The notes beneath the pieces are model-generated. The model did no database searches, was not told where the DNA came from, and worked only from the letters and a program-made list of their open reading frames with translations. From a virus (lineage: Duplodnaviria > Caudoviricetes): a stretch of 53,732 nt of DNA. Shown piece after piece: positions 1-53,732 of this stretch (the stretch's first letter is position 1; each line of letters starts with the position of its first letter). Both the position numbers and the translations under genes were made by a program. The stretch is taken from positions 1-53,732 of the IMG/VR virus record IMGVR_UViG_3300017770_000016. One strand, given 5' to 3'.

Positions 1-123
1 AGGCATATCCACGCAAGAGTTGGCAGGTAGGCTTGCACAGCAAGGTGGCGCTCTTGGATTGCAGGCACAGCAAGGGATTGGTGGTCTAGCTGGTCAACGT
101 GCAGACATCGCCTCTGGCTTGGC
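1..123 (+). repeat. Terminal direct repeat, copy 1 (circular assembly overlap)
   Basis: Identical to 53610-53732; it lies inside a CDS that stays in frame across the join. Confidence 0.95.
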
Positions 124-883
124 AAGAGATTTCCAGTCTGGCCAGCAACTTGGCTCTGGCATATTCAGCGACAGAATGGGCAGGATCGCTGGCGCAGCAG
201 GTGGCCTTGATAGAACAACTCGTGGTGCATTTGGCGATGCGTTGAGCGCATTCCAAGCTGGCCAACAAGGAGCTCGCGCAGGTGCTCAAGGTATTGCGGG
301 TCTAGGCCAACAAGGCTTTGACATGCTGACCGGGCAGATAGGAACACTTGGCGGACTAGGCGCAGCGGGCAGAGGCATACAGCAGCGCGGATTTGATGCT
401 CAGTACAAAGCCGCTACTCAAATGGCTGATGAGCCGTTCATGAGGTTACAGCGTGGATTCAATGTCCTTGGCCAAGGCTCTCAATTCATGCCTCAATATT
501 CTAGTGGATTTGATACTCGATTTGCCCCAACCAGTGCATACACCAGCCCTAGTGGAGCAGAAAGAATTAGCTCTGGCGTGTCAAAAGCTGGTGGTTTCTT
601 AGGAACATTGGGAAGCATTGCGGGCGGTATAGGAAGTCTTTTTGGTAGTGACATTCGCTTAAAAGAAAACGTGATGAAGGTTGATCAAGTAGAGCCAGGC
701 GTTGGCTGGTACACATGGGATTGGAATGACACAGCTAAACAGCTTGGCATAGGTGGCCCAACTGAAGGTGTCATTGCTCAAGAGTTAATCAAAGTTGATC
801 CTTCAGCCGTTCTCATGGGCGAAGACGGTTATTACCGTGTAGATTACTCAAAGGTTAATTATGAGCGCAAAGAAGCAGTCTAA
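1..883 (+). CDS. 3' part of the same ejection protein, with a C-terminal peptidase S74-like (intramolecular chaperone) domain
   Basis: G/Q/A-rich helical region, then FGSDIRLKENV...YTWDW...GVIAQEL...GYYRVDYS. Confidence 0.75.
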   Translation, partial: GISTQELAGRLAQQGGALGLQAQQGIGGLAGQRADIASGLARDFQSGQQLGSGIFSDRMGRIAGAAGGLDRTTRGAFGDALSAFQAGQQGARAGAQGIAGLGQQGFDMLTGQIGTLGGLGAAGRGIQQRGFDAQYKAATQMADEPFMRLQRGFNVLGQGSQFMPQYSSGFDTRFAPTSAYTSPSGAERISSGVSKAGGFLGTLGSIAGGIGSLFGSDIRLKENVMKVDQVEPGVGWYTWDWNDTAKQLGIGGPTEGVIAQELIKVDPSAVLMGEDGYYRVDYSKVNYERKEAV

Positions 884-2525
884 GCGTAAGAACAAGATTG
901 CTACCGTAATGAGGGAGTTTAAAGCGGGCGACCTCAAGTCTGGCGGTTCGGGTAGAAAAGTAACAAATCCAAAGCAAGCGATAGCGATTGCGCTGTCAGA
1001 AGCAAACGCGATGAATCAAGGTGGCATGATGTACAACGAAATCATGAACAGACCAATGTTCCAAACACCACAGATGCGTGAGGGTGGCGGCATCATGGCA
1101 GGTGTCGCGCCGATTCGTGGGTATGCAGAGGGTGACTTGGTTGAAGACGATGATTCAATAATTGCTTCGCTTCTTTCTCAAGCGGAAGAACTCCCAGAAG
1201 TCTTATCAAATTTAACCATGGATGACGCTATCGGGTTTGTTAAAGAAAATCCCGAAGTTTTGCTTCTTGTGCCTGGATTAGGTCAATACGGCTTGGCTGC
1301 TAGGGGATTGCAATTTGGGGCTAGAGGGTTGCAGCGTGGCGGTCAAAAATTAGCTAGTTTAATTAGAGGCCCAAGAAAAGTGACCGAAGCTGATTTGGCT
1401 GCGCCAAAGCCAGGGCCAAGGACGATGGGTGGAAGAGACATTATGGGCACAAATGTCGCTTCTAGAGAGCCAAGTCAAAGAATAATAAGACAAGGCGAGC
1501 GTTTTGATTCAAGAGCTCAACGAACTGAAGCTCAATCAGCTAGGCCATCGACCACCAGAAAAATGGAAGATTCTGATATAGCATCACCCAGTCAGTCTGC
1601 CGCGCCTAAACCTGCATCTAGAAAAGCTGATGCTCCTGAAGCTGAAGGTGGAATAAAGTCATTAGGACAAAGAGCAGCGGGAACTATTAGAAAAGGTGTT
1701 GGTATAGCGGCACTCACAGGCGCTACTGGTTATTTATTAAAAATGCCAATTGTTCAAGACCTCATAAATCAAGGCTTCGGCATTGATGAGCTGATGGAAA
1801 TGCCTGAGATCAGAGCTTTGTTAGGTTCAGATATGGACGAGTATGCAGAAAAAAGCAGAGAAGAACTTTTTACAGATCCTACCAAAGAAAAACTCAGGCA
1901 GATAACGGGACAAGACCCATTAACAGCGCCAGACAACAAAGAAGCAATGGCTAGGTTAAGAGAAGCAGCCCTTGCTTCTGAAGCCCCAGCCCCGCCAGAA
2001 CAACCAGATCCTATTATAACTGCACCATCGAAGAAGCCCAACATACTAGAAAGATTAGGTGGCGCGCTCACTGATATTAGTGGCGCTATAGGGTCTGAAA
2101 AAGACTTGATAAGAATGGGTCAGTCAACTGGCGAAAGAAGATCAGGTAGACCAATTAGAAACTTAGCTCTTGAAAGATTCAAAGCTGGAGAAGAGTACGA
2201 TAAAGCTCTGAGAGAAGCAGACCTTGCTGAAAGAGCTATGCAGGTTAGCGAAAGAGGCCCAAGACTGGAACAAGAGTTTGAGTTCATAAAGAGCAAATCT
2301 CCAGACACTCCTGATCAAGAAATTTTAGATCGACTTTTGACCAGGCAAGAATCAGCCAGAGATGCCTTTATATCTTTGTATACAGCTAATGTTCCTGCAG
2401 GAATGACTCCCTCACCAGAATTAATAAAACAGTTAAGCTTATTTACTGGGTATGAAATGACGCCAGAGGAAATACAAATGTTAAGTTCTCCTGTGGGTTC
2501 ATCGCCATCAGCTGTTGTTGACTAA
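861..2525 (+). CDS. Putative internal virion protein with an N-terminal DUF6496-like basic domain
   Basis: 554-aa ORF between ejection genes; N-terminus KIATVMREFKAGDLKSG...NPKQAIAIALSEA; contains MNQGG and MREGG motifs. Confidence 0.6.
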   Translation: MSAKKQSKRKNKIATVMREFKAGDLKSGGSGRKVTNPKQAIAIALSEANAMNQGGMMYNEIMNRPMFQTPQMREGGGIMAGVAPIRGYAEGDLVEDDDSIIASLLSQAEELPEVLSNLTMDDAIGFVKENPEVLLLVPGLGQYGLAARGLQFGARGLQRGGQKLASLIRGPRKVTEADLAAPKPGPRTMGGRDIMGTNVASREPSQRIIRQGERFDSRAQRTEAQSARPSTTRKMEDSDIASPSQSAAPKPASRKADAPEAEGGIKSLGQRAAGTIRKGVGIAALTGATGYLLKMPIVQDLINQGFGIDELMEMPEIRALLGSDMDEYAEKSREELFTDPTKEKLRQITGQDPLTAPDNKEAMARLREAALASEAPAPPEQPDPIITAPSKKPNILERLGGALTDISGAIGSEKDLIRMGQSTGERRSGRPIRNLALERFKAGEEYDKALREADLAERAMQVSERGPRLEQEFEFIKSKSPDTPDQEILDRLLTRQESARDAFISLYTANVPAGMTPSPELIKQLSLFTGYEMTPEEIQMLSSPVGSSPSAVVD

Positions 2526-5500
2526 TGATAGTAGTTGTGCCTGATGGAAGCGGTAGAACCATAGATGTTCGTACCGATGATCCTGAGTACGCTGCACGCA
2601 GGGCTGCAGAATGGGGCGCTGAAAACCCAATCGTTGAACGTGGCGCACAGCTAGGCGAAGAAGACGTATCTGCCATAGGTGATATCGGCAGAGGTATTGG
2701 TGCTGGTCTTGTTAGCGCAGCGGAGGGTGTTACTACACTGCCAATGGAGTTGATTGGCTCTGATGAAGAAAATATTCAGTCAGTCAGAAACTTCTTCGAT
2801 AAGTACAAACCTGAGACTCAGACTGAGATAGGCAAAGCTTCTCGATTCATAGCTCAGTTCGCAGCCCCCGGCGGACTTGCCGCCAGAGCGGTTAGAGGTG
2901 CAGGATCATTAGGAAAGCTTGGCGCAACAGTCAGCGCAGACATAGCTGCTACCACACCGGACGTTGAGACACTCGGTGACTTCTTCGAAGCTGGGCCCAC
3001 CAAACGGATAGATACATCAGACTTATCTGGAGCAGAGCTTTCCGCAGCAAACCTATCCAATCGTTTGCGTGTGGGAGCAGAGGGCGCTGCTGTAGTGCTT
3101 GGCGTACCTGCTATCGCATCTTTAGGGGCAAAGACTGTTGGTGCAGGACTTGGCGCTCTTGGTCGCACAGACTTCGCAAAGGCCGCTGCTCAAGCCATCA
3201 GAAATCCAGAGACTCCGTTTAGCCCTGTTGGTGTAAGACCAGATCTTGAAGACCCTACATTTATGCAAAGGCAAGTAGAAGGTCTCAAAAAGGTTGGGCG
3301 CAAATATCTTTCTCAACAAGGAAGTCTTCCAGACAGGTTCACTGCTCAATACGATGCCATGAGAGTGACGCAAATAGCGGCTCAGAACTCTCAGGCAAGA
3401 CAAGCTGTTGAAAAGATGGAGAACGCTCTGTCTTTTGTAAACAAGAACGAAGGCCTGTTCAACGATCAAGACAAGTCACAAGTTCTTGATACGCTGAATG
3501 ACTTCTTGTTTGCAGAAACCACAGGCATGAAGCCTGGTATGGGCCGAGATACCATAAAAAGAACCGCTGAAAACAAGTTAAAAGAAATTGATGACATCAT
3601 TGCCCAGAACACGCCGAAGAGTTTGTTTGGCAACAGAAAAGATTTAAGTCTTTTTCAAGGCGCCAGTGATCTTAGGCAACAGATCGATGGATTGAGTGCG
3701 TCTGTAAAAGAAATGTTAGAGGATGGTTTTCAAAGCGATGAAGCAAAAAACGCTTTGATTGAAACCATAGGTAACAACAAAACGTTTTACGGCATGCGTC
3801 TTTATCGCGCACTGAAAGATACCAATTACTCTCCTACAGCAGAGCAAGCAGAACTTGCCGTTGAAGAGCTTGTTAAATCAAGCCGTGGCTTAGATGAGGC
3901 TGCTCAGCTTGATCAAAATCAAGCCAGAGAGTTGTTGAACAGTATGATTCAAGGCAACTTCAACAACGCTAAGATGCAACCAAGAGATGTTGTTGACTCA
4001 GCAACACTAAAAGGTGTGTCTCAAGGAATGTTGAAAGGTAGAAAGCTAGATGATCTGCCTGCAGTAAGGGACTTTCTTGGCGAATATACAGGCGCAAAAG
4101 ACGTCATGATGCGTTTTCGTCCAGAACGTATCAGAGCTAGGGACATCGGTGAACAAGAAGCTGGTTTGCGCACTAAGATGGTTGAGACTGTTGATATCAT
4201 GTCGAAGCACATCGCAAAGTCTCAGTATTACAACAACTTAATTCAATACAATGCCAAGCTTCCAGAAGGTGCAAAGTTTATATTCGATACGATCCCACCA
4301 AACGCACGGCTTGGAGAGTACTCAAGAGTGGGTGCTGAATCTGGTAACCCACTTGGAGAAATTACAGCTTCTCAAAAAGCTAGGTTTGGACAGCTTGCCG
4401 GTAAGTACATAAAGAATGAATACAAAACTGCACTTGAGGGTGGTAGCGATGTGTTTGATTTGTCCAAAGGAAGCATACCACTGTATTCAACCTTCTTAGG
4501 CCTAAAGGGCGTGTCTCAGATAGCCAAGACTGTCTACAGCCCGATCACTCAAATACGAAACGCAACTACTGCAGGCTTCTTTGCGCTTGCCAATGGAAAC
4601 GTTGGCAACTCAAAGTCTTTGGCTAACTCTGTATCAACAGTATTCAGCAATTTGAATCAGCGGTTGACCGGGCCAGGCAAAGCAAACATGACGCTTGCTG
4701 AAAGGCAAAAATATTACAATGAGCTTGTTGACTTAGGCGTGATCAACACGAACGCCAAGATTGGTGAGTTTGAGTCGCTGCTCAATGATGCCGCCGAAGG
4801 TACAGGTCTTGGCTCAGGCGCGACTCGTAAGTTGTTCAAAAAAGCTCAAGGAATGCAGAACGGCTTTGCGGCTAAGCTCTATCAAGCATCTGATGATGTG
4901 TGGAAGACATACAGTTTTGAGATGGAACTTGGGCGTCTTGAAAGAATATTTGCCAAGAACCCAAACACTGCGCTACCTGTGTCTGATCCCAGAAACTTTA
5001 CTGAGTTTGATCCAGTCATAAGACCGTCTGAGTTAACGCCGGAACAGCTTAAAATTGCTATGAAGCGTGAAGCTGCGGAGATAGTTAAAGACACTGTGCC
5101 AAACTATGCGCGTGTTCCAGAATTCATCAAGCGTTTGCGCCAAATGCCGTTTGGAAACTTCGTTGCCTTTCCTGCTGAAATGATCAGGACTAGTGGCAAC
5201 ATTCTTGGTAGAAGCATTAAGGAACTAGCAAGCGAGTCGCCGGAGCTTCGTGAAATAGGCATGAAGCGACTGACTGGCATCATATCAGTCAATGCAGCGA
5301 TACCGGCTTCACTGGTGAAGGCAGGAACGCTTCTCACTGGTGCGGATCAAGAGCAAATTGATGCATACAAGCGATCTATGGCTGCTGACTGGGATAGAAA
5401 CTCAACGTTGATACCTGTCGCCACAGATAAGAATGGCAAGGTCACAGACTTCTATAATTTTTCGTATACCAATCCGTATGACTACGTTGGCAGGCCTGCC

Positions 5501-6568
5501 GCCGCTGTGTTCAATGCGGTGAACAACGGTATTACGAAGGAAGAAGATTTAAGTAAAATAGCTTTTGATGCGTCGTTAGATGCAGGTGCAGAGTTCTTTT
5601 CGCCATTCATGAGCGAAGCGATTGTTTCAGAAAAAGCTTTAGACATTTTAAGAAACAACACAACGTTTAACAGACCAATTTGGCGAGAAACAGATACGCT
5701 TGGAACAAAAGTTGGCAAAGGATTTGCACATTTTGTAGATGGCTTGATGCCAGGATTCAGCCCGGTAGATCTAACAACAACACCTACATCGCCTTTCCCT
5801 GGCTCTCTGTCGTTCACTCTCAGAGACTTTCCACGGGCCGTTGCTTCTGTTGCCACACAAGACGCACAACTTGGTGTTAGTAAACAAGGTTACCGTTTAG
5901 ACCCAGTGCAAGAATTTACAGAAGCTTTGACTGGCGTCAAAAGCATCAAGCCTCGCACTGAGCGTGTGCTGTACTATCGCGCACTTGAAGCTGCAAGAAA
6001 CGTCCGTGACGCTGCCGGTATCTTCAACCAAGTAGCAAAAACTCGTGGCAATGTTGACGCAGAGACCACCACTCAAGCTTTCATCACTGCAAACGAGCAG
6101 CGTTTCAAGGCGCTGCGCGATCTGAACATGGCCATTGAAGACGCCAAAACGCTTGGGCTTTCTACTGCTGAGATTATAAAGCCATTAAAAGAAGCCAAGA
6201 CACCAAACCTAGGCATGGTCATGTCAGGTCGATTCAAAGCGTTCTTTCCAAGTAAAGAAACTATATCCATCGCTTTGCAAGGAAACGAAAACAAGCTATC
6301 TAATCCTTTAGACTTTCAAGCAATTGGAGAGCAGTTTGGACAGTTCCAGGGCGCTCCATTCAGGCCACGCGCTGACGCTGAAGCACAAGCCGCCAGAATG
6401 GAGGCTTTGCAGCAAGCCTCTGCGCCACAGCCTGCACCTCAAACGGCGCCTGCACAGCCTAGCACAGCGGCTACGCCACCTGTTGCACCTCAGATACCAT
6501 CCTTGTTTAATCGTGCATCACAGTTCCTGCGCCAGCAGGAAGAAGAAAAACTGATGGGTGGTAGTTGA
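2525..6568 (+). CDS. Large internal virion/DNA ejection protein (1347 aa)
   Basis: Last and longest gene of the ejection cluster; helical composition; PFGNFVAFPAE and NFSYTNPYD motifs; Pro/Ala/Gln tail. Confidence 0.6.
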   Translation: MIVVVPDGSGRTIDVRTDDPEYAARRAAEWGAENPIVERGAQLGEEDVSAIGDIGRGIGAGLVSAAEGVTTLPMELIGSDEENIQSVRNFFDKYKPETQTEIGKASRFIAQFAAPGGLAARAVRGAGSLGKLGATVSADIAATTPDVETLGDFFEAGPTKRIDTSDLSGAELSAANLSNRLRVGAEGAAVVLGVPAIASLGAKTVGAGLGALGRTDFAKAAAQAIRNPETPFSPVGVRPDLEDPTFMQRQVEGLKKVGRKYLSQQGSLPDRFTAQYDAMRVTQIAAQNSQARQAVEKMENALSFVNKNEGLFNDQDKSQVLDTLNDFLFAETTGMKPGMGRDTIKRTAENKLKEIDDIIAQNTPKSLFGNRKDLSLFQGASDLRQQIDGLSASVKEMLEDGFQSDEAKNALIETIGNNKTFYGMRLYRALKDTNYSPTAEQAELAVEELVKSSRGLDEAAQLDQNQARELLNSMIQGNFNNAKMQPRDVVDSATLKGVSQGMLKGRKLDDLPAVRDFLGEYTGAKDVMMRFRPERIRARDIGEQEAGLRTKMVETVDIMSKHIAKSQYYNNLIQYNAKLPEGAKFIFDTIPPNARLGEYSRVGAESGNPLGEITASQKARFGQLAGKYIKNEYKTALEGGSDVFDLSKGSIPLYSTFLGLKGVSQIAKTVYSPITQIRNATTAGFFALANGNVGNSKSLANSVSTVFSNLNQRLTGPGKANMTLAERQKYYNELVDLGVINTNAKIGEFESLLNDAAEGTGLGSGATRKLFKKAQGMQNGFAAKLYQASDDVWKTYSFEMELGRLERIFAKNPNTALPVSDPRNFTEFDPVIRPSELTPEQLKIAMKREAAEIVKDTVPNYARVPEFIKRLRQMPFGNFVAFPAEMIRTSGNILGRSIKELASESPELREIGMKRLTGIISVNAAIPASLVKAGTLLTGADQEQIDAYKRSMAADWDRNSTLIPVATDKNGKVTDFYNFSYTNPYDYVGRPAAAVFNAVNNGITKEEDLSKIAFDASLDAGAEFFSPFMSEAIVSEKALDILRNNTTFNRPIWRETDTLGTKVGKGFAHFVDGLMPGFSPVDLTTTPTSPFPGSLSFTLRDFPRAVASVATQDAQLGVSKQGYRLDPVQEFTEALTGVKSIKPRTERVLYYRALEAARNVRDAAGIFNQVAKTRGNVDAETTTQAFITANEQRFKALRDLNMAIEDAKTLGLSTAEIIKPLKEAKTPNLGMVMSGRFKAFFPSKETISIALQGNENKLSNPLDFQAIGEQFGQFQGAPFRPRADAEAQAARMEALQQASAPQPAPQTAPAQPSTAATPPVAPQIPSLFNRASQFLRQQEEEKLMGGS

Positions 6569-6569
6569 T

Positions 6570-6941
6570 GTGATCCCGAAGCGGGCACCAAAGAAAGGCA
6601 AGAGCAAGTACTTCGCCAAGAAGACTGAGTACGATGGTATTGTCTTTGACTCCAAACTCGAAGCAGCCCGGTACAAGATACTCAAGCGTTACGAAGAAGC
6701 TGGTGAGATCACTGATCTTGAAGTCCAAGTAGACTTCCCATGCGTGATCACCGTCGAGGGTGAAGACAAAAAGATCTGCTCATACGTTGCGGACTTTCGT
6801 TACAAGCGCGATGGCGAGGTAGTGGTAGAGGACACCAAGGGCATCATCACCCAGGTGTTCACCCTCAAGAAGAAGCTTGTCGAAGCCCTCTACCCCGGCC
6901 TCAAGATACTGATCATCAAAGACCCACGAGAGTGGGCCTAG
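6570..6941 (+). CDS. DUF1064-family PD-(D/E)XK endonuclease (resolvase-like)
   Basis: SKYFAKKTEYDGIVFDSKLEA...YVADFRY...VVEDTKG motifs; GTG start just after the upstream TGA. Confidence 0.8.
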   Translation: MIPKRAPKKGKSKYFAKKTEYDGIVFDSKLEAARYKILKRYEEAGEITDLEVQVDFPCVITVEGEDKKICSYVADFRYKRDGEVVVEDTKGIITQVFTLKKKLVEALYPGLKILIIKDPREWA

Positions 6942-8029
6942 AACGGCATCTTGCGCTCATCAACGTTCTCAAGGTAGCTACCAGGGAACTCACGCCTCAC
7001 GCTTTCGCCGGTCATCATCAAGCCCGCCTCAAAGTCTGCCTTAGATAACTCACGCATCTCTGTGCTGCTGTAGTGATACTCACCCGTCACCTCAGACGTT
7101 GAGTTGTAGAACTCCATGATCCCAACCTGATAGGCCACAGAATCCTCTGTGCTCTTGCCCGGCAGATGGTTGGCGTTCACAAGCTCTGGTATCCACAAGT
7201 GGTCATTGCATCCCTCTCGCTGCTCATCAAGCGTCAGAGATTTCTGTTTGCGCTTGCAGAACCACACGGCGCCGTTTGATTCAGTCAGTGGCTTCACGTT
7301 CTTGCAGTTCCTGCAGTTGACCGATTCCGGCAAGCGGCGACCAAAGTAGATATTGCGATACAACTCCGACTCATTCTTCATGCGCCAGTCCTTCTCAGAC
7401 ATGCGCGTGCTCTTGTCGGGAGCGTCACTGGTGATGATGCGCCAAGCCCTAGCTTGAGCCTTATCCCACATGTCTGGGTTGTAATCGATGATCTCTTCGT
7501 ACACCTCGTTAGTGTTCTTGTTGACCACAACAACCATACACATCTCTAGGCCAAGCGCGCCCATGTAAGCATGAATCTGCCATCGATAGGTTTCGCTCCA
7601 TTCCTCATAGCTTTGAAGCTTCACGAGCTCTTTGAACCGCTTGTCGTTGGCGCTCTTGACTTCCAGCAGTAGAATCACTTCTTCACTAGGGGGTGGAAAT
7701 ACGCCTTTGAGGAGGCCGTCACAAGAGCCTGCGAAGTGACCGCCAAGGAACGATGCGCGAAACTGATTGCCGTCCTTGTCATGCGAGGCGATAGATATCA
7801 CGTCGGTATCGCGTATGTTCTCAACCACCTGATCCTCGATGCGGTTGCCTAGATCGAAGAGGCGCAGCATCCTGCCGCCGAAGGTAGACGGTAAGCACCA
7901 ACGGAAACCCATCCACTGCTTGTATTCATCGTCATAACCTATCCCGCTGAATCCAAGGTGCCCACGAAAGCGGTTGTCTTTCTCTGCTAGTTGCTCATCG
8001 ATCCGATCAAAAATGGACTCTAACGACAT
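6938..8029 (-). CDS. Cas4/YqaJ-like PD-(D/E)XK exonuclease
   Basis: HLGFSGIG, GSCDG, LEVKS and QIHAYM motifs; C-terminal CRNC...C...C..H. Confidence 0.75.
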   Translation of the reverse strand: MSLESIFDRIDEQLAEKDNRFRGHLGFSGIGYDDEYKQWMGFRWCLPSTFGGRMLRLFDLGNRIEDQVVENIRDTDVISIASHDKDGNQFRASFLGGHFAGSCDGLLKGVFPPPSEEVILLLEVKSANDKRFKELVKLQSYEEWSETYRWQIHAYMGALGLEMCMVVVVNKNTNEVYEEIIDYNPDMWDKAQARAWRIITSDAPDKSTRMSEKDWRMKNESELYRNIYFGRRLPESVNCRNCKNVKPLTESNGAVWFCKRKQKSLTLDEQREGCNDHLWIPELVNANHLPGKSTEDSVAYQVGIMEFYNSTSEVTGEYHYSSTEMRELSKADFEAGLMMTGESVRREFPGSYLENVDERKMPF

Positions 8030-9683
8030 TCCAGTACTTACCCTCTTTTCTTACAGTGATTTGTTTGATGTGTTGCATGGCCCCGTTGTGGTTGACCTCA
8101 ACCAAAGCCTGCTCAATAGTGCTGGGGCACCAATGGTTGTTGGTCAGTGACCGCCATTTCTTCTGCGCCATCATGCCAGCCTTCCCTTTCATGCCGATCA
8201 TGATTGGCATGTTTTGTGGCCAGTAGTCGCCAGGACTTGAGAACATGACATTGAGATACTCATTACCGTTCTTTGATGTCTTTGATTCAGCTGAAACGTA
8301 CTCGATGTTCTTGATGCGCTCGTGTTTCTCTACTGGGTCTTCGAGTTCATCTGATAACACAGAACCTTGAGCCGCCTGCCTAGTGGCGGCAGCATCCTTC
8401 TCTTCTTCTTCAAACAGCTTGGGCTGCTCAACGGGTGCTGGCTTCAAGGCACCGCACTCAATGCATGTGTCACGATCTATGTCGTTGACCGCCACGCATG
8501 AGTCGCATATCCAGATCTTAGTTTGCTGCTCTTTCTCTTTGTCTTCTTTGCTTGGAACCGATGGACGGGCGGTGTCTATGCAGCCGTGCCGATCCATGTT
8601 CTCGCCATAGTCCAGCAGCATGCAGTCTTTCTTGTCGCCCCAAGTGCGCATGCCTCGTCCACAGATCTGAACATACAAGCCCAGCGACTTGGTGGGACGC
8701 AGCAGTGCGATGCAGTCTGTGCGTGGCGCGTCCCAACCTTCAGTCAAGACAGACACATTGCATAGTGCGTTAATCTGGCCGTCCTCAAAACGCTCCAAGA
8801 TATCTTCGCGCTCTCCCTTTGGTGTCTCGCCGGTCACAACCGCAGCCTCTACACCAGCTTGGCGCAGGTACAGACACATCTTCTCGGCATGAGCCACGGT
8901 TATACAGAAGAACACAGTGCTCAATCGGCCTTTGGTGTACGCCTTCTCAATCCAGTCATCGATGATGGCCAGCATGGTCTGATCTTCCATAGCCAACTTC
9001 TCAATGTCTGACTCACGATAGTCACCACCTTTGAACTTGACCCGCGCAGTTGACGCATCAATTACAGCCTCATCGTTCACCTTGAAGGCTGACAGACGGC
9101 ACAGGAAGCCCTGTTGGATCATTTCAGGTATACCTACACGGTAAGCAACCCCCGCAAAGAAGTGCTCCTCAAGGCCGTATATGAAGCCTTGGCCCATGCG
9201 ATAAGGTGTAGCGGTCACGCCCAGTATGCGTGGCGTTCTCCAGATGGAGGACTCAAAGTGATCGAAGATCTTGCGATACCGGGTGTTTGGGTCTGGCGCC
9301 ACATGGTGCGCCTCGTCAACGATGATGTAGTCAAAGTCACCAGAGGTATCAAGCCTGCTTGGTGTTGCCAAGGTGTCCCGACTGGCAATGACGATACGCC
9401 CATCGACTTCGTATTGATTCAACCCCGCAGCCAGAATGCCTGATGGTGCACATGGCCATACCTTCTTGAGTTTATCTTCTGCCTGGCTGACCAGTTCTTG
9501 CCGGTGAGCTAGGATCAGAATCCTGCAGTCAGGCTCTCGCTCACATATCTCCTTGATTAGGGTGGCGAAGACAACAGTCTTGCCAGCCCCAGTGGGTAAA
9601 ACGATGAGTGGGTGCGTGTCTTGGGTGTTGAACCAATGGACTGCCGCATCAACGGCTTCGCGCTGATAGTACCTGAGCTCCAT
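8007..9683 (-). CDS. SF2 DEAH-box helicase (RadD/YejH-like) with a Zn ribbon
   Basis: LRYYQ, PTGAGKT, DEAHH, TATP, LTEGWDAP and QICGRGMR motifs; CDSC...CIECG. Confidence 0.92.
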   Translation of the reverse strand: MELRYYQREAVDAAVHWFNTQDTHPLIVLPTGAGKTVVFATLIKEICEREPDCRILILAHRQELVSQAEDKLKKVWPCAPSGILAAGLNQYEVDGRIVIASRDTLATPSRLDTSGDFDYIIVDEAHHVAPDPNTRYRKIFDHFESSIWRTPRILGVTATPYRMGQGFIYGLEEHFFAGVAYRVGIPEMIQQGFLCRLSAFKVNDEAVIDASTARVKFKGGDYRESDIEKLAMEDQTMLAIIDDWIEKAYTKGRLSTVFFCITVAHAEKMCLYLRQAGVEAAVVTGETPKGEREDILERFEDGQINALCNVSVLTEGWDAPRTDCIALLRPTKSLGLYVQICGRGMRTWGDKKDCMLLDYGENMDRHGCIDTARPSVPSKEDKEKEQQTKIWICDSCVAVNDIDRDTCIECGALKPAPVEQPKLFEEEEKDAAATRQAAQGSVLSDELEDPVEKHERIKNIEYVSAESKTSKNGNEYLNVMFSSPGDYWPQNMPIMIGMKGKAGMMAQKKWRSLTNNHWCPSTIEQALVEVNHNGAMQHIKQITVRKEGKYWNVVRVHF

Positions 9684-9825
9684 TTCTTCTTTCTTCCATG
9701 AGTTTGCGGTAGGTGTTGCGCCAATACTCCTTGGCCCAACTGTCCTCTGGTGACTTGTAGATGCACCGCAGCACGGCGCGCTTACGTTCTTTGAACTTAG
9801 ATAAGTCTTCTGTCGCTAATGACAT
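9649..9825 (-). CDS. Small hypothetical protein (58 aa, absent from the ORF track)
   Basis: Manual translation MSLATEDLSKFKERKRAVLRCIYKSPEDSWAKEYWRNTYRKLMEERR...; AAGGA upstream; fills an operon gap. Confidence 0.55.
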   Translation of the reverse strand: MSLATEDLSKFKERKRAVLRCIYKSPEDSWAKEYWRNTYRKLMEERRNGAQVLSARSR

Positions 9826-10091
9826 ATCCTTTCATCCTCCATTACTTCTGCCACATTCGTGTAAGAACCATCTTCAATGCTTTCAACGACTTGTGGCAAC
9901 AACTGAGTCATGAGCTCATGATCACCATGAGCTAAGTTCCAGCCCAGTGAATACACCATCATGACCTCGAACAGGATGCGTGGTTCTAGATCTTCTTTGC
10001 TGACCTTCACCAAGTTTCTGATCAAGTCCATGGCGTACTCGTGATCCTCACTGCCGCCTTCCATTTCCATTTCACAGTCATCTTCTTTCAT
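9816..10091 (-). CDS. Hypothetical protein
   Basis: 91-aa ORF translationally coupled within the operon. Confidence 0.65.
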   Translation of the reverse strand: MKEDDCEMEMEGGSEDHEYAMDLIRNLVKVSKEDLEPRILFEVMMVYSLGWNLAHGDHELMTQLLPQVVESIEDGSYTNVAEVMEDERICH

Positions 10092-10567
10092 TGATCTTTA
10101 TCCTCTGGCGCTGGTTCTGGTGCTGGTTTAGGAAGAGATTTAGTGGGATGCCACTCGCCCAAGTGGGTGTCTGTGAATACAGCTTTCAAGCCTAAAGATC
10201 TTCCTTCGCCATCTTCCCACCAAGGCATAGATTCATAACATTTTGCAAGGGCATCCATCAGTTCAAACAACAAATGACGGTCATCCTCGGAAAAACCTAC
10301 AAAAGGTATGATGAATAGATTCTTTCGCTCCTCACCATCCTCGTTATGCGTGAACCCATGAATGCCTGCTCCCATATTTTCTATGAAGAAAAAATTGTCC
10401 GCGCTAGGCCCAAGATAATCACGATCCAATCGAAGCCTTTCTTCTTTGTTGAAGTCTCGAAGATTGTGGTTATCTGTTTTGTAACGAGAGTTAGCATTTG
10501 CAAGTTCATTGTTCTCTTTCTCAAGCACTTCAATGCGCTTGAGTAAGTCGGCCTTTGAATCCGTCAT
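10088..10567 (-). CDS. Hypothetical protein with an N-terminal coiled coil
   Basis: 159-aa ORF coupled to its neighbours. Confidence 0.65.
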   Translation of the reverse strand: MTDSKADLLKRIEVLEKENNELANANSRYKTDNHNLRDFNKEERLRLDRDYLGPSADNFFFIENMGAGIHGFTHNEDGEERKNLFIIPFVGFSEDDRHLLFELMDALAKCYESMPWWEDGEGRSLGLKAVFTDTHLGEWHPTKSLPKPAPEPAPEDKDQ

Positions 10568-10568
10568 C

Positions 10569-11498
10569 TCAAATGTTCTCTATGTTGTTGATCTCGACAT
10601 CCACAGTGACCTCGTTGTCAGGCCAGCCGCCACACTTGGCGTACAGTTCACCAATACGTTGAGCGATATCCACCAACAGAGCGATGTGCTCTTGGGTTTC
10701 AATCTTTTTGCGGGCACTGTATTGCTCGCGTGTCTCAACCAAAACAGTTTCAGATGGGTAAAATTGACCATCAATATCAACATTAGGCCTTTGCCACACT
10801 TGACCCTTATCGTCTTCGTCAACTAAAAACCAATAATCACTCTCGACCATCTCCCATTTTCCATCCTTATAGGTTTGTATGGGTGGAACCTTGTGGTGCC
10901 AAGTAGATGAAAGGTTTAGGTTGGGAATCGGGATCGTGCAGACACGCTGCTTCGGGCCTGAGTGGAAGTCAGCCTCCTCGCCTTGCGTGTTGATGGTGAT
11001 GTACGCATCAGAGTATTCCATCCACCAAGCATTGTCTGGGTGGACGATCTTGTACTTGTCTACCAAGTCTGGATCATGGTTGTCGATGGCTAACAGAGCC
11101 TCCAGTTCCTCAACACGCTCACGTTTCTCAACGAACCTCTTTCGTGTCGATTCTATTTGAGCCTCTGAGGCTCTCAAGCGACGCTCAGTGTCGATTAGCT
11201 TCTCGTTGACTGCGTCTAGTTGTTCACGCAGTTCCTGTTTTGATTCAGGGCCAGACTTTTCAACCTTTTCAGGGTTAACTCCAAGCCAATCGACATACTT
11301 CTGCATGGTCTTTGGTGCAGGTTTGACAACTTCACCGTTGAGAAACTGTCTGATCGAACTAGGATCAACGCCAATATCATTCGCAATCTGTGCGCGAGCC
11401 TTAGTTATCTTGATGCCTTTGTCAGCAGCCATGGCCACTATATGTGACTCCAATGCTTTCTTTGCGAACCGTAATGTTTTTTCTGATTGTAAATTCAT
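10569..11498 (-). CDS. XRE-like HTH protein with a coiled coil
   Basis: AQIANDIGVDPSSIRQFLNGE HTH-like segment; AAAAGGAA RBS before ATG at 11498. Confidence 0.6.
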   Translation of the reverse strand: MNLQSEKTLRFAKKALESHIVAMAADKGIKITKARAQIANDIGVDPSSIRQFLNGEVVKPAPKTMQKYVDWLGVNPEKVEKSGPESKQELREQLDAVNEKLIDTERRLRASEAQIESTRKRFVEKRERVEELEALLAIDNHDPDLVDKYKIVHPDNAWWMEYSDAYITINTQGEEADFHSGPKQRVCTIPIPNLNLSSTWHHKVPPIQTYKDGKWEMVESDYWFLVDEDDKGQVWQRPNVDIDGQFYPSETVLVETREQYSARKKIETQEHIALLVDIAQRIGELYAKCGGWPDNEVTVDVEINNIENI

Positions 11499-11623
11499 AG
11501 CAATTCCTTTTGTGTTTTTGACTATCCAAATAACGATAGAAGAAAGGCAACAAAGTAGATCGATGCAGCGATGCACACGCCCATGATGATGCCCTTCTTC
11601 GTATCGTCATCCATCTACCTGCG

Positions 11624-12124
11624 CTACGACCAGCTTGCCGTGTTCAGGCCAGCGGCAGGTTGTGCCGGTGCCTGTTGTGGCTGCTCAGTCTGAGCGTGTG
11701 GTTGTGCAGGGCCAGCACCAGACTTGAACGAAGAGATCTTGTTCTTGTCTGCATACGTTCCGCCGCTAGGATTGGGGCTACCCTTTTCAATCTCGATGTT
11801 TGCCAAGAAAGACTTGCCCATGCAGCCACGCACCATATCCTCACTGAGCTTCCCAGATGGGTTGCCGCCTGACGCAATCATCCAAGATTTGAGGCGCCCA
11901 ACGCCCACTTGGTTGTTGAGTACAAACCGATCCCAGACCTTACGGCCTGCGTGAGTTGGGCCTACCACGTTGAATTCAAACTCCAACATAGGATTGCCAT
12001 TGCTCGACGTTTTTCGCTCAAACAACGCTGCAGAAAGCGTGTATTCACCTGGCGGGAACGGCGCAGAACCCCCCGAAGTTTCCTTTACATCGTCAAGATT
12101 GATATTTAGATCGTCTAAAGACAT
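11624..12124 (-). CDS. DUF669-family putative ssDNA-binding protein
   Basis: PFPPGEY...SSNGNPML.FEF.V.GP..GRKVWD motif; low-complexity C-tail; follows the Sak4-like ATPase; GAGGAG RBS. Confidence 0.75.
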   Translation of the reverse strand: MSLDDLNINLDDVKETSGGSAPFPPGEYTLSAALFERKTSSNGNPMLEFEFNVVGPTHAGRKVWDRFVLNNQVGVGRLKSWMIASGGNPSGKLSEDMVRGCMGKSFLANIEIEKGSPNPSGGTYADKNKISSFKSGAGPAQPHAQTEQPQQAPAQPAAGLNTASWS

Positions 12125-12137
12125 AGCTGATTACTCC

Positions 12138-12911
12138 TCAAGCTGCTTCAGTGTTAGTGGTTGCAGCGAGTGCTGCGGTGTAAGCTTCCATGAAATTGTT
12201 CCATGAAAACTCAAGCTTGTTTGGCAGTTCCAAACGAGACTTGGCGTCATATGCCGCTGCGAACCGAGTGTACAAACCACGGTTGCCGTAGCTGACACCT
12301 CTGGCCTTCTGGCCATCCTTGATTAACTGCGTTTCGTAGTTCGCAAACAAGTTGAAGTCCACCCAGTCCTTGATGAGTGAGTTAACCTTCTTGTTGCAGC
12401 GCATCTCCCAGCGGTCATACGGCTCCAATTCAGGATCTTTGTATGCCTTGGAAGCAACGTGGCTGAGCAGAATGACGTTCATACCTTTCTGTGTGTGCAG
12501 CACGTTGAGACCAGACAACAGATGAACCCATGCATTCTCTTCGGCAACGTAGAACGCGCCGTAGCCTGCCTTGGGATCAGCTGCTGATGACCAACTGTTC
12601 TGCTCACAGACATATGCCTCGCCAAGTTTGGCTGCAGCGTCTGTGGTATCCAGCACAACTGTCTTGTACTGGTGCTCTTCAGTCACCAAGCTTTTGATTT
12701 GCTCCAACATCTCAGCCCAAGTATCCGCTTGTGGGAAACGTGGCGCGTTGATGAAAGACAATCCGTCTTCCGCTTGTATGAAGATTGGGTCTATTGACCC
12801 AGCACCAAAGGTGCTTTTGCCGATACCGTCAGTGCCTTGGATATTCATCCGCACTGGAGGTATTGGGCCACCCGAAGGACGGGTGCTCGTGATCTGCTGA
12901 AGTAAAGACAT
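12138..12911 (-). CDS. AAA_24/Sak4-like ATPase (single-strand annealing recombinase)
   Basis: GTDGIGKST Walker A, TVVLDT Walker B, ILLSH and AYDAKSR motifs. Confidence 0.85.
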   Translation of the reverse strand: MSLLQQITSTRPSGGPIPPVRMNIQGTDGIGKSTFGAGSIDPIFIQAEDGLSFINAPRFPQADTWAEMLEQIKSLVTEEHQYKTVVLDTTDAAAKLGEAYVCEQNSWSSAADPKAGYGAFYVAEENAWVHLLSGLNVLHTQKGMNVILLSHVASKAYKDPELEPYDRWEMRCNKKVNSLIKDWVDFNLFANYETQLIKDGQKARGVSYGNRGLYTRFAAAYDAKSRLELPNKLEFSWNNFMEAYTAALAATTNTEAA

Positions 12912-13330
12912 TAGTCCTCCTTTAGTTTATCAGCGTTGATTTTTTTGATTTTAGAATCACCTAGCTTGATCGAATGCGCAGCGTGCCATGGGCCAGCCTC
13001 ACTAGGATTGTTGACCGCATAGTCCTTAAACTTACGCATATCGATTTTGTAGGTGATCTGCTGGGTAACAAAGGAGGGCCAATCACTCTGAGGCATAGCC
13101 TCAAGGATTTCATCAACCATGGCTTGGTCCCACACATGAGTGCGAGGGATCTCAACGGTGTAAGGGCCGTCTGTGGTTTCGCCGCCTTCGTTATGGATTG
13201 TAGCCAGTAGAGCACTGACTAACTGGGTATCGAGCAGGTCGCGTTCAAGCTTCTTGATGTGCTTGTCTAGCTCTGCCTTTTTGTTTTTTGCGCCGACAAT
13301 CTGGTGCGCCAAACACTTAGCGTTTTGCAT
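12911..13330 (-). CDS. Hypothetical protein (first gene of the leftward replication operon)
   Basis: 139-aa ORF with AAGGAAAAGG RBS. Confidence 0.7.
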   Translation of the reverse strand: MQNAKCLAHQIVGAKNKKAELDKHIKKLERDLLDTQLVSALLATIHNEGGETTDGPYTVEIPRTHVWDQAMVDEILEAMPQSDWPSFVTQQITYKIDMRKFKDYAVNNPSEAGPWHAAHSIKLGDSKIKKINADKLKED

Positions 13331-13373
13331 TTCCTTTTCCTTTTCTAACTCAACTCATCTCTCTACGAAACGG

Positions 13374-13449
13374 AGAATGACTCAGGCAAAAGAAAAGTGC
13401 AATACCTTTTGTGAAAAAAATTGTATTAATTAATTTGGCAGGATAGTAT
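13374..13449. promoter_or_regulatory. Divergent sigma70-like promoters
   Basis: Leftward TTGCAC-N17-CATTCT (13402-13374) and rightward TTGTAT-N17-TAGTAT (13421-13449) in an AT-rich gap between divergent operons. Confidence 0.55.
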
Positions 13450-13473
13450 CGGCAACTGGTAAAGGAGCCAGAC

Positions 13474-13695
13474 ATGGAATATGTGATCGAGAAGAACTCA
13501 CCCTTGCCGCCACACCCTACAAAAGGGTCAGGCAAATGGCAAAAGCTTTTGAGCGAAATGTCTGTAGGTGATGCAGTAACGGTGAAAACCGAAGAAGAAG
13601 TTAGGGGGATCAGAACTGCGGGTTACGGCCTGGGCATGAAGATCAAGTCAAGGCGCATCGATGACGGTGTGTATTGGGTGAAAAGGGTACAGTGA
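13474..13695 (+). CDS. Small putative DNA-binding protein
   Basis: 73 aa; IEKNSPLP...MSVGDAV...VYWVKRV; AAGGAG RBS. Confidence 0.65.
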   Translation: MEYVIEKNSPLPPHPTKGSGKWQKLLSEMSVGDAVTVKTEEEVRGIRTAGYGLGMKIKSRRIDDGVYWVKRVQ

Positions 13696-15731
13696 TGATG
13701 CCGTTCTTATCTTCCGATTCAGACGGGCCCATGTCACCCGAAGCAAAAGAAGAACTCCTACACACGATGTGGGAGCACGGGATGCACATCATCCCCTGCG
13801 GTTCACCCAGCGAGGTGGTGCCACAATACTTCAGACAACGTCATCCGTTTGATACCGAGGAAGATCTCAAGGCCAAGTGGGCCAAGACACCACGAGTCAA
13901 ATGGCAGCACTATCAAAAGATTCAGCCGTCACAGGATGAGATCACCCAGTGGCATGCTCAGTATCCCACCGCTAACTGGGCAGCAATCACCGGCATATCC
14001 TTCGCCGTGGTCGATGCAGACTCAGACGATGCTGTGAACTGGATCGATGCAGGTGGCATCACACGAACACCACTAACACAAACCTCGCCCAAAGGCGGGA
14101 AGCACTATTTCTATTCTATCGGTGGTGCCAACCCGCTGATCCGTAACAGCGTAGGCCAGAACAAACTGGATGTCCGAGGCGATGGTGGATACATCATGGT
14201 GTCACCCAGCGTGGGATACGACATGAAGTGCGATCAGTCATACGGCGTGTCTGGTCTGGATGACCTGCCACTGCTAGGCGAAGCCGACATACAACAAGTG
14301 CATGTATTCAACACTGGCAGCAAAGTCGAAAGCATACGCGAGAAGCTGACAGAAGAACCCAAAGAACAAGGCAGTCGCAACGACACACTAGCGCGCTTGG
14401 TCGGCAAGTGGGTCAAAGAAGGCTGGGGTATGCGCGAGGTGCTGATCAAGGCACAAGACTGGAATCAATCCTGTGTGCCGCCCATGGACTTGATCGAGGT
14501 CACTCGTACCACCATCAGTATCGTCAACGGGCACATCAAACGACACCCCGATGATGTCGATGCAGGCATCATGGCATGGCAGACATCGAAGTGGCAGACA
14601 GAGATCAACGAAGATCTCAAAGAGATACAGTCACAAGAAGACCCGCTCGATGAACTCAAGCGCGATGGAGATGAAGAGGCACAGTCAGGGCCGCTAGGAC
14701 TGCAACCGTTCAGTGCAGACACATGGTCTGACATGACCGACGATGGCATCGAACAGTTCTGGGGTGATGCATTCATCTTCCAGAAGAGCCGAGTGCTGCT
14801 CCTAGGTAAGCCAAAGATAGGTAAGTCCAACTGGCTTGGCGCCTTCGCAGCAGGGGCGACCACTGGCACAGACTTCATGGGCGAAGAATTCAGCAAACCA
14901 TTGAAGGTGATGTGGTTCCAAGCAGAGATCATCGCAGAGTTCTTGAAGCGTAGGATCGATACTTACTTCAGGCGCTTTGAGTTTGACCAAGATCTGATAT
15001 CGATGGGGCACAACAACTTGATCATCAGTGGCAGGCTACGCAAGAACCTGATGAAAGACCAAGACATACAAGCGTTCTCAGATGAGATAGCGTTTCACAA
15101 ACCCGACATCGTACTGATAGACCCGATCATCAACTTCTTTGATGGCGAGGAGAACTCCAACACAGAGATACGCAAACTCCTTGATCGTGTCGATATGCTC
15201 ATAGAGATGCACGGTATCAGCGTGATCATCGCTCACCATACAGGCAAAGAACGGGCAGATGATAAGTCATTCATGTCTGCACGAGGCGGCAGCGTGTTCG
15301 CCGGTTGGTTCGATAGCGGCATCAAGCTCAGCGGCGAGAAGCCCGATGTGTCTGTCTTCTACGAAGCGCGTAACGCCATGGAACCCAAAGAACATCTGGC
15401 CAGTTTCGACTTCAATGATGGCCTGTGGAAAGTCAACGACTTCACACCGCGCAACGTCAAGCCTCAACTTAGCGAGGAGGATGAGGTCAAGATAGCGGGC
15501 GTGGTGGTTGATGCGATGAGTAGCACAAAGTTTTATCTGCGCAAGGAACTTGAAGTGTTGGCGCGAGAAGCACTCAGCGCCGCTGGTATGAACAGTGGTA
15601 ACAAAGCTTCTCAAAAAGCAGTGTCGTATGTGCAGAAGTATAAGGGCAGCGTGGTCAAGACATACGCTCAGCCTGGCATGGCTGTGTGGCACTATCTGGA
15701 ATCAAATGAAATGACAAAGCCTTGGGAATGA
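13695..15731 (+). CDS. Bifunctional primase-polymerase (Prim-Pol + PriCT) fused to a RepA/AAA_25 helicase
   Basis: VVDAD, GKHYFY, DVRGDGGYI and GSRNDTL motifs; GKPKIGKS Walker A; VLIDP; IAHHTGK; ARGGS. Confidence 0.9.
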   Translation: MMPFLSSDSDGPMSPEAKEELLHTMWEHGMHIIPCGSPSEVVPQYFRQRHPFDTEEDLKAKWAKTPRVKWQHYQKIQPSQDEITQWHAQYPTANWAAITGISFAVVDADSDDAVNWIDAGGITRTPLTQTSPKGGKHYFYSIGGANPLIRNSVGQNKLDVRGDGGYIMVSPSVGYDMKCDQSYGVSGLDDLPLLGEADIQQVHVFNTGSKVESIREKLTEEPKEQGSRNDTLARLVGKWVKEGWGMREVLIKAQDWNQSCVPPMDLIEVTRTTISIVNGHIKRHPDDVDAGIMAWQTSKWQTEINEDLKEIQSQEDPLDELKRDGDEEAQSGPLGLQPFSADTWSDMTDDGIEQFWGDAFIFQKSRVLLLGKPKIGKSNWLGAFAAGATTGTDFMGEEFSKPLKVMWFQAEIIAEFLKRRIDTYFRRFEFDQDLISMGHNNLIISGRLRKNLMKDQDIQAFSDEIAFHKPDIVLIDPIINFFDGEENSNTEIRKLLDRVDMLIEMHGISVIIAHHTGKERADDKSFMSARGGSVFAGWFDSGIKLSGEKPDVSVFYEARNAMEPKEHLASFDFNDGLWKVNDFTPRNVKPQLSEEDEVKIAGVVVDAMSSTKFYLRKELEVLAREALSAAGMNSGNKASQKAVSYVQKYKGSVVKTYAQPGMAVWHYLESNEMTKPWE

Positions 15732-15732
15732 T

Positions 15733-16536
15733 ATGAGTAAACTCACGGTTATCAGTCTGGGCGCAGGTGTACAGTCGAGCGTGATGGCGTTGATGGCGGC
15801 GAAGGGTGAGATCACACCCATGCCTGATTACGCGATCTTCGCAGACACACAAGCGGAACCTGATCACATATACGAATGGCTTGACTGGCTAGAAAGCCAG
15901 CTGCCGTTCCCGGTGCTGCGCGTCACACGAGGCAGTCTGTTTGAAGATGTCATGGACCCAAACAACAGAAGCGCATCACCGCCGTTCTTTACCGCATCAC
16001 CAAGTGGGATAGGCGAGGGTATCTTGATGCGTCAATGTACCCGCGACTACAAAGTCACGCCGATCCAACGAAAGCTACGCGAACTGGCAGGCTACAAACC
16101 GCGCCAGCGTATCCCAGCAGACACAGTCGAGCAGTGGATAGGCATCAGCACCGACGAGATACAGAGGATGAAGGACGCGCCAGAGAAATGGTGCAACAAC
16201 CGATGGCCTTTGATCGAAACCCGCATGTCACGGTGGCATTGCCTGCGCTGGATGCGTGACAACGGCTACAACGAACTGCCGCGCAAAAGCGCATGCACGT
16301 TCTGTCCCTATCATGACAACGCAACCTGGCGTGAGATGAAAGCCAATGACCCCAAGTCATGGGAGCAGGCGGTGGCTGTGGACAAACACATACGCGATGA
16401 CTTTCGTGGCACAACAAGCAAGATCTACATACACCGATCACTTGTGCCGCTTGATGAAGCAGACCTGGCTGACCCTGCAGAGGATCAGATTGTGATGGAC
16501 TTTGGTGACGAGTGCGACGGGATGTGCGGGGTATGA
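15733..16536 (+). CDS. PAPS-reductase-like (PP-loop) protein
   Basis: ISLGAGVQSS, IFADTQAE, RQCTRDYK, WIGISTDE, KSACTFCPY and C-terminal ECDGMCGV motifs. Confidence 0.75.
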   Translation: MSKLTVISLGAGVQSSVMALMAAKGEITPMPDYAIFADTQAEPDHIYEWLDWLESQLPFPVLRVTRGSLFEDVMDPNNRSASPPFFTASPSGIGEGILMRQCTRDYKVTPIQRKLRELAGYKPRQRIPADTVEQWIGISTDEIQRMKDAPEKWCNNRWPLIETRMSRWHCLRWMRDNGYNELPRKSACTFCPYHDNATWREMKANDPKSWEQAVAVDKHIRDDFRGTTSKIYIHRSLVPLDEADLADPAEDQIVMDFGDECDGMCGV

Positions 16537-16985
16537 GCAAGCTTTCTGTCACCCCCATCAACTTGGATGAAGCAAACGCCTTTGTGGAGCAGCATCACCG
16601 ACACCATAAGCCGGTGCCTGGTGCAAAGTTCTGTGTAGCTGTGTCAGAGGAAGATGTGGTGCGAGGTGTGGCCATAGTCGGCAGGCCTGTGGCCCGGCAT
16701 CTTGATGATGGCTGGACTCTTGAGGTCAATCGGTGCTGCACAGACGGCACGAGAAACGCTTGCTCGATGCTCTACGCAACAGCGTGGAAAGCTGCGCGAG
16801 CGATGGGATACACAAGCTTGATCACCTACACGCTAGAGTCAGAGGGCGGAGCCAGCTTACGAGGCGCAGGATGGCGGTGTGTTGGCCAGACAAGCACTGC
16901 AAATCGAGGGTGGAATACACCTAGTCGGCCTAGAGTGGACACCCATCCGCTGCAGCAGAAACTCAAGTGGAGCGCAGATGTCTGA
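16533..16985 (+). CDS. XF1762-family (Mom-like GNAT) protein
   Basis: ANAFVEQHHRHH, GVAIVGRPVAR.LDDG.TLEV.R, NACSMLY and ITYTL.SE.GASLRGAGW motifs. Confidence 0.75.
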   Translation: MSKLSVTPINLDEANAFVEQHHRHHKPVPGAKFCVAVSEEDVVRGVAIVGRPVARHLDDGWTLEVNRCCTDGTRNACSMLYATAWKAARAMGYTSLITYTLESEGGASLRGAGWRCVGQTSTANRGWNTPSRPRVDTHPLQQKLKWSADV

Positions 16986-18010
16986 TGTGGATTGTACCAA
17001 AGAACTACCAACCGTCCTCAGTCTCTGCACTGGATACGGTGGCATCGAGCGAGGACTTGAGCTTGCCGGGTTTGAACATCGAACAGTCGCTCATGTGGAG
17101 ATCGAAGCCTTCGCCGCTGCGAACTTGGTTGCAAAGATGGAAACGGGACAGCTGGTTCCAGCACCTATCTGGTCGGATCTTAAAACCCTGCCAGCACACT
17201 GCTTTCGAGACAGAGTTGATGTCCTCACTGGCGGCTATCCCTGCCAGCCGTTTAGCGCCGCTGGGCTGCGCAAAGGAGCCGAAGACCCCAGACACCTATG
17301 GCCATACATCTACGACCACATACGAACAATTAGACCTGTTCGCTGCTTCTTTGAGAACGTCGAAGGACACATCAGCCTTGGACTCAGAGAGGTCATCGAT
17401 GATCTGGAAGGACTTGGTTACGCAACGACGTGGGGAATATTCAGCGCGGCTGAAGTTGGCGCACCTCATCAGAGAAAACGGGTCTACATTCTGGCCGACG
17501 CCAGTGGCGCAGGACGACAACAAATCACCAGAGGCTCACATGAGGATGAAGCAGCGCATGAAGGGCGGGCCTCGACACAAACCCACATCGCTGCAGGTGA
17601 TGGTGAAGGGCGTGGAGCGGGGGCTCTGGCCAACACCGACAGCGCAAGACAATAACCAAGTGAGTGGCAACCCAGATCACCCGAAGCGCGGCACAACGCT
17701 GGGCGGGGCAGCGAGACTCTGGCCAACACCGACAGCCAGCGACAGCGAGGGCGGGCCGAGACAGCAGGATGGCAAGCGGGGCAGGGCGCTGAAGGATTTG
17801 CCGCAACAAATGTGGCCGACGCCAACGGCCAACGAAGACGCGGCGGGCACGCCGAACGGCAACATGCAGAAGATGCTGGGCAATCACCCGGCGGTACGGG
17901 GCACGACGCCAGCGGAGTGGTCAGCTGGGCAACTGAACCCGACGTGGGTCGAGTGGTTAATGGGGCTGCCTTTAGGGTGGACAGACTTAGGCTCTTGGGG
18001 AACGGAGTAG
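16985..18010 (+). CDS. Alternative-frame MTase partner polypeptide with 4 WPTP repeats and a motif IX-like segment
   Basis: 341 codons open in the +1 frame over the MTase; F/L/MWPTP x4; LNPTWVEWLMGLPLGWT. Confidence 0.7.
   Translation: MWIVPKNYQPSSVSALDTVASSEDLSLPGLNIEQSLMWRSKPSPLRTWLQRWKRDSWFQHLSGRILKPCQHTAFETELMSSLAAIPASRLAPLGCAKEPKTPDTYGHTSTTTYEQLDLFAASLRTSKDTSALDSERSSMIWKDLVTQRRGEYSARLKLAHLIRENGSTFWPTPVAQDDNKSPEAHMRMKQRMKGGPRHKPTSLQVMVKGVERGLWPTPTAQDNNQVSGNPDHPKRGTTLGGAARLWPTPTASDSEGGPRQQDGKRGRALKDLPQQMWPTPTANEDAAGTPNGNMQKMLGNHPAVRGTTPAEWSAGQLNPTWVEWLMGLPLGWTDLGSWGTE
16987..17655 (+). CDS. C5-cytosine DNA methyltransferase, N-terminal catalytic part (motifs I-VIII)
   Basis: SLCTGYGG (I), GGYPCQPFS (IV), FFENVEG (VI), GAPHQRKR (VIII); ends at TAA 17653-17655; alternative start ATG 16978. 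Confidence 0.85.
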   Translation: MDCTKELPTVLSLCTGYGGIERGLELAGFEHRTVAHVEIEAFAAANLVAKMETGQLVPAPIWSDLKTLPAHCFRDRVDVLTGGYPCQPFSAAGLRKGAEDPRHLWPYIYDHIRTIRPVRCFFENVEGHISLGLREVIDDLEGLGYATTWGIFSAAEVGAPHQRKRVYILADASGAGRQQITRGSHEDEAAHEGRASTQTHIAAGDGEGRGAGALANTDSARQ

Positions 18011-18078
18011 TGCCAGATACCGCAGCCAAGGCGTGGATTGTGTTGAATGACCAACTTGCCAAAGAAAATCATGGGTGA
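17812..18078 (+). CDS. C5-MTase C-terminal part (motif X)
   Basis: RVDRLRLLGNGVVP; same frame as 16987-17655, separated from it by a single TAA. Confidence 0.6.
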   Translation: MADANGQRRRGGHAERQHAEDAGQSPGGTGHDASGVVSWATEPDVGRVVNGAAFRVDRLRLLGNGVVPDTAAKAWIVLNDQLAKENHG

Positions 18079-18210
18079 ATCGCAGGCACAAAAAAGCCCC
18101 GCAAGACGTACAAAAGGAATAAAGACGCCAAGCGGGGCAAACACTTTGTTAAGGAGACATCGTGTTGAGCGAAAGATACGACAGAGAAAAAGGAATGTAA
18201 AGAGCGGTGG

Positions 18211-18450
18211 ATGGGAAAATCAATAAGGATTCGGATGCGAATGAAAGAAAAAAGCGAACAGATGGATCTGGTGGAGCGTGAGCGGAAGATTGTCAGCCTG
18301 ATGCAGCAGGGGCTGAAGCGGGCAGAGATCGCAAAGACACTGGGGCTTACATCAGATGAAGTATACCAGGTGACCCGAATGTACAGGCTTGAGGTCACAA
18401 AAGGTTCAGGCGGCACTGGAAAGGCAGTGCGGATAGAGGGGCTCATTTGA
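18211..18450 (+). CDS. Small HTH protein (LuxR/sigma region 4-like)
   Basis: RERKIVSLMQQGLKRAEIAKTLGLTSDEV. Confidence 0.65.
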   Translation: MGKSIRIRMRMKEKSEQMDLVERERKIVSLMQQGLKRAEIAKTLGLTSDEVYQVTRMYRLEVTKGSGGTGKAVRIEGLI

Positions 18451-18641
18451 ATAGTAAGATGCCGATTGAAGTTGTGAGTGACGGCCCCTGGCATATCGAG
18501 TGCCTTGTCTGCAGGGCACAATATTACTTAGTCGATTACCCTAGAAAAGGGTGCAGAAACTGTGGTCGAGATGCCCTGCTGATCACAGACAATAGGGCGC
18601 CTAAGAAGATCAAAAGGAATGAACTTACAAGTGAAAGTTAA
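18447..18641 (+). CDS. Small Zn-ribbon protein
   Basis: CLVC...CRNCG; coupled to the upstream gene. Confidence 0.5.
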   Translation: MNSKMPIEVVSDGPWHIECLVCRAQYYLVDYPRKGCRNCGRDALLITDNRAPKKIKRNELTSES

Positions 18642-18683
18642 AGTAGTTTCGAGGTTGGCGGAACAGTCGTTTTACCCAAAAGA

Positions 18684-18932
18684 GGTAGGGTCAAGGGCAC
18701 TTTTTTATTTTGACCCTACCCCTGTGGATAAGTTGGTTAAGTCATTGATTTATAAGGAAACGTAGGTAGGGTCACATGGGTCAAGCGTGACCCTCGTGAC
18801 CCATGACCCTACCCCCACCTAAGTCATTGATTTTAAAAGGTGGGTCAAGGGTCACATGGGTCACCTCTAAAGAGGGGGAGAGATATATGAAATATCTCCC
18901 CTTCGGGATAACCCGATCTCCCCTCTTTGAGG
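18684..18932. promoter_or_regulatory. Putative replication origin (iterons, DnaA box, IHF sites, hairpin)
   Basis: 10 GGGTCA/TGACCC copies; TGTGGATAA at 18723-18731; TAAGTCATTGATT at 18738-18750 and 18820-18832; branched inverted repeat at 18864-18932. Confidence 0.6.
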
Positions 18933-18999
18933 AAGGGGGAAGAAAAGAAAAAAAATTTTTTGTAGGATGACAAACAAGGGCGCATAGAAGAGATTTTGT

Positions 19000-19749
19000 A
19001 TGGCAAAGAATCAAGCTGTCGATATGTTGAATAATCCAAAGCGTAGTCTGCCAGAGCGGCACAAGGAGAAGCCGTTCACCAAGAAGCAGCAGGCGTTCAT
19101 TCAGCACTATGTGTATCACGATCTGACTAACACAGAAGCTGCGCATCGAGCAGGTTACTCAAACCCACGGCAGATTGCGTATGTGCTTTTGAATGATCCC
19201 AGATACATGAACGTGCAGATGAAGATTCGTGAACTGCAAGAGGCGCAGCAGAAGAAATATGAGATTACGTTTGAGAAGGTTGCGCGTGACTTGCAGATGA
19301 TAAGGGACAGGGCAGTTGAAGATGGATCGTATGGTGCAGCCGTCACAGCAGAGTTGGGTAGAGCAAAACTTGCGGGCCTGATGGTTGAGAAGAAAGAGAT
19401 CAAGCACGGGCGAATCGACCAAATGGATCGATCAGAAGTTGAGGCCAGGTTGAATGCTCTGCTCGACAAAAATCAGCTGATGCCCGGCTTGCGCGCTGCA
19501 GTGGTGGATGACAGCGTGATTGATGTTGAGGATGTGCCTGATGATGATGTTGAAGAGGCACAGTTTGAGGATGCAGAGTTCGAGGAACAGGAAGATGAGG
19601 AGCCCGCAGCGGAGCCCCTCGATGGTGAGGATGAAGAGGATTTAGGTGAGGATTATGATTTAGGTGATGAGGATGATTTAGGTGAGGAGGAGGAGGACGA
19701 AGAAGATGAGGAGGATGATTTAGAGCCAGACGAAGAGGACGAATGGTAA
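19000..19749 (+). CDS. terS: Terminase small subunit with a long acidic C-terminal tail
   Basis: FTKKQQAFIQHYV...TEAAHRAGYS HTH; ELGRAKLAGL; D/E-rich tail. Confidence 0.75.
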   Translation: MAKNQAVDMLNNPKRSLPERHKEKPFTKKQQAFIQHYVYHDLTNTEAAHRAGYSNPRQIAYVLLNDPRYMNVQMKIRELQEAQQKKYEITFEKVARDLQMIRDRAVEDGSYGAAVTAELGRAKLAGLMVEKKEIKHGRIDQMDRSEVEARLNALLDKNQLMPGLRAAVVDDSVIDVEDVPDDDVEEAQFEDAEFEEQEDEEPAAEPLDGEDEEDLGEDYDLGDEDDLGEEEEDEEDEEDDLEPDEEDEW

Positions 19750-20033
19750 CGAACCAACGCAATCGGTGGTCTGAAACCTTTGCCTCTACGCCTCAGTTGA
19801 GTGATACGCCTTGGCTTATCAATGCGTCTAACCGCTCGAAAGGCTTTGCTTCGATGCGCCTGACAGCAGTACTTGGCTGATGACTGCGTGCTCATGAACT
19901 TCACACCACACCATAAGCATGTGAACTCACGCTCAACTTTGTGTTGGTGCATCGTGGATGAGTTGGCTCTCATGCCCCCACGAGTTTCTTTTTCGTAGGG
20001 ATCTGTTGATGAGATGAGGTCTTCCATGATCAA
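19653..20033 (-). CDS. Small Zn-finger protein
   Basis: FTCLWCG.KF...AKYCCQAHR; its 3' end overlaps terS antisense. Confidence 0.6.
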   Translation of the reverse strand: MIMEDLISSTDPYEKETRGGMRANSSTMHQHKVEREFTCLWCGVKFMSTQSSAKYCCQAHRSKAFRAVRRIDKPRRITQLRRRGKGFRPPIALVRYHSSSSSGSKSSSSSSSSSSSSPKSSSSPKS

Positions 20034-20560
20034 GGCTCCATCACGATTGATTTGCCAATGGTCTGAGGCAGTCGGGTTGTGCGCAAAGCAAACTCTTTGT
20101 TCCCAGACAACGTGATGCGCTCCGCTTGGGCACGGCTCATGGCTGTGACCTTCACTTCGTGCTTGATTACTTCAAGGTAGCTGATGGTGTACTCAGTCAG
20201 AACACCACGAGAATCTTCGTAGCATTCGCTGTAGCACATCGGGCAGCAGTTACGCATGCCCGTGTCAGTGTTGATTGATGCAAGCATGTGCTCAGCAGTC
20301 ATCGTGCCGCACTCGTCGCAGGCGAAGAAGATGTCCTCGTCAGCAACGGTGGTGCCAGAAACATTGGCGTCAGGAATCGATGTGGCAAGACCAAGGCGGC
20401 TAAGCCTTTGCTCTTTGTTCAGGCCGTACATCTCTTCCAACTCTTCGACCTCGTCATCGCATCCAATGCACATCGCGGTGGTGCCGTGAAACACCATGCT
20501 ACGTTCATGGTTGTACTCACCACAGCGGTCACAAGAAATCTTGCCGTCGATTGAACTCAT
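20030..20560 (-). CDS. Cys-rich hypothetical protein (two Zn-finger-like units)
   Basis: CDRC...CIGC and CDEC...CPMC; ATGA overlap with the upstream gene. Confidence 0.65.
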   Translation of the reverse strand: MSSIDGKISCDRCGEYNHERSMVFHGTTAMCIGCDDEVEELEEMYGLNKEQRLSRLGLATSIPDANVSGTTVADEDIFFACDECGTMTAEHMLASINTDTGMRNCCPMCYSECYEDSRGVLTEYTISYLEVIKHEVKVTAMSRAQAERITLSGNKEFALRTTRLPQTIGKSIVMEP

Positions 20561-21183
20561 GATGCAGTCCTCCAGTATTTGTATGCTTCCGCCTCTGGGA
20601 TAATGTTGAGCCATATCCAATCCTTGGCGTTCTTGTCAGTGCGCTGCAAGACAAAGTGAGCCTTGTATTTCTCTAAGATCTCATCGGTGGGCTTGTCTTT
20701 GCCAAGCTGTAAGATGTCGTTGCTCTTGGGGTCATAGACCGCGACTTTCTTCTTCAACGTCTTGCGCATTTCTTTTAGCGTTAGTTGTTCGTTGATCAGA
20801 TCCGTGATCAGCCAGTCGATTAGCTCGTCACTCTTTCCATCACCGAATGCATCTATCGCCCATTGCAGGTCTTCGCCTAACTCAATCTTCTTGAGTGTGT
20901 ATTGCTTGGCCTCTTCACGGGCGATTGCCATGGCCTCATCAAAAGCTTCTTTGCCTTTGCCGAAATCAGATGGTGAGTAGAAGTTCGGGCCACCGTTGCC
21001 ACCGTTGGACACAGAGAACATGCGCTTGCCGTTGATGTAGACAGATGCTCGGAAGCAGTGCGTTTCCTCAGAGAAGGTCACGTTGTGACTGAGGTTCTTG
21101 AGTTCCATGGTAGAGCGTGGCTCTATCGCTGCAAGCGTAGGGTCAAGGTCTTTGGGTTGGAATGGTTTGTTGTTGCGTGGCAT
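20557..21183 (-). CDS. Hypothetical early protein
   Basis: SEETHCFRASVYINGK...SNGGNGGP; AAAAGGAG RBS; preceded by a promoter. Confidence 0.75.
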   Translation of the reverse strand: MPRNNKPFQPKDLDPTLAAIEPRSTMELKNLSHNVTFSEETHCFRASVYINGKRMFSVSNGGNGGPNFYSPSDFGKGKEAFDEAMAIAREEAKQYTLKKIELGEDLQWAIDAFGDGKSDELIDWLITDLINEQLTLKEMRKTLKKKVAVYDPKSNDILQLGKDKPTDEILEKYKAHFVLQRTDKNAKDWIWLNIIPEAEAYKYWRTAS

Positions 21184-21216
21184 ATGCTTTCTCCTTTTGT
21201 TTGCTATGCGCGTTCG

Positions 21217-21244
21217 ATAATAATGCTTTGGCGTTCTATGTCAA
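21217..21244 (-). promoter_or_regulatory. Sigma70-type promoter
   Basis: TTGACA-N16-TATTAT on the minus strand upstream of 21183. Confidence 0.6.
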
Positions 21245-21378
21245 TAGAGAATTATGAGTGCCGACAAAAATGCTCCAAAATGTGGGGATTTGTGGGGGTT
21301 AGTCGCTCCCCACCCCTCTCACAAGGGGTCTAGCGTTTGATTTGAGGCGTTTTCCCGCCCGCCTAGGGGTTTGCGTAG

Positions 21379-21523
21379 GCTTGCGGCCTTGCGGCCTTGT
21401 ACGGGGCCGTGCGTGCGTCTGAGAGCTTGCGGCCTTTTGCGATTTTTTAAGCATGCTTGCGGGCTTGCGGCCTTGATCGAATATATATGCTTGCGGCTTG
21501 CGGCCTTGGGCGATCCGCGGATC
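21379..21523. repeat. CTTGCGG repeat array 1
   Basis: 7 same-orientation CTTGCGG copies; TATATATGCTTG; GATCCGCGGATC palindrome. Confidence 0.85.
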
Positions 21524-21551
21524 ACGGCGGCGGGCCCGAGGGCCTGGGGGA

Positions 21552-21776
21552 TTACTCCCCCGCCTCGATGTCCGTGTATGTGTAGATGTATCGGATATTG
21601 CAATCGCCGTACTCGACGCCAGGTATTGGCTCGCCGGTATTGAAGTCTACCGGATAGGTCGGTTCTTCTAGGCTGGCATCGTCTATCAGGTTGTAAGCTT
21701 CTTCCTCGCTATTAGCTTTCACTTCGTAGGTGTGAACCTCTTTGATTTCTACTGAAACGTAATAGGTTTTTAACAT
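21552..21776 (-). CDS. Small acidic hypothetical protein
   Basis: MLKTYYVSVEIKEVHTYEVKANSEEEAY; GGAGAG RBS. Confidence 0.65.
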   Translation of the reverse strand: MLKTYYVSVEIKEVHTYEVKANSEEEAYNLIDDASLEEPTYPVDFNTGEPIPGVEYGDCNIRYIYTYTDIEAGE

Positions 21777-22165
21777 ATTTCTTCTCTCCAGCAGTCCAGC
21801 AACTCCTTGATGGATGACTCGACTTCGTCGCGCTGCTCCTCGTCGAAGTAGTACTTGCCATTGCGTGCAAGGAAAGCTTTCATAAAGGGAAGCTTCCACA
21901 ATTGCGCCTCCTCTTTCTCCGTGAGCTTTTTCTGCGGGTATCTCGTGCCATCAGAAAAGCAGAACGATACCTTTACGATATCGCTCATTAGCTCTAATTC
22001 ATCAACGCTATTGATATCAAACATTGACTGTATGAGGTTATAGATCACCCGATCTTCTGACTCGGTCACGTCAAGCTTGAAATTCTGCTCTCCCATTTCT
22101 TGCTCGTGGTTTGCGAAAGTAAAAATTGCTTCCGCATGTATGTCGTTTTTCCAGCATATAGCCAT
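21770..22165 (-). CDS. Hypothetical protein
   Basis: MAICWKND...; AAGGAG RBS. Confidence 0.65.
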   Translation of the reverse strand: MAICWKNDIHAEAIFTFANHEQEMGEQNFKLDVTESEDRVIYNLIQSMFDINSVDELELMSDIVKVSFCFSDGTRYPQKKLTEKEEAQLWKLPFMKAFLARNGKYYFDEEQRDEVESSIKELLDCWREEIC

Positions 22166-22178
22166 GGTTTTTGTCTCC

Positions 22179-22793
22179 TTAGTGGTATTTGTAAGATATG
22201 TTTTTGATGCGTGGATTCCAGCATGCGCGACAATCTTTGCACTCGTTGTCTTGCTTGTACGCGATACACTCACGGCCAAACGGTTTGCCAATGTGAACCG
22301 TGCTTGTGTGCTGGTAGTGCTTGATAGGTGCTTGGTCAATATTGGGTGACGATACGCGCACTATCAGATTCTTTGGGAAGCTTCCGTGCTTGCGCATGAA
22401 TCGCGCTACCATTAGATATTCTTTGGTGGGTAGCCAATGCTTGGTGTTTGGTGTCGCGATTGCTACGCGCACGATATTGGCTAGGTGTTCGTCGCTTTGG
22501 ATATCGCCGCTATCAAACCAACGAAAATACTCGTCGCCATTGATGGCGGTTACCATGGCATCGACCCAGCCAGCAGTGAAGATTGCGTCTAACCTTTTGG
22601 CGTGCGCCTTTTCCACTACCGGCCAAACATACGCGCCCTTCAGCGCATAGCATCCATGGCAAACCGTGCCTTCTACCTTGGCGAGTTTGCTACCAGTCTT
22701 GCATTCCTTGGCGCTAATTCCCCAAGATTTGCAAGGCATCTTGCTAGTTTGTGACAGCCCGCCTACAGCGGCGCGCGCTTCTGATACTTTCAT
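22179..22793 (-). CDS. GP88-family protein (Cys-rich, radical-SAM-like)
   Basis: LSQTSKMP, C..GSKL...VCHGCYA, FRWFDSGD, HWLPTKE and CKDCRACW motifs. Confidence 0.8.
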   Translation of the reverse strand: MKVSEARAAVGGLSQTSKMPCKSWGISAKECKTGSKLAKVEGTVCHGCYALKGAYVWPVVEKAHAKRLDAIFTAGWVDAMVTAINGDEYFRWFDSGDIQSDEHLANIVRVAIATPNTKHWLPTKEYLMVARFMRKHGSFPKNLIVRVSSPNIDQAPIKHYQHTSTVHIGKPFGRECIAYKQDNECKDCRACWNPRIKNISYKYH

Positions 22794-22915
22794 CCTTTTG
22801 TTTCCTTTTGTTGCCAGCCCATTGCTTGACTGTTGCGTCGATTTTAGCAAATTTTGCTAGGTATTTGCACATTTTTTTGGTGCCTAGCATTTGCTTCGAA
22901 CCCGTCATGAGCTCG

Positions 22916-23027
22916 GCTTGCGGCTTGCCAGGCTTGCGGCCTTGTGCGTTTTATATATGTTTGTTCGCAATGCCTGCGGCCTCGCAGGCTTGCGGCCCTT
23001 GGCCATTTATATATGTTTGCTTGCGGC
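22916..23027. repeat. CTTGCGG repeat array 2
   Basis: 4 exact and 2 variant copies; two TATATATGTTTG motifs; same orientation as array 1. Confidence 0.8.
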
Positions 23028-23064
23028 TTTGGGTGCCGGGTGCCGGGCTCCTGGCGTTGATCCG

Positions 23065-23088
23065 AAAAAAATGGGGGCCGCAGCCCCC
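23065..23088 (-). terminator. Rho-independent terminator
   Basis: GGGGGC-TGCG-GCCCCC followed by ATTTTTTT on the minus strand, just after the stop at 23096. Confidence 0.7.
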
Positions 23089-23095
23089 AGGTTGA

Positions 23096-23377
23096 TTATG
23101 ACTGATACTGTTCCAGCCACTCAGGCTCGGCATCGAGCAGCCGGTAGCAGGACTGAATCATGCCAGCGTATTGGTCGCCATAATCCCAGCTGCCAAATGT
23201 CGCATCCGACTTGGCTGCAGTGAACCATCGCGAGTACTGGTTCTTTTTCTCGGCCTCGACTGATTGCTTGTAGCGTTTCAGTATGCGTATTTCGATTGGG
23301 CCTAGGTCGCGGTGATAGCCAACATAGGTTGCATATGGTTTTTCAACGTCGCGTGTCTTTCCGAATGGGTTTGCCAT
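23096..23377 (-). CDS. Hypothetical early protein
   Basis: MANPFGKTR...KPYA...RILKRY...RWF.AAKS.ATFGSWDYGD.Y; AAAAGGA RBS. Confidence 0.75.
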   Translation of the reverse strand: MANPFGKTRDVEKPYATYVGYHRDLGPIEIRILKRYKQSVEAEKKNQYSRWFTAAKSDATFGSWDYGDQYAGMIQSCYRLLDAEPEWLEQYQS

Positions 23378-23445
23378 TGGTTTGTTTTCCTTTTGATTTG
23401 ATCCGTGGATCAGGTTGAGAGTGGGGGCCGGAGCCCCCGTCTAGG

Positions 23446-23733
23446 TTATCGGTTGCCGATTAGTTCGAGAACCATGTCGTTGGCTGCGGTCAGGTCATGC
23501 CCGCCAATGTTCCATTCGTCTACGTCCTCGATGGTGCCGCGGCCAATGTAGTTCGGGCCATTCTTCCAATTGTAGATTGTGGCCACTACGCCATCGCGCT
23601 CGAAGGCCCACTCCACGTCGGTTTTGTAGCCGTCACTCATGGCGTTGGGCTCGCCTATAAGCTCGACCAGTTTGGCGTATGGCATTTTGAAGCATCCGCA
23701 ATAGCTGGTGCCGTTGGTGTTGATATCGGTCAT
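23446..23733 (-). CDS. Hypothetical early protein
   Basis: GTSY.G...Y..LVE..GEP...KTDVEW...ATIYNWK...WNIGG; AAAAGGA RBS. Confidence 0.75.
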   Translation of the reverse strand: MTDINTNGTSYCGCFKMPYAKLVELIGEPNAMSDGYKTDVEWAFERDGVVATIYNWKNGPNYIGRGTIEDVDEWNIGGHDLTAANDMVLELIGNR

Positions 23734-23825
23734 AGCATTTTATCCTTTTGCTTTGTCGTTACAGTTTAATTGATGCGAGGCCGCATCGCAATGGGCACCC
23801 GATTGGATGCCCAGCACGTTGATGC

Positions 23826-24092
23826 CTAGACCATGTCGATGCGGACACTAGTGCGCTCGTGGGCCTTGACCTGCGCGAGTGTGACCTTGTACTTGGCGGT
23901 CTCGCCATTGATCTGCATTTTTCCTTCATTGCGACCAGTGCGCGCCGCGATCTTTTTGGCGCGGTCTTTTGCTGGTGACATTGCTGCAGCAATCGCGGCC
24001 TCGATAGCAGCCAACTCTTTTGCTTTTTTGGTTTGCGATATTTCAAACTTCAAAAGTTTTTGCGCTGCGATTAGATCTTTGAGTGATTCCAT
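23826..24092 (-). CDS. Small basic Ala/Lys-rich protein, first gene of the early block
   Basis: MESLKDLIAAQK...; AAAAGG RBS; promoter upstream. Confidence 0.6.
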   Translation of the reverse strand: MESLKDLIAAQKLLKFEISQTKKAKELAAIEAAIAAAMSPAKDRAKKIAARTGRNEGKMQINGETAKYKVTLAQVKAHERTSVRIDMV

Positions 24093-24132
24093 TTTGTTTG
24101 CCTTTTGTTTCAGTGCGTCATTGCACAAATGC

Positions 24133-24161
24133 AATGTATCAGAAAAAAACAACACACACAA
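24133..24161 (-). promoter_or_regulatory. Putative early promoter
   Basis: TTGTGT-N17-TACATT with TGn extended -10. Confidence 0.45.
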
Positions 24162-24457
24162 GCAAAACAACGCAACGCCAACGCAACAACCTAGACACAA
24201 GTTAGACATCACCTGATCGATAGGGCGCGCCTCACTGTTAAACCTCCGCGCTCACATCGTCGCGGCCTTCCATCGCGCCACTCAGTCGCCCGCTCAGCCT
24301 AACAGTTTGCATAACCTGCGAGCGGCCTAGGTACCCTAGGGCGCGCACCCAAAAAAAGCCCGCGACTTGTCGCGACCCCACCACCCCCTATACAGCGCAG
24401 CGTATAGTGTTAGTGTATATATAACGTTCCCCACCCATAATGTTATGAAAAATAGAA

Positions 24458-25921
24458 ATGGCTAACCTCAGTCACCTCTCTGAAGGTGAGATGAAAGAGA
24501 TTTTGATGTTGCAGGAGCGTTTGACGCTTCTGGATACGCAGCACAAGGCGAAGGACTCGTTCATGGAGTACATACGGTACATCTGGCCGGGCTTCATTGA
24601 GGGTGATCACCATCGGATCATTGCGGAGAAGTTGACTCGTGTGGCGAAGGGTGAGTTGAAGCGGTTGATTGTGAACATGCCGCCCCGTCATACGAAGAGT
24701 GAGTTCGCTTCGATCTACTTTCCGTCTTGGGTGATGGGTTTGAATCCTGACATGAAGATCATGCAGACCACGCACACGGCTGATTTATCGATCAATTTTG
24801 GTCGCAAGGTGCGTAACCTGATGGATTCGGACGAGTATTCTAATATTTTTCCCAAGGTATCCTTGGCCTCTGACTCAAAAAGTGCGGGGAAGTGGCAAAC
24901 GAGTCAGGGTGGTGAATATTTTGCGGCAGGTGTGGGTGGTGCGATAGCGGGTAGGGGTGCAGATTTATTGATTATTGACGATCCGCACTCTGAACAGGAC
25001 GCGATGTCGATCAATCTGCTGGATTCCTGTTACGAGTGGTACACATCGGGGCCGAGGCAGCGACTTCAGCCTGGTGGTGCGATTGTTATTGTGATGACTC
25101 GATGGAATACGGCGGATTTGACGGGTAGGTTGTTGAATCGGCAGACGGAGACGCACTCTGACCAGTGGGAGGTGGTTGAATTGCCTGCTGTTTTTGAAGA
25201 TTCGGGCAATGTGTTGTGGCCAGAGTTCTGGAAGAAGGAGGAATTGGATGCAGTTAAGGCGTCGATCCCTGTTTCCAAGTGGAATGCGCAGTATCAGCAG
25301 AATCCTACGTCGGAAGAGGGTGCGATTATCAAGCGGGAGTGGTGGCAGCTATGGGAAGCTGAAGATCCTCCTGCGTGTCATTATGTTATTCAGTCGTATG
25401 ATACTGCGTTTTCTAAGAAGGAGACGGCGGACTACTCCGCTATCACCACATGGGGCGTATTTTCGCCGCAAGAAGGCATGGGTGATGCGATTATTTTGTT
25501 GGATGCGCAGAAAGGCAGGTGGGACTTCCCTGAGTTGAAGTCAGTTGCGCAGGAGCAGTATGTTGAGTTCAACCCCGACATGGTGTTGATTGAGGCTCAG
25601 GCGAGTGGCACGCCGCTGACGCACGAGTTGAGGGCGATGGGAATTCCTGTGGTGAATTACCGGCCTTCCAGAGGTAATGACAAGATGACTCGTGTGCATG
25701 CGGCGAGTCCTGTGTTTGAGGCTGGGATGGTATGGGCGCCTGATCGTGTATTTGCGGATGAGGTGATTGAGGAATGCGCTGCATTTCCGTTTGCACCGCA
25801 CGATGATTATGTAGACACTACGACGCAGGCGATATTAAGATTCAGACAGGGTAACTTCATCAATCTTTATTCTGACGAGGATGAAGAAGAAGTATACCGA
25901 GATAGGCGCGCATATTATTAG
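24458..25921 (+). CDS. terL: Terminase large subunit
   Basis: NMPPRHTKS Walker A, LIIDDP Walker B, VMTRW, YQQNP, QSYDTA and HDDYVD RNase-H motifs. Confidence 0.95.
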   Translation: MANLSHLSEGEMKEILMLQERLTLLDTQHKAKDSFMEYIRYIWPGFIEGDHHRIIAEKLTRVAKGELKRLIVNMPPRHTKSEFASIYFPSWVMGLNPDMKIMQTTHTADLSINFGRKVRNLMDSDEYSNIFPKVSLASDSKSAGKWQTSQGGEYFAAGVGGAIAGRGADLLIIDDPHSEQDAMSINLLDSCYEWYTSGPRQRLQPGGAIVIVMTRWNTADLTGRLLNRQTETHSDQWEVVELPAVFEDSGNVLWPEFWKKEELDAVKASIPVSKWNAQYQQNPTSEEGAIIKREWWQLWEAEDPPACHYVIQSYDTAFSKKETADYSAITTWGVFSPQEGMGDAIILLDAQKGRWDFPELKSVAQEQYVEFNPDMVLIEAQASGTPLTHELRAMGIPVVNYRPSRGNDKMTRVHAASPVFEAGMVWAPDRVFADEVIEECAAFPFAPHDDYVDTTTQAILRFRQGNFINLYSDEDEEEVYRDRRAYY

Positions 25922-25930
25922 GAGCTTCGT

Positions 25931-27067
25931 ATGGCTAATACCAAATACGACAACAGAACCCGCCAGCAAATAGCCAGTGATGTTTTAAAGGAAAAAGGTT
26001 TATTCGGTACGATTGGGACTTATTTAAGTGGCGACATGCCCCGATCCGAAAGCAGGGATGATATTCAAGGCAAAGTAAATCGCAGACGCAAAGGGATGGA
26101 AGTCCTCAAGCAACGCGAAGCTGAAGGTAGAAAGCGTGCTGCTCGCCTCAAGAGAGAGAAGGAACAGCAGATCGCAAAGAATGAAGCGGCTCGCAAAGAG
26201 CGTATTCGTGCTAGTGAGCAAGCAAAGATTGATCGTCAAGCTGCGTCTGTTAGTGGCAGGGCTTTAAATGCTGACGAAAAGAAAGCAATTGCCGACATGA
26301 AGCGTCGAGAGCGTTTGGCTCAAGCAGATTCTGCAAAGGCAAGCACGGGTGTCCTGCGTTCCTCTGCAAACCCAGCGAAGCCAAAGCCTCCCGCCAAGCC
26401 AAAGGTTCCTGCAAAGACTGCTTCCACGTCCACTAAGCCAGCCGCAAATACTTCCTCTACGACCTCGAAGCCTGCTGCGAAGTCCACTCCCGCCAGTTCC
26501 ACGCCTGCATCAAGCGGCCCAGACTGGAAGCAGTACAAGTCTGTTGCTGCGGCAAAGAGAGCAGGTTCTAGATTTTATACAGGCCGTGACGGCAAGAAGA
26601 AGTTAGCGATTACGAAGGAAGAGCTTGGTCGTAAGAAGGGTGAGACGCTTACTCAAGCGTACAATCGATTTGAAGGAAAGACTGCTAGAAAAACCGCAAA
26701 CAAAGCTGGAGGCGGCATGATGAAATCTAAGATGGCGTCTAAAGGTGGTGCTCGTGGTGGCAAACGTATGCCTACGGGTATGAAGGCTGGTGGCCCTGCA
26801 GGCAAGTTTCCTGATCTCAGTGGTGACGGCAAGGTAACACAGAAAGATATCTTGATGGGCAAGGGTGTCGTCAAGAAGCAAGCTGGCGGCATGATGAAGT
26901 CCAAAGGCATGGCTAAAGGCGGTGCCATGAAGAAGAAAGGTTATGCCATGGGTGGTATGACCAAGAAGGGCATGGCCAAAGGCGGGCCCGTCAAGAAGAA
27001 AGCTGTCTCACGCAAGCCTCGCGGCGTAGGTGCTGCGCTTCGTGGATACGGCAAGGCGATGAAATAA
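25931..27067 (+). CDS. Very basic Lys/Ala-rich protein with tandem xxKGG repeats
   Basis: MAKGG, MKAGG, YAMGG and KQAGG repeats; DLSGDGKVTQKD loop; ends RGVGAALRGYGKAMK. Confidence 0.75.
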   Translation: MANTKYDNRTRQQIASDVLKEKGLFGTIGTYLSGDMPRSESRDDIQGKVNRRRKGMEVLKQREAEGRKRAARLKREKEQQIAKNEAARKERIRASEQAKIDRQAASVSGRALNADEKKAIADMKRRERLAQADSAKASTGVLRSSANPAKPKPPAKPKVPAKTASTSTKPAANTSSTTSKPAAKSTPASSTPASSGPDWKQYKSVAAAKRAGSRFYTGRDGKKKLAITKEELGRKKGETLTQAYNRFEGKTARKTANKAGGGMMKSKMASKGGARGGKRMPTGMKAGGPAGKFPDLSGDGKVTQKDILMGKGVVKKQAGGMMKSKGMAKGGAMKKKGYAMGGMTKKGMAKGGPVKKKAVSRKPRGVGAALRGYGKAMK

Positions 27068-27366
27068 TGGCCTTACCTGCGGTAATAGCTGCTTTCATCA
27101 GCAGAGAGGGCATCAAGAAAGCCATCAAGAAGTTTGGTGAGAAGGCTGTAAAAGAGTCAACTGAAGAGCCGATCAAAGGCGTCACACAAGCCCGTCAAAA
27201 GATGATGACGCCTGCTCAGAAGAGTCGCGCTCGAAAGGCTCAGAAAGACTTGGGCCTTTCTGCCCGCAGGGACATGAAGGATGCCAAGCCGCCTATTGAG
27301 AGGTCAAAGGGCGGCATGGCCAATAAGCGCACTAAGAGCACCAAGTGGGAAGCCAAGTGGGGATAG
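27067..27366 (+). CDS. Small basic protein
   Basis: TAATG coupling; RSKGG near the C-terminus. Confidence 0.65.
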   Translation: MALPAVIAAFISREGIKKAIKKFGEKAVKESTEEPIKGVTQARQKMMTPAQKSRARKAQKDLGLSARRDMKDAKPPIERSKGGMANKRTKSTKWEAKWG

Positions 27367-28244
27367 AAGACCTGCTGCGGGATGCTTTGTCTGAGGAAGC
27401 TCGTGCGGCATCTGAACAGATGGCTGACATTGAGTTTGAAGATGAGGTTCAAACTCGCCTTCCTGAAGATCTCCGCTATGGTGGGCTTTATGGCCTTATG
27501 TCTTACCTAGGCATGCAAGGCCAAGGTGATCAAGAGGGATCACAAAGTCGCCGTGCTGTTATCAAGCCCAAAGGCATGCCGAAACCAGGTGAAGATCAAC
27601 GTGCATCAACATTCCTTGGTTCATATTATTTGCCAGAAGCAAACCCTGACAGACTGGCTATGAATGTAGATCGAACAATGGGTCTTGATTTTTACCAAGG
27701 CTCTTACCCCAATCCTGATGAGATCAGGTACTTTCAGTCAACCAGTCCAAGAGCTAGAGAGCTTGGTGTTGGTGGGCTAGATGAAGTGTCAGACACAGTT
27801 GCTCACGAGCTTTTTCACAGAGGTCAAAGCCTGCCGTTCTTGAAAGATATGCTTGAAGAAGTAAATCAGAAGATGGATCTTGCTGACCGTGACTCTGTGA
27901 TGGGCCGCGTTAAGTATGAACGTCTTAAAGATGAACGATCTAGGCTCAGAAATCTTGTGCGCAAAGGACACTATTATTTGGATGCTTTAGACAAAAAGAA
28001 TCCAACTACTAGTGAAGACAAGCAAAGAAGAGATGATCTATTGGATATCTATGGTTACTATCCCATAGGTTTAGACAGGACTCGTCTAGAAGAGCTTGAA
28101 GCTTTGCAAGACGATATCGGTAACTACTTAACGCCTGAAAAACAAAAGGAACTTGGGGTAAAGCTTCCAACCCCTGCGGCGAAACCAAAAGAACCGCCAG
28201 GCTTTGTGGAACGGGCACTAGACTATGCTAAGGACATTTTTTAA
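27345..28244 (+). CDS. Hypothetical protein with an HExxH zincin-like motif
   Basis: DTVAHELFHRG; start codon uncertain. Confidence 0.55.
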   Translation: MGSQVGIEDLLRDALSEEARAASEQMADIEFEDEVQTRLPEDLRYGGLYGLMSYLGMQGQGDQEGSQSRRAVIKPKGMPKPGEDQRASTFLGSYYLPEANPDRLAMNVDRTMGLDFYQGSYPNPDEIRYFQSTSPRARELGVGGLDEVSDTVAHELFHRGQSLPFLKDMLEEVNQKMDLADRDSVMGRVKYERLKDERSRLRNLVRKGHYYLDALDKKNPTTSEDKQRRDDLLDIYGYYPIGLDRTRLEELEALQDDIGNYLTPEKQKELGVKLPTPAAKPKEPPGFVERALDYAKDIF

Positions 28245-28943
28245 TTGCCATACCTACAAAGCAACATCCCGCACTTCAAGTGCTGGGTGAGACGAGAATA
28301 CACACACAATCACGACAAATACCACGGCGAGTTCTTACACGCGATGGTTATCGCTGTGACCACGATGCCCACGAGGTGCTTGAGCTTTCAGGTAATCTTT
28401 ACGGGCTGTGAGAATGATGACGAAGAGGATGAGTCAAATGTGCATGGTGGGGCCATGTGGGCGAGGATGCCGATCACTGCTTTGGTGGCGGACACACCGT
28501 TTGAAGACTGGCCTATCCCTATGGCGGTACATGATGCCCAGCCTTGGGACTGTTCTTCTCACACTCATGCTGTATACGTTCTAGATCGCGCTACGCCATG
28601 CCCCTGGCTTGCCAAGATCGATGGCAACATGTACCCGGCAAAGTATCTGTTTACGGTTGATTATGCGGAGAATGAGATCGCTGATGATCCTGCGCAGCAT
28701 AAGCAATCGCATGTGATGGAGTTACTTGATGCTGGCGAGTGGACTGGGAATATAGTAGCTTTGCCTAACAACAGGGTGCGAGTGACGCATCCTGCGTGGT
28801 TTGAGACTGGCAGTGGGGCACCTGACTTCAAGCCTTCTCAGCACATTCACTACAGTAAGTCGGATTTGGATTACACGTTAGATGTGAATCGTATCTTCGA
28901 TAATCTGTATGCAGATAGTGGCCACGATACTGAGGACGAGTAA
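28245..28943 (+). CDS. Conserved phage hypothetical protein
   Basis: YLQSNIP, GGAMWARMPI, QPWDC, YLFTVDY, QHKQSH and ALPNNR motifs. Confidence 0.75.
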   Translation: MPYLQSNIPHFKCWVRREYTHNHDKYHGEFLHAMVIAVTTMPTRCLSFQVIFTGCENDDEEDESNVHGGAMWARMPITALVADTPFEDWPIPMAVHDAQPWDCSSHTHAVYVLDRATPCPWLAKIDGNMYPAKYLFTVDYAENEIADDPAQHKQSHVMELLDAGEWTGNIVALPNNRVRVTHPAWFETGSGAPDFKPSQHIHYSKSDLDYTLDVNRIFDNLYADSGHDTEDE

Positions 28944-29000
28944 ACTCGAACATAGGCGAGTGATCTTGACCAGATGAGATAAACCCAAGAAGGGCATGCC

Positions 29001-31556
29001 ATGGCCATAGAGCGCGGTGTAGATGACGTTGATGTCGATGAGCTAGGGATCGAGGACAACACCAAAGAGATTGAGGTAGGCGCTGAGTCTCCTGAAGATC
29101 TGATGTTCGATGGCATGGATGATGAAGATGCCGCCCTCATGGACGATGGCACTATGGTGTTTGGCGAAGACGATCTTCGTGAAGACATTCCCCCTCCGTT
29201 CAACTCTAACCTCGCTGAAGTCATTGATAAGTCTGATCTGGGCAGAATCTATTCTGACTTGATGGCCGACATTGATGACGATAAGTCATCGCGCAAAGAG
29301 TGGGTTGATCAGTATACCGAGGGCTTAAAGTTCTTGGGCATGAAGTTTGAAGATCGCACTGAGCCTTTTGAGGGCGCATCTGGTGTGATTCATCCGTTGC
29401 TTGCCGAGTCTGTGACGCAGTTCCAAGCACAAGCATACAAAGAATTATTACCTGCTGGTGGCCCTGTTAAGACCATGGTCATGGGTATGGGCACACCTCA
29501 GACTGACCTACAGGCGGCTCGTGTTCAGGAGTTCATGAACTATCTGATCACTCAGGAGATGAAGGAATACGATCCTGAGACTGACCAGCTGCTGTTCTAT
29601 TTGCCTTTGTCTGGCAGCGCATTTCGTAAGGTTCACTTTGACCAGTCACTAGGCCGTCCCGTTTCTCGTTTCATCCCATCTGAAAAGCTGATTGTGCCTT
29701 ATGGCACCACCAGTCTTGATAATGCGGTGCGTATCACGCATGTGATTGACATGTCGATGAACGAAGTGCGCAAGCTGCAGCAGACGGGCTTTTACCGCAA
29801 GACCAAGATCTCTGGTGAGTCTGACGATACGACATATTCATCTACGGATGTTGAAGAAGAGATCGATGAACTGCAGGGCGTGAAGCCATCTGGTAGCTCT
29901 AGCGATTACGAAGCAGAGCTCATGGAAGTTCACGTTGAGCTTGATATTCCTGGCTTTGAAGATAAGGATGCGCAAGGTGAAGAAACAGGTATCAAGTTAC
30001 CGTACATCGTCACGTTACTCCCTAAGCAAAACACGATTCTTTCGATACGCAGGAACTATGTCGAAACGGACATTATGCGCCGTCGTATTGACTACTTTGT
30101 GCATTACAAGTTTCTGCCAGGTGTTGGTTTTTATGGTTTTGGTCTGACCCATATGATTGGTGGATTGTCTCAGGCATCCACCTCGATCCTGCGCCAGCTG
30201 ATCGACGCTGGCACGCTGGCGAATTTGCCTGCAGGTTTCAAGGCTCGTGGTATTCGTATTCGTGATAGCGATGTGCCACTGCAGCCTGGTGCGTTTAGGG
30301 ATATGGACGCACCCGGCGGATCACTGCGCGATGCGTTGATGCCGCTGCCTTTCCAAGAACCAAGCGGCACGTTGTTGCAGTTACTTGGTATGTTGGTGGA
30401 GGCGGGCCGTCGTTTTGCTTCTGTAGGTGATATGCAGGTCGGTGACGGTAACCAGCAGGCGCCTGTCGGCACCACGATTGCGTTACTTGAGCGCGGCACT
30501 AAGGTGATGAGCGCGATACACAAGCGCATGCACTACAGCCAAAAGGTTGAGTTCAATATTCTTGCACGAGTGATCAAAGAGTCACCGATCAAGGCATATC
30601 CGTATCAGATTGCTAGTGGTCAGCAGCAGTTGTTAGCACAGGACTTCGATGATCGTATCGACATCATTCCTGTATCTGACCCGAATATCTTCTCCATGAG
30701 CCAGCGTGTGATGCTTGCTCAAGAGATGATGCAGATGGTGCAGTCGAACCCTCAGATCCATGGGCCTATGGGTATGTACGAAGCGTATCGACGCATGTAC
30801 GAAGCGATGGGTGTGCAACAGATTGAGCAGTTACTACCACCACCTCCGCAGCCACAGCCTGTGCCGCCTGGGATAGAGAACTCAAACTTCTTGCAGATGC
30901 AGCCTGCACAAGCGTTTGCAGAACAGAGTCACGAGGCGCACATAGATGCACACATTGCGTTACTCAAAACGCCAATTGTTTCTTCTGCTCCTCCAGGTCA
31001 GCAGCAAGTCACGGCTATGATTCAAGCGCATATCTATCAGCACATTGACTTCAAGGCACGCGAGATGGCGCAGCAAGACCCTGAGATCAAGCAGATGGAA
31101 CAACAGATGCAGCAAACTCAACAGCAGATGCAACAACAAGCTCAGATTGATCCGATGGCTGCGCAACAGGCTCAGATGCAGATGCAGCAGATGCAACAAC
31201 AGATGCAGTTGATCATGGAAGACAAGGTCGCTGAGATCACTATGCAGCTAACAGAGCAGTTGGTTCCAGAGCTTGCACCGACACAGCAAGATGATCCTTT
31301 GGTTAATCTGCGTGACCGTGAGCTTGATATCAAAGAAGCAGATCTGCAGCGTAAAGCAAGCGAAGCTGATCGACGCATTGATCTGGAAAGTGAGCGTATT
31401 GATAACGCTGCAGACATGGCTGATGAGCGCATGGACTTGCAGAAAGAGATTGCTGACATGAAGGACGATGTGGCTCGTGAGCGAATAGGCTTGCAACGTT
31501 CTGCACAGATGGCTAAAACTGCAGAAAACATTGCCAAAGATTTTTTCAGGCAGTAA
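29001..31556 (+). CDS. Portal protein (P22-like) with a Gln-rich C-terminal barrel
   Basis: 851 aa; HPLLAESVTQFQA, YLPLSGSAF, RQLIDAGTL and APVGTTIALLE motifs; position after terL. Confidence 0.9.
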   Translation: MAIERGVDDVDVDELGIEDNTKEIEVGAESPEDLMFDGMDDEDAALMDDGTMVFGEDDLREDIPPPFNSNLAEVIDKSDLGRIYSDLMADIDDDKSSRKEWVDQYTEGLKFLGMKFEDRTEPFEGASGVIHPLLAESVTQFQAQAYKELLPAGGPVKTMVMGMGTPQTDLQAARVQEFMNYLITQEMKEYDPETDQLLFYLPLSGSAFRKVHFDQSLGRPVSRFIPSEKLIVPYGTTSLDNAVRITHVIDMSMNEVRKLQQTGFYRKTKISGESDDTTYSSTDVEEEIDELQGVKPSGSSSDYEAELMEVHVELDIPGFEDKDAQGEETGIKLPYIVTLLPKQNTILSIRRNYVETDIMRRRIDYFVHYKFLPGVGFYGFGLTHMIGGLSQASTSILRQLIDAGTLANLPAGFKARGIRIRDSDVPLQPGAFRDMDAPGGSLRDALMPLPFQEPSGTLLQLLGMLVEAGRRFASVGDMQVGDGNQQAPVGTTIALLERGTKVMSAIHKRMHYSQKVEFNILARVIKESPIKAYPYQIASGQQQLLAQDFDDRIDIIPVSDPNIFSMSQRVMLAQEMMQMVQSNPQIHGPMGMYEAYRRMYEAMGVQQIEQLLPPPPQPQPVPPGIENSNFLQMQPAQAFAEQSHEAHIDAHIALLKTPIVSSAPPGQQQVTAMIQAHIYQHIDFKAREMAQQDPEIKQMEQQMQQTQQQMQQQAQIDPMAAQQAQMQMQQMQQQMQLIMEDKVAEITMQLTEQLVPELAPTQQDDPLVNLRDRELDIKEADLQRKASEADRRIDLESERIDNAADMADERMDLQKEIADMKDDVARERIGLQRSAQMAKTAENIAKDFFRQ

Positions 31557-31575
31557 ATCAAAAGAGGGATTTACA

Positions 31576-31788
31576 ATGAGTTCAGTAAGACAGAAGATGG
31601 CCGCAGTTCAAAAGGCCGTCAACAAAGCAGAGGAAAAGCTCCGTCTTGGCGAAGAGCCAACTCCTGCACCTGTTGAAGATAAGGTTGAAGAAGTTGCGCA
31701 GCCAACACCAGAGAAGAAGGCAGCACCTAAAAAGAAGGCTGCTCCAAAGGCCAAAGCCAAATCAACACCAAAAGGTAAGAAGTCATGA
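31576..31788 (+). CDS. Small basic protein with a histone H1-like KKAAPK tail
   Basis: KKAAPKKKAAPKAKAK; GAGGG RBS. Confidence 0.65.
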   Translation: MSSVRQKMAAVQKAVNKAEEKLRLGEEPTPAPVEDKVEEVAQPTPEKKAAPKKKAAPKAKAKSTPKGKKS

Positions 31789-31979
31789 TCAAGCGTCAAA
31801 CGAGTTTTCCCCAGCCAAAGGTCACTGATAGCAAGGTGTCTATCAAAGATCAGGGTACGGTGAACTATGCAAAGAGCGAGTCTGTAGCTACGCCCACTTC
31901 TTCTGCTCCTTACGGCGCAGGTGAGATGCGTGGTGGTGGTGCAGCGATTCGCGGCAAGAAGTTCAGCGGAATCTTCTAA
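31785..31979 (+). CDS. Small protein with an RGGGAAIRG motif
   Basis: 64 aa; coupled by ATGA and TAATG. Confidence 0.7.
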   Translation: MIKRQTSFPQPKVTDSKVSIKDQGTVNYAKSESVATPTSSAPYGAGEMRGGGAAIRGKKFSGIF

Positions 31980-32626
31980 TGAGCTTGATGCCTATTCAAG
32001 GCTATTCGCCCAATCGTCAAGATTACATTGACGATCCTGATACGTTTAATTTTAGAGTGCCTACGCTTAGGCCTACGCGCCCCCCTCGCCCCCTGATGTC
32101 TAGTATGGATAGGGATATCTTTGGTCGCCCCTCTGTGGATAACAGGGGAAAGTTTATGCGTCAGGTCGGCGAGACTCCACGTCTTGGAGGATACTCCGAT
32201 AGGAGGGCTAAGCTTGGAAACGTTACGCCTGTGCCTAGGCCTGAACCGATTCAATTTAACGAGCCTTTTACTCAACAACCTCGTCAACTAGGAGTTTCTG
32301 GTGACAACAATAGCGCAGAAGCTTCTCGCCGAGGACAATTAGGTCAACAACCTCAATTTGGTCAAGTGCAACAACAACCACAGTTCAACCAACAAGGCAT
32401 GCAACAGATGATGCAGTTCATGCAGCAAATGATGCAGATGTTCTCTATGATGAGCGGCCAGGGTGGTCAAGGCGGCTTTGGCGGTGGTTATATGAACCAA
32501 GGGCCATATGGCGGTGGTTTTGGACAAGGTGGATATCAACAGTTTCAACAGCCTCAACAAAGGCCAATGCCTAGATACCCTAGGATGCAGAACAATTATT
32601 CACAAAGTCCTTTTGGTAGGTACTAA
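31979..32626 (+). CDS. Low-complexity Q/G/M/P-rich protein
   Basis: 215 aa; coupled ORF. Confidence 0.6.
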   Translation: MSLMPIQGYSPNRQDYIDDPDTFNFRVPTLRPTRPPRPLMSSMDRDIFGRPSVDNRGKFMRQVGETPRLGGYSDRRAKLGNVTPVPRPEPIQFNEPFTQQPRQLGVSGDNNSAEASRRGQLGQQPQFGQVQQQPQFNQQGMQQMMQFMQQMMQMFSMMSGQGGQGGFGGGYMNQGPYGGGFGQGGYQQFQQPQQRPMPRYPRMQNNYSQSPFGRY

Positions 32627-32628
32627 TT

Positions 32629-34113
32629 ATGCGCGGCGGAAGACGAAACAGATCTAGAAAGACAGTAGCCAAAGAAGAGCCTATTGTTCGTGTTGCGCCT
32701 ACAAGAAGAAGCCGCGCCAAAGTGCGTCGGCCTTCTCCACCTGTTACGCCTAAGATTCCTGAGAGCGTTCAAAAAAGAATTGAAGAGATGATAGCTTCAG
32801 GCCGAATGAAAGCTCCTGCGCCTAAAAAGCCTGCCCCTAAGAAGACTGTCGCTAAGAAAAAACCGGTGCCCCCCAAAGCCACACGGCCTAAGCCAGTTGC
32901 TCGTCGTAAGCCTGCAGTTCAACCTGTGCGCAAAAAACCTACAGCCAAGAAACCTGTTGCCAGAAAAAGACCAGTCACGCGCATAGGTGAATTGGGGCGT
33001 GAATCTTATTCAGGCATGCCTGACATTTCTGAGAGCGTTCAAAAAAGAATTGAAGAGATGATGGCTTCAGGCCGAATGAAAGCACCTACGACTCCGCGCA
33101 AGACTACGCCTCGCAAGACTACGCCTAAGAAAACTGCTGCGCCTAAGGAAACTGCCGCTAAGAAAAAACCTCAGACAACAACAGGTAGTTTTGGTGGAAC
33201 AGGCATTGTGATGTCTGAGTCTGCAAGAAAAGAACAAGAAGCAATTAAAAACAGCCCTTTGTATTCTGAGGTTCAATCAGCTAACCGAGCCTTGAATAAA
33301 TATGTAAAAGAAAAACATGGTAACAGTGAAAACTCTGCACAGTCTGATCCAGTCTATCAAAAGATGGTGAAAGACTTGTTTGCGCTTCAAGATCGCGCTG
33401 CTGGAGCTTTTTCATCACAATCAACTGCACCACAGGCTCCTACGCCACCTGCGACTCAACAACAAACAGGCGGCGGTTCTTTTGAATCAGATTATATTGA
33501 TTGGTTAGAATCTAGGCCTACGGCTCCGCGCAGACCAAAAGGTATGGGCGCTGCAAGCAAAAGTTATCAAGCAAAAAGAAAGAAATACGAGAGCGACAAA
33601 GCTAAATGGGACGCAAGCAAGCCATCAAGGGCAACGTACACTGCACCTGCGCCAGCATCGTCACCTACAGCGCCAACTGCGCCTGTCGTTCAGCCAGATT
33701 ATGTGCCACCTCCTTCTGGAGAAGCACCAGATAAGTTTGCAGGAAGGTATGTGCCGCCAACATCAATCCTTGGTACGCCAGACATGTCGATATCAAGCAA
33801 CATCGTTGGCCAGTCTTTTGATCCAAGCTTTGCAGCAAGCTTTACCCCTCCACCGCAGCCCTCTGGCAGCACCTTTGGTGGATACGGTCAGCAAGCACCT
33901 ATGCAGGCTTTGGCGCCTTATGCAGGAATGGCTCAAGCAAATCCGCAACCGACAGATTTCTTCCCGACTTATATTCCAAGGCCTGAACCTATTTATGAAA
34001 CCGTGCAACGGCCTCAAGTCAATAATCCGCCGCCAACAGCACCTCAACGGCCAGTTATGGGCCGTGGTTTGAGCGACGATGATGTTTTTGAAAGACCGTA
34101 TTCGCTCAGATAA
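32629..34113 (+). CDS. Basic Lys/Arg/Pro-rich, probably disordered protein
   Basis: 494 aa; internal duplication ESVQKRIEEM.ASGRMKAP. Confidence 0.65.
   Translation: MRGGRRNRSRKTVAKEEPIVRVAPTRRSRAKVRRPSPPVTPKIPESVQKRIEEMIASGRMKAPAPKKPAPKKTVAKKKPVPPKATRPKPVARRKPAVQPVRKKPTAKKPVARKRPVTRIGELGRESYSGMPDISESVQKRIEEMMASGRMKAPTTPRKTTPRKTTPKKTAAPKETAAKKKPQTTTGSFGGTGIVMSESARKEQEAIKNSPLYSEVQSANRALNKYVKEKHGNSENSAQSDPVYQKMVKDLFALQDRAAGAFSSQSTAPQAPTPPATQQQTGGGSFESDYIDWLESRPTAPRRPKGMGAASKSYQAKRKKYESDKAKWDASKPSRATYTAPAPASSPTAPTAPVVQPDYVPPPSGEAPDKFAGRYVPPTSILGTPDMSISSNIVGQSFDPSFAASFTPPPQPSGSTFGGYGQQAPMQALAPYAGMAQANPQPTDFFPTYIPRPEPIYETVQRPQVNNPPPTAPQRPVMGRGLSDDDVFERPYSLR
32759..33083 (+). repeat. 55-bp direct repeat (32759-32813 and 33029-33083)
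   Basis: CTGAGAGCGTTCAAAAAAGAATTGAAGAGATGATRGCTTCAGGCCGAATGAAAGC with one mismatch. Confidence 0.9.
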
Positions 34114-34314
34114 ATGGATTCAATATCTCTCGCGGCCTACATTTATAAGAAAATAGATCAGTATGAGGAATCTCATATTGATTACATAACCTCTGGCAAT
34201 ATCAAAGATATGGAGGACTACAAATTTGCGATGGGTGAGTTATCGATGCTTCGCACCCTTCGTGAGGAACTAAAAGAAGCGTTGCATATTGAAGGAGATC
34301 CCCTCGATGAGTGA
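34114..34314 (+). CDS. Conserved small protein upstream of GroES
   Basis: SGNIKDMEDYKFAMG; 66 aa. Confidence 0.7.
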   Translation: MDSISLAAYIYKKIDQYEESHIDYITSGNIKDMEDYKFAMGELSMLRTLREELKEALHIEGDPLDE

Positions 34315-34741
34315 TCTATCACTAGATTCCATCGCAACACCGTCCATTACGGATGCATATGTGAGTGAACGGGTCTTAGACCCATCTGTGCTTGATTCAA
34401 GTTTGATTGAAAGAATGCCTGAACCTTCTGGCTGGAGGCTTCTTGTGCTCCCGTACAAAGGCAAAGGTATGACAGATGGCGGCATACAGCTGCTTGAATC
34501 CACGGTGAGCAAGGAAAATCTTGCTACATCGATTTGTTATGTTCTGAAAGTTGGGCCATTGGCTTATCGTGATCTAGATAAGTTTGGCAACGAGCCTTGG
34601 TGCCAAGAAGGCGACTGGGTTCTCATTGGTCGTTATGCAGGCGCTCGATTCTCTTTGGAGGATGACCACGAGGTTCGCATCATCAACGACGATGAAGTAA
34701 TCGGAACAATTCTTGATCCAGACGATATCAAATCAGCATAG
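34307..34741 (+). CDS. groES: Co-chaperonin GroES (Cpn10)-like protein
   Basis: PSGWRLLV...TDGGI...VLKVGP...GDWVLIGRYAG...RIINDDEVIG. Confidence 0.88.
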   Translation: MSDLSLDSIATPSITDAYVSERVLDPSVLDSSLIERMPEPSGWRLLVLPYKGKGMTDGGIQLLESTVSKENLATSICYVLKVGPLAYRDLDKFGNEPWCQEGDWVLIGRYAGARFSLEDDHEVRIINDDEVIGTILDPDDIKSA

Positions 34742-34751
34742 GTAAAAAACA

Positions 34752-35825
34752 ATGGCCGAAGAAACATTGAGTGAAGCTTTATCAAAGCTTGACGATGACA
34801 ACATAAACAGCGCAGCACTGCCTGAAGGTAAGCGCGTAGAAGAAGAAGTTCAGGACGATGCGACTTACATAGACTTTTCTGAAGAAGAGATGGAAGACAT
34901 CTCGCCTGTTACAGAAGATTCTGTGCAAGAAGACTTTGATGCGCCTGAAGTTCAAGGTGAAGAAGAGCTATCTGAAGCAGAGGTAAGGGCTCGCACGGCT
35001 CAGAATCGCATCAACCAAGCGGTTAAGCAGGCGAAAGACTACCAGCGCAGAGAGTTGCAGGCGCTCCAGTATGCGAAAGAACTGCAGGAGCAGAATGAAC
35101 AACTTTCTTCTCAGCTTCAACAAACGCAAACGTCTACTGCAGAGCAAAATCTCAAGATGCAGGAAACGTACAGCGGTGAGTTTGCCACTCGTGTAGAGAC
35201 TCAAGCTGAAGCAGCCAAGAGAAACTTAAAGACTGCATATGAGTCTGGTGACCCAGAAGCTATGGCAGAAGCTCAGCAGCTGCTTGCAAAAGCTGAAGCT
35301 GATCGCAATGCACTGGCTCAGTATCAACGTGACCTTGAGCAGTACAAAGTTGACTACGCTGCTTGGCTTGAGCAGCAAGAAGCTGATGCTGAGTAACAAG
35401 AGCAACAAGCGGCTCAGCAACAACCTGCATATCAAGAACCCACATATCAAGAGCCATCACCAAAGGCTCAAAACTGGGCTTCTGCTAATGAATGGTTCGG
35501 CACAGACACTGTTATGACGAATGTCGCTTTTGCCATACATAACGACCTCATACAGAGCGGTGTTGACTTAGAGTCTGATGAATACTACGCTCAAATTGAT
35601 TCCCGTATGCGGCAAGAACTGCCACATAAATTTAACGGGCAAACTAACGCGAGAGGCAACACCAACGTCCAAACCGTTGTCTCTGGATCGCGCACGACTG
35701 GAAGTGGACGCAATCAAAACTCTCGTAGAGTTGAACTGAATCCAAGTGAACAAGCATTAGCAAGGAAGCTTGGAGTACCGTTCAAAGAATACGCAAAACA
35801 GAAAATGAGGTTACAAAATTCATGA
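34752..35825 (+). CDS. Putative capsid scaffolding protein, interrupted by one in-frame TAA (35394-35396)
   Basis: Acidic N-terminus and coiled coil; the frame continues after TAA as QEQQAAQQ...PKAQNWASANEWFG into ORF 35514-35825 ending ARKLGVPFKEYAKQK. Confidence 0.7.
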
Positions 35826-36301
35826 GCGAAGAAACAACAGTACCAGGTTCTGATAGAACCCCACGGCGTGCTTCTTCACGGTCTTCAAAGGCCGCAAGAA
35901 AACCATGGACTCCACCTCAAGTATTGGAAACTCCAGAGGCTCCTGAAGGGATGCGGTATCGTTGGGTGCGAACCCACATACGGGGTGAAGCAGATAAGAC
36001 TAACGTGCACATGAGATTTCGTGAGGGGTACGAACCTGTACACCCAAGTGAAGTTTCAGGCTATGACTTGCCGGTTATCGATAATGGTAACCATGCAGGA
36101 ACAGTCGGTGTCGGTGGTTTGATGCTTACCAAAATTCCAGAAGAGACTGTGGAAGAGCGAAATGCTTACTTCGCAAAACAGACCGATCAGCAAATGAATG
36201 CTGTAGATAACGATCTGATGCGCGAAGAACACCCTGCGATGCCAATCTCGAAAGAGAGAAAGACGCAGGTATCTTTTGGGCGAGGCAACAAATCAACGTA
36301 G
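35822..36301 (+). CDS. Conserved head-module protein
   Basis: KPWTPP...APEGMRYRWVR...REGYEPV...VGGLML; lies between scaffold and capsid genes. Confidence 0.75.
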   Translation: MSEETTVPGSDRTPRRASSRSSKAARKPWTPPQVLETPEAPEGMRYRWVRTHIRGEADKTNVHMRFREGYEPVHPSEVSGYDLPVIDNGNHAGTVGVGGLMLTKIPEETVEERNAYFAKQTDQQMNAVDNDLMREEHPAMPISKERKTQVSFGRGNKST

Positions 36302-36340
36302 CCTCATTTTGATTGTGTTTAACTACTAGGAGGTTCAAAA

Positions 36341-36925
36341 ATGGCAAATCAAGATGCCGCTTTTGGAATGCGTCCAGTTCGGATGATAGGGGGTGGCCCC
36401 TTCACTGGCGGACAAAGCCGATATCGAATCGCCGCTAACTACGGAACCGCTATCTTCCAAGGAGATATGGTTATGCAAGTTACTGGTGGTACGGTAGAGG
36501 TTCACGCTGACGGAGGCACTGTGCCTATCGTTGGTGTGTTCAACGGCTGCTCTTTTACTGACCCAACAACGGGTGAGCAGAAGTTCAGCAATTTCTACCC
36601 TGCAAGCACCAATGCTTCGGACATCATCGCTTTCATTATCGATGATCCGAATGTTGTGTATGAAATCCAGGCTGATGACACATTCCCAGTCGCTGATCTT
36701 TTCGGCAACTTCGATATCGTGTACACCAGTGCTGGCAGCACCGTTACAGGTATCTCTGGCGCTGAGCTAGATGTAACTACGGGTGCAACCACAGCTGGCT
36801 TGCCAATTAAGGCGATTGATATTTCTGCTGATCCAGAAAACTCAGATGTCGCCACGGCGAATACCAACGTACTTGTTGTTATTCAGAACTCAATCTACGG
36901 CCAAAAAGGCGCCGGTTTAGCATAG
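36341..36925 (+). CDS. Capsid-associated (decoration/cement-like) protein
   Basis: MANQDAAFGMRP, IFQGD, GVFNGC and DDPNVVYEIQAD motifs; strong AGGAGG RBS. Confidence 0.7.
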   Translation: MANQDAAFGMRPVRMIGGGPFTGGQSRYRIAANYGTAIFQGDMVMQVTGGTVEVHADGGTVPIVGVFNGCSFTDPTTGEQKFSNFYPASTNASDIIAFIIDDPNVVYEIQADDTFPVADLFGNFDIVYTSAGSTVTGISGAELDVTTGATTAGLPIKAIDISADPENSDVATANTNVLVVIQNSIYGQKGAGLA

Positions 36926-36936
36926 GAGGCTAACTA

Positions 36937-37845
36937 ATGGCTATTTCAAGAGCACAATTAGCCAAAGAGCTAGAGCCTGGCCTCAACGCTTTATTTGGCA
37001 TGGAATACGCTCGTTATGAAAACGAGCACGCCGAGATCTTTGAAACTGAAGCTTCAGACCGAGCGTTTGAAGAAGAGGTGCTGATCGTAGGCTTTGGTAA
37101 CGCTCGTGATAAATCTGAGGGGCAAGGCGTTGCATACGACCAAGCTTCTGAAGGTTTTACTGCGCGTTACACGCACGAGACGGTTGCTTTGGCGTTCGCG
37201 CTAACCGAGGAAAGTGTAGAAGATAATTTGTATGACCGCCTTGGTGCGCGCTATACGAAGGCTCTCGCACGAAGCATGGCACACACTAAGCAGGTGAAGG
37301 CTGCAAACGTATTGAACAATGCGTTTTCTAGCTCTTTCACTGGCGGTGATGGCAAGTCACTTGTGGCTACCGATCACCCACTGGCTGGTGGTGGCACCTT
37401 CTCAAATCGTCCATCTGCATTTGCAGACTTGAACGAAACGTCGCTGGAGAATGCGTTGATCAGCATCTCTACTTTTGTGGATGATCGAAACATGATCTTG
37501 GCTCTGCAAGGAACCAAGCTGATTGTTCCGCCTCAACTGCAATTCGTAGCTGATCGCCTGCTGGAAACACCAGGGCGCGTCGAGACTGCGGACAACGACA
37601 TCAACGCAATCAGGAACATGGGTCTGCTGCCTCAGGGCTATGCAGTCAACCACTTCTTGACTGACACTGATGCGTTCTTCGTATTGACCGACTGCCCAGA
37701 TGGCTTCAAGCACTTTGAGCGCAGCCCGATTGCGACTTCTATGGAAGGTGACTTCAACACTGGTAACGTGCGTTATAAAGCCCGCGAGCGATACAGCTTT
37801 GGCTTTAGCAATCCACGCGCAGTGTTCGCTTCACAAGGCGCATAA
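36937..37845 (+). CDS. Major capsid protein
   Basis: MAISRAQLAKELEPGLNALFG...ARYTHET...DNLY...YKARERYSFG; AGGAGG RBS; followed by a terminator. Confidence 0.9.
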   Translation: MAISRAQLAKELEPGLNALFGMEYARYENEHAEIFETEASDRAFEEEVLIVGFGNARDKSEGQGVAYDQASEGFTARYTHETVALAFALTEESVEDNLYDRLGARYTKALARSMAHTKQVKAANVLNNAFSSSFTGGDGKSLVATDHPLAGGGTFSNRPSAFADLNETSLENALISISTFVDDRNMILALQGTKLIVPPQLQFVADRLLETPGRVETADNDINAIRNMGLLPQGYAVNHFLTDTDAFFVLTDCPDGFKHFERSPIATSMEGDFNTGNVRYKARERYSFGFSNPRAVFASQGA

Positions 37846-37864
37846 TTGTTCCACATGGAACAGT

Positions 37865-37898
37865 AAGAAAGGGGCACTTGTTGCCCCTTTTCTTTTTC
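37865..37898 (+). terminator. Rho-independent terminator after the MCP gene
   Basis: AAAGGGGCA-CTTGT-TGCCCCTTT then TCTTTTT. Confidence 0.85.
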
Positions 37899-37961
37899 TG
37901 CTGTATAAGTATTCCATCCCTGACAGGCGCATACCGTGCCTGACACTAGCCAAGACAGGAG
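37881..37961 (+). promoter_or_regulatory. Promoter plus structured 5' leader
   Basis: TTGCCC-N17-TATAAG (37881-37909); nested stems CCTG/CAGG and AGGCGC/GTGCCT overlapping the AGGAG RBS. Confidence 0.45.
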
Positions 37962-37967
37962 ATACCC

Positions 37968-38477
37968 ATGGCTAATACAACATTCAACGGCCCAGTCCGA
38001 TCTGAGAATGGATTTAAGTCCATAAGCAAAGACGCAACTAGCGGCGCAATCACTGAAATCACCACTTATGGTGGCGCTCCAGTTAGCCTTTCAGACGGCA
38101 ACGTAACACTAACCAACGCAACTCATAGTGGAAGGATTCTTCTTGTTCCAGACGGTGGTCAAGATAATACTTATACGCTTCCTGCTCCTGTTGCTGGATC
38201 TGTTTTTAAGTTTGTATACGCTGGCGGCGCTGCTGATGCTACGGACGCGCTTATTGTTACTCCCGGCAACACTAATTTTTATATTGGTGGTGTTACTTTC
38301 TTAGATACAGACGGCAACGAAGTTAGTTCAGTATTCTCTGATGGAAACTCCAACAGCAGCATACAGTTGAATGTGCCTGCTGGCTTTGAAGTAACTATTG
38401 TCGGCCTAAACACAACTAACTATCAGATCTTTGGACATGTAACGAGCACTACTGCGCCTGCTTTTGCTGACCAGTAA
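37968..38477 (+). CDS. Virion structural protein (capsid fibre/decoration-like)
   Basis: MANTTFNGPVRSENGF; beta-rich Thr/Gly composition; follows the MCP gene. Confidence 0.65.
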   Translation: MANTTFNGPVRSENGFKSISKDATSGAITEITTYGGAPVSLSDGNVTLTNATHSGRILLVPDGGQDNTYTLPAPVAGSVFKFVYAGGAADATDALIVTPGNTNFYIGGVTFLDTDGNEVSSVFSDGNSNSSIQLNVPAGFEVTIVGLNTTNYQIFGHVTSTTAPAFADQ

Positions 38478-38489
38478 TAGGAGAGCGAG

Positions 38490-38891
38490 ATGGCTGATAC
38501 AGTCACATCACAAACAATTCAGGATGACAATCGTAAAGCTGTCCTGAAGTTTACGAACATCAGTGATGGCACTGGCGAAAGCGCAGTAACCAAGATTGAT
38601 GTCAGTGCTCTTCAGGCAAACAGCAAGGGCGATTCCTGCACAGAGGTGGCGATATCAAAGATCTGGTGGCAGTGTGTTGGCATGGGCGTTCAGCTTTTGA
38701 ATGACGCAACCACAGACACTTTGATCATTGCCTTGTCTCCTGACTCTAATGGTATGCATGATTACACACCGTTCTCTGGCATACCTAATAACGCAGGATC
38801 AGGTAAAACTGGCGATGTTCAGTTCACCACGATTGGTGCGAGTAGTGGCGATACATACACTGTGATCCTTGAGGTCATAAAGAGTTATTAA
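38490..38891 (+). CDS. Virion structural protein
   Basis: MADTVTSQTI...KFTNISDGTGES; AGGAG RBS. Confidence 0.65.
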   Translation: MADTVTSQTIQDDNRKAVLKFTNISDGTGESAVTKIDVSALQANSKGDSCTEVAISKIWWQCVGMGVQLLNDATTDTLIIALSPDSNGMHDYTPFSGIPNNAGSGKTGDVQFTTIGASSGDTYTVILEVIKSY

Positions 38892-39568
38892 TGGCCACTT
38901 CTGGAAGCAGAGACTTTGAACCAGATGTTGCGGAATACATCGAGGAAGCATTTGAAAGATGTGGCCTTGAGTTCCGCACTGGTTACGATGGCGTAACTGC
39001 AAGAAGATCTTTGAACCTTCTGTTTGCCGACTGGGCAAATAGAGGTTTGAATCAATGGACTGTTACCAATAGCGCAACCACGCTTACCGTTGGTGCTGAG
39101 TTTATTGACTTGTCTGCAAGCACAATTGATGTGCTAGACGTTGTTATCAGAAGAACTGAAGGCTCTACGACCACAGACATCACTATGGAGCAGATAGGTA
39201 GGTCTGAGTACTACAACATTCCTACCAAATCGACTCAAGCAAGGCCGACTCAGTTCTTCCTTGATAAGCAACTGACTCCCCGTCTTTACATTTGGCCAGC
39301 ATCAGAAAACGCAACAGACCAGTTGATCATCAATCGCTTAGTTCGTATTGAGGATGCAGATGCTAGTGTGAACACAGTTGATGTGCCTTTTCGATTCTAT
39401 CCTTGTTTGGCGGCAGGACTGGCATACTACATAGCTCTTAAAAAAGCGCCTGACAGAGTTCAAATGCTCAAAGGATTCTATGAAGAAGAGTTTGCTAGAG
39501 CAGCTGATCAAGATCAAAGCAGAGCTTCTTTGATGATATCTCCAGGTCTAAGATCTAGGATAGCGTAA
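38891..39568 (+). CDS. Head-tail adaptor/tail tubular protein A-like
   Basis: IEEAFERCG, ARRSLNL..WANRGLN.W and PFRFYPCL..GLAYY motifs. Confidence 0.7.
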   Translation: MATSGSRDFEPDVAEYIEEAFERCGLEFRTGYDGVTARRSLNLLFADWANRGLNQWTVTNSATTLTVGAEFIDLSASTIDVLDVVIRRTEGSTTTDITMEQIGRSEYYNIPTKSTQARPTQFFLDKQLTPRLYIWPASENATDQLIINRLVRIEDADASVNTVDVPFRFYPCLAAGLAYYIALKKAPDRVQMLKGFYEEEFARAADQDQSRASLMISPGLRSRIA

Positions 39569-39909
39569 TGGCTTTTGCTTCTGGCAAGTATGCAATTGCC
39601 ATATGCGACAGGTGTGGCTTTCAGTATAAATACCTCACACTCAAGAAAGAGTGGACAGGTTTTCGTGTTTGTCCTGAGTGTTACGAACCCAAACACCCGC
39701 AGCTAGAGCCTATTCACAATGTTTCTGATCCAGAAGCTTTGCGCTTCCCCAGGCCCAATCTTTCTTCTGATGTGGTTGCCGGGGCAGGCGTTGTAAGAAC
39801 CATCGATGATAATCAGATGATGTCTACCACGGGGGATCCGATAGGTTCAGAATTCAACATAGATGGCGCAACTGGCTCTGTCGGAACAGTAACGGTGGTG
39901 ACAACATGA
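39568..39909 (+). CDS. Zn-ribbon protein of the tail module
   Basis: CDRCGF...VCPECYEPKHPQL. Confidence 0.7.
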   Translation: MAFASGKYAIAICDRCGFQYKYLTLKKEWTGFRVCPECYEPKHPQLEPIHNVSDPEALRFPRPNLSSDVVAGAGVVRTIDDNQMMSTTGDPIGSEFNIDGATGSVGTVTVVTT

Positions 39910-40541
39910 GTTTTACATTAGCGACACTGAAGTCTACGGTTCAGGATTACTGCGAAACTGCAGAGACTACGTTTGTAGCTGACCTTGATACATTCATAAA
40001 AGAAGCTGAAGAGCGCATACTGAAGAATGTAGAGCTTCCTGTGTTCAGAAAGAACGTCACAGGTAACGCAACAACAGACTTTCCGTACTTAGCTACACCA
40101 TCAGACTTCTTGGCCACATACAGTCTGGCACTGATCATTAACAGTGTTTACACCTATCCACTATTCAAGCATGTGACTTTCATAAGAGATTACACGCCAA
40201 ACGCAACAACGACTGGGCCAACAAAGTATTACGCCTTATTCGATGACAACACGTTTATCTTGGCGCCTACACCAGCTTCTGATTATTCGTTTGAACTTCA
40301 TTACAAATATCGGCCCGCATCACTGACAACAACGTCTGGATCAAGCACGACTTGGCTTTCTGACAACGCGCCTGATGCTTTGCTGTATGGCACACTTGTA
40401 GAAGCGGCTACTTTTTTGAAAATACCTGAAGAGGCGGCTCAATATGAGCAGCGTTTTATGATGGCTATATCTGCTCTTAAAAAGCTTGGCGAAGGCTATG
40501 GCGCAAGAGATGAGTATAGATACGATATTGCCAGGGGGTAA
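39906..40541 (+). CDS. Second adaptor-like structural protein
   Basis: FIKEAEERI, PTKYYA, LAPTP and TWLS.NAP.ALLYG.LVEA motifs. Confidence 0.7.
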   Translation: MSFTLATLKSTVQDYCETAETTFVADLDTFIKEAEERILKNVELPVFRKNVTGNATTDFPYLATPSDFLATYSLALIINSVYTYPLFKHVTFIRDYTPNATTTGPTKYYALFDDNTFILAPTPASDYSFELHYKYRPASLTTTSGSSTTWLSDNAPDALLYGTLVEAATFLKIPEEAAQYEQRFMMAISALKKLGEGYGARDEYRYDIARG

Positions 40542-40543
40542 GA

Positions 40544-40837
40544 TTGTCTTTGTTTGAAGCGCCTACCCTTGAGGTAGGCAATGTTTTAGTAGCAACGACC
40601 CAAGATAAAGGGCATGACCCAGAGTTTTGGGCAAAAGCTGCTGCAGATAGGATTGTGAGTGTTGGTGGAAACTGCCATCCTTTGATTGCTCAGCAAGCAG
40701 AGGCTTTCAAGCAGTCTGTAGAAGCAACTGTGGCGTTTTACATCAAAGAAGCCATCAAGAGCGACAGAACAACTTTGATCGCAGAACTAGAAAGACAGGG
40801 CCATGCTGACATGGCAAACATAATTAGGAGTCTGTAA
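40544..40837 (+). CDS. Conserved hypothetical protein
   Basis: VATT..KGH.PE...QAEAFK...AIKSDRTT. Confidence 0.65.
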   Translation: MSLFEAPTLEVGNVLVATTQDKGHDPEFWAKAAADRIVSVGGNCHPLIAQQAEAFKQSVEATVAFYIKEAIKSDRTTLIAELERQGHADMANIIRSL

Positions 40838-41268
40838 TGGCGATAACGACAGCAATGTGCACAACCTTCAAAAAAGAAATCTTGGAGGCAGTTCACAACT
40901 TCAAGAACACAGGTGGCAGCACATTTAATCTTGCGTTGTACACAAGCTCTGCATCTTTGGGTGCAGGCACCACGGCGTATACAACATCGAATGAGATATC
41001 AGGCACTGGCTACACCGCCAAAGGTGCAGCACTTACTCGTGTTGATCCTAGCAATGATGGCACTACTGCGATAACAGACTTTTCTGATTTAACGTTTAGC
41101 TCTAGCAGCCTGACCGCACGAGGCGCATTGATCTTCAACGACAGCGCCTCTGGTGACCCGGCTGTTTGTGCATTAGATTTTGGTGCAGACAAAACGTCTA
41201 GCTCTGGTGACTTTACGATTCAGTTTCCTGCAGCAGATGCGTCTAACGCGATTATTCGCATTGCTTAG
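40837..41268 (+). CDS. Tail structural protein
   Basis: FNLALYTSSA...GYTA.G..L...ARGALIFN...LDFGADKT...FTIQFP. Confidence 0.7.
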   Translation: MAITTAMCTTFKKEILEAVHNFKNTGGSTFNLALYTSSASLGAGTTAYTTSNEISGTGYTAKGAALTRVDPSNDGTTAITDFSDLTFSSSSLTARGALIFNDSASGDPAVCALDFGADKTSSSGDFTIQFPAADASNAIIRIA

Positions 41269-41274
41269 GATGTT

Positions 41275-41364
41275 GTGGCCAAGCAGGTTCAGCAGAAACG
41301 CATGACTGAAGAAGAATATCGACGATGGTTAAAACAGCAGAAAGACCGTCGCCATAATCAGTAG
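41275..41364 (+). CDS. Possible 29-aa micro-ORF
   Basis: GTG start after AGGA; MAKQVQQKRMTEEEYRRWLKQQKDRRHNQ fills the gap exactly. Confidence 0.35.
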   Translation: MAKQVQQKRMTEEEYRRWLKQQKDRRHNQ

Positions 41365-41374
41365 GATATAACGT

Positions 41375-41944
41375 GTGGCAAATGTTACAGGTTGGGGTAG
41401 AGGCACTTGGGGCCAAGGCGCTTGGAATGAAGCGATACCTGTTGAAGTCACGGGCGTTGCAGGCACTGGCGCGGTTACGACTGTCACGGTCAGCGCAGAC
41501 GCAAATGCCACTGTCACAGGCGTTTCAGGAACAGGGGCAATCGGGTCAGTCACAATCGTCCAGGGGGCGGGTGTTGACGTATCTGTCACGGGCGTGGCGG
41601 GCACTGGATCTGTCGGAACGGTTACTGTTACCGGCGGCGCGAATGCTGCTGTTACTGGGAATGCTGGGACTGGAGCAATTGGCTCGGTTACAGTCACGGG
41701 CACGGCAAATGTTTCTGTCACTGGAGTCCAAGGTGACTCCAACGTTGGGAACGTTACTGTTGCAGCAGATGCAAACGTTTCTGTCACGGGTGTTTCAGGG
41801 ACGGGAGCGATAGGATACTTCCTTGTTTATGGCATCATAAATGATGGCCAAGACCCTAACTGGGGTACTATAACGGATAGTCAAACACCGAGTTGGACTG
41901 CTGTCACCGACAGTCAAACTCCTAATTGGGAAGAGGTAGCTTAA
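41375..41944 (+). CDS. Tail-fibre-associated V/T/G repeat protein
   Basis: GWGRGTWGQGAW N-terminus; about 6 repeats of VTGVxGTGAxGxVTV. Confidence 0.7.
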   Translation: MANVTGWGRGTWGQGAWNEAIPVEVTGVAGTGAVTTVTVSADANATVTGVSGTGAIGSVTIVQGAGVDVSVTGVAGTGSVGTVTVTGGANAAVTGNAGTGAIGSVTVTGTANVSVTGVQGDSNVGNVTVAADANVSVTGVSGTGAIGYFLVYGIINDGQDPNWGTITDSQTPSWTAVTDSQTPNWEEVA

Positions 41945-44869
41945 ATGGCAACTTACGTTAACGATTTACGGCTCAAAGAGATTGCCACTGGCGATGAGGC
42001 AGGTACATGGGGCACCAGTACGAATACTAACCTCGAATTAATTGCAGAGGCATTTAGTTTTGGCACGGAAGCTATTACGACTAATGCTGATACTCATACT
42101 ACTACTATTGCCGATGGCTCTACTGATCCCGGCAGGAGTATGTTTCTCAAATATACTGGCACTCTTGATAGCACTTGCACCATCACTATAGGGCCAAACA
42201 CGGTCAGTAAGCTGTGGTTCATCGAGAACGCAACCAGCGGCTCACAGAGCATTATTATCAAGCAAGGCAGCGGCGCGACTGTCACCATACTGAATGGTCA
42301 GACCAAAGCGATTTACAGCGATGGTGCTGGCTCTGGTGGCGCGATGGTCGATGCTTTCCAAGACCTGTCTGTGCCTGATCTGTTCGTTGACGATGACCTG
42401 ACGTTTACCTCTGACGGTGCAGTCATCACTTTTGGTGCGGATGGCGATACGACTCTGACGCATACAGACGGTTCTGGCCTAACGCTTAATAGCACCAACA
42501 AGATTATGTTCAACGATGCGAGCCAGTTCATACAAGGCTCAAGCGCCACGGTCTTGTCGCTCGGTGCGACGGATGAGATTGATCTCACGGCGACCGCGCT
42601 CGACTTCAACGGCACTGTTGCTATTTCTGGTGATACGACAATAGAGGATGGCGCGGATCTTATCACCGCATCCGCTGGCACATCCAACGTCCGTATAGGT
42701 GTCAACGCAGGTAACAGCATTACCTCTGGCGGCAACTACAACGTGGTTGTGGGTGATGAAGCGGGTACGTCTTTGACTACGGGTGACGGTAATGTTGCCA
42801 TTGGTTATGCGGCTTTACAGACAGAAGACGCACATGGACTTAATGTTGCTATTGGTAATGCCGCCTTATTAAATTTGAACGCAGGAGACAATGCTTACAA
42901 CGTGGCTGTAGGCGCAAGTGCAGGAACCGCAGTAACCACGGGAGTTAATAACACCATTGTCGGAGGTCTTGCAGGGGACGCTCTTACTACTGGAAGTAGA
43001 AACGTAGTTGCTGGGCAGGGAGCGTTGAGTGCCGATACGCTTGGTAGCGAATCAGTTGCTTTAGGGTGGGGTGCATTAGCTGCACAAAACTTCACTACCG
43101 CGACGAATGCTCTCAATGTGGCAGTTGGGGCCGTTGCTGGCCTTTCAATTACCACGGGAATTCAGAATACCTTAGTGGGAGCGTTAGCAGGCGATGCAAT
43201 CACGGATGCCGATTTTAATGTGGCATTGGGATATTCCTCTTTAAGCACTAACCAGCTTGGAAGTCGTTCAGTAGCGGTTGGCTACAATGCTCTCCTTACA
43301 CAAAACCCAGCTACTGCTACGGATATGTACAACGTGGCGGTAGGGCATAACGCAGGAAGAAATGTCACCACTGGAACTTTTAACACTATCTTGGGTGGTA
43401 CGGCAGCAGATGCGATTACAGCAGGGACAAGAAATGTCGCCATCGGTTACGGCGCTCTGACATCTGACACGTTAGGTTCAAAATCAATCGCCATTGGTGT
43501 GGGCGCTTTAGATACCCAAAACTACACTACAGCTACCGACAGCTTAAATACAGCCGTTGGACACGGTGTAGGTTCGTCGATAACTACGGGAATTCAAAAC
43601 ACTCTCATCGGTGCGTTAGCTGGTGACGCACTCACAGATGCGGATTTTAACGTGGCTTTAGGAGCATTTGCTTTAACCTCAGACACGCTCGGATCTCAGA
43701 GCACTGCACTCGGATTCGGGACGTTGCAGAGCCAAAACTTCACAACAGCTACAACTACTTACAACACAGCAGTTGGGGTGAATGCAGGGGCGTCAGTCAC
43801 CACGGGAACCCAGAACACTATTATCGGCGGTCTTGCTGGTGATGCTCTGACAGCTAGCGATTTCAACGTAGCCGTAGGTTATGGAGCTTTGAGTTCGGAC
43901 ACTTTAGGTGCTAGGAATGTTGCAATTGGTCAAGAGGCATTAGGCTCTCAAAACTTTACTACAGCAACAACTGTTTATAACACCGCAGTGGGGATGCAAG
44001 CAGGGCGATTAATCACTACGGCTGAACAAACAACTCTTGTTGGCGGTCTTGCTGGTGATGAACTAACGACTGGTGGAAGTAATGTTGCCGTCGGCTATGC
44101 AGCTCTTTCTACAGCTCAGATAAACACCGCAAATACAGCAGTTGGTGCTTTAGCTTTACTCAACGCGATTAACACGGGAATCACCTCGACCTTCAATACC
44201 GCAGTAGGATACGCCGCAGGAGACAGCTTAGCTAACGGGGTAAACAACACGCTTGTTGGGGCACTAGCGGGGGATGCCCTACAATCCGGAGACTCAAACT
44301 GTTTCTTTGGTAAAGACGCTGGCGACAGCACTACAAGCGGCGATAAAAACATTTGCATTGGGCAGAATGCTAACAACGCATCAGCGTCTGGCAGCAATGC
44401 AATTGTAATCGGTCACGATATAACTGGAGCAAGCAACGATTTTAGTTTCGGTAAAGCATCAAACATCGTAAGTAACGATTTTGACACCGACGCTAACTGG
44501 TCGCGCTCCTCTGACCAAAGACTCAAAAAGAACATAGCTGATTCAACGCTAGGCTTGTCCTTCATAAACGCTCTACGCCCTGTTAAATATAATTGGAAAC
44601 CTAGCCATGAGCTTGATTCTTCAGATGCTCAACTAGCGCACCGTTACAAAGAAAACCCTGAAGACAATGAAATGAACACAGAAGCGACGATGTATAACTT
44701 CATCGCGCAAGAAGTGAAGGCTGCGTTGGATGCAGCAGGTGTTTCAGATTTCAGCGGCTGGAGCGAAGATCAGTGGGGTGTTCAACAAGTATCGCGTGAA
44801 ATGTTCATCATGCCGCTAGTCAAAGCAGTTCAAGAACTAACGGCTCGTATTGAAGCCCTTGAATCATAA
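41945..44869 (+). CDS. Tail fibre/spike with NxAVG beta-roll repeats and a C-terminal S74 chaperone
   Basis: GTWGTSTNTNL anchor; many NTAVG/NVAIG repeats; SSDQRLKKNI...FIAQEV...PLVKAVQELTARIEALE. Confidence 0.88.
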   Translation: MATYVNDLRLKEIATGDEAGTWGTSTNTNLELIAEAFSFGTEAITTNADTHTTTIADGSTDPGRSMFLKYTGTLDSTCTITIGPNTVSKLWFIENATSGSQSIIIKQGSGATVTILNGQTKAIYSDGAGSGGAMVDAFQDLSVPDLFVDDDLTFTSDGAVITFGADGDTTLTHTDGSGLTLNSTNKIMFNDASQFIQGSSATVLSLGATDEIDLTATALDFNGTVAISGDTTIEDGADLITASAGTSNVRIGVNAGNSITSGGNYNVVVGDEAGTSLTTGDGNVAIGYAALQTEDAHGLNVAIGNAALLNLNAGDNAYNVAVGASAGTAVTTGVNNTIVGGLAGDALTTGSRNVVAGQGALSADTLGSESVALGWGALAAQNFTTATNALNVAVGAVAGLSITTGIQNTLVGALAGDAITDADFNVALGYSSLSTNQLGSRSVAVGYNALLTQNPATATDMYNVAVGHNAGRNVTTGTFNTILGGTAADAITAGTRNVAIGYGALTSDTLGSKSIAIGVGALDTQNYTTATDSLNTAVGHGVGSSITTGIQNTLIGALAGDALTDADFNVALGAFALTSDTLGSQSTALGFGTLQSQNFTTATTTYNTAVGVNAGASVTTGTQNTIIGGLAGDALTASDFNVAVGYGALSSDTLGARNVAIGQEALGSQNFTTATTVYNTAVGMQAGRLITTAEQTTLVGGLAGDELTTGGSNVAVGYAALSTAQINTANTAVGALALLNAINTGITSTFNTAVGYAAGDSLANGVNNTLVGALAGDALQSGDSNCFFGKDAGDSTTSGDKNICIGQNANNASASGSNAIVIGHDITGASNDFSFGKASNIVSNDFDTDANWSRSSDQRLKKNIADSTLGLSFINALRPVKYNWKPSHELDSSDAQLAHRYKENPEDNEMNTEATMYNFIAQEVKAALDAAGVSDFSGWSEDQWGVQQVSREMFIMPLVKAVQELTARIEALES

Positions 44870-44879
44870 GGAGGACGAA

Positions 44880-45131
44880 ATGTCTGAAGTAAGAACCGAC
44901 GAAGAAAAAGCCAAGATGTATCAAGCGATGCTCGATGGCGCGAATGTCATCACCAGTGTGCTGGACAGCAGCAATGAATATGGCAATGACCTGACCAACA
45001 CTGAAAAGCAGGCAAAAGTTTTGCGTAGCTCTGGCTATCTTGAATACGGCAAGGCGCTTGGCGATTGGGGATCAGAAGACTTCTCTGCCATTGACTCTGC
45101 CGTTACCGCAGCCAAAGCATATACACCATAA
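44880..45131 (+). CDS. Small tail-fibre-associated protein
   Basis: AGGAGG RBS; DWGSEDFSAIDSAV. Confidence 0.65.
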   Translation: MSEVRTDEEKAKMYQAMLDGANVITSVLDSSNEYGNDLTNTEKQAKVLRSSGYLEYGKALGDWGSEDFSAIDSAVTAAKAYTP

Positions 45132-45144
45132 GGAAAAATAGACC

Positions 45145-45327
45145 GTGCAAATTAGCCTAGAAGAAAACGAGATCAATGCAATCCTAGCGATACTGGGCGA
45201 TATGCCAAGTAAGTCAGGCACTTGGCCTTTGATGATGAAGATTAAAGTGCAAGCTGACGCGCAACTCGTTGAGCCAGAAGAAGACGAAGGCGACGAAGAA
45301 GAGACTGAAGAAGTCGTAAATGGCTGA
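45145..45327 (+). CDS. Small hypothetical protein
   Basis: 60 aa; L.DMP.K motif; acidic tail. Confidence 0.6.
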   Translation: MQISLEENEINAILAILGDMPSKSGTWPLMMKIKVQADAQLVEPEEDEGDEEETEEVVNG

Positions 45328-46033
45328 GATTCAGTTTCAGATGCACCCGCTGCCGTCAGTGTTCCTGATGGAGTTGGACATTCCGACAGAGTTCGTTGAA
45401 TCGTGTAATGACTACCTCGATGAGTTAGTCACACAAAACGATAAGGTCAGCGCGGCGCATACGTTGGTGGGCCAGATCAAGACAGGCGAGCAGCTTGTAA
45501 TGGATCACGAAGATTCTAGGCTGGCACCGTTTTCTAGGTTCTTGTGCGAGATGGGCGTGACGTATATTAACCAGTTCATGGCCCAATCTGGTCAGGTGCT
45601 GGACGGGAACAGAAACGTCGAGATGGATGAGCTATGGTCAGTCCACAGTTATGAGGGTGATTACAACCCGATACATGACCACGGCACGAAAACGGTGATG
45701 GGTATTAGCTGTACGACATGGACGAAGGTGCCGCCACAGATAGTGCAGGGGCCAAGGCCGGGATCGCAAGAATACGGGCTATACAATGCCTCTGGCGAAA
45801 GCGATGGTTGTCTCTGCTTCAACTACGGGCAAAGCAGCACATGGGATAGAGAACGGCTCAAGCCTACGCAGAATGTCGTAGTGAGGCCACAAGTAGGTAG
45901 GCTATATATGTTTCCTAGTTGGATGCAGCACATGGTCTACCCTTTTCAGGGCGAAGGTGAGCGAAGGACGGTAGCTGCCAATATAAATTGCTTTCCTGTG
46001 CAGAATGAAGGAGCGGTAAATGACACCCACTGA
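45320..46033 (+). CDS. Putative 2OG-Fe(II) oxygenase
   Basis: GDYNPIHDH...MFPSWMQHMVYPF...ERRTVAAN (HxH...H...R). Confidence 0.8.
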   Translation: MAEIQFQMHPLPSVFLMELDIPTEFVESCNDYLDELVTQNDKVSAAHTLVGQIKTGEQLVMDHEDSRLAPFSRFLCEMGVTYINQFMAQSGQVLDGNRNVEMDELWSVHSYEGDYNPIHDHGTKTVMGISCTTWTKVPPQIVQGPRPGSQEYGLYNASGESDGCLCFNYGQSSTWDRERLKPTQNVVVRPQVGRLYMFPSWMQHMVYPFQGEGERRTVAANINCFPVQNEGAVNDTH

Positions 46034-46202
46034 GAAGGCAATAGCCCAGATTGAAGCGCATGAGCGTGAGTGTGCGGTACGTTACGAGGCTATCGAAAAG
46101 CGCCTCGCTTCTGGCAGCAAACGATTTGATCGTCTCGAAATGATGATTTGGGGGGTCTACGTCACAGTCGTTGTAGCTGTAGCTTTACCGCAATTTATTT
46201 GA
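46020..46202 (+). CDS. Small coiled-coil + TM protein (XhlA-like)
   Basis: HERECAVRY...RFDRLE followed by a hydrophobic C-terminus. Confidence 0.65.
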   Translation: MTPTEKAIAQIEAHERECAVRYEAIEKRLASGSKRFDRLEMMIWGVYVTVVVAVALPQFI

Positions 46203-46212
46203 GGTAAGTCCT

Positions 46213-46677
46213 ATGGTGATCGAATCTGTCGCAGCGGCTGGGATGCTGCTGAACCAAATTAACCAAGTAATTCAGCAGGTTAACGAGACAGGTTCGGGCG
46301 TGCAGCAGGCGATGGGACTGATCTCCGACTTTGGAGAAGCCCTTAACACGTTTGAAGTAGACCGTAAAAACTCTACGTTCAAGGCTCTTAGCCAAAATGA
46401 CATCCTCAAGATACAGATGCTTCGTAGGCAGTATGAGAGACATTGGCAAAGCGTAAATGACTTGCTTTTGGTTGCTGATCCTAAGCTCTTAGAAGATTTC
46501 AAAAGGGCCAAAAAAGAACAGGAAGAAGCGCGGCAGAGGCACTTAGCGATGTTAGCTCGAAAGAAAAAAGCGCGTGCTCTCCTCATTAGCCAACTTTTAG
46601 TCGGAGGAACCACGCTCCTCCTTGGTGGAGCAATAGCGGTTGGGGCCATAGTGTTAATCATTAAGATATTCGGATGA
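46213..46677 (+). CDS. Coiled-coil protein with a C-terminal TM helix
   Basis: 154 aa; GAGG RBS. Confidence 0.65.
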   Translation: MVIESVAAAGMLLNQINQVIQQVNETGSGVQQAMGLISDFGEALNTFEVDRKNSTFKALSQNDILKIQMLRRQYERHWQSVNDLLLVADPKLLEDFKRAKKEQEEARQRHLAMLARKKKARALLISQLLVGGTTLLLGGAIAVGAIVLIIKIFG

Positions 46678-46889
46678 TAATGGCGTTCCTGCTAGTTATG
46701 CTGGTCGAAGGCGAACAAGTCGCGGGCCAGTTTCACTTCCGCAACATCCACAGGTGCAATCAATTTGCTTACTGGCTGGAACAAGGCACGGTCAAACCTG
46801 TAGAGCGCAGGCGGTTGAACAATCAGCAAAACATTACAGCCTACTGTATCCCTGTTAAAGTCAGGCCAAACATACAATTCTATGACTGA
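46674..46889 (+). CDS. Small hypothetical protein
   Basis: Hydrophobic N-terminus; C..FA...AYCIP. Confidence 0.6.
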   Translation: MIMAFLLVMLVEGEQVAGQFHFRNIHRCNQFAYWLEQGTVKPVERRRLNNQQNITAYCIPVKVRPNIQFYD

Positions 46890-46890
46890 T

Positions 46891-47217
46891 ATGGCAGCAA
46901 AGAGACTAGAAGACGGTAGTGAGTACGCCGAATACGATGCGGATGGCGATGGCATTGTCACTGATGAAGAGTTGCAAACAAGCAGAGAGTTGCAGGAGCT
47001 ACGCTTGCGGCATGAACGAGCAGATGCTCAACGTGCTATGAGTTGGTTTGCGCTATGGGGCATGTTGCTATACCCAAGCCTTGTGGTTGTCAGTGAGTTC
47101 TTTGGGATGAATCAAGCTGCATCTATTTTGGGCGATATGGCTGCGGTCTACTTTGTATCCGTTGCAGGTATCTTAGCTGCGTTCTTTGGGGCACAAGCAT
47201 GGTCGAATAGGAAATAA
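46891..47217 (+). CDS. Two-TM membrane protein with an EF-hand-like loop (holin-like)
   Basis: DADGDGIVTDEE, then two hydrophobic helices. Confidence 0.6.
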   Translation: MAAKRLEDGSEYAEYDADGDGIVTDEELQTSRELQELRLRHERADAQRAMSWFALWGMLLYPSLVVVSEFFGMNQAASILGDMAAVYFVSVAGILAAFFGAQAWSNRK

Positions 47218-47220
47218 ATT

Positions 47221-47604
47221 ATGAGTATTGTTGCATCACTCGTTGGGCCAGTCACAGGACTGCTGGACAAGTTCATAGAAGATAAGGATCAGAAGAATGT
47301 GTTGGCACATGAGATTGCCACCATGTCAGAGCGTCACGCTCAAGAGGCTCTCAAAGGCCAACTAGAAATCAACAAGATGGAAGCTGCACACAAGAGTTTG
47401 TTTGTAGCTGGGTGGCGACCTGCCATCGGTTGGATTTGTGCAGTAGGGCTGTTGTACAACACCATCATCGCTAATGTCCTTGGTATCTGGATGGATGTGC
47501 CAGAGGTAGATACAACACTTCTTGTGCCCGTTATGATGGGGATGTTGGGTCTCGGCGCTATGAGAAGCTACGAGAAGGTCAATCAGGTAGCGCGGGAGAA
47601 GTAA
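47221..47604 (+). CDS. Holin (3TM, GTA-type)
   Basis: LDKFIEDKD...FVAGWRPAIGW...GMLGLGAMRSYEK. Confidence 0.8.
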   Translation: MSIVASLVGPVTGLLDKFIEDKDQKNVLAHEIATMSERHAQEALKGQLEINKMEAAHKSLFVAGWRPAIGWICAVGLLYNTIIANVLGIWMDVPEVDTTLLVPVMMGMLGLGAMRSYEKVNQVAREK

Positions 47605-48023
47605 TGACTCAGCTAATAGACATGCTGAAGCTACACGAAGGTGTACGATCTAAGGTATATGTGTGTAGTGCAGGCTACGAAACGATAGGTGTGGGTAGGA
47701 ACATCTCAGAGTCTGGCCTTGGGTTGTCTGACGATGAAATTGACTACTTATTAGCCAACGACGTTGCTCGTGTGAAGGGCGAGTTAGCAGACACTTACTT
47801 CTGGTTCGGTGCTTTGAACGAAGCGCGTCAGGATGCAATGATTGATATGTGTTTCAACCTCGGTCTGACCAGATTGCGCGGCTTTGTGAAGGCACTGGAG
47901 GCTATGTCGCGTGAACAGTTTGACATAGCTGCTGATGAGTTTATGGATAGCAAATGGGCAACTCAGGTGGGTGATCGCGCAATTCGTGTAACGGAGATGA
48001 TCCGCAGTGGTGAGTACATCTAA
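47604..48023 (+). CDS. Endolysin, T4-like GH24 lysozyme
   Basis: HEG...Y.C..G..TIGVGRN; DMCFNLG; DSKWATQVG.RA. Confidence 0.9.
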   Translation: MTQLIDMLKLHEGVRSKVYVCSAGYETIGVGRNISESGLGLSDDEIDYLLANDVARVKGELADTYFWFGALNEARQDAMIDMCFNLGLTRLRGFVKALEAMSREQFDIAADEFMDSKWATQVGDRAIRVTEMIRSGEYI

Positions 48024-49918
48024 TGCCTTTGCAGAAGTACATATTTAACCCTGGCATCAACAAAGAGGGCACAGACTACACCGCTGAAGGCGGATGGTTT
48101 GACGGTAATCTTGTTCGATTTCGCAAAGGTTTGCCTGAAAAGATAGGCGGTTGGGTTAAGTTTATTACTGCTTCTTTCAATGGCACAGGCAGAAAGCTGT
48201 TTGGGTGGACTTCTTTATCCGGCACCAAACTTTTAGGCTTGGGCACTCGCACTAAGCTCTACATACAATCAGGCGCAAATTACAACGACATCACCCCTAT
48301 ACGCTCTACTACATCTGCAGGCGATGTGACGTTTGGTGCAACTGATGGGTCAAGCTCAATCAACGTGACTGACACTGCTCATGGTGCAGCCAAAGGCGAC
48401 TTCGTAACTTTTTCTGGCGCTGCTTCACTTGGCGGGAATGTCGTTGCTGCCGTGTTAAATCAAGAGTATGAGATCGATTCGATTACCAGCACTAGCGTGT
48501 ATGTCATTACAGCCAAAGACACCTCTGGCGCAACGGTAACGGCTAACAGCAGCGACAGTGGCAATGGCGGTAGCTCAACAGTAGGCGCATATCAAATCAA
48601 TGTCGGCCTTGATGTATTTGTTGCTGGCACGGGTTGGGGCGCTGATGCATGGGGTGCAGGCACCTGGGGCTCATCAAGCGCGCTGAGTTCTTTGAATCAG
48701 CTACGCCTTTGGTCTTTAGATAGTTTTGGCGAAGACTTGATAGCAAATGTGCGGGCAGGTGGTATCTATTACTGGGATACCAGCGCAAAGACGCTTGGTA
48801 CAGATAGGGCTGTCAACATCTCAGCTTTGTCGGGGGCTAACTTCACCCCCACCGCCGCCTTGCAAGTACTGGTATCCGATGTAGATAGGCACGTTATTGC
48901 GCTTGGCGCAGACCCAATCAATGATTCTGCAACGGCAAGAACCGGGTCAATAGACCCTTTGTTGATTGCTTTCTCTGACCAAGAGAATCCTGCTGAGTGG
49001 TTCCCAACAGCCACAAACACAGCGGGCTCTCTTCGTTGTTCTGCAGGATCACAGATTGTTGGTGGCTTGCGAGCACGGCAAGAGACACTTGTATGGACTG
49101 ATGTTGCGCTCTATAGCTTGCAGTTTATCGGCGCGCCTCTCACCTTTGGTCTGAATCTAATCAACGAGGGCGTCAGTCTTATTGGCCCAAATGCTCCGAT
49201 TAACACGCCTGCTGGTGTGTTTTGGATGGATAAGAAAGGGTTTTATTCATACCAAGGCGCCGTGCAGTCTGTGCCGTGCAGCGTTAGGTCTTATGTGTTT
49301 GATGACTTCAACGAAGGCCAGGCGTTTCAGGTTTTTGCTTTCTTGAACAAACAGTTTGATGAGGTAGGTTGGTTCTACTGCTCTGGCACGAATACGGTAA
49401 TTGACCGATATGTTACCTACAACTATGTCGAGCAAACATGGGCCATAGGCAACCTGTCTAGGACAGCATGGCTTGATGAAGGTCTTGAAAGCTTTCCTCG
49501 TGCAGCAGGAAGCGATGGTACTAGCAACTATGTTTACTCGCACGAGACTGGCTTTGATGATGATGGGTCACCTATGGATAACGTCTTCATTGAAAGCGCG
49601 GACTTTGACTTGGGTGATGGCGAAGAGTTTCAGTTTATTCGCAGGTGCATACCAGACGTTAAGTTCACAGGTGATAGCGGCTCTAGCCAGACGATGAACT
49701 TTGTCATCAAAGCGCGCAACTTCCCCGGCGACTCATTAGCTACTGACCAAACTACGGCATTTACCGGCAGCACCACCAAGATTGATGCACGAGCTCGTGG
49801 CAGGCAGGCGGTTGTACGCTTTGAGTCTGATGATGACGGAACAACAGATGTGAGGCTTGGCCTTGGGTTCAGGATTGGCGGCACTCGACTAGATGTGCAG
49901 CCAAACGGTAGACGATGA
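48023..49918 (+). CDS. Tail tube/DNA stabilisation protein (P22 gp10/tail tubular B-like)
   Basis: 631 aa beta-rich; VRFRKGLPEKIGGW, LWSLDSFGEDL and FSDQEN motifs; ends QPNGRR. Confidence 0.75.
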   Translation: MPLQKYIFNPGINKEGTDYTAEGGWFDGNLVRFRKGLPEKIGGWVKFITASFNGTGRKLFGWTSLSGTKLLGLGTRTKLYIQSGANYNDITPIRSTTSAGDVTFGATDGSSSINVTDTAHGAAKGDFVTFSGAASLGGNVVAAVLNQEYEIDSITSTSVYVITAKDTSGATVTANSSDSGNGGSSTVGAYQINVGLDVFVAGTGWGADAWGAGTWGSSSALSSLNQLRLWSLDSFGEDLIANVRAGGIYYWDTSAKTLGTDRAVNISALSGANFTPTAALQVLVSDVDRHVIALGADPINDSATARTGSIDPLLIAFSDQENPAEWFPTATNTAGSLRCSAGSQIVGGLRARQETLVWTDVALYSLQFIGAPLTFGLNLINEGVSLIGPNAPINTPAGVFWMDKKGFYSYQGAVQSVPCSVRSYVFDDFNEGQAFQVFAFLNKQFDEVGWFYCSGTNTVIDRYVTYNYVEQTWAIGNLSRTAWLDEGLESFPRAAGSDGTSNYVYSHETGFDDDGSPMDNVFIESADFDLGDGEEFQFIRRCIPDVKFTGDSGSSQTMNFVIKARNFPGDSLATDQTTAFTGSTTKIDARARGRQAVVRFESDDDGTTDVRLGLGFRIGGTRLDVQPNGRR

Positions 49919-50259
49919 GCAAAGTATTACGGGGCCGTTTGCCTTTTATTCAAGGCAACCAAATGGTCGATGGCGGCACGTTCAATCGAACTGTGCGCTT
50001 ATTAGAATTGAGTTTGGACTCTCTTGATCCAGACGCAACGCCTTTGTTTACCAGAACGCAGCGAGATGAGCTAAAGTTCAACAGAGGCGATATTATTTGG
50101 AACACATCAATCAATGTGTTGCAGGTGTACGATGGTGACAACTGGATAAGTTTATCTCAAGAGTTACCGTACACCACTGATCCGCTTGAGGCGACAGCAC
50201 TTGTGGGCTCGGTTCAAGTGATAACTAACGGCGATATAGTAGTGAGTGTAGGTTCATGA
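49915..50259 (+). CDS. Hypothetical tail-module protein
   Basis: GDIIWNTSINVLQVYDG. Confidence 0.65.
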   Translation: MSKVLRGRLPFIQGNQMVDGGTFNRTVRLLELSLDSLDPDATPLFTRTQRDELKFNRGDIIWNTSINVLQVYDGDNWISLSQELPYTTDPLEATALVGSVQVITNGDIVVSVGS

Positions 50260-50543
50260 CAAAACTATGCCCAAGGGGTAAAGCAGCAGCCAAGCGCAAG
50301 TTTGATGTTTATCCATCAGCTTACGCAAATGCCTATGCCAGCAAGATCTGTGCGGGAAAGATCAAAGACCCGTCTGGTAAAAAGCGTAAAGACTTCAAAG
50401 GGCCAAAGCCTAAGAGTAGCGGCACATCTGCAGCTGCCAAGAGAGTCCGCACATCTCCTGCATCTGCAAGAGGTAGGCGAGTGGTGCGCAAAAATGCCGG
50501 TGGCTTTGTTGCCAAAAGAGCTAGGATGGCAGGCGTGACATGA
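50256..50543 (+). CDS. Small basic protein
   Basis: KLCPRGKAAAKRKF.VYPSAYAN.YA..IC.GK; C-terminal TSPASARGRRVVRKNAGG. Confidence 0.7.
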   Translation: MTKLCPRGKAAAKRKFDVYPSAYANAYASKICAGKIKDPSGKKRKDFKGPKPKSSGTSAAAKRVRTSPASARGRRVVRKNAGGFVAKRARMAGVT

Positions 50544-50914
50544 GCCTACAAGATTGGTTTGGCAAAGGCCCGAAGGGCGACTGGGTGGATATTGGAGCAC
50601 CGAAGAAAGACGGTAAGTTCCAAGCCTGCGGGCGTGCCAAGACCAAAGGATCAAAGCGTAAGTACCCAAAGTGCGTGCCTAGGTCAAAAGCGAAAGCCAT
50701 GACTGAGGGTGAGCGTCGTAGTGCAGTAAAGCGAAAGCGAGCCAAGCCTCAAGGCGTAGGCGGTAAGCCTACAAACGTAAAGACATTCACCTCGCCTGCC
50801 TCTGCAAGAGGACGCAGAGTGGTAAGAAAAGCCAATGGTGGCGAAGTGATGCGCAACCATAGAGGATGCGGTGCGATTATGTCTGACCGTCGCAAGAGGA
50901 CTAGGTACTCCTGA
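50540..50914 (+). CDS. Small basic protein
   Basis: LQDWF...WVDI...CGR...YPKCVP; TSPASARGRRVVRKANGG. Confidence 0.7.
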   Translation: MSLQDWFGKGPKGDWVDIGAPKKDGKFQACGRAKTKGSKRKYPKCVPRSKAKAMTEGERRSAVKRKRAKPQGVGGKPTNVKTFTSPASARGRRVVRKANGGEVMRNHRGCGAIMSDRRKRTRYS

Positions 50915-51261
50915 TGTTTAGACGTTACGCTGAAGAGTTCAATGGTGGTGGGGCTGTCACGGGTGGCAGATCAAAGGCCGCTAAGCGTAAACGCGACACC
51001 ATGCCGAAGCGTAATAAGAAGAATTTTCGCCCTACAAAAGAAGGCGCGGGGATGACAGAAGCGGGTGTAAAAGCGTATCGTAAGGCCAATCCTGGTAGTA
51101 AACTCCAGACGGCGGTAACGGAGGACAAGCCCACAGGTAAACGTGCGAAGCGCAGGAAGTCTTTCTGCGCTCGATCTGCTGGGCAAATGAAGAAGTTTCC
51201 TAAAGCAGCGAAAGATCCTAACTCAAGGCTACGGCAAGCTAGACGTAGGTGGAAGTGTTAG
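50914..51261 (+). CDS. Small basic protein (DUF6321-like)
   Basis: GMTEAGVKAYR..NPGSKL...RRKSFCARS.G...DPNSRL..ARRRWKC. Confidence 0.7.
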   Translation: MFRRYAEEFNGGGAVTGGRSKAAKRKRDTMPKRNKKNFRPTKEGAGMTEAGVKAYRKANPGSKLQTAVTEDKPTGKRAKRRKSFCARSAGQMKKFPKAAKDPNSRLRQARRRWKC

Positions 51262-51286
51262 TTAACTAGACATGGCGGATGCATAA

Positions 51287-52402
51287 ATGCCAACAACATC
51301 AGAAGGCAAAAGACTACAGGCATTAGAGACGGGAGCGACTCAAGCCACCACTAATGTCTACAGCCAACCAGCGTTTTTTCAAAGACCTGCTGGATTATCA
51401 TCTATTGTTCCTGGTCTTGCTCAAAGCACCACTTTTTTACCTCCTGGTGTAGTTAATCCATCTGCAGATTCTTTTGGCTATCAACGCATGCCTGGCGCCC
51501 AATATGGAAATTACGCTATGGCTGCGCCAAACGTTGGTGGGCCGCTTACAGCACCGCAAGTGCCTGCTGGATTTGTACCTGCAGGAACTCAGCCAGAAAC
51601 CATTCGAGTTTATCCTGACGGCACACCCGTTGGAGATGAAGAAGAAGAGGATGATTCTCCTATCTCAGCTTCAGATAAAGCATTAGAAAGAATAAATGAA
51701 ATGCGCATAGCTCAGGGCCAAGAACCTTTTGAATCTATGGCCGAATTCCAAGCTGATTTAAGAAGACAAATTGGAATTGGCATGCCAGGAGGGTTTAATC
51801 CTTTCGGTGGCCGCTTCGCTGAAGGCGGAATTGCATCGCTTGAGCCAATGTATATGAACCAAGGTGGGTTTAGTTCTTTTATGACCAATCTTGGCGGCAA
51901 GCTTACTGGTTTCAGTGAAGCTCTTGGGGGTGGTGGGTTCGGCGGCGGCGGTCAAGAAGAAACTGGAAGAGCGTCAGGAAGAACGTATGCAGATTCTGCC
52001 ATGGGTGGAGGACAGTCTGTAGAGAGTTTGTTGGAAACTATTAGAAAGCTTAAAGAAGAGTTAGCTAAAAAAGATAGAGAAAGAGTGACTGATCTTCTTT
52101 TATCTGGGCCAAAAACAGATCCCATGAGAAACGCCACGCCGCCTATTTATGGCGGATTTGCCGCTGGTGGTGATGTTGACTTCCCTCGCATGAACGGCCC
52201 TATCTCTGGCCCAGGAACAGAAACATCTGATGACATACCTGCAATGCTTAGCGATGGCGAGTTTGTTGTTAATGCAAAAGCGGTGAGAGGTATTGGTAGA
52301 TTGGAAGGCGCTGGTAAATCTAAAGAAGAGCAGCGTAGAGAAGGTGCTCGCATGATGTATGCATTACAGCGTGCTGGTGAAAAAGCTATGAGGAAAGCGT
52401 AA
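51287..52402 (+). CDS. Putative internal virion protein with xxxGG motifs
   Basis: FAEGG, MNQGG and FAAGG; C-terminal GPGTETSDDIPAMLSDGEFVVNAKAV. Confidence 0.65.
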   Translation: MPTTSEGKRLQALETGATQATTNVYSQPAFFQRPAGLSSIVPGLAQSTTFLPPGVVNPSADSFGYQRMPGAQYGNYAMAAPNVGGPLTAPQVPAGFVPAGTQPETIRVYPDGTPVGDEEEEDDSPISASDKALERINEMRIAQGQEPFESMAEFQADLRRQIGIGMPGGFNPFGGRFAEGGIASLEPMYMNQGGFSSFMTNLGGKLTGFSEALGGGGFGGGGQEETGRASGRTYADSAMGGGQSVESLLETIRKLKEELAKKDRERVTDLLLSGPKTDPMRNATPPIYGGFAAGGDVDFPRMNGPISGPGTETSDDIPAMLSDGEFVVNAKAVRGIGRLEGAGKSKEEQRREGARMMYALQRAGEKAMRKA

Positions 52403-53732
52403 TGTCATTTTTTGAAGGCGAAGATGAAATAGCTGCTACTGGGGTTCCTTTAGCTTTACCTCAAGCTGGAATTAGGTATTCAGATCCAGCAACGGAGATG
52501 GCTGCGCGCCAACTTCAAGATCTTTATTTTAATCCTGAATACGGGATGATTGGCCGACAAATACCGATACCTGTTCAACAGGTGGCTGGTCTTTCGCCAT
52601 TAGAAGTACAAGCTCGTAACCTCGCTGGTGGCCTCGGTGGTTTTGGTCAACAGTTAACAGAAGCTCAAAACTTATTCAGGCAGTCTGCTCGTGGTTTTGA
52701 CCCACGTTCTGCAGGCGCTTTTGCAGACCCTCGCGCTCGTCAACTGTATGAACAAAGTATCGGTGCTTATGACCCGCGCATGGGTTCGCAGTTTATGGAT
52801 CAAGGTGCCAGAGCCATGATGAGGGGCGCTGCGGAAGATATTCGTGGTGCTGAGCGAGGCATGAGCAGAGAGGCTGCTACTGCTCAAAGAGGATTGATGG
52901 ATGCGGCTAGGGGCGCAGGCAGAGAATCTCGTATTGGCCAGAGAGCCATGGAGCGCGCCGGTCAAGGCATCGGTGGTCAGGTAACTGGCGCCCAAGAAGG
53001 TGCCATGGACGCAGCACAACGAGCTAGAATGCAGACGCAAATGGCAGGACAAGACCTCCGTTCTGCCGGTGAGATGGGTAGAGCTACTGCACTTCAAGGT
53101 ATTGCTGGCCTTGCTGGCACGGGCGCTCAGTTCGATCCATCAGCCGTATCTAGATTCCAAGACCCGTTCACACAACAAGTTATTGATGCGCAACAAGCTG
53201 AGATTGCGCGACTGGGCGAACAGCAAAAAATTGCTGCGCGTGATCAAGCGGTGCGATCTGGTGCATTTGGCGGATCTCGTGGCGCCATAGCGCAAGCAGA
53301 GATTGGCCGTAATGTCCTGCAGCAACAAGCCAAGACTGGCGCTGAGTTGCGCTCACAAGGCTTCCAGCAGGCTCAACAGGCCGCACAGCAGGCGTTTGAG
53401 CAAGCACAAGCACGCAGACAACAAGCTTCACAAATAACTGGATCACTAGGCCAAGCAGGCGCTCAGACAGGCATCAGTGCTGCACAGCAAGCAGCGAACC
53501 TTGGATTGAGTGCAGAGCAGTTAGCTCAACGTGGCGCGCTTGAAGGTGGACAGCTTGGCCTTAGTGGTCTGACTTCTCAGGCAGACATTGCTCAACGTGC
53601 TGCACAGTTAGGCATATCCACGCAAGAGTTGGCAGGTAGGCTTGCACAGCAAGGTGGCGCTCTTGGATTGCAGGCACAGCAAGGGATTGGTGGTCTAGCT
53701 GGTCAACGTGCAGACATCGCCTCTGGCTTGGC
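52402..53732 (+). CDS. Internal virion/ejection (pilot-like) protein, 5' part; continues across the origin to 883 (about 696 aa in total)
   Basis: ATG at 52402 overlaps the upstream TAA; open frame MSFFEGEDE...GAFGGSR..., Gly/Ala/Gln-rich; in frame with ORF 20..883 after circularisation. Confidence 0.8.
   Translation, partial: MSFFEGEDEIAATGVPLALPQAGIRYSDPATEMAARQLQDLYFNPEYGMIGRQIPIPVQQVAGLSPLEVQARNLAGGLGGFGQQLTEAQNLFRQSARGFDPRSAGAFADPRARQLYEQSIGAYDPRMGSQFMDQGARAMMRGAAEDIRGAERGMSREAATAQRGLMDAARGAGRESRIGQRAMERAGQGIGGQVTGAQEGAMDAAQRARMQTQMAGQDLRSAGEMGRATALQGIAGLAGTGAQFDPSAVSRFQDPFTQQVIDAQQAEIARLGEQQKIAARDQAVRSGAFGGSRGAIAQAEIGRNVLQQQAKTGAELRSQGFQQAQQAAQQAFEQAQARRQQASQITGSLGQAGAQTGISAAQQAANLGLSAEQLAQRGALEGGQLGLSGLTSQADIAQRAAQLGISTQELAGRLAQQGGALGLQAQQGIGGLAGQRADIASGL
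53610..53732 (+). repeat. Terminal direct repeat, copy 2 (circular assembly overlap)
   Basis: Identical to 1-123. Confidence 0.95.

Follow-up and report, generated by a model that had tools for sequence, protein, structure and literature searches.

Two genes that overlap fully, read in the same direction but in different frames, likely encode together one C5 DNA methyltransferase in the manner of M.EcoHK31I, with a TAA that may well lower or abolish its activity in this phage; the reading draws on the sequence, on structure modelling and on analogy with characterized enzymes. The frame-1 product, alpha, would form the catalytic large domain (motifs I–VIII, then a long linker without structure, and the helix of motif X). 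The frame-2 product, beta, would be initiated two bases ahead of the GTG of alpha and share one ribosome-binding site with it; its leader would traverse the catalytic region of alpha, and the remainder would encode parts absent from alpha, i.e., a putative target-recognition region made of WPTP modules and a motif-IX-like C-terminus. The features are collected in Table 1; the window is the whole stretch of viral DNA analysed (53,732 nt).

Table 1. Features of the methyltransferase locus and its upstream neighbour (positions in the window).
Feature	Coordinates	Strand	Remarks
Mom-like DNA modification gene, upstream	16512..16985	+	stop overlaps the beta start (TGATG)
GGAG, Shine–Dalgarno-like	16969..16972	+	5 nt upstream of the alpha ATG, 12 nt upstream of the beta ATG
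Alpha N-terminal piece, frame 1	16978..17655	+	motifs I–VIII, then a low-complexity linker of ~50 codons, terminated by TAA
Dual start ATGTGGAT	16985..16992	+	GTG of alpha (16987) lies two bases past the ATG of beta (16985)
Beta, frame 2 (+1 relative to alpha)	16985..18010	+	341 codons; leader over the catalytic domain of alpha, then the WPTP modules and a motif-IX-like C-terminus
Four WPTP modules of beta	17492..17824	+	TGG at 17492, 17627, 17720 and 17813
TAA in the alpha linker	17653..17655	+	T17653 occupies the wobble position of AAT (Asn) in frame 2 and is silent in beta
Alpha C-terminal piece, frame 1	17656..18078	+	remaining linker and motif X; TGA 18076–18078
LNPTWVEWLMGLPLGWT of beta, motif-IX-like	17933..17983	+	final codons overlap RVDR of alpha ahead of motif X

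Frame 1 (coordinates equal to 1 modulo 3) is stop-free from 16879 to the TAA and contains all the catalytic motifs I, IV, VI and VIII of a C5 cytosine DNA methyltransferase: LCTGYGG (17023–17043), PCQ (17239–17247), ENV (17353–17361) and QRKR (17470–17481). Its N-terminal piece matches PF00145 (E 2e-31, profile positions 2–163) and phrog_363 (8.7e-54). Downstream of the TAA, the same frame carries motif X (RLRLLGNGVVP, 17983–18015), and this C-terminal piece matches phrog_32758 (8e-12). The earlier note, made from the sequence alone, had divided frame 1 in just this way up to 18078, and re-reading of the sequence agrees with it. Two start candidates are available to alpha, GTG 16987 and ATG 16978; the latter, in frame 1 with GGAG 5 nt upstream, is an addition to that note. 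The closest relative has an intact alpha; in its predicted structure, residues 1–173 are folded, residues 191–347 have pLDDT <50 and lack secondary structure, and residues 346–379, the motif-X part, form a helix. The stretch of frame 1 that joins motif VIII to motif X is of low complexity, with disorder predicted for it; the homologous recognition modules sit in frame 2.

Frame 2 (2 modulo 3) forms a stop-to-stop open frame at 16967..18010; its 341 codons with four WPTP modules and LNPTWVEWLMGLPLGWT are as initially described. The last base of the TGA of the upstream gene is the A of the beta ATG; that gene matches phrog_1384 (5.9e-44) and, slightly under the Pfam cut-off, PF25680 (5.8e-6). 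Beta matches phrog_1008 (2.6e-30), and beta-like proteins form at least 6937 database clusters (90% identity) at E<=1e-3, with a Pfam domain in 0 of the 120 matches listed. The only match of beta itself in Pfam is at chance level (0.14), and a sequence-profile search of solved structures gave 0 matches at E up to 10. Modelled alone, beta folds poorly (pLDDT 49.6, pTM 0.26); the ESM Atlas matches of its residues 170–341 are unnamed viral clusters only. Its C-terminus is a candidate motif IX, a label assigned by position and pattern: LNPTWVEWLMGLPLGWT aligns with LAPAFSEWMMGWPAGWV of the single-chain Mycobacterium phage enzyme Rita gp76, directly upstream of the motif X of the latter. No profile names the motif in Pfam or among the solved structures, and the Pfam match of Rita gp76 covers motifs I–VIII only, so its C-terminal segment is left unnamed; since beta is without a Pfam family or a solved relative, the naming rests on position and pattern. 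The number of WPTP modules, which according to the earlier note could set target specificity, ranges from 0 to 6 in relatives. Opposite the overlap there is also a minus-strand ORF of 192 codons (17484–18062), interpreted as incidental to DNA that is kept clear of stops in two frames at once.

The evidence that both frames are maintained comes from the relatives. In all 70 complete viral-contig relatives both frames are open end to end, so the openness of frame 2 in homologues, which the earlier note proposed to check, holds. Across the first 167 codons of alpha, frame 2 has 0 stops in 70/70 viral contigs, whereas synonymous shuffles of the same zone give a mean of 1.2–4.5 stops (mean P(0) 0.017); through the middle, frame 1 has 0 stops in 75/75 relatives, compared with 0.85–13 in shuffles (mean P(0) 0.027). 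As the relatives are connected by descent, neither the 70 nor the 75 can be counted as independent observations. The second frame of the locus has a single stop within 347 codons, in contrast to the 27 other long ORFs of the window, whose +1 frames have 1.9–7.9 stops per 100 codons, matching synonymous shuffles. In the middle zone, residue differences amount to 516/1568 for frame 1 vs. 188/1554 for frame 2, and 407 of 669 base changes fall at the wobble position of frame 2; in the N-terminal zone, the figures are 2047/12756 for frame 1 vs. 3905/12730 for frame 2. These substitution patterns indicate that frame 1 is constrained at both ends and frame 2 in the middle, i.e., each frame appears to be protein-constrained solely at its own functional module and elsewhere just kept stop-free. 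Fourfold-site divergence in the N-terminal zone of alpha is lower than in neighbouring genes at 9/10 loci.

The starting point is conserved as well. That both frames can begin within one ATGTGG was among the original observations, and this feature recurs in 80/80 sequences: the frame-2 start NTGTGGAT is found in every one of them (ATG in 64, GTG in 12, TTG in 4), GTG is the sole possible alpha start in 30 of the 80, and a Shine–Dalgarno-like tetramer lies 4–16 nt upstream of the frame-2 start in 71/80. A second ORF in another frame within the alpha gene, a feature of the EcoHK31I type, is thus conserved among relatives, and the same architecture is seen in the distant phages C75C1, ESSI2_ev129, AeroV_348, ABMM1, phiBtTUL1a and Diva.

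That the pieces belong to one enzyme, as had been proposed, is supported by comparison with Rita gp76, a single-chain member of the same clade, and by a model of the complex. Rita gp76 shares the catalytic domain, the xPTP modules, the xxEWxMGxPxGW segment and motif X with the window, but has all of them in one frame. The pieces are colinear with it: its residues 5–181 correspond to the alpha N-terminal piece (2e-40, 43% identity), residues 194–351 to the C-terminal half of beta (2e-9) and residues 359–383 to the alpha C-terminal piece (8e-6, 56% identity). Its in-frame LLPTP modules align with the WPTP modules; even so, the gp76 gene still has an overlapping +1 ORF, in which two further LPTP modules lie. 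Baddon and Darolandstone are intermediate, with the modules in the +1 frame and the motif-IX-like segment and motif X in the main frame. In Paenibacillus larvae phage Diva, gp49/gp50 have the same modules and C-terminus as here, the second frame being annotated in GenBank as “g49 internal gene”; in contrast to the window, beta in Diva-type pairs begins ~60 codons inside alpha. The available part of the genome paper (PMC6070908) contains no discussion of this second frame.

The three-chain model scored 0.90, 0.89 and 0.90, compared with 0.07 for the best of 3 controls; the mark used for such scores is reached by 58/80 solved complexes vs. 2/110 mismatched pairs, and this job, with its own alignments and three chains, differs from that calibration set. 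The runs share >=65% of contacts, with a partner pLDDT of 61. In the model, beta residues 314–340 contact the motif-X piece, and parts of the beta leader (residues 1–9, 34–40, 57–85 and 141–163) lie at the interface. Together with the analogy, the model suggests that the alpha and beta polypeptides would associate as in M.EcoHK31I. The beta leader changes twice as fast as alpha in the same zone and may be merely a spacer.

The TAA is real and unique. A C-to-T change in the lineage of the window would have produced it in the alpha linker: in 18/18 aligned relatives, the site reads CAA in frame 1 and AAC in frame 2, and, as was noted at the outset, the T is silent in frame 2. A sequencing or assembly error at 17653 is ruled out, as contigs of 4 runs from 4 studies, one of which is possibly the source of the window itself, span the site and carry the same base without any difference; a 30-base word around the TAA had 0 exact matches in the viral and metagenome contig collections, from which records of the genome of the window itself may be absent. 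Stop reassignment or a phage suppressor tRNA was also considered and dropped, with no tRNA gene within the 53.7 kb genome, and the Rfam scan found no RNA element at the locus. In 75/75 relatives motif X is on the same polypeptide as motifs I–VIII; in the window it is not, the TAA lying between them. Since alpha is unbroken in all these relatives, the TAA breaks a selected feature, and it would separate motif X from the catalytic domain. That it lowers or abolishes methylation is plausible and somewhat to be favoured; the enzyme here is probably either crippled or functional in three pieces. The TAA lineage is unchanged in run contigs dated 2017–2025, a persistence that fits a functional three-piece enzyme and a dispensable gene alike.

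A working enzyme made of the alpha N-terminal piece, beta and an 88-residue motif-X peptide with its own start at GTG 17812 is possible, although rather unlikely. It would account for a lineage unchanged in contigs of 4 runs and 4 studies from 2017 to 2025; however, these contigs hardly differ from the window, which means that the allele is possibly very young and uninformative on long-term selection, and broken alpha occurs in 0/75 relatives. Frame 1 is still open downstream of the TAA, but has no canonical start between 17656 and 17812, GTG 17812 being the earliest one in the C-terminal piece. It belongs to the second of the two ATGTGG occurrences (16985–16990 and 17810–17815), at which the earlier note let the motif-X piece restart; the repeat is present, but simply encodes Met-Trp of the fourth WPTP module, and the Shine–Dalgarno-like AAGGA (17794–17798) is poorly spaced, 13 nt from the GTG. 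The model places a separate motif-X chain against the alpha N-terminal piece and beta, an arrangement it would equally give for an intact alpha. Split C5 methyltransferases are able to complement, as documented for M.AquI and by fragment complementation in the available part of PMC3404938.

Frameshifting was also raised in the earlier note as a way of assembling the enzyme. A double programmed frameshift would read motifs I–VIII in frame 1, shift +1 into frame 2 for the WPTP region and the motif-IX-like segment and return by −1 for motif X, bypassing the TAA and explaining its tolerance; this is highly improbable. The three pieces do follow the order of single-chain Rita gp76, and the first WPTP overlaps the codons just past motif VIII, where Rita reads LATPSD; the colinearity, with the first WPTP abutting motif VIII, would fit a frameshift fusion too. 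On the other hand, such a route needs neither the openness of frame 1 in mid-gene (75/75) nor that of frame 2 N-terminally (70/70); the frame-2 start is conserved in 80/80 sequences, and the TAA allele is unique. Inspection of the sequence by eye revealed no slippery site, neither an X XXY YYZ nor a known +1 site, at either junction, and both frames are open beyond the junctions in all relatives. The motif-IX-like codons overlap RVDRLR of alpha, so both cannot be complete within one chain. To our knowledge, two frameshifts in one gene are without precedent. A single −1 slip at the G run 17997–18000, fusing beta to motif X, was discarded for lack of conservation of this run, WET being as frequent as WGT among relatives.

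The weakest proposal, that frame 2 is an untranslated shadow of a single-chain methyltransferase, which codon bias or composition keeps open, and that the locus here is simply a pseudogene, might appeal to the missing Pfam family or solved relative of beta, its poor fold alone and the frequency of open shadow frames in GC-rich actinophage genes, but it is scarcely credible, given that frame 2 is the conserved frame in mid-gene (188/1554 vs. 516/1568) with changes piling up at its wobble position, frame 1 is predicted to be disordered there, an open frame 2 of 460 codons exists in a 48% GC phage, codon-usage-preserving shuffles produce stops, and Rita gp76 carries homologous modules in its main frame.

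For the two-gene reading, M.EcoHK31I is an apt comparison, as was suggested at first: the available parts of PMC2836561 and PMC3404938 describe an E. coli enzyme (YGGCCR) which needs two polypeptides, where the gene of the larger contains, in a different frame, the coding sequence of the smaller. There, the internal ORF has 176 codons in the published description available; here the overlap spans the whole gene, 341 of ~365 alpha codons. Unlike in M.EcoHK31I, both starts here lie in one ATGTGG behind a single ribosome-binding site, the recognition region is apparently in beta and not in alpha, and the gene is an orphan phage gene next to other DNA-modification genes instead of a part of a restriction-modification system. 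The AquI genes are consecutive and do not overlap, whereas the genes here overlap completely. In the accessible text of PMC3404938, the natural division of M.AquI into two polypeptides falls in the variable region, and its small subunit has motifs IX and X together, while here motif X goes with the catalytic frame. As C5 methyltransferases made of two polypeptides, the same part of this 2012 paper lists M.AquI and M.EcoHK31I and no others.

It seems fairly probable that C5 methyltransferases of phages include a very large group made from two same-direction genes that overlap by ~1 kb behind one ribosome-binding site, the recognition half being read at +1 relative to the catalytic half, with stop-free passenger stretches and movable modules. 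Recognition modules would then be gained, lost or moved between the frames, and the forms described above (single-chain, partly shifted, fully overlapped) would represent stages of this process. The literature searched, with subscription journals, REBASE and supplements outside its scope, yielded no paper describing a family-wide overlap.

If this is right, annotation pipelines usually report just one of the two frames. The database matches show thousands of frame-2 products filed as hypothetical proteins, with no family among the 120 matches listed. In length, the overlap would rank with the longest that are conserved between same-strand genes of any prokaryotic virus, and the locus provides research on overlapping genes with a long and deeply conserved example that has a clean division of constraint and a dual start. 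Heterodimeric C5 methyltransferases would be widespread in phages rather than two curiosities, and the TAA lineage would be a natural experiment on motif X supplied in trans. With the nonsense change confirmed, either this phage can dispense with the enzyme or the enzyme tolerates being split once more. Multispecific phage C5 methyltransferases of the SPR/phi3T type carry tandem recognition domains in one chain, one for each target; in the phages considered here, swappable WPTP modules may diversify methylation targets in the interplay of phage and host.

Two reading frames are open over the same plus-strand DNA of the window, a complete virus record of 53,732 bases with direct terminal repeats. 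Frame 1 (alpha) carries the C5-methyltransferase motifs LCTGYGG, PCQ, ENV and QRKR, with a Pfam PF00145 match (E 2e-31); past these motifs it becomes low-complexity, meets a TAA and is then open again, so the catalytic piece before the TAA (alpha-N) is separated from the motif-X piece after it (alpha-C). Frame 2 (beta) lies +1 relative to alpha. The details listed in the earlier note were all correct, the second ATGTGG included, and T17653 does occupy, as stated there, the wobble position of an Asn codon in frame 2. The same T is the final base of the second WPTP repeat copy, the modules being also direct repeats at the DNA level (27-36 nt, 67-81% identical). The minus-strand ORF open across the module region probably arises as a side effect of stop avoidance in two plus-strand frames.

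Features of the methyltransferase locus and other elements of the window
Feature	Coordinates	Strand	Remarks
Two open frames	16978-18078	+	
Alpha start candidates	ATG 16978; GTG 16987	+	ATG lies 5 nt past GGAG
Beta	16985-18010	+	frame 2; starts at ATG; 341 codons; four WPTP modules; C-terminal end LNPTWVEWLMGLPLGWTDLGSWGTE
WPTP modules	17492-17839	+	
TAA in alpha	17653-17655	+	
Second ATGTGG	17810	+	
Alpha 3' end	stop 18076-18078	+	RVDRLRLLGNGVVP, then stop
Overlapping ORF	17484-18062	-	192 codons
PAPS-reductase-like and Mom-like genes	15733-16985		phrog_424, 1.4e-47; phrog_1384, 5.9e-44
Mu-gpT-DE RNA	37918-37970	+	genome's only Rfam match; 72.1 bits, E 6.7e-15

A scan of viral contigs returned 80 loci, 62-96% identical to alpha-N. 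In every locus that lies whole within its contig, frame 1 is uninterrupted between its start and motif X, frame 2 stays open from the start or earlier to about 60 nt short of alpha's stop, and the beta tail has the form LNPxWVEWLMG(L/V)PxGWTxLGSWxTE. When synonymous codons were shuffled within each gene, keeping protein and codon usage, 1.2-4.5 frame-2 stops were expected in alpha's first 167 codons (mean P(none) 0.017); none was observed in 70/70 viral contigs, as the suggestion that frame 2 stays open in homologues had implied. Conversely, beta shuffles predict 0.85-13 frame-1 stops in the middle of the gene (mean P(none) 0.027), and none occurs in 75/75 sequences, five GenBank phages included. 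In these five, which are more distant, 1-5 frame-2 stops fall close to the gene start, hence their beta begins within alpha. Common descent means that the relatives cannot count as independent trials, but their nucleotide identity ranges over about 76-95% and their GC over 48-58%. As a control, 27 other long ORFs of the genome contain 1.9-7.9 +1-frame stops per 100 codons, matching their own shuffles. Two open frames are a trait of the family.

The start is equally conserved. The gene opens with NTGTGGAT in 80/80 sequences (L052, whose match begins at query residue 9, was left out), with ATG (64), GTG (12) or TTG (4) as the frame-2 start codon. Two bases on, 80/80 have a frame-1 GTG, in line with the shared ATGTGG start proposed before. 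This GTG is the sole possible alpha start in 30/80, an extra alpha ATG lies within 30 nt upstream in 24/80, the window among them, and an SD-like tetramer precedes the frame-2 start by 4-16 nt in 71/80. In the window and L005-L009, the A of the upstream gene's TGA is the A of the beta ATG; such a TGATG overlap is a usual coupling arrangement. The PAPS-reductase-like and Mom-like genes ahead of the methyltransferase place it in a DNA-modification gene cluster. L005-L009 are devoid of the Mom-like gene, their PAPS-reductase-like gene terminating in the same GTCTGATGTGGAT junction; L010 possesses it, as the window does.

The pieces align in the same order with gp76 of Mycobacterium phage Rita, an annotated methylase with its 389 residues in a single chain: alpha-N with residues 5-181 (43% identity, 2e-40), the C-terminal half of beta, covering the modules and xxEWxMGxPxGW, with 194-351 (31%, 2e-9), and alpha-C with 359-383 (56%, 8e-6). 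Judged by these alignments, the window's pieces appear to make one enzyme. The window-type layout recurs in C75C1, ESSI2_ev129, AeroV_348, ABMM1 and phiBtTUL1a; Baddon and Darolandstone carry the modules in the +1 frame and a motif-IX-like segment plus motif X in the main frame. The Rita gene is still overlapped by a 153-codon +1 ORF (L089, 1376-1837) with a TSG...WK leader and two further LPTP modules directly upstream of the in-frame ones, as though a portion of the recognition region had shifted between frames.

In a model of alpha from L005, the nearest relative with an intact alpha (380 residues, 50-row alignment), residues 1-173 are folded, 191-347 show pLDDT <50 and no secondary structure, and 346-379 form a helix; given this disorder, the frame-1 reading of the middle looks like a tether rather than a recognition domain. 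Beta folded alone is uncertain (pLDDT 49.6, pTM 0.26), and no solved chain resembling it by sequence was found. A joint fold of beta with alpha-N (1-176) and the motif-X piece gave scores of 0.90, 0.89 and 0.90 vs 0.07 for the best of three controls, with at least 65% contact agreement between runs and a partner pLDDT of 61. This mark is attained by 58/80 solved complexes and 2/110 mismatched pairs, counts that hold only roughly for a job with custom alignments and three chains. In the model, beta 314-340 contacts the motif-X piece, the last WPTP module is part of the interface, and beta residues 1-9, 34-40, 57-85 and 141-163 contact alpha-N. The model supports, as a prediction, binding of beta to alpha, though single-chain methyltransferase structures may have guided it.

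Constraint was counted in pairwise alignments of the window with each relative. In the middle zone (17500-17960; 15 loci aligning over at least 150 bases), residues differ at 516/1568 sites in frame 1 and 188/1554 in frame 2, and 407 of 669 base differences fall on the third codon position of frame 2. For L010 this holds for 21/25 changes, with 2/108 beta and 22/109 alpha residues altered. The N-terminal zone (80 loci) is reversed (frame 1 2047/12756, frame 2 3905/12730), and the diversity profile displays the same switch, followed by frame-1 constraint over the final 90 bases. Fourfold-degenerate sites of alpha's N-terminal zone are less divergent than those of neighboring genes in the same pairs in 9/10 loci (exception L029), as expected if a translated frame also uses them as its second codon positions; mosaicism is another possible cause for the two most divergent pairs. 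Thus, the gene consists of alpha-constrained, beta-constrained and again alpha-constrained zones, the other frame staying open throughout.

At the position of the TAA, 18/18 loci aligning across read CAA in the alpha frame and AAC in the beta frame. The stretch is present in at least 20 runs (11 studies), 17 of these runs containing half or more of its words, and contigs of four runs from four studies (2017, 2019, 2023, 2025) span 17653, although the window itself may derive from one of the runs and rare variants are hidden in contigs. Since these contigs agree with the window except at 17449 (window G, T in all four; Ala to Ser in alpha, silent in beta), the T, which the earlier note wished to see checked, is real and fixed in this lineage. 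By ARAGORN, the complete 53.7 kb genome has neither tRNA genes, suppressors included, nor tmRNA genes. Alpha being unbroken in all relatives under apparent selection, the tether to motif X that the TAA takes away is a selected feature, and activity is most likely lost or reduced. A genuine alternative is a three-piece enzyme whose motif-X piece begins at GTG 17812; persistence of the allele says little here, because the allele may be young, given the near-identity of the four assemblies. Assembly of one chain by double frameshifting, also envisaged earlier, is disfavored, since it leaves the openness of both frames and the conserved beta start unexplained, no slippery site was seen, and the motif-IX-like codons overlap those of alpha's RVDR, so both motifs cannot be complete in one chain.

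Gene callers often pick beta: the full-length query matched at least 6937 database proteins at E<=1e-3 (8000 candidates scored). Among the 120 matches listed, none bears a Pfam domain, and the few named ones are hypothetical. PHROGs places beta-type proteins in phrog_1008, 'DNA methyltransferase' (2.6e-30), and the second frame of Paenibacillus phage Diva is annotated as 'g49 internal gene'. For Burkholderia phage phiBtTUL1a (L087, 1204-2112), GenBank annotates the frame-2 product only, as 'DNA repair protein', leaving the overlapping 457-codon frame with methyltransferase motifs unannotated. The principle is already known from one enzyme, and an internal gene is annotated in one phage group; no paper describing the whole-gene overlap, dual start, zonal constraint or breadth was found in a search of openly accessible articles.

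C5 methyltransferases comprise a large domain, which carries motifs I-VIII as well as X, plus a small one with the variable region and motif IX, and the passages cited name only M.AquI and M.EcoHK31I as two-polypeptide enzymes (PMC3404938). EcoHK31I beta is described as wholly within another frame of alpha (PMC2836561). The likeness drawn by the earlier note holds at the level of that description; the locus differs in the complete overlap, the shared start site and the presumed recognition modules in beta. By analogy, the phage enzymes would follow the same logic of a cut at the domain boundary, alpha supplying the large domain and beta the small one.
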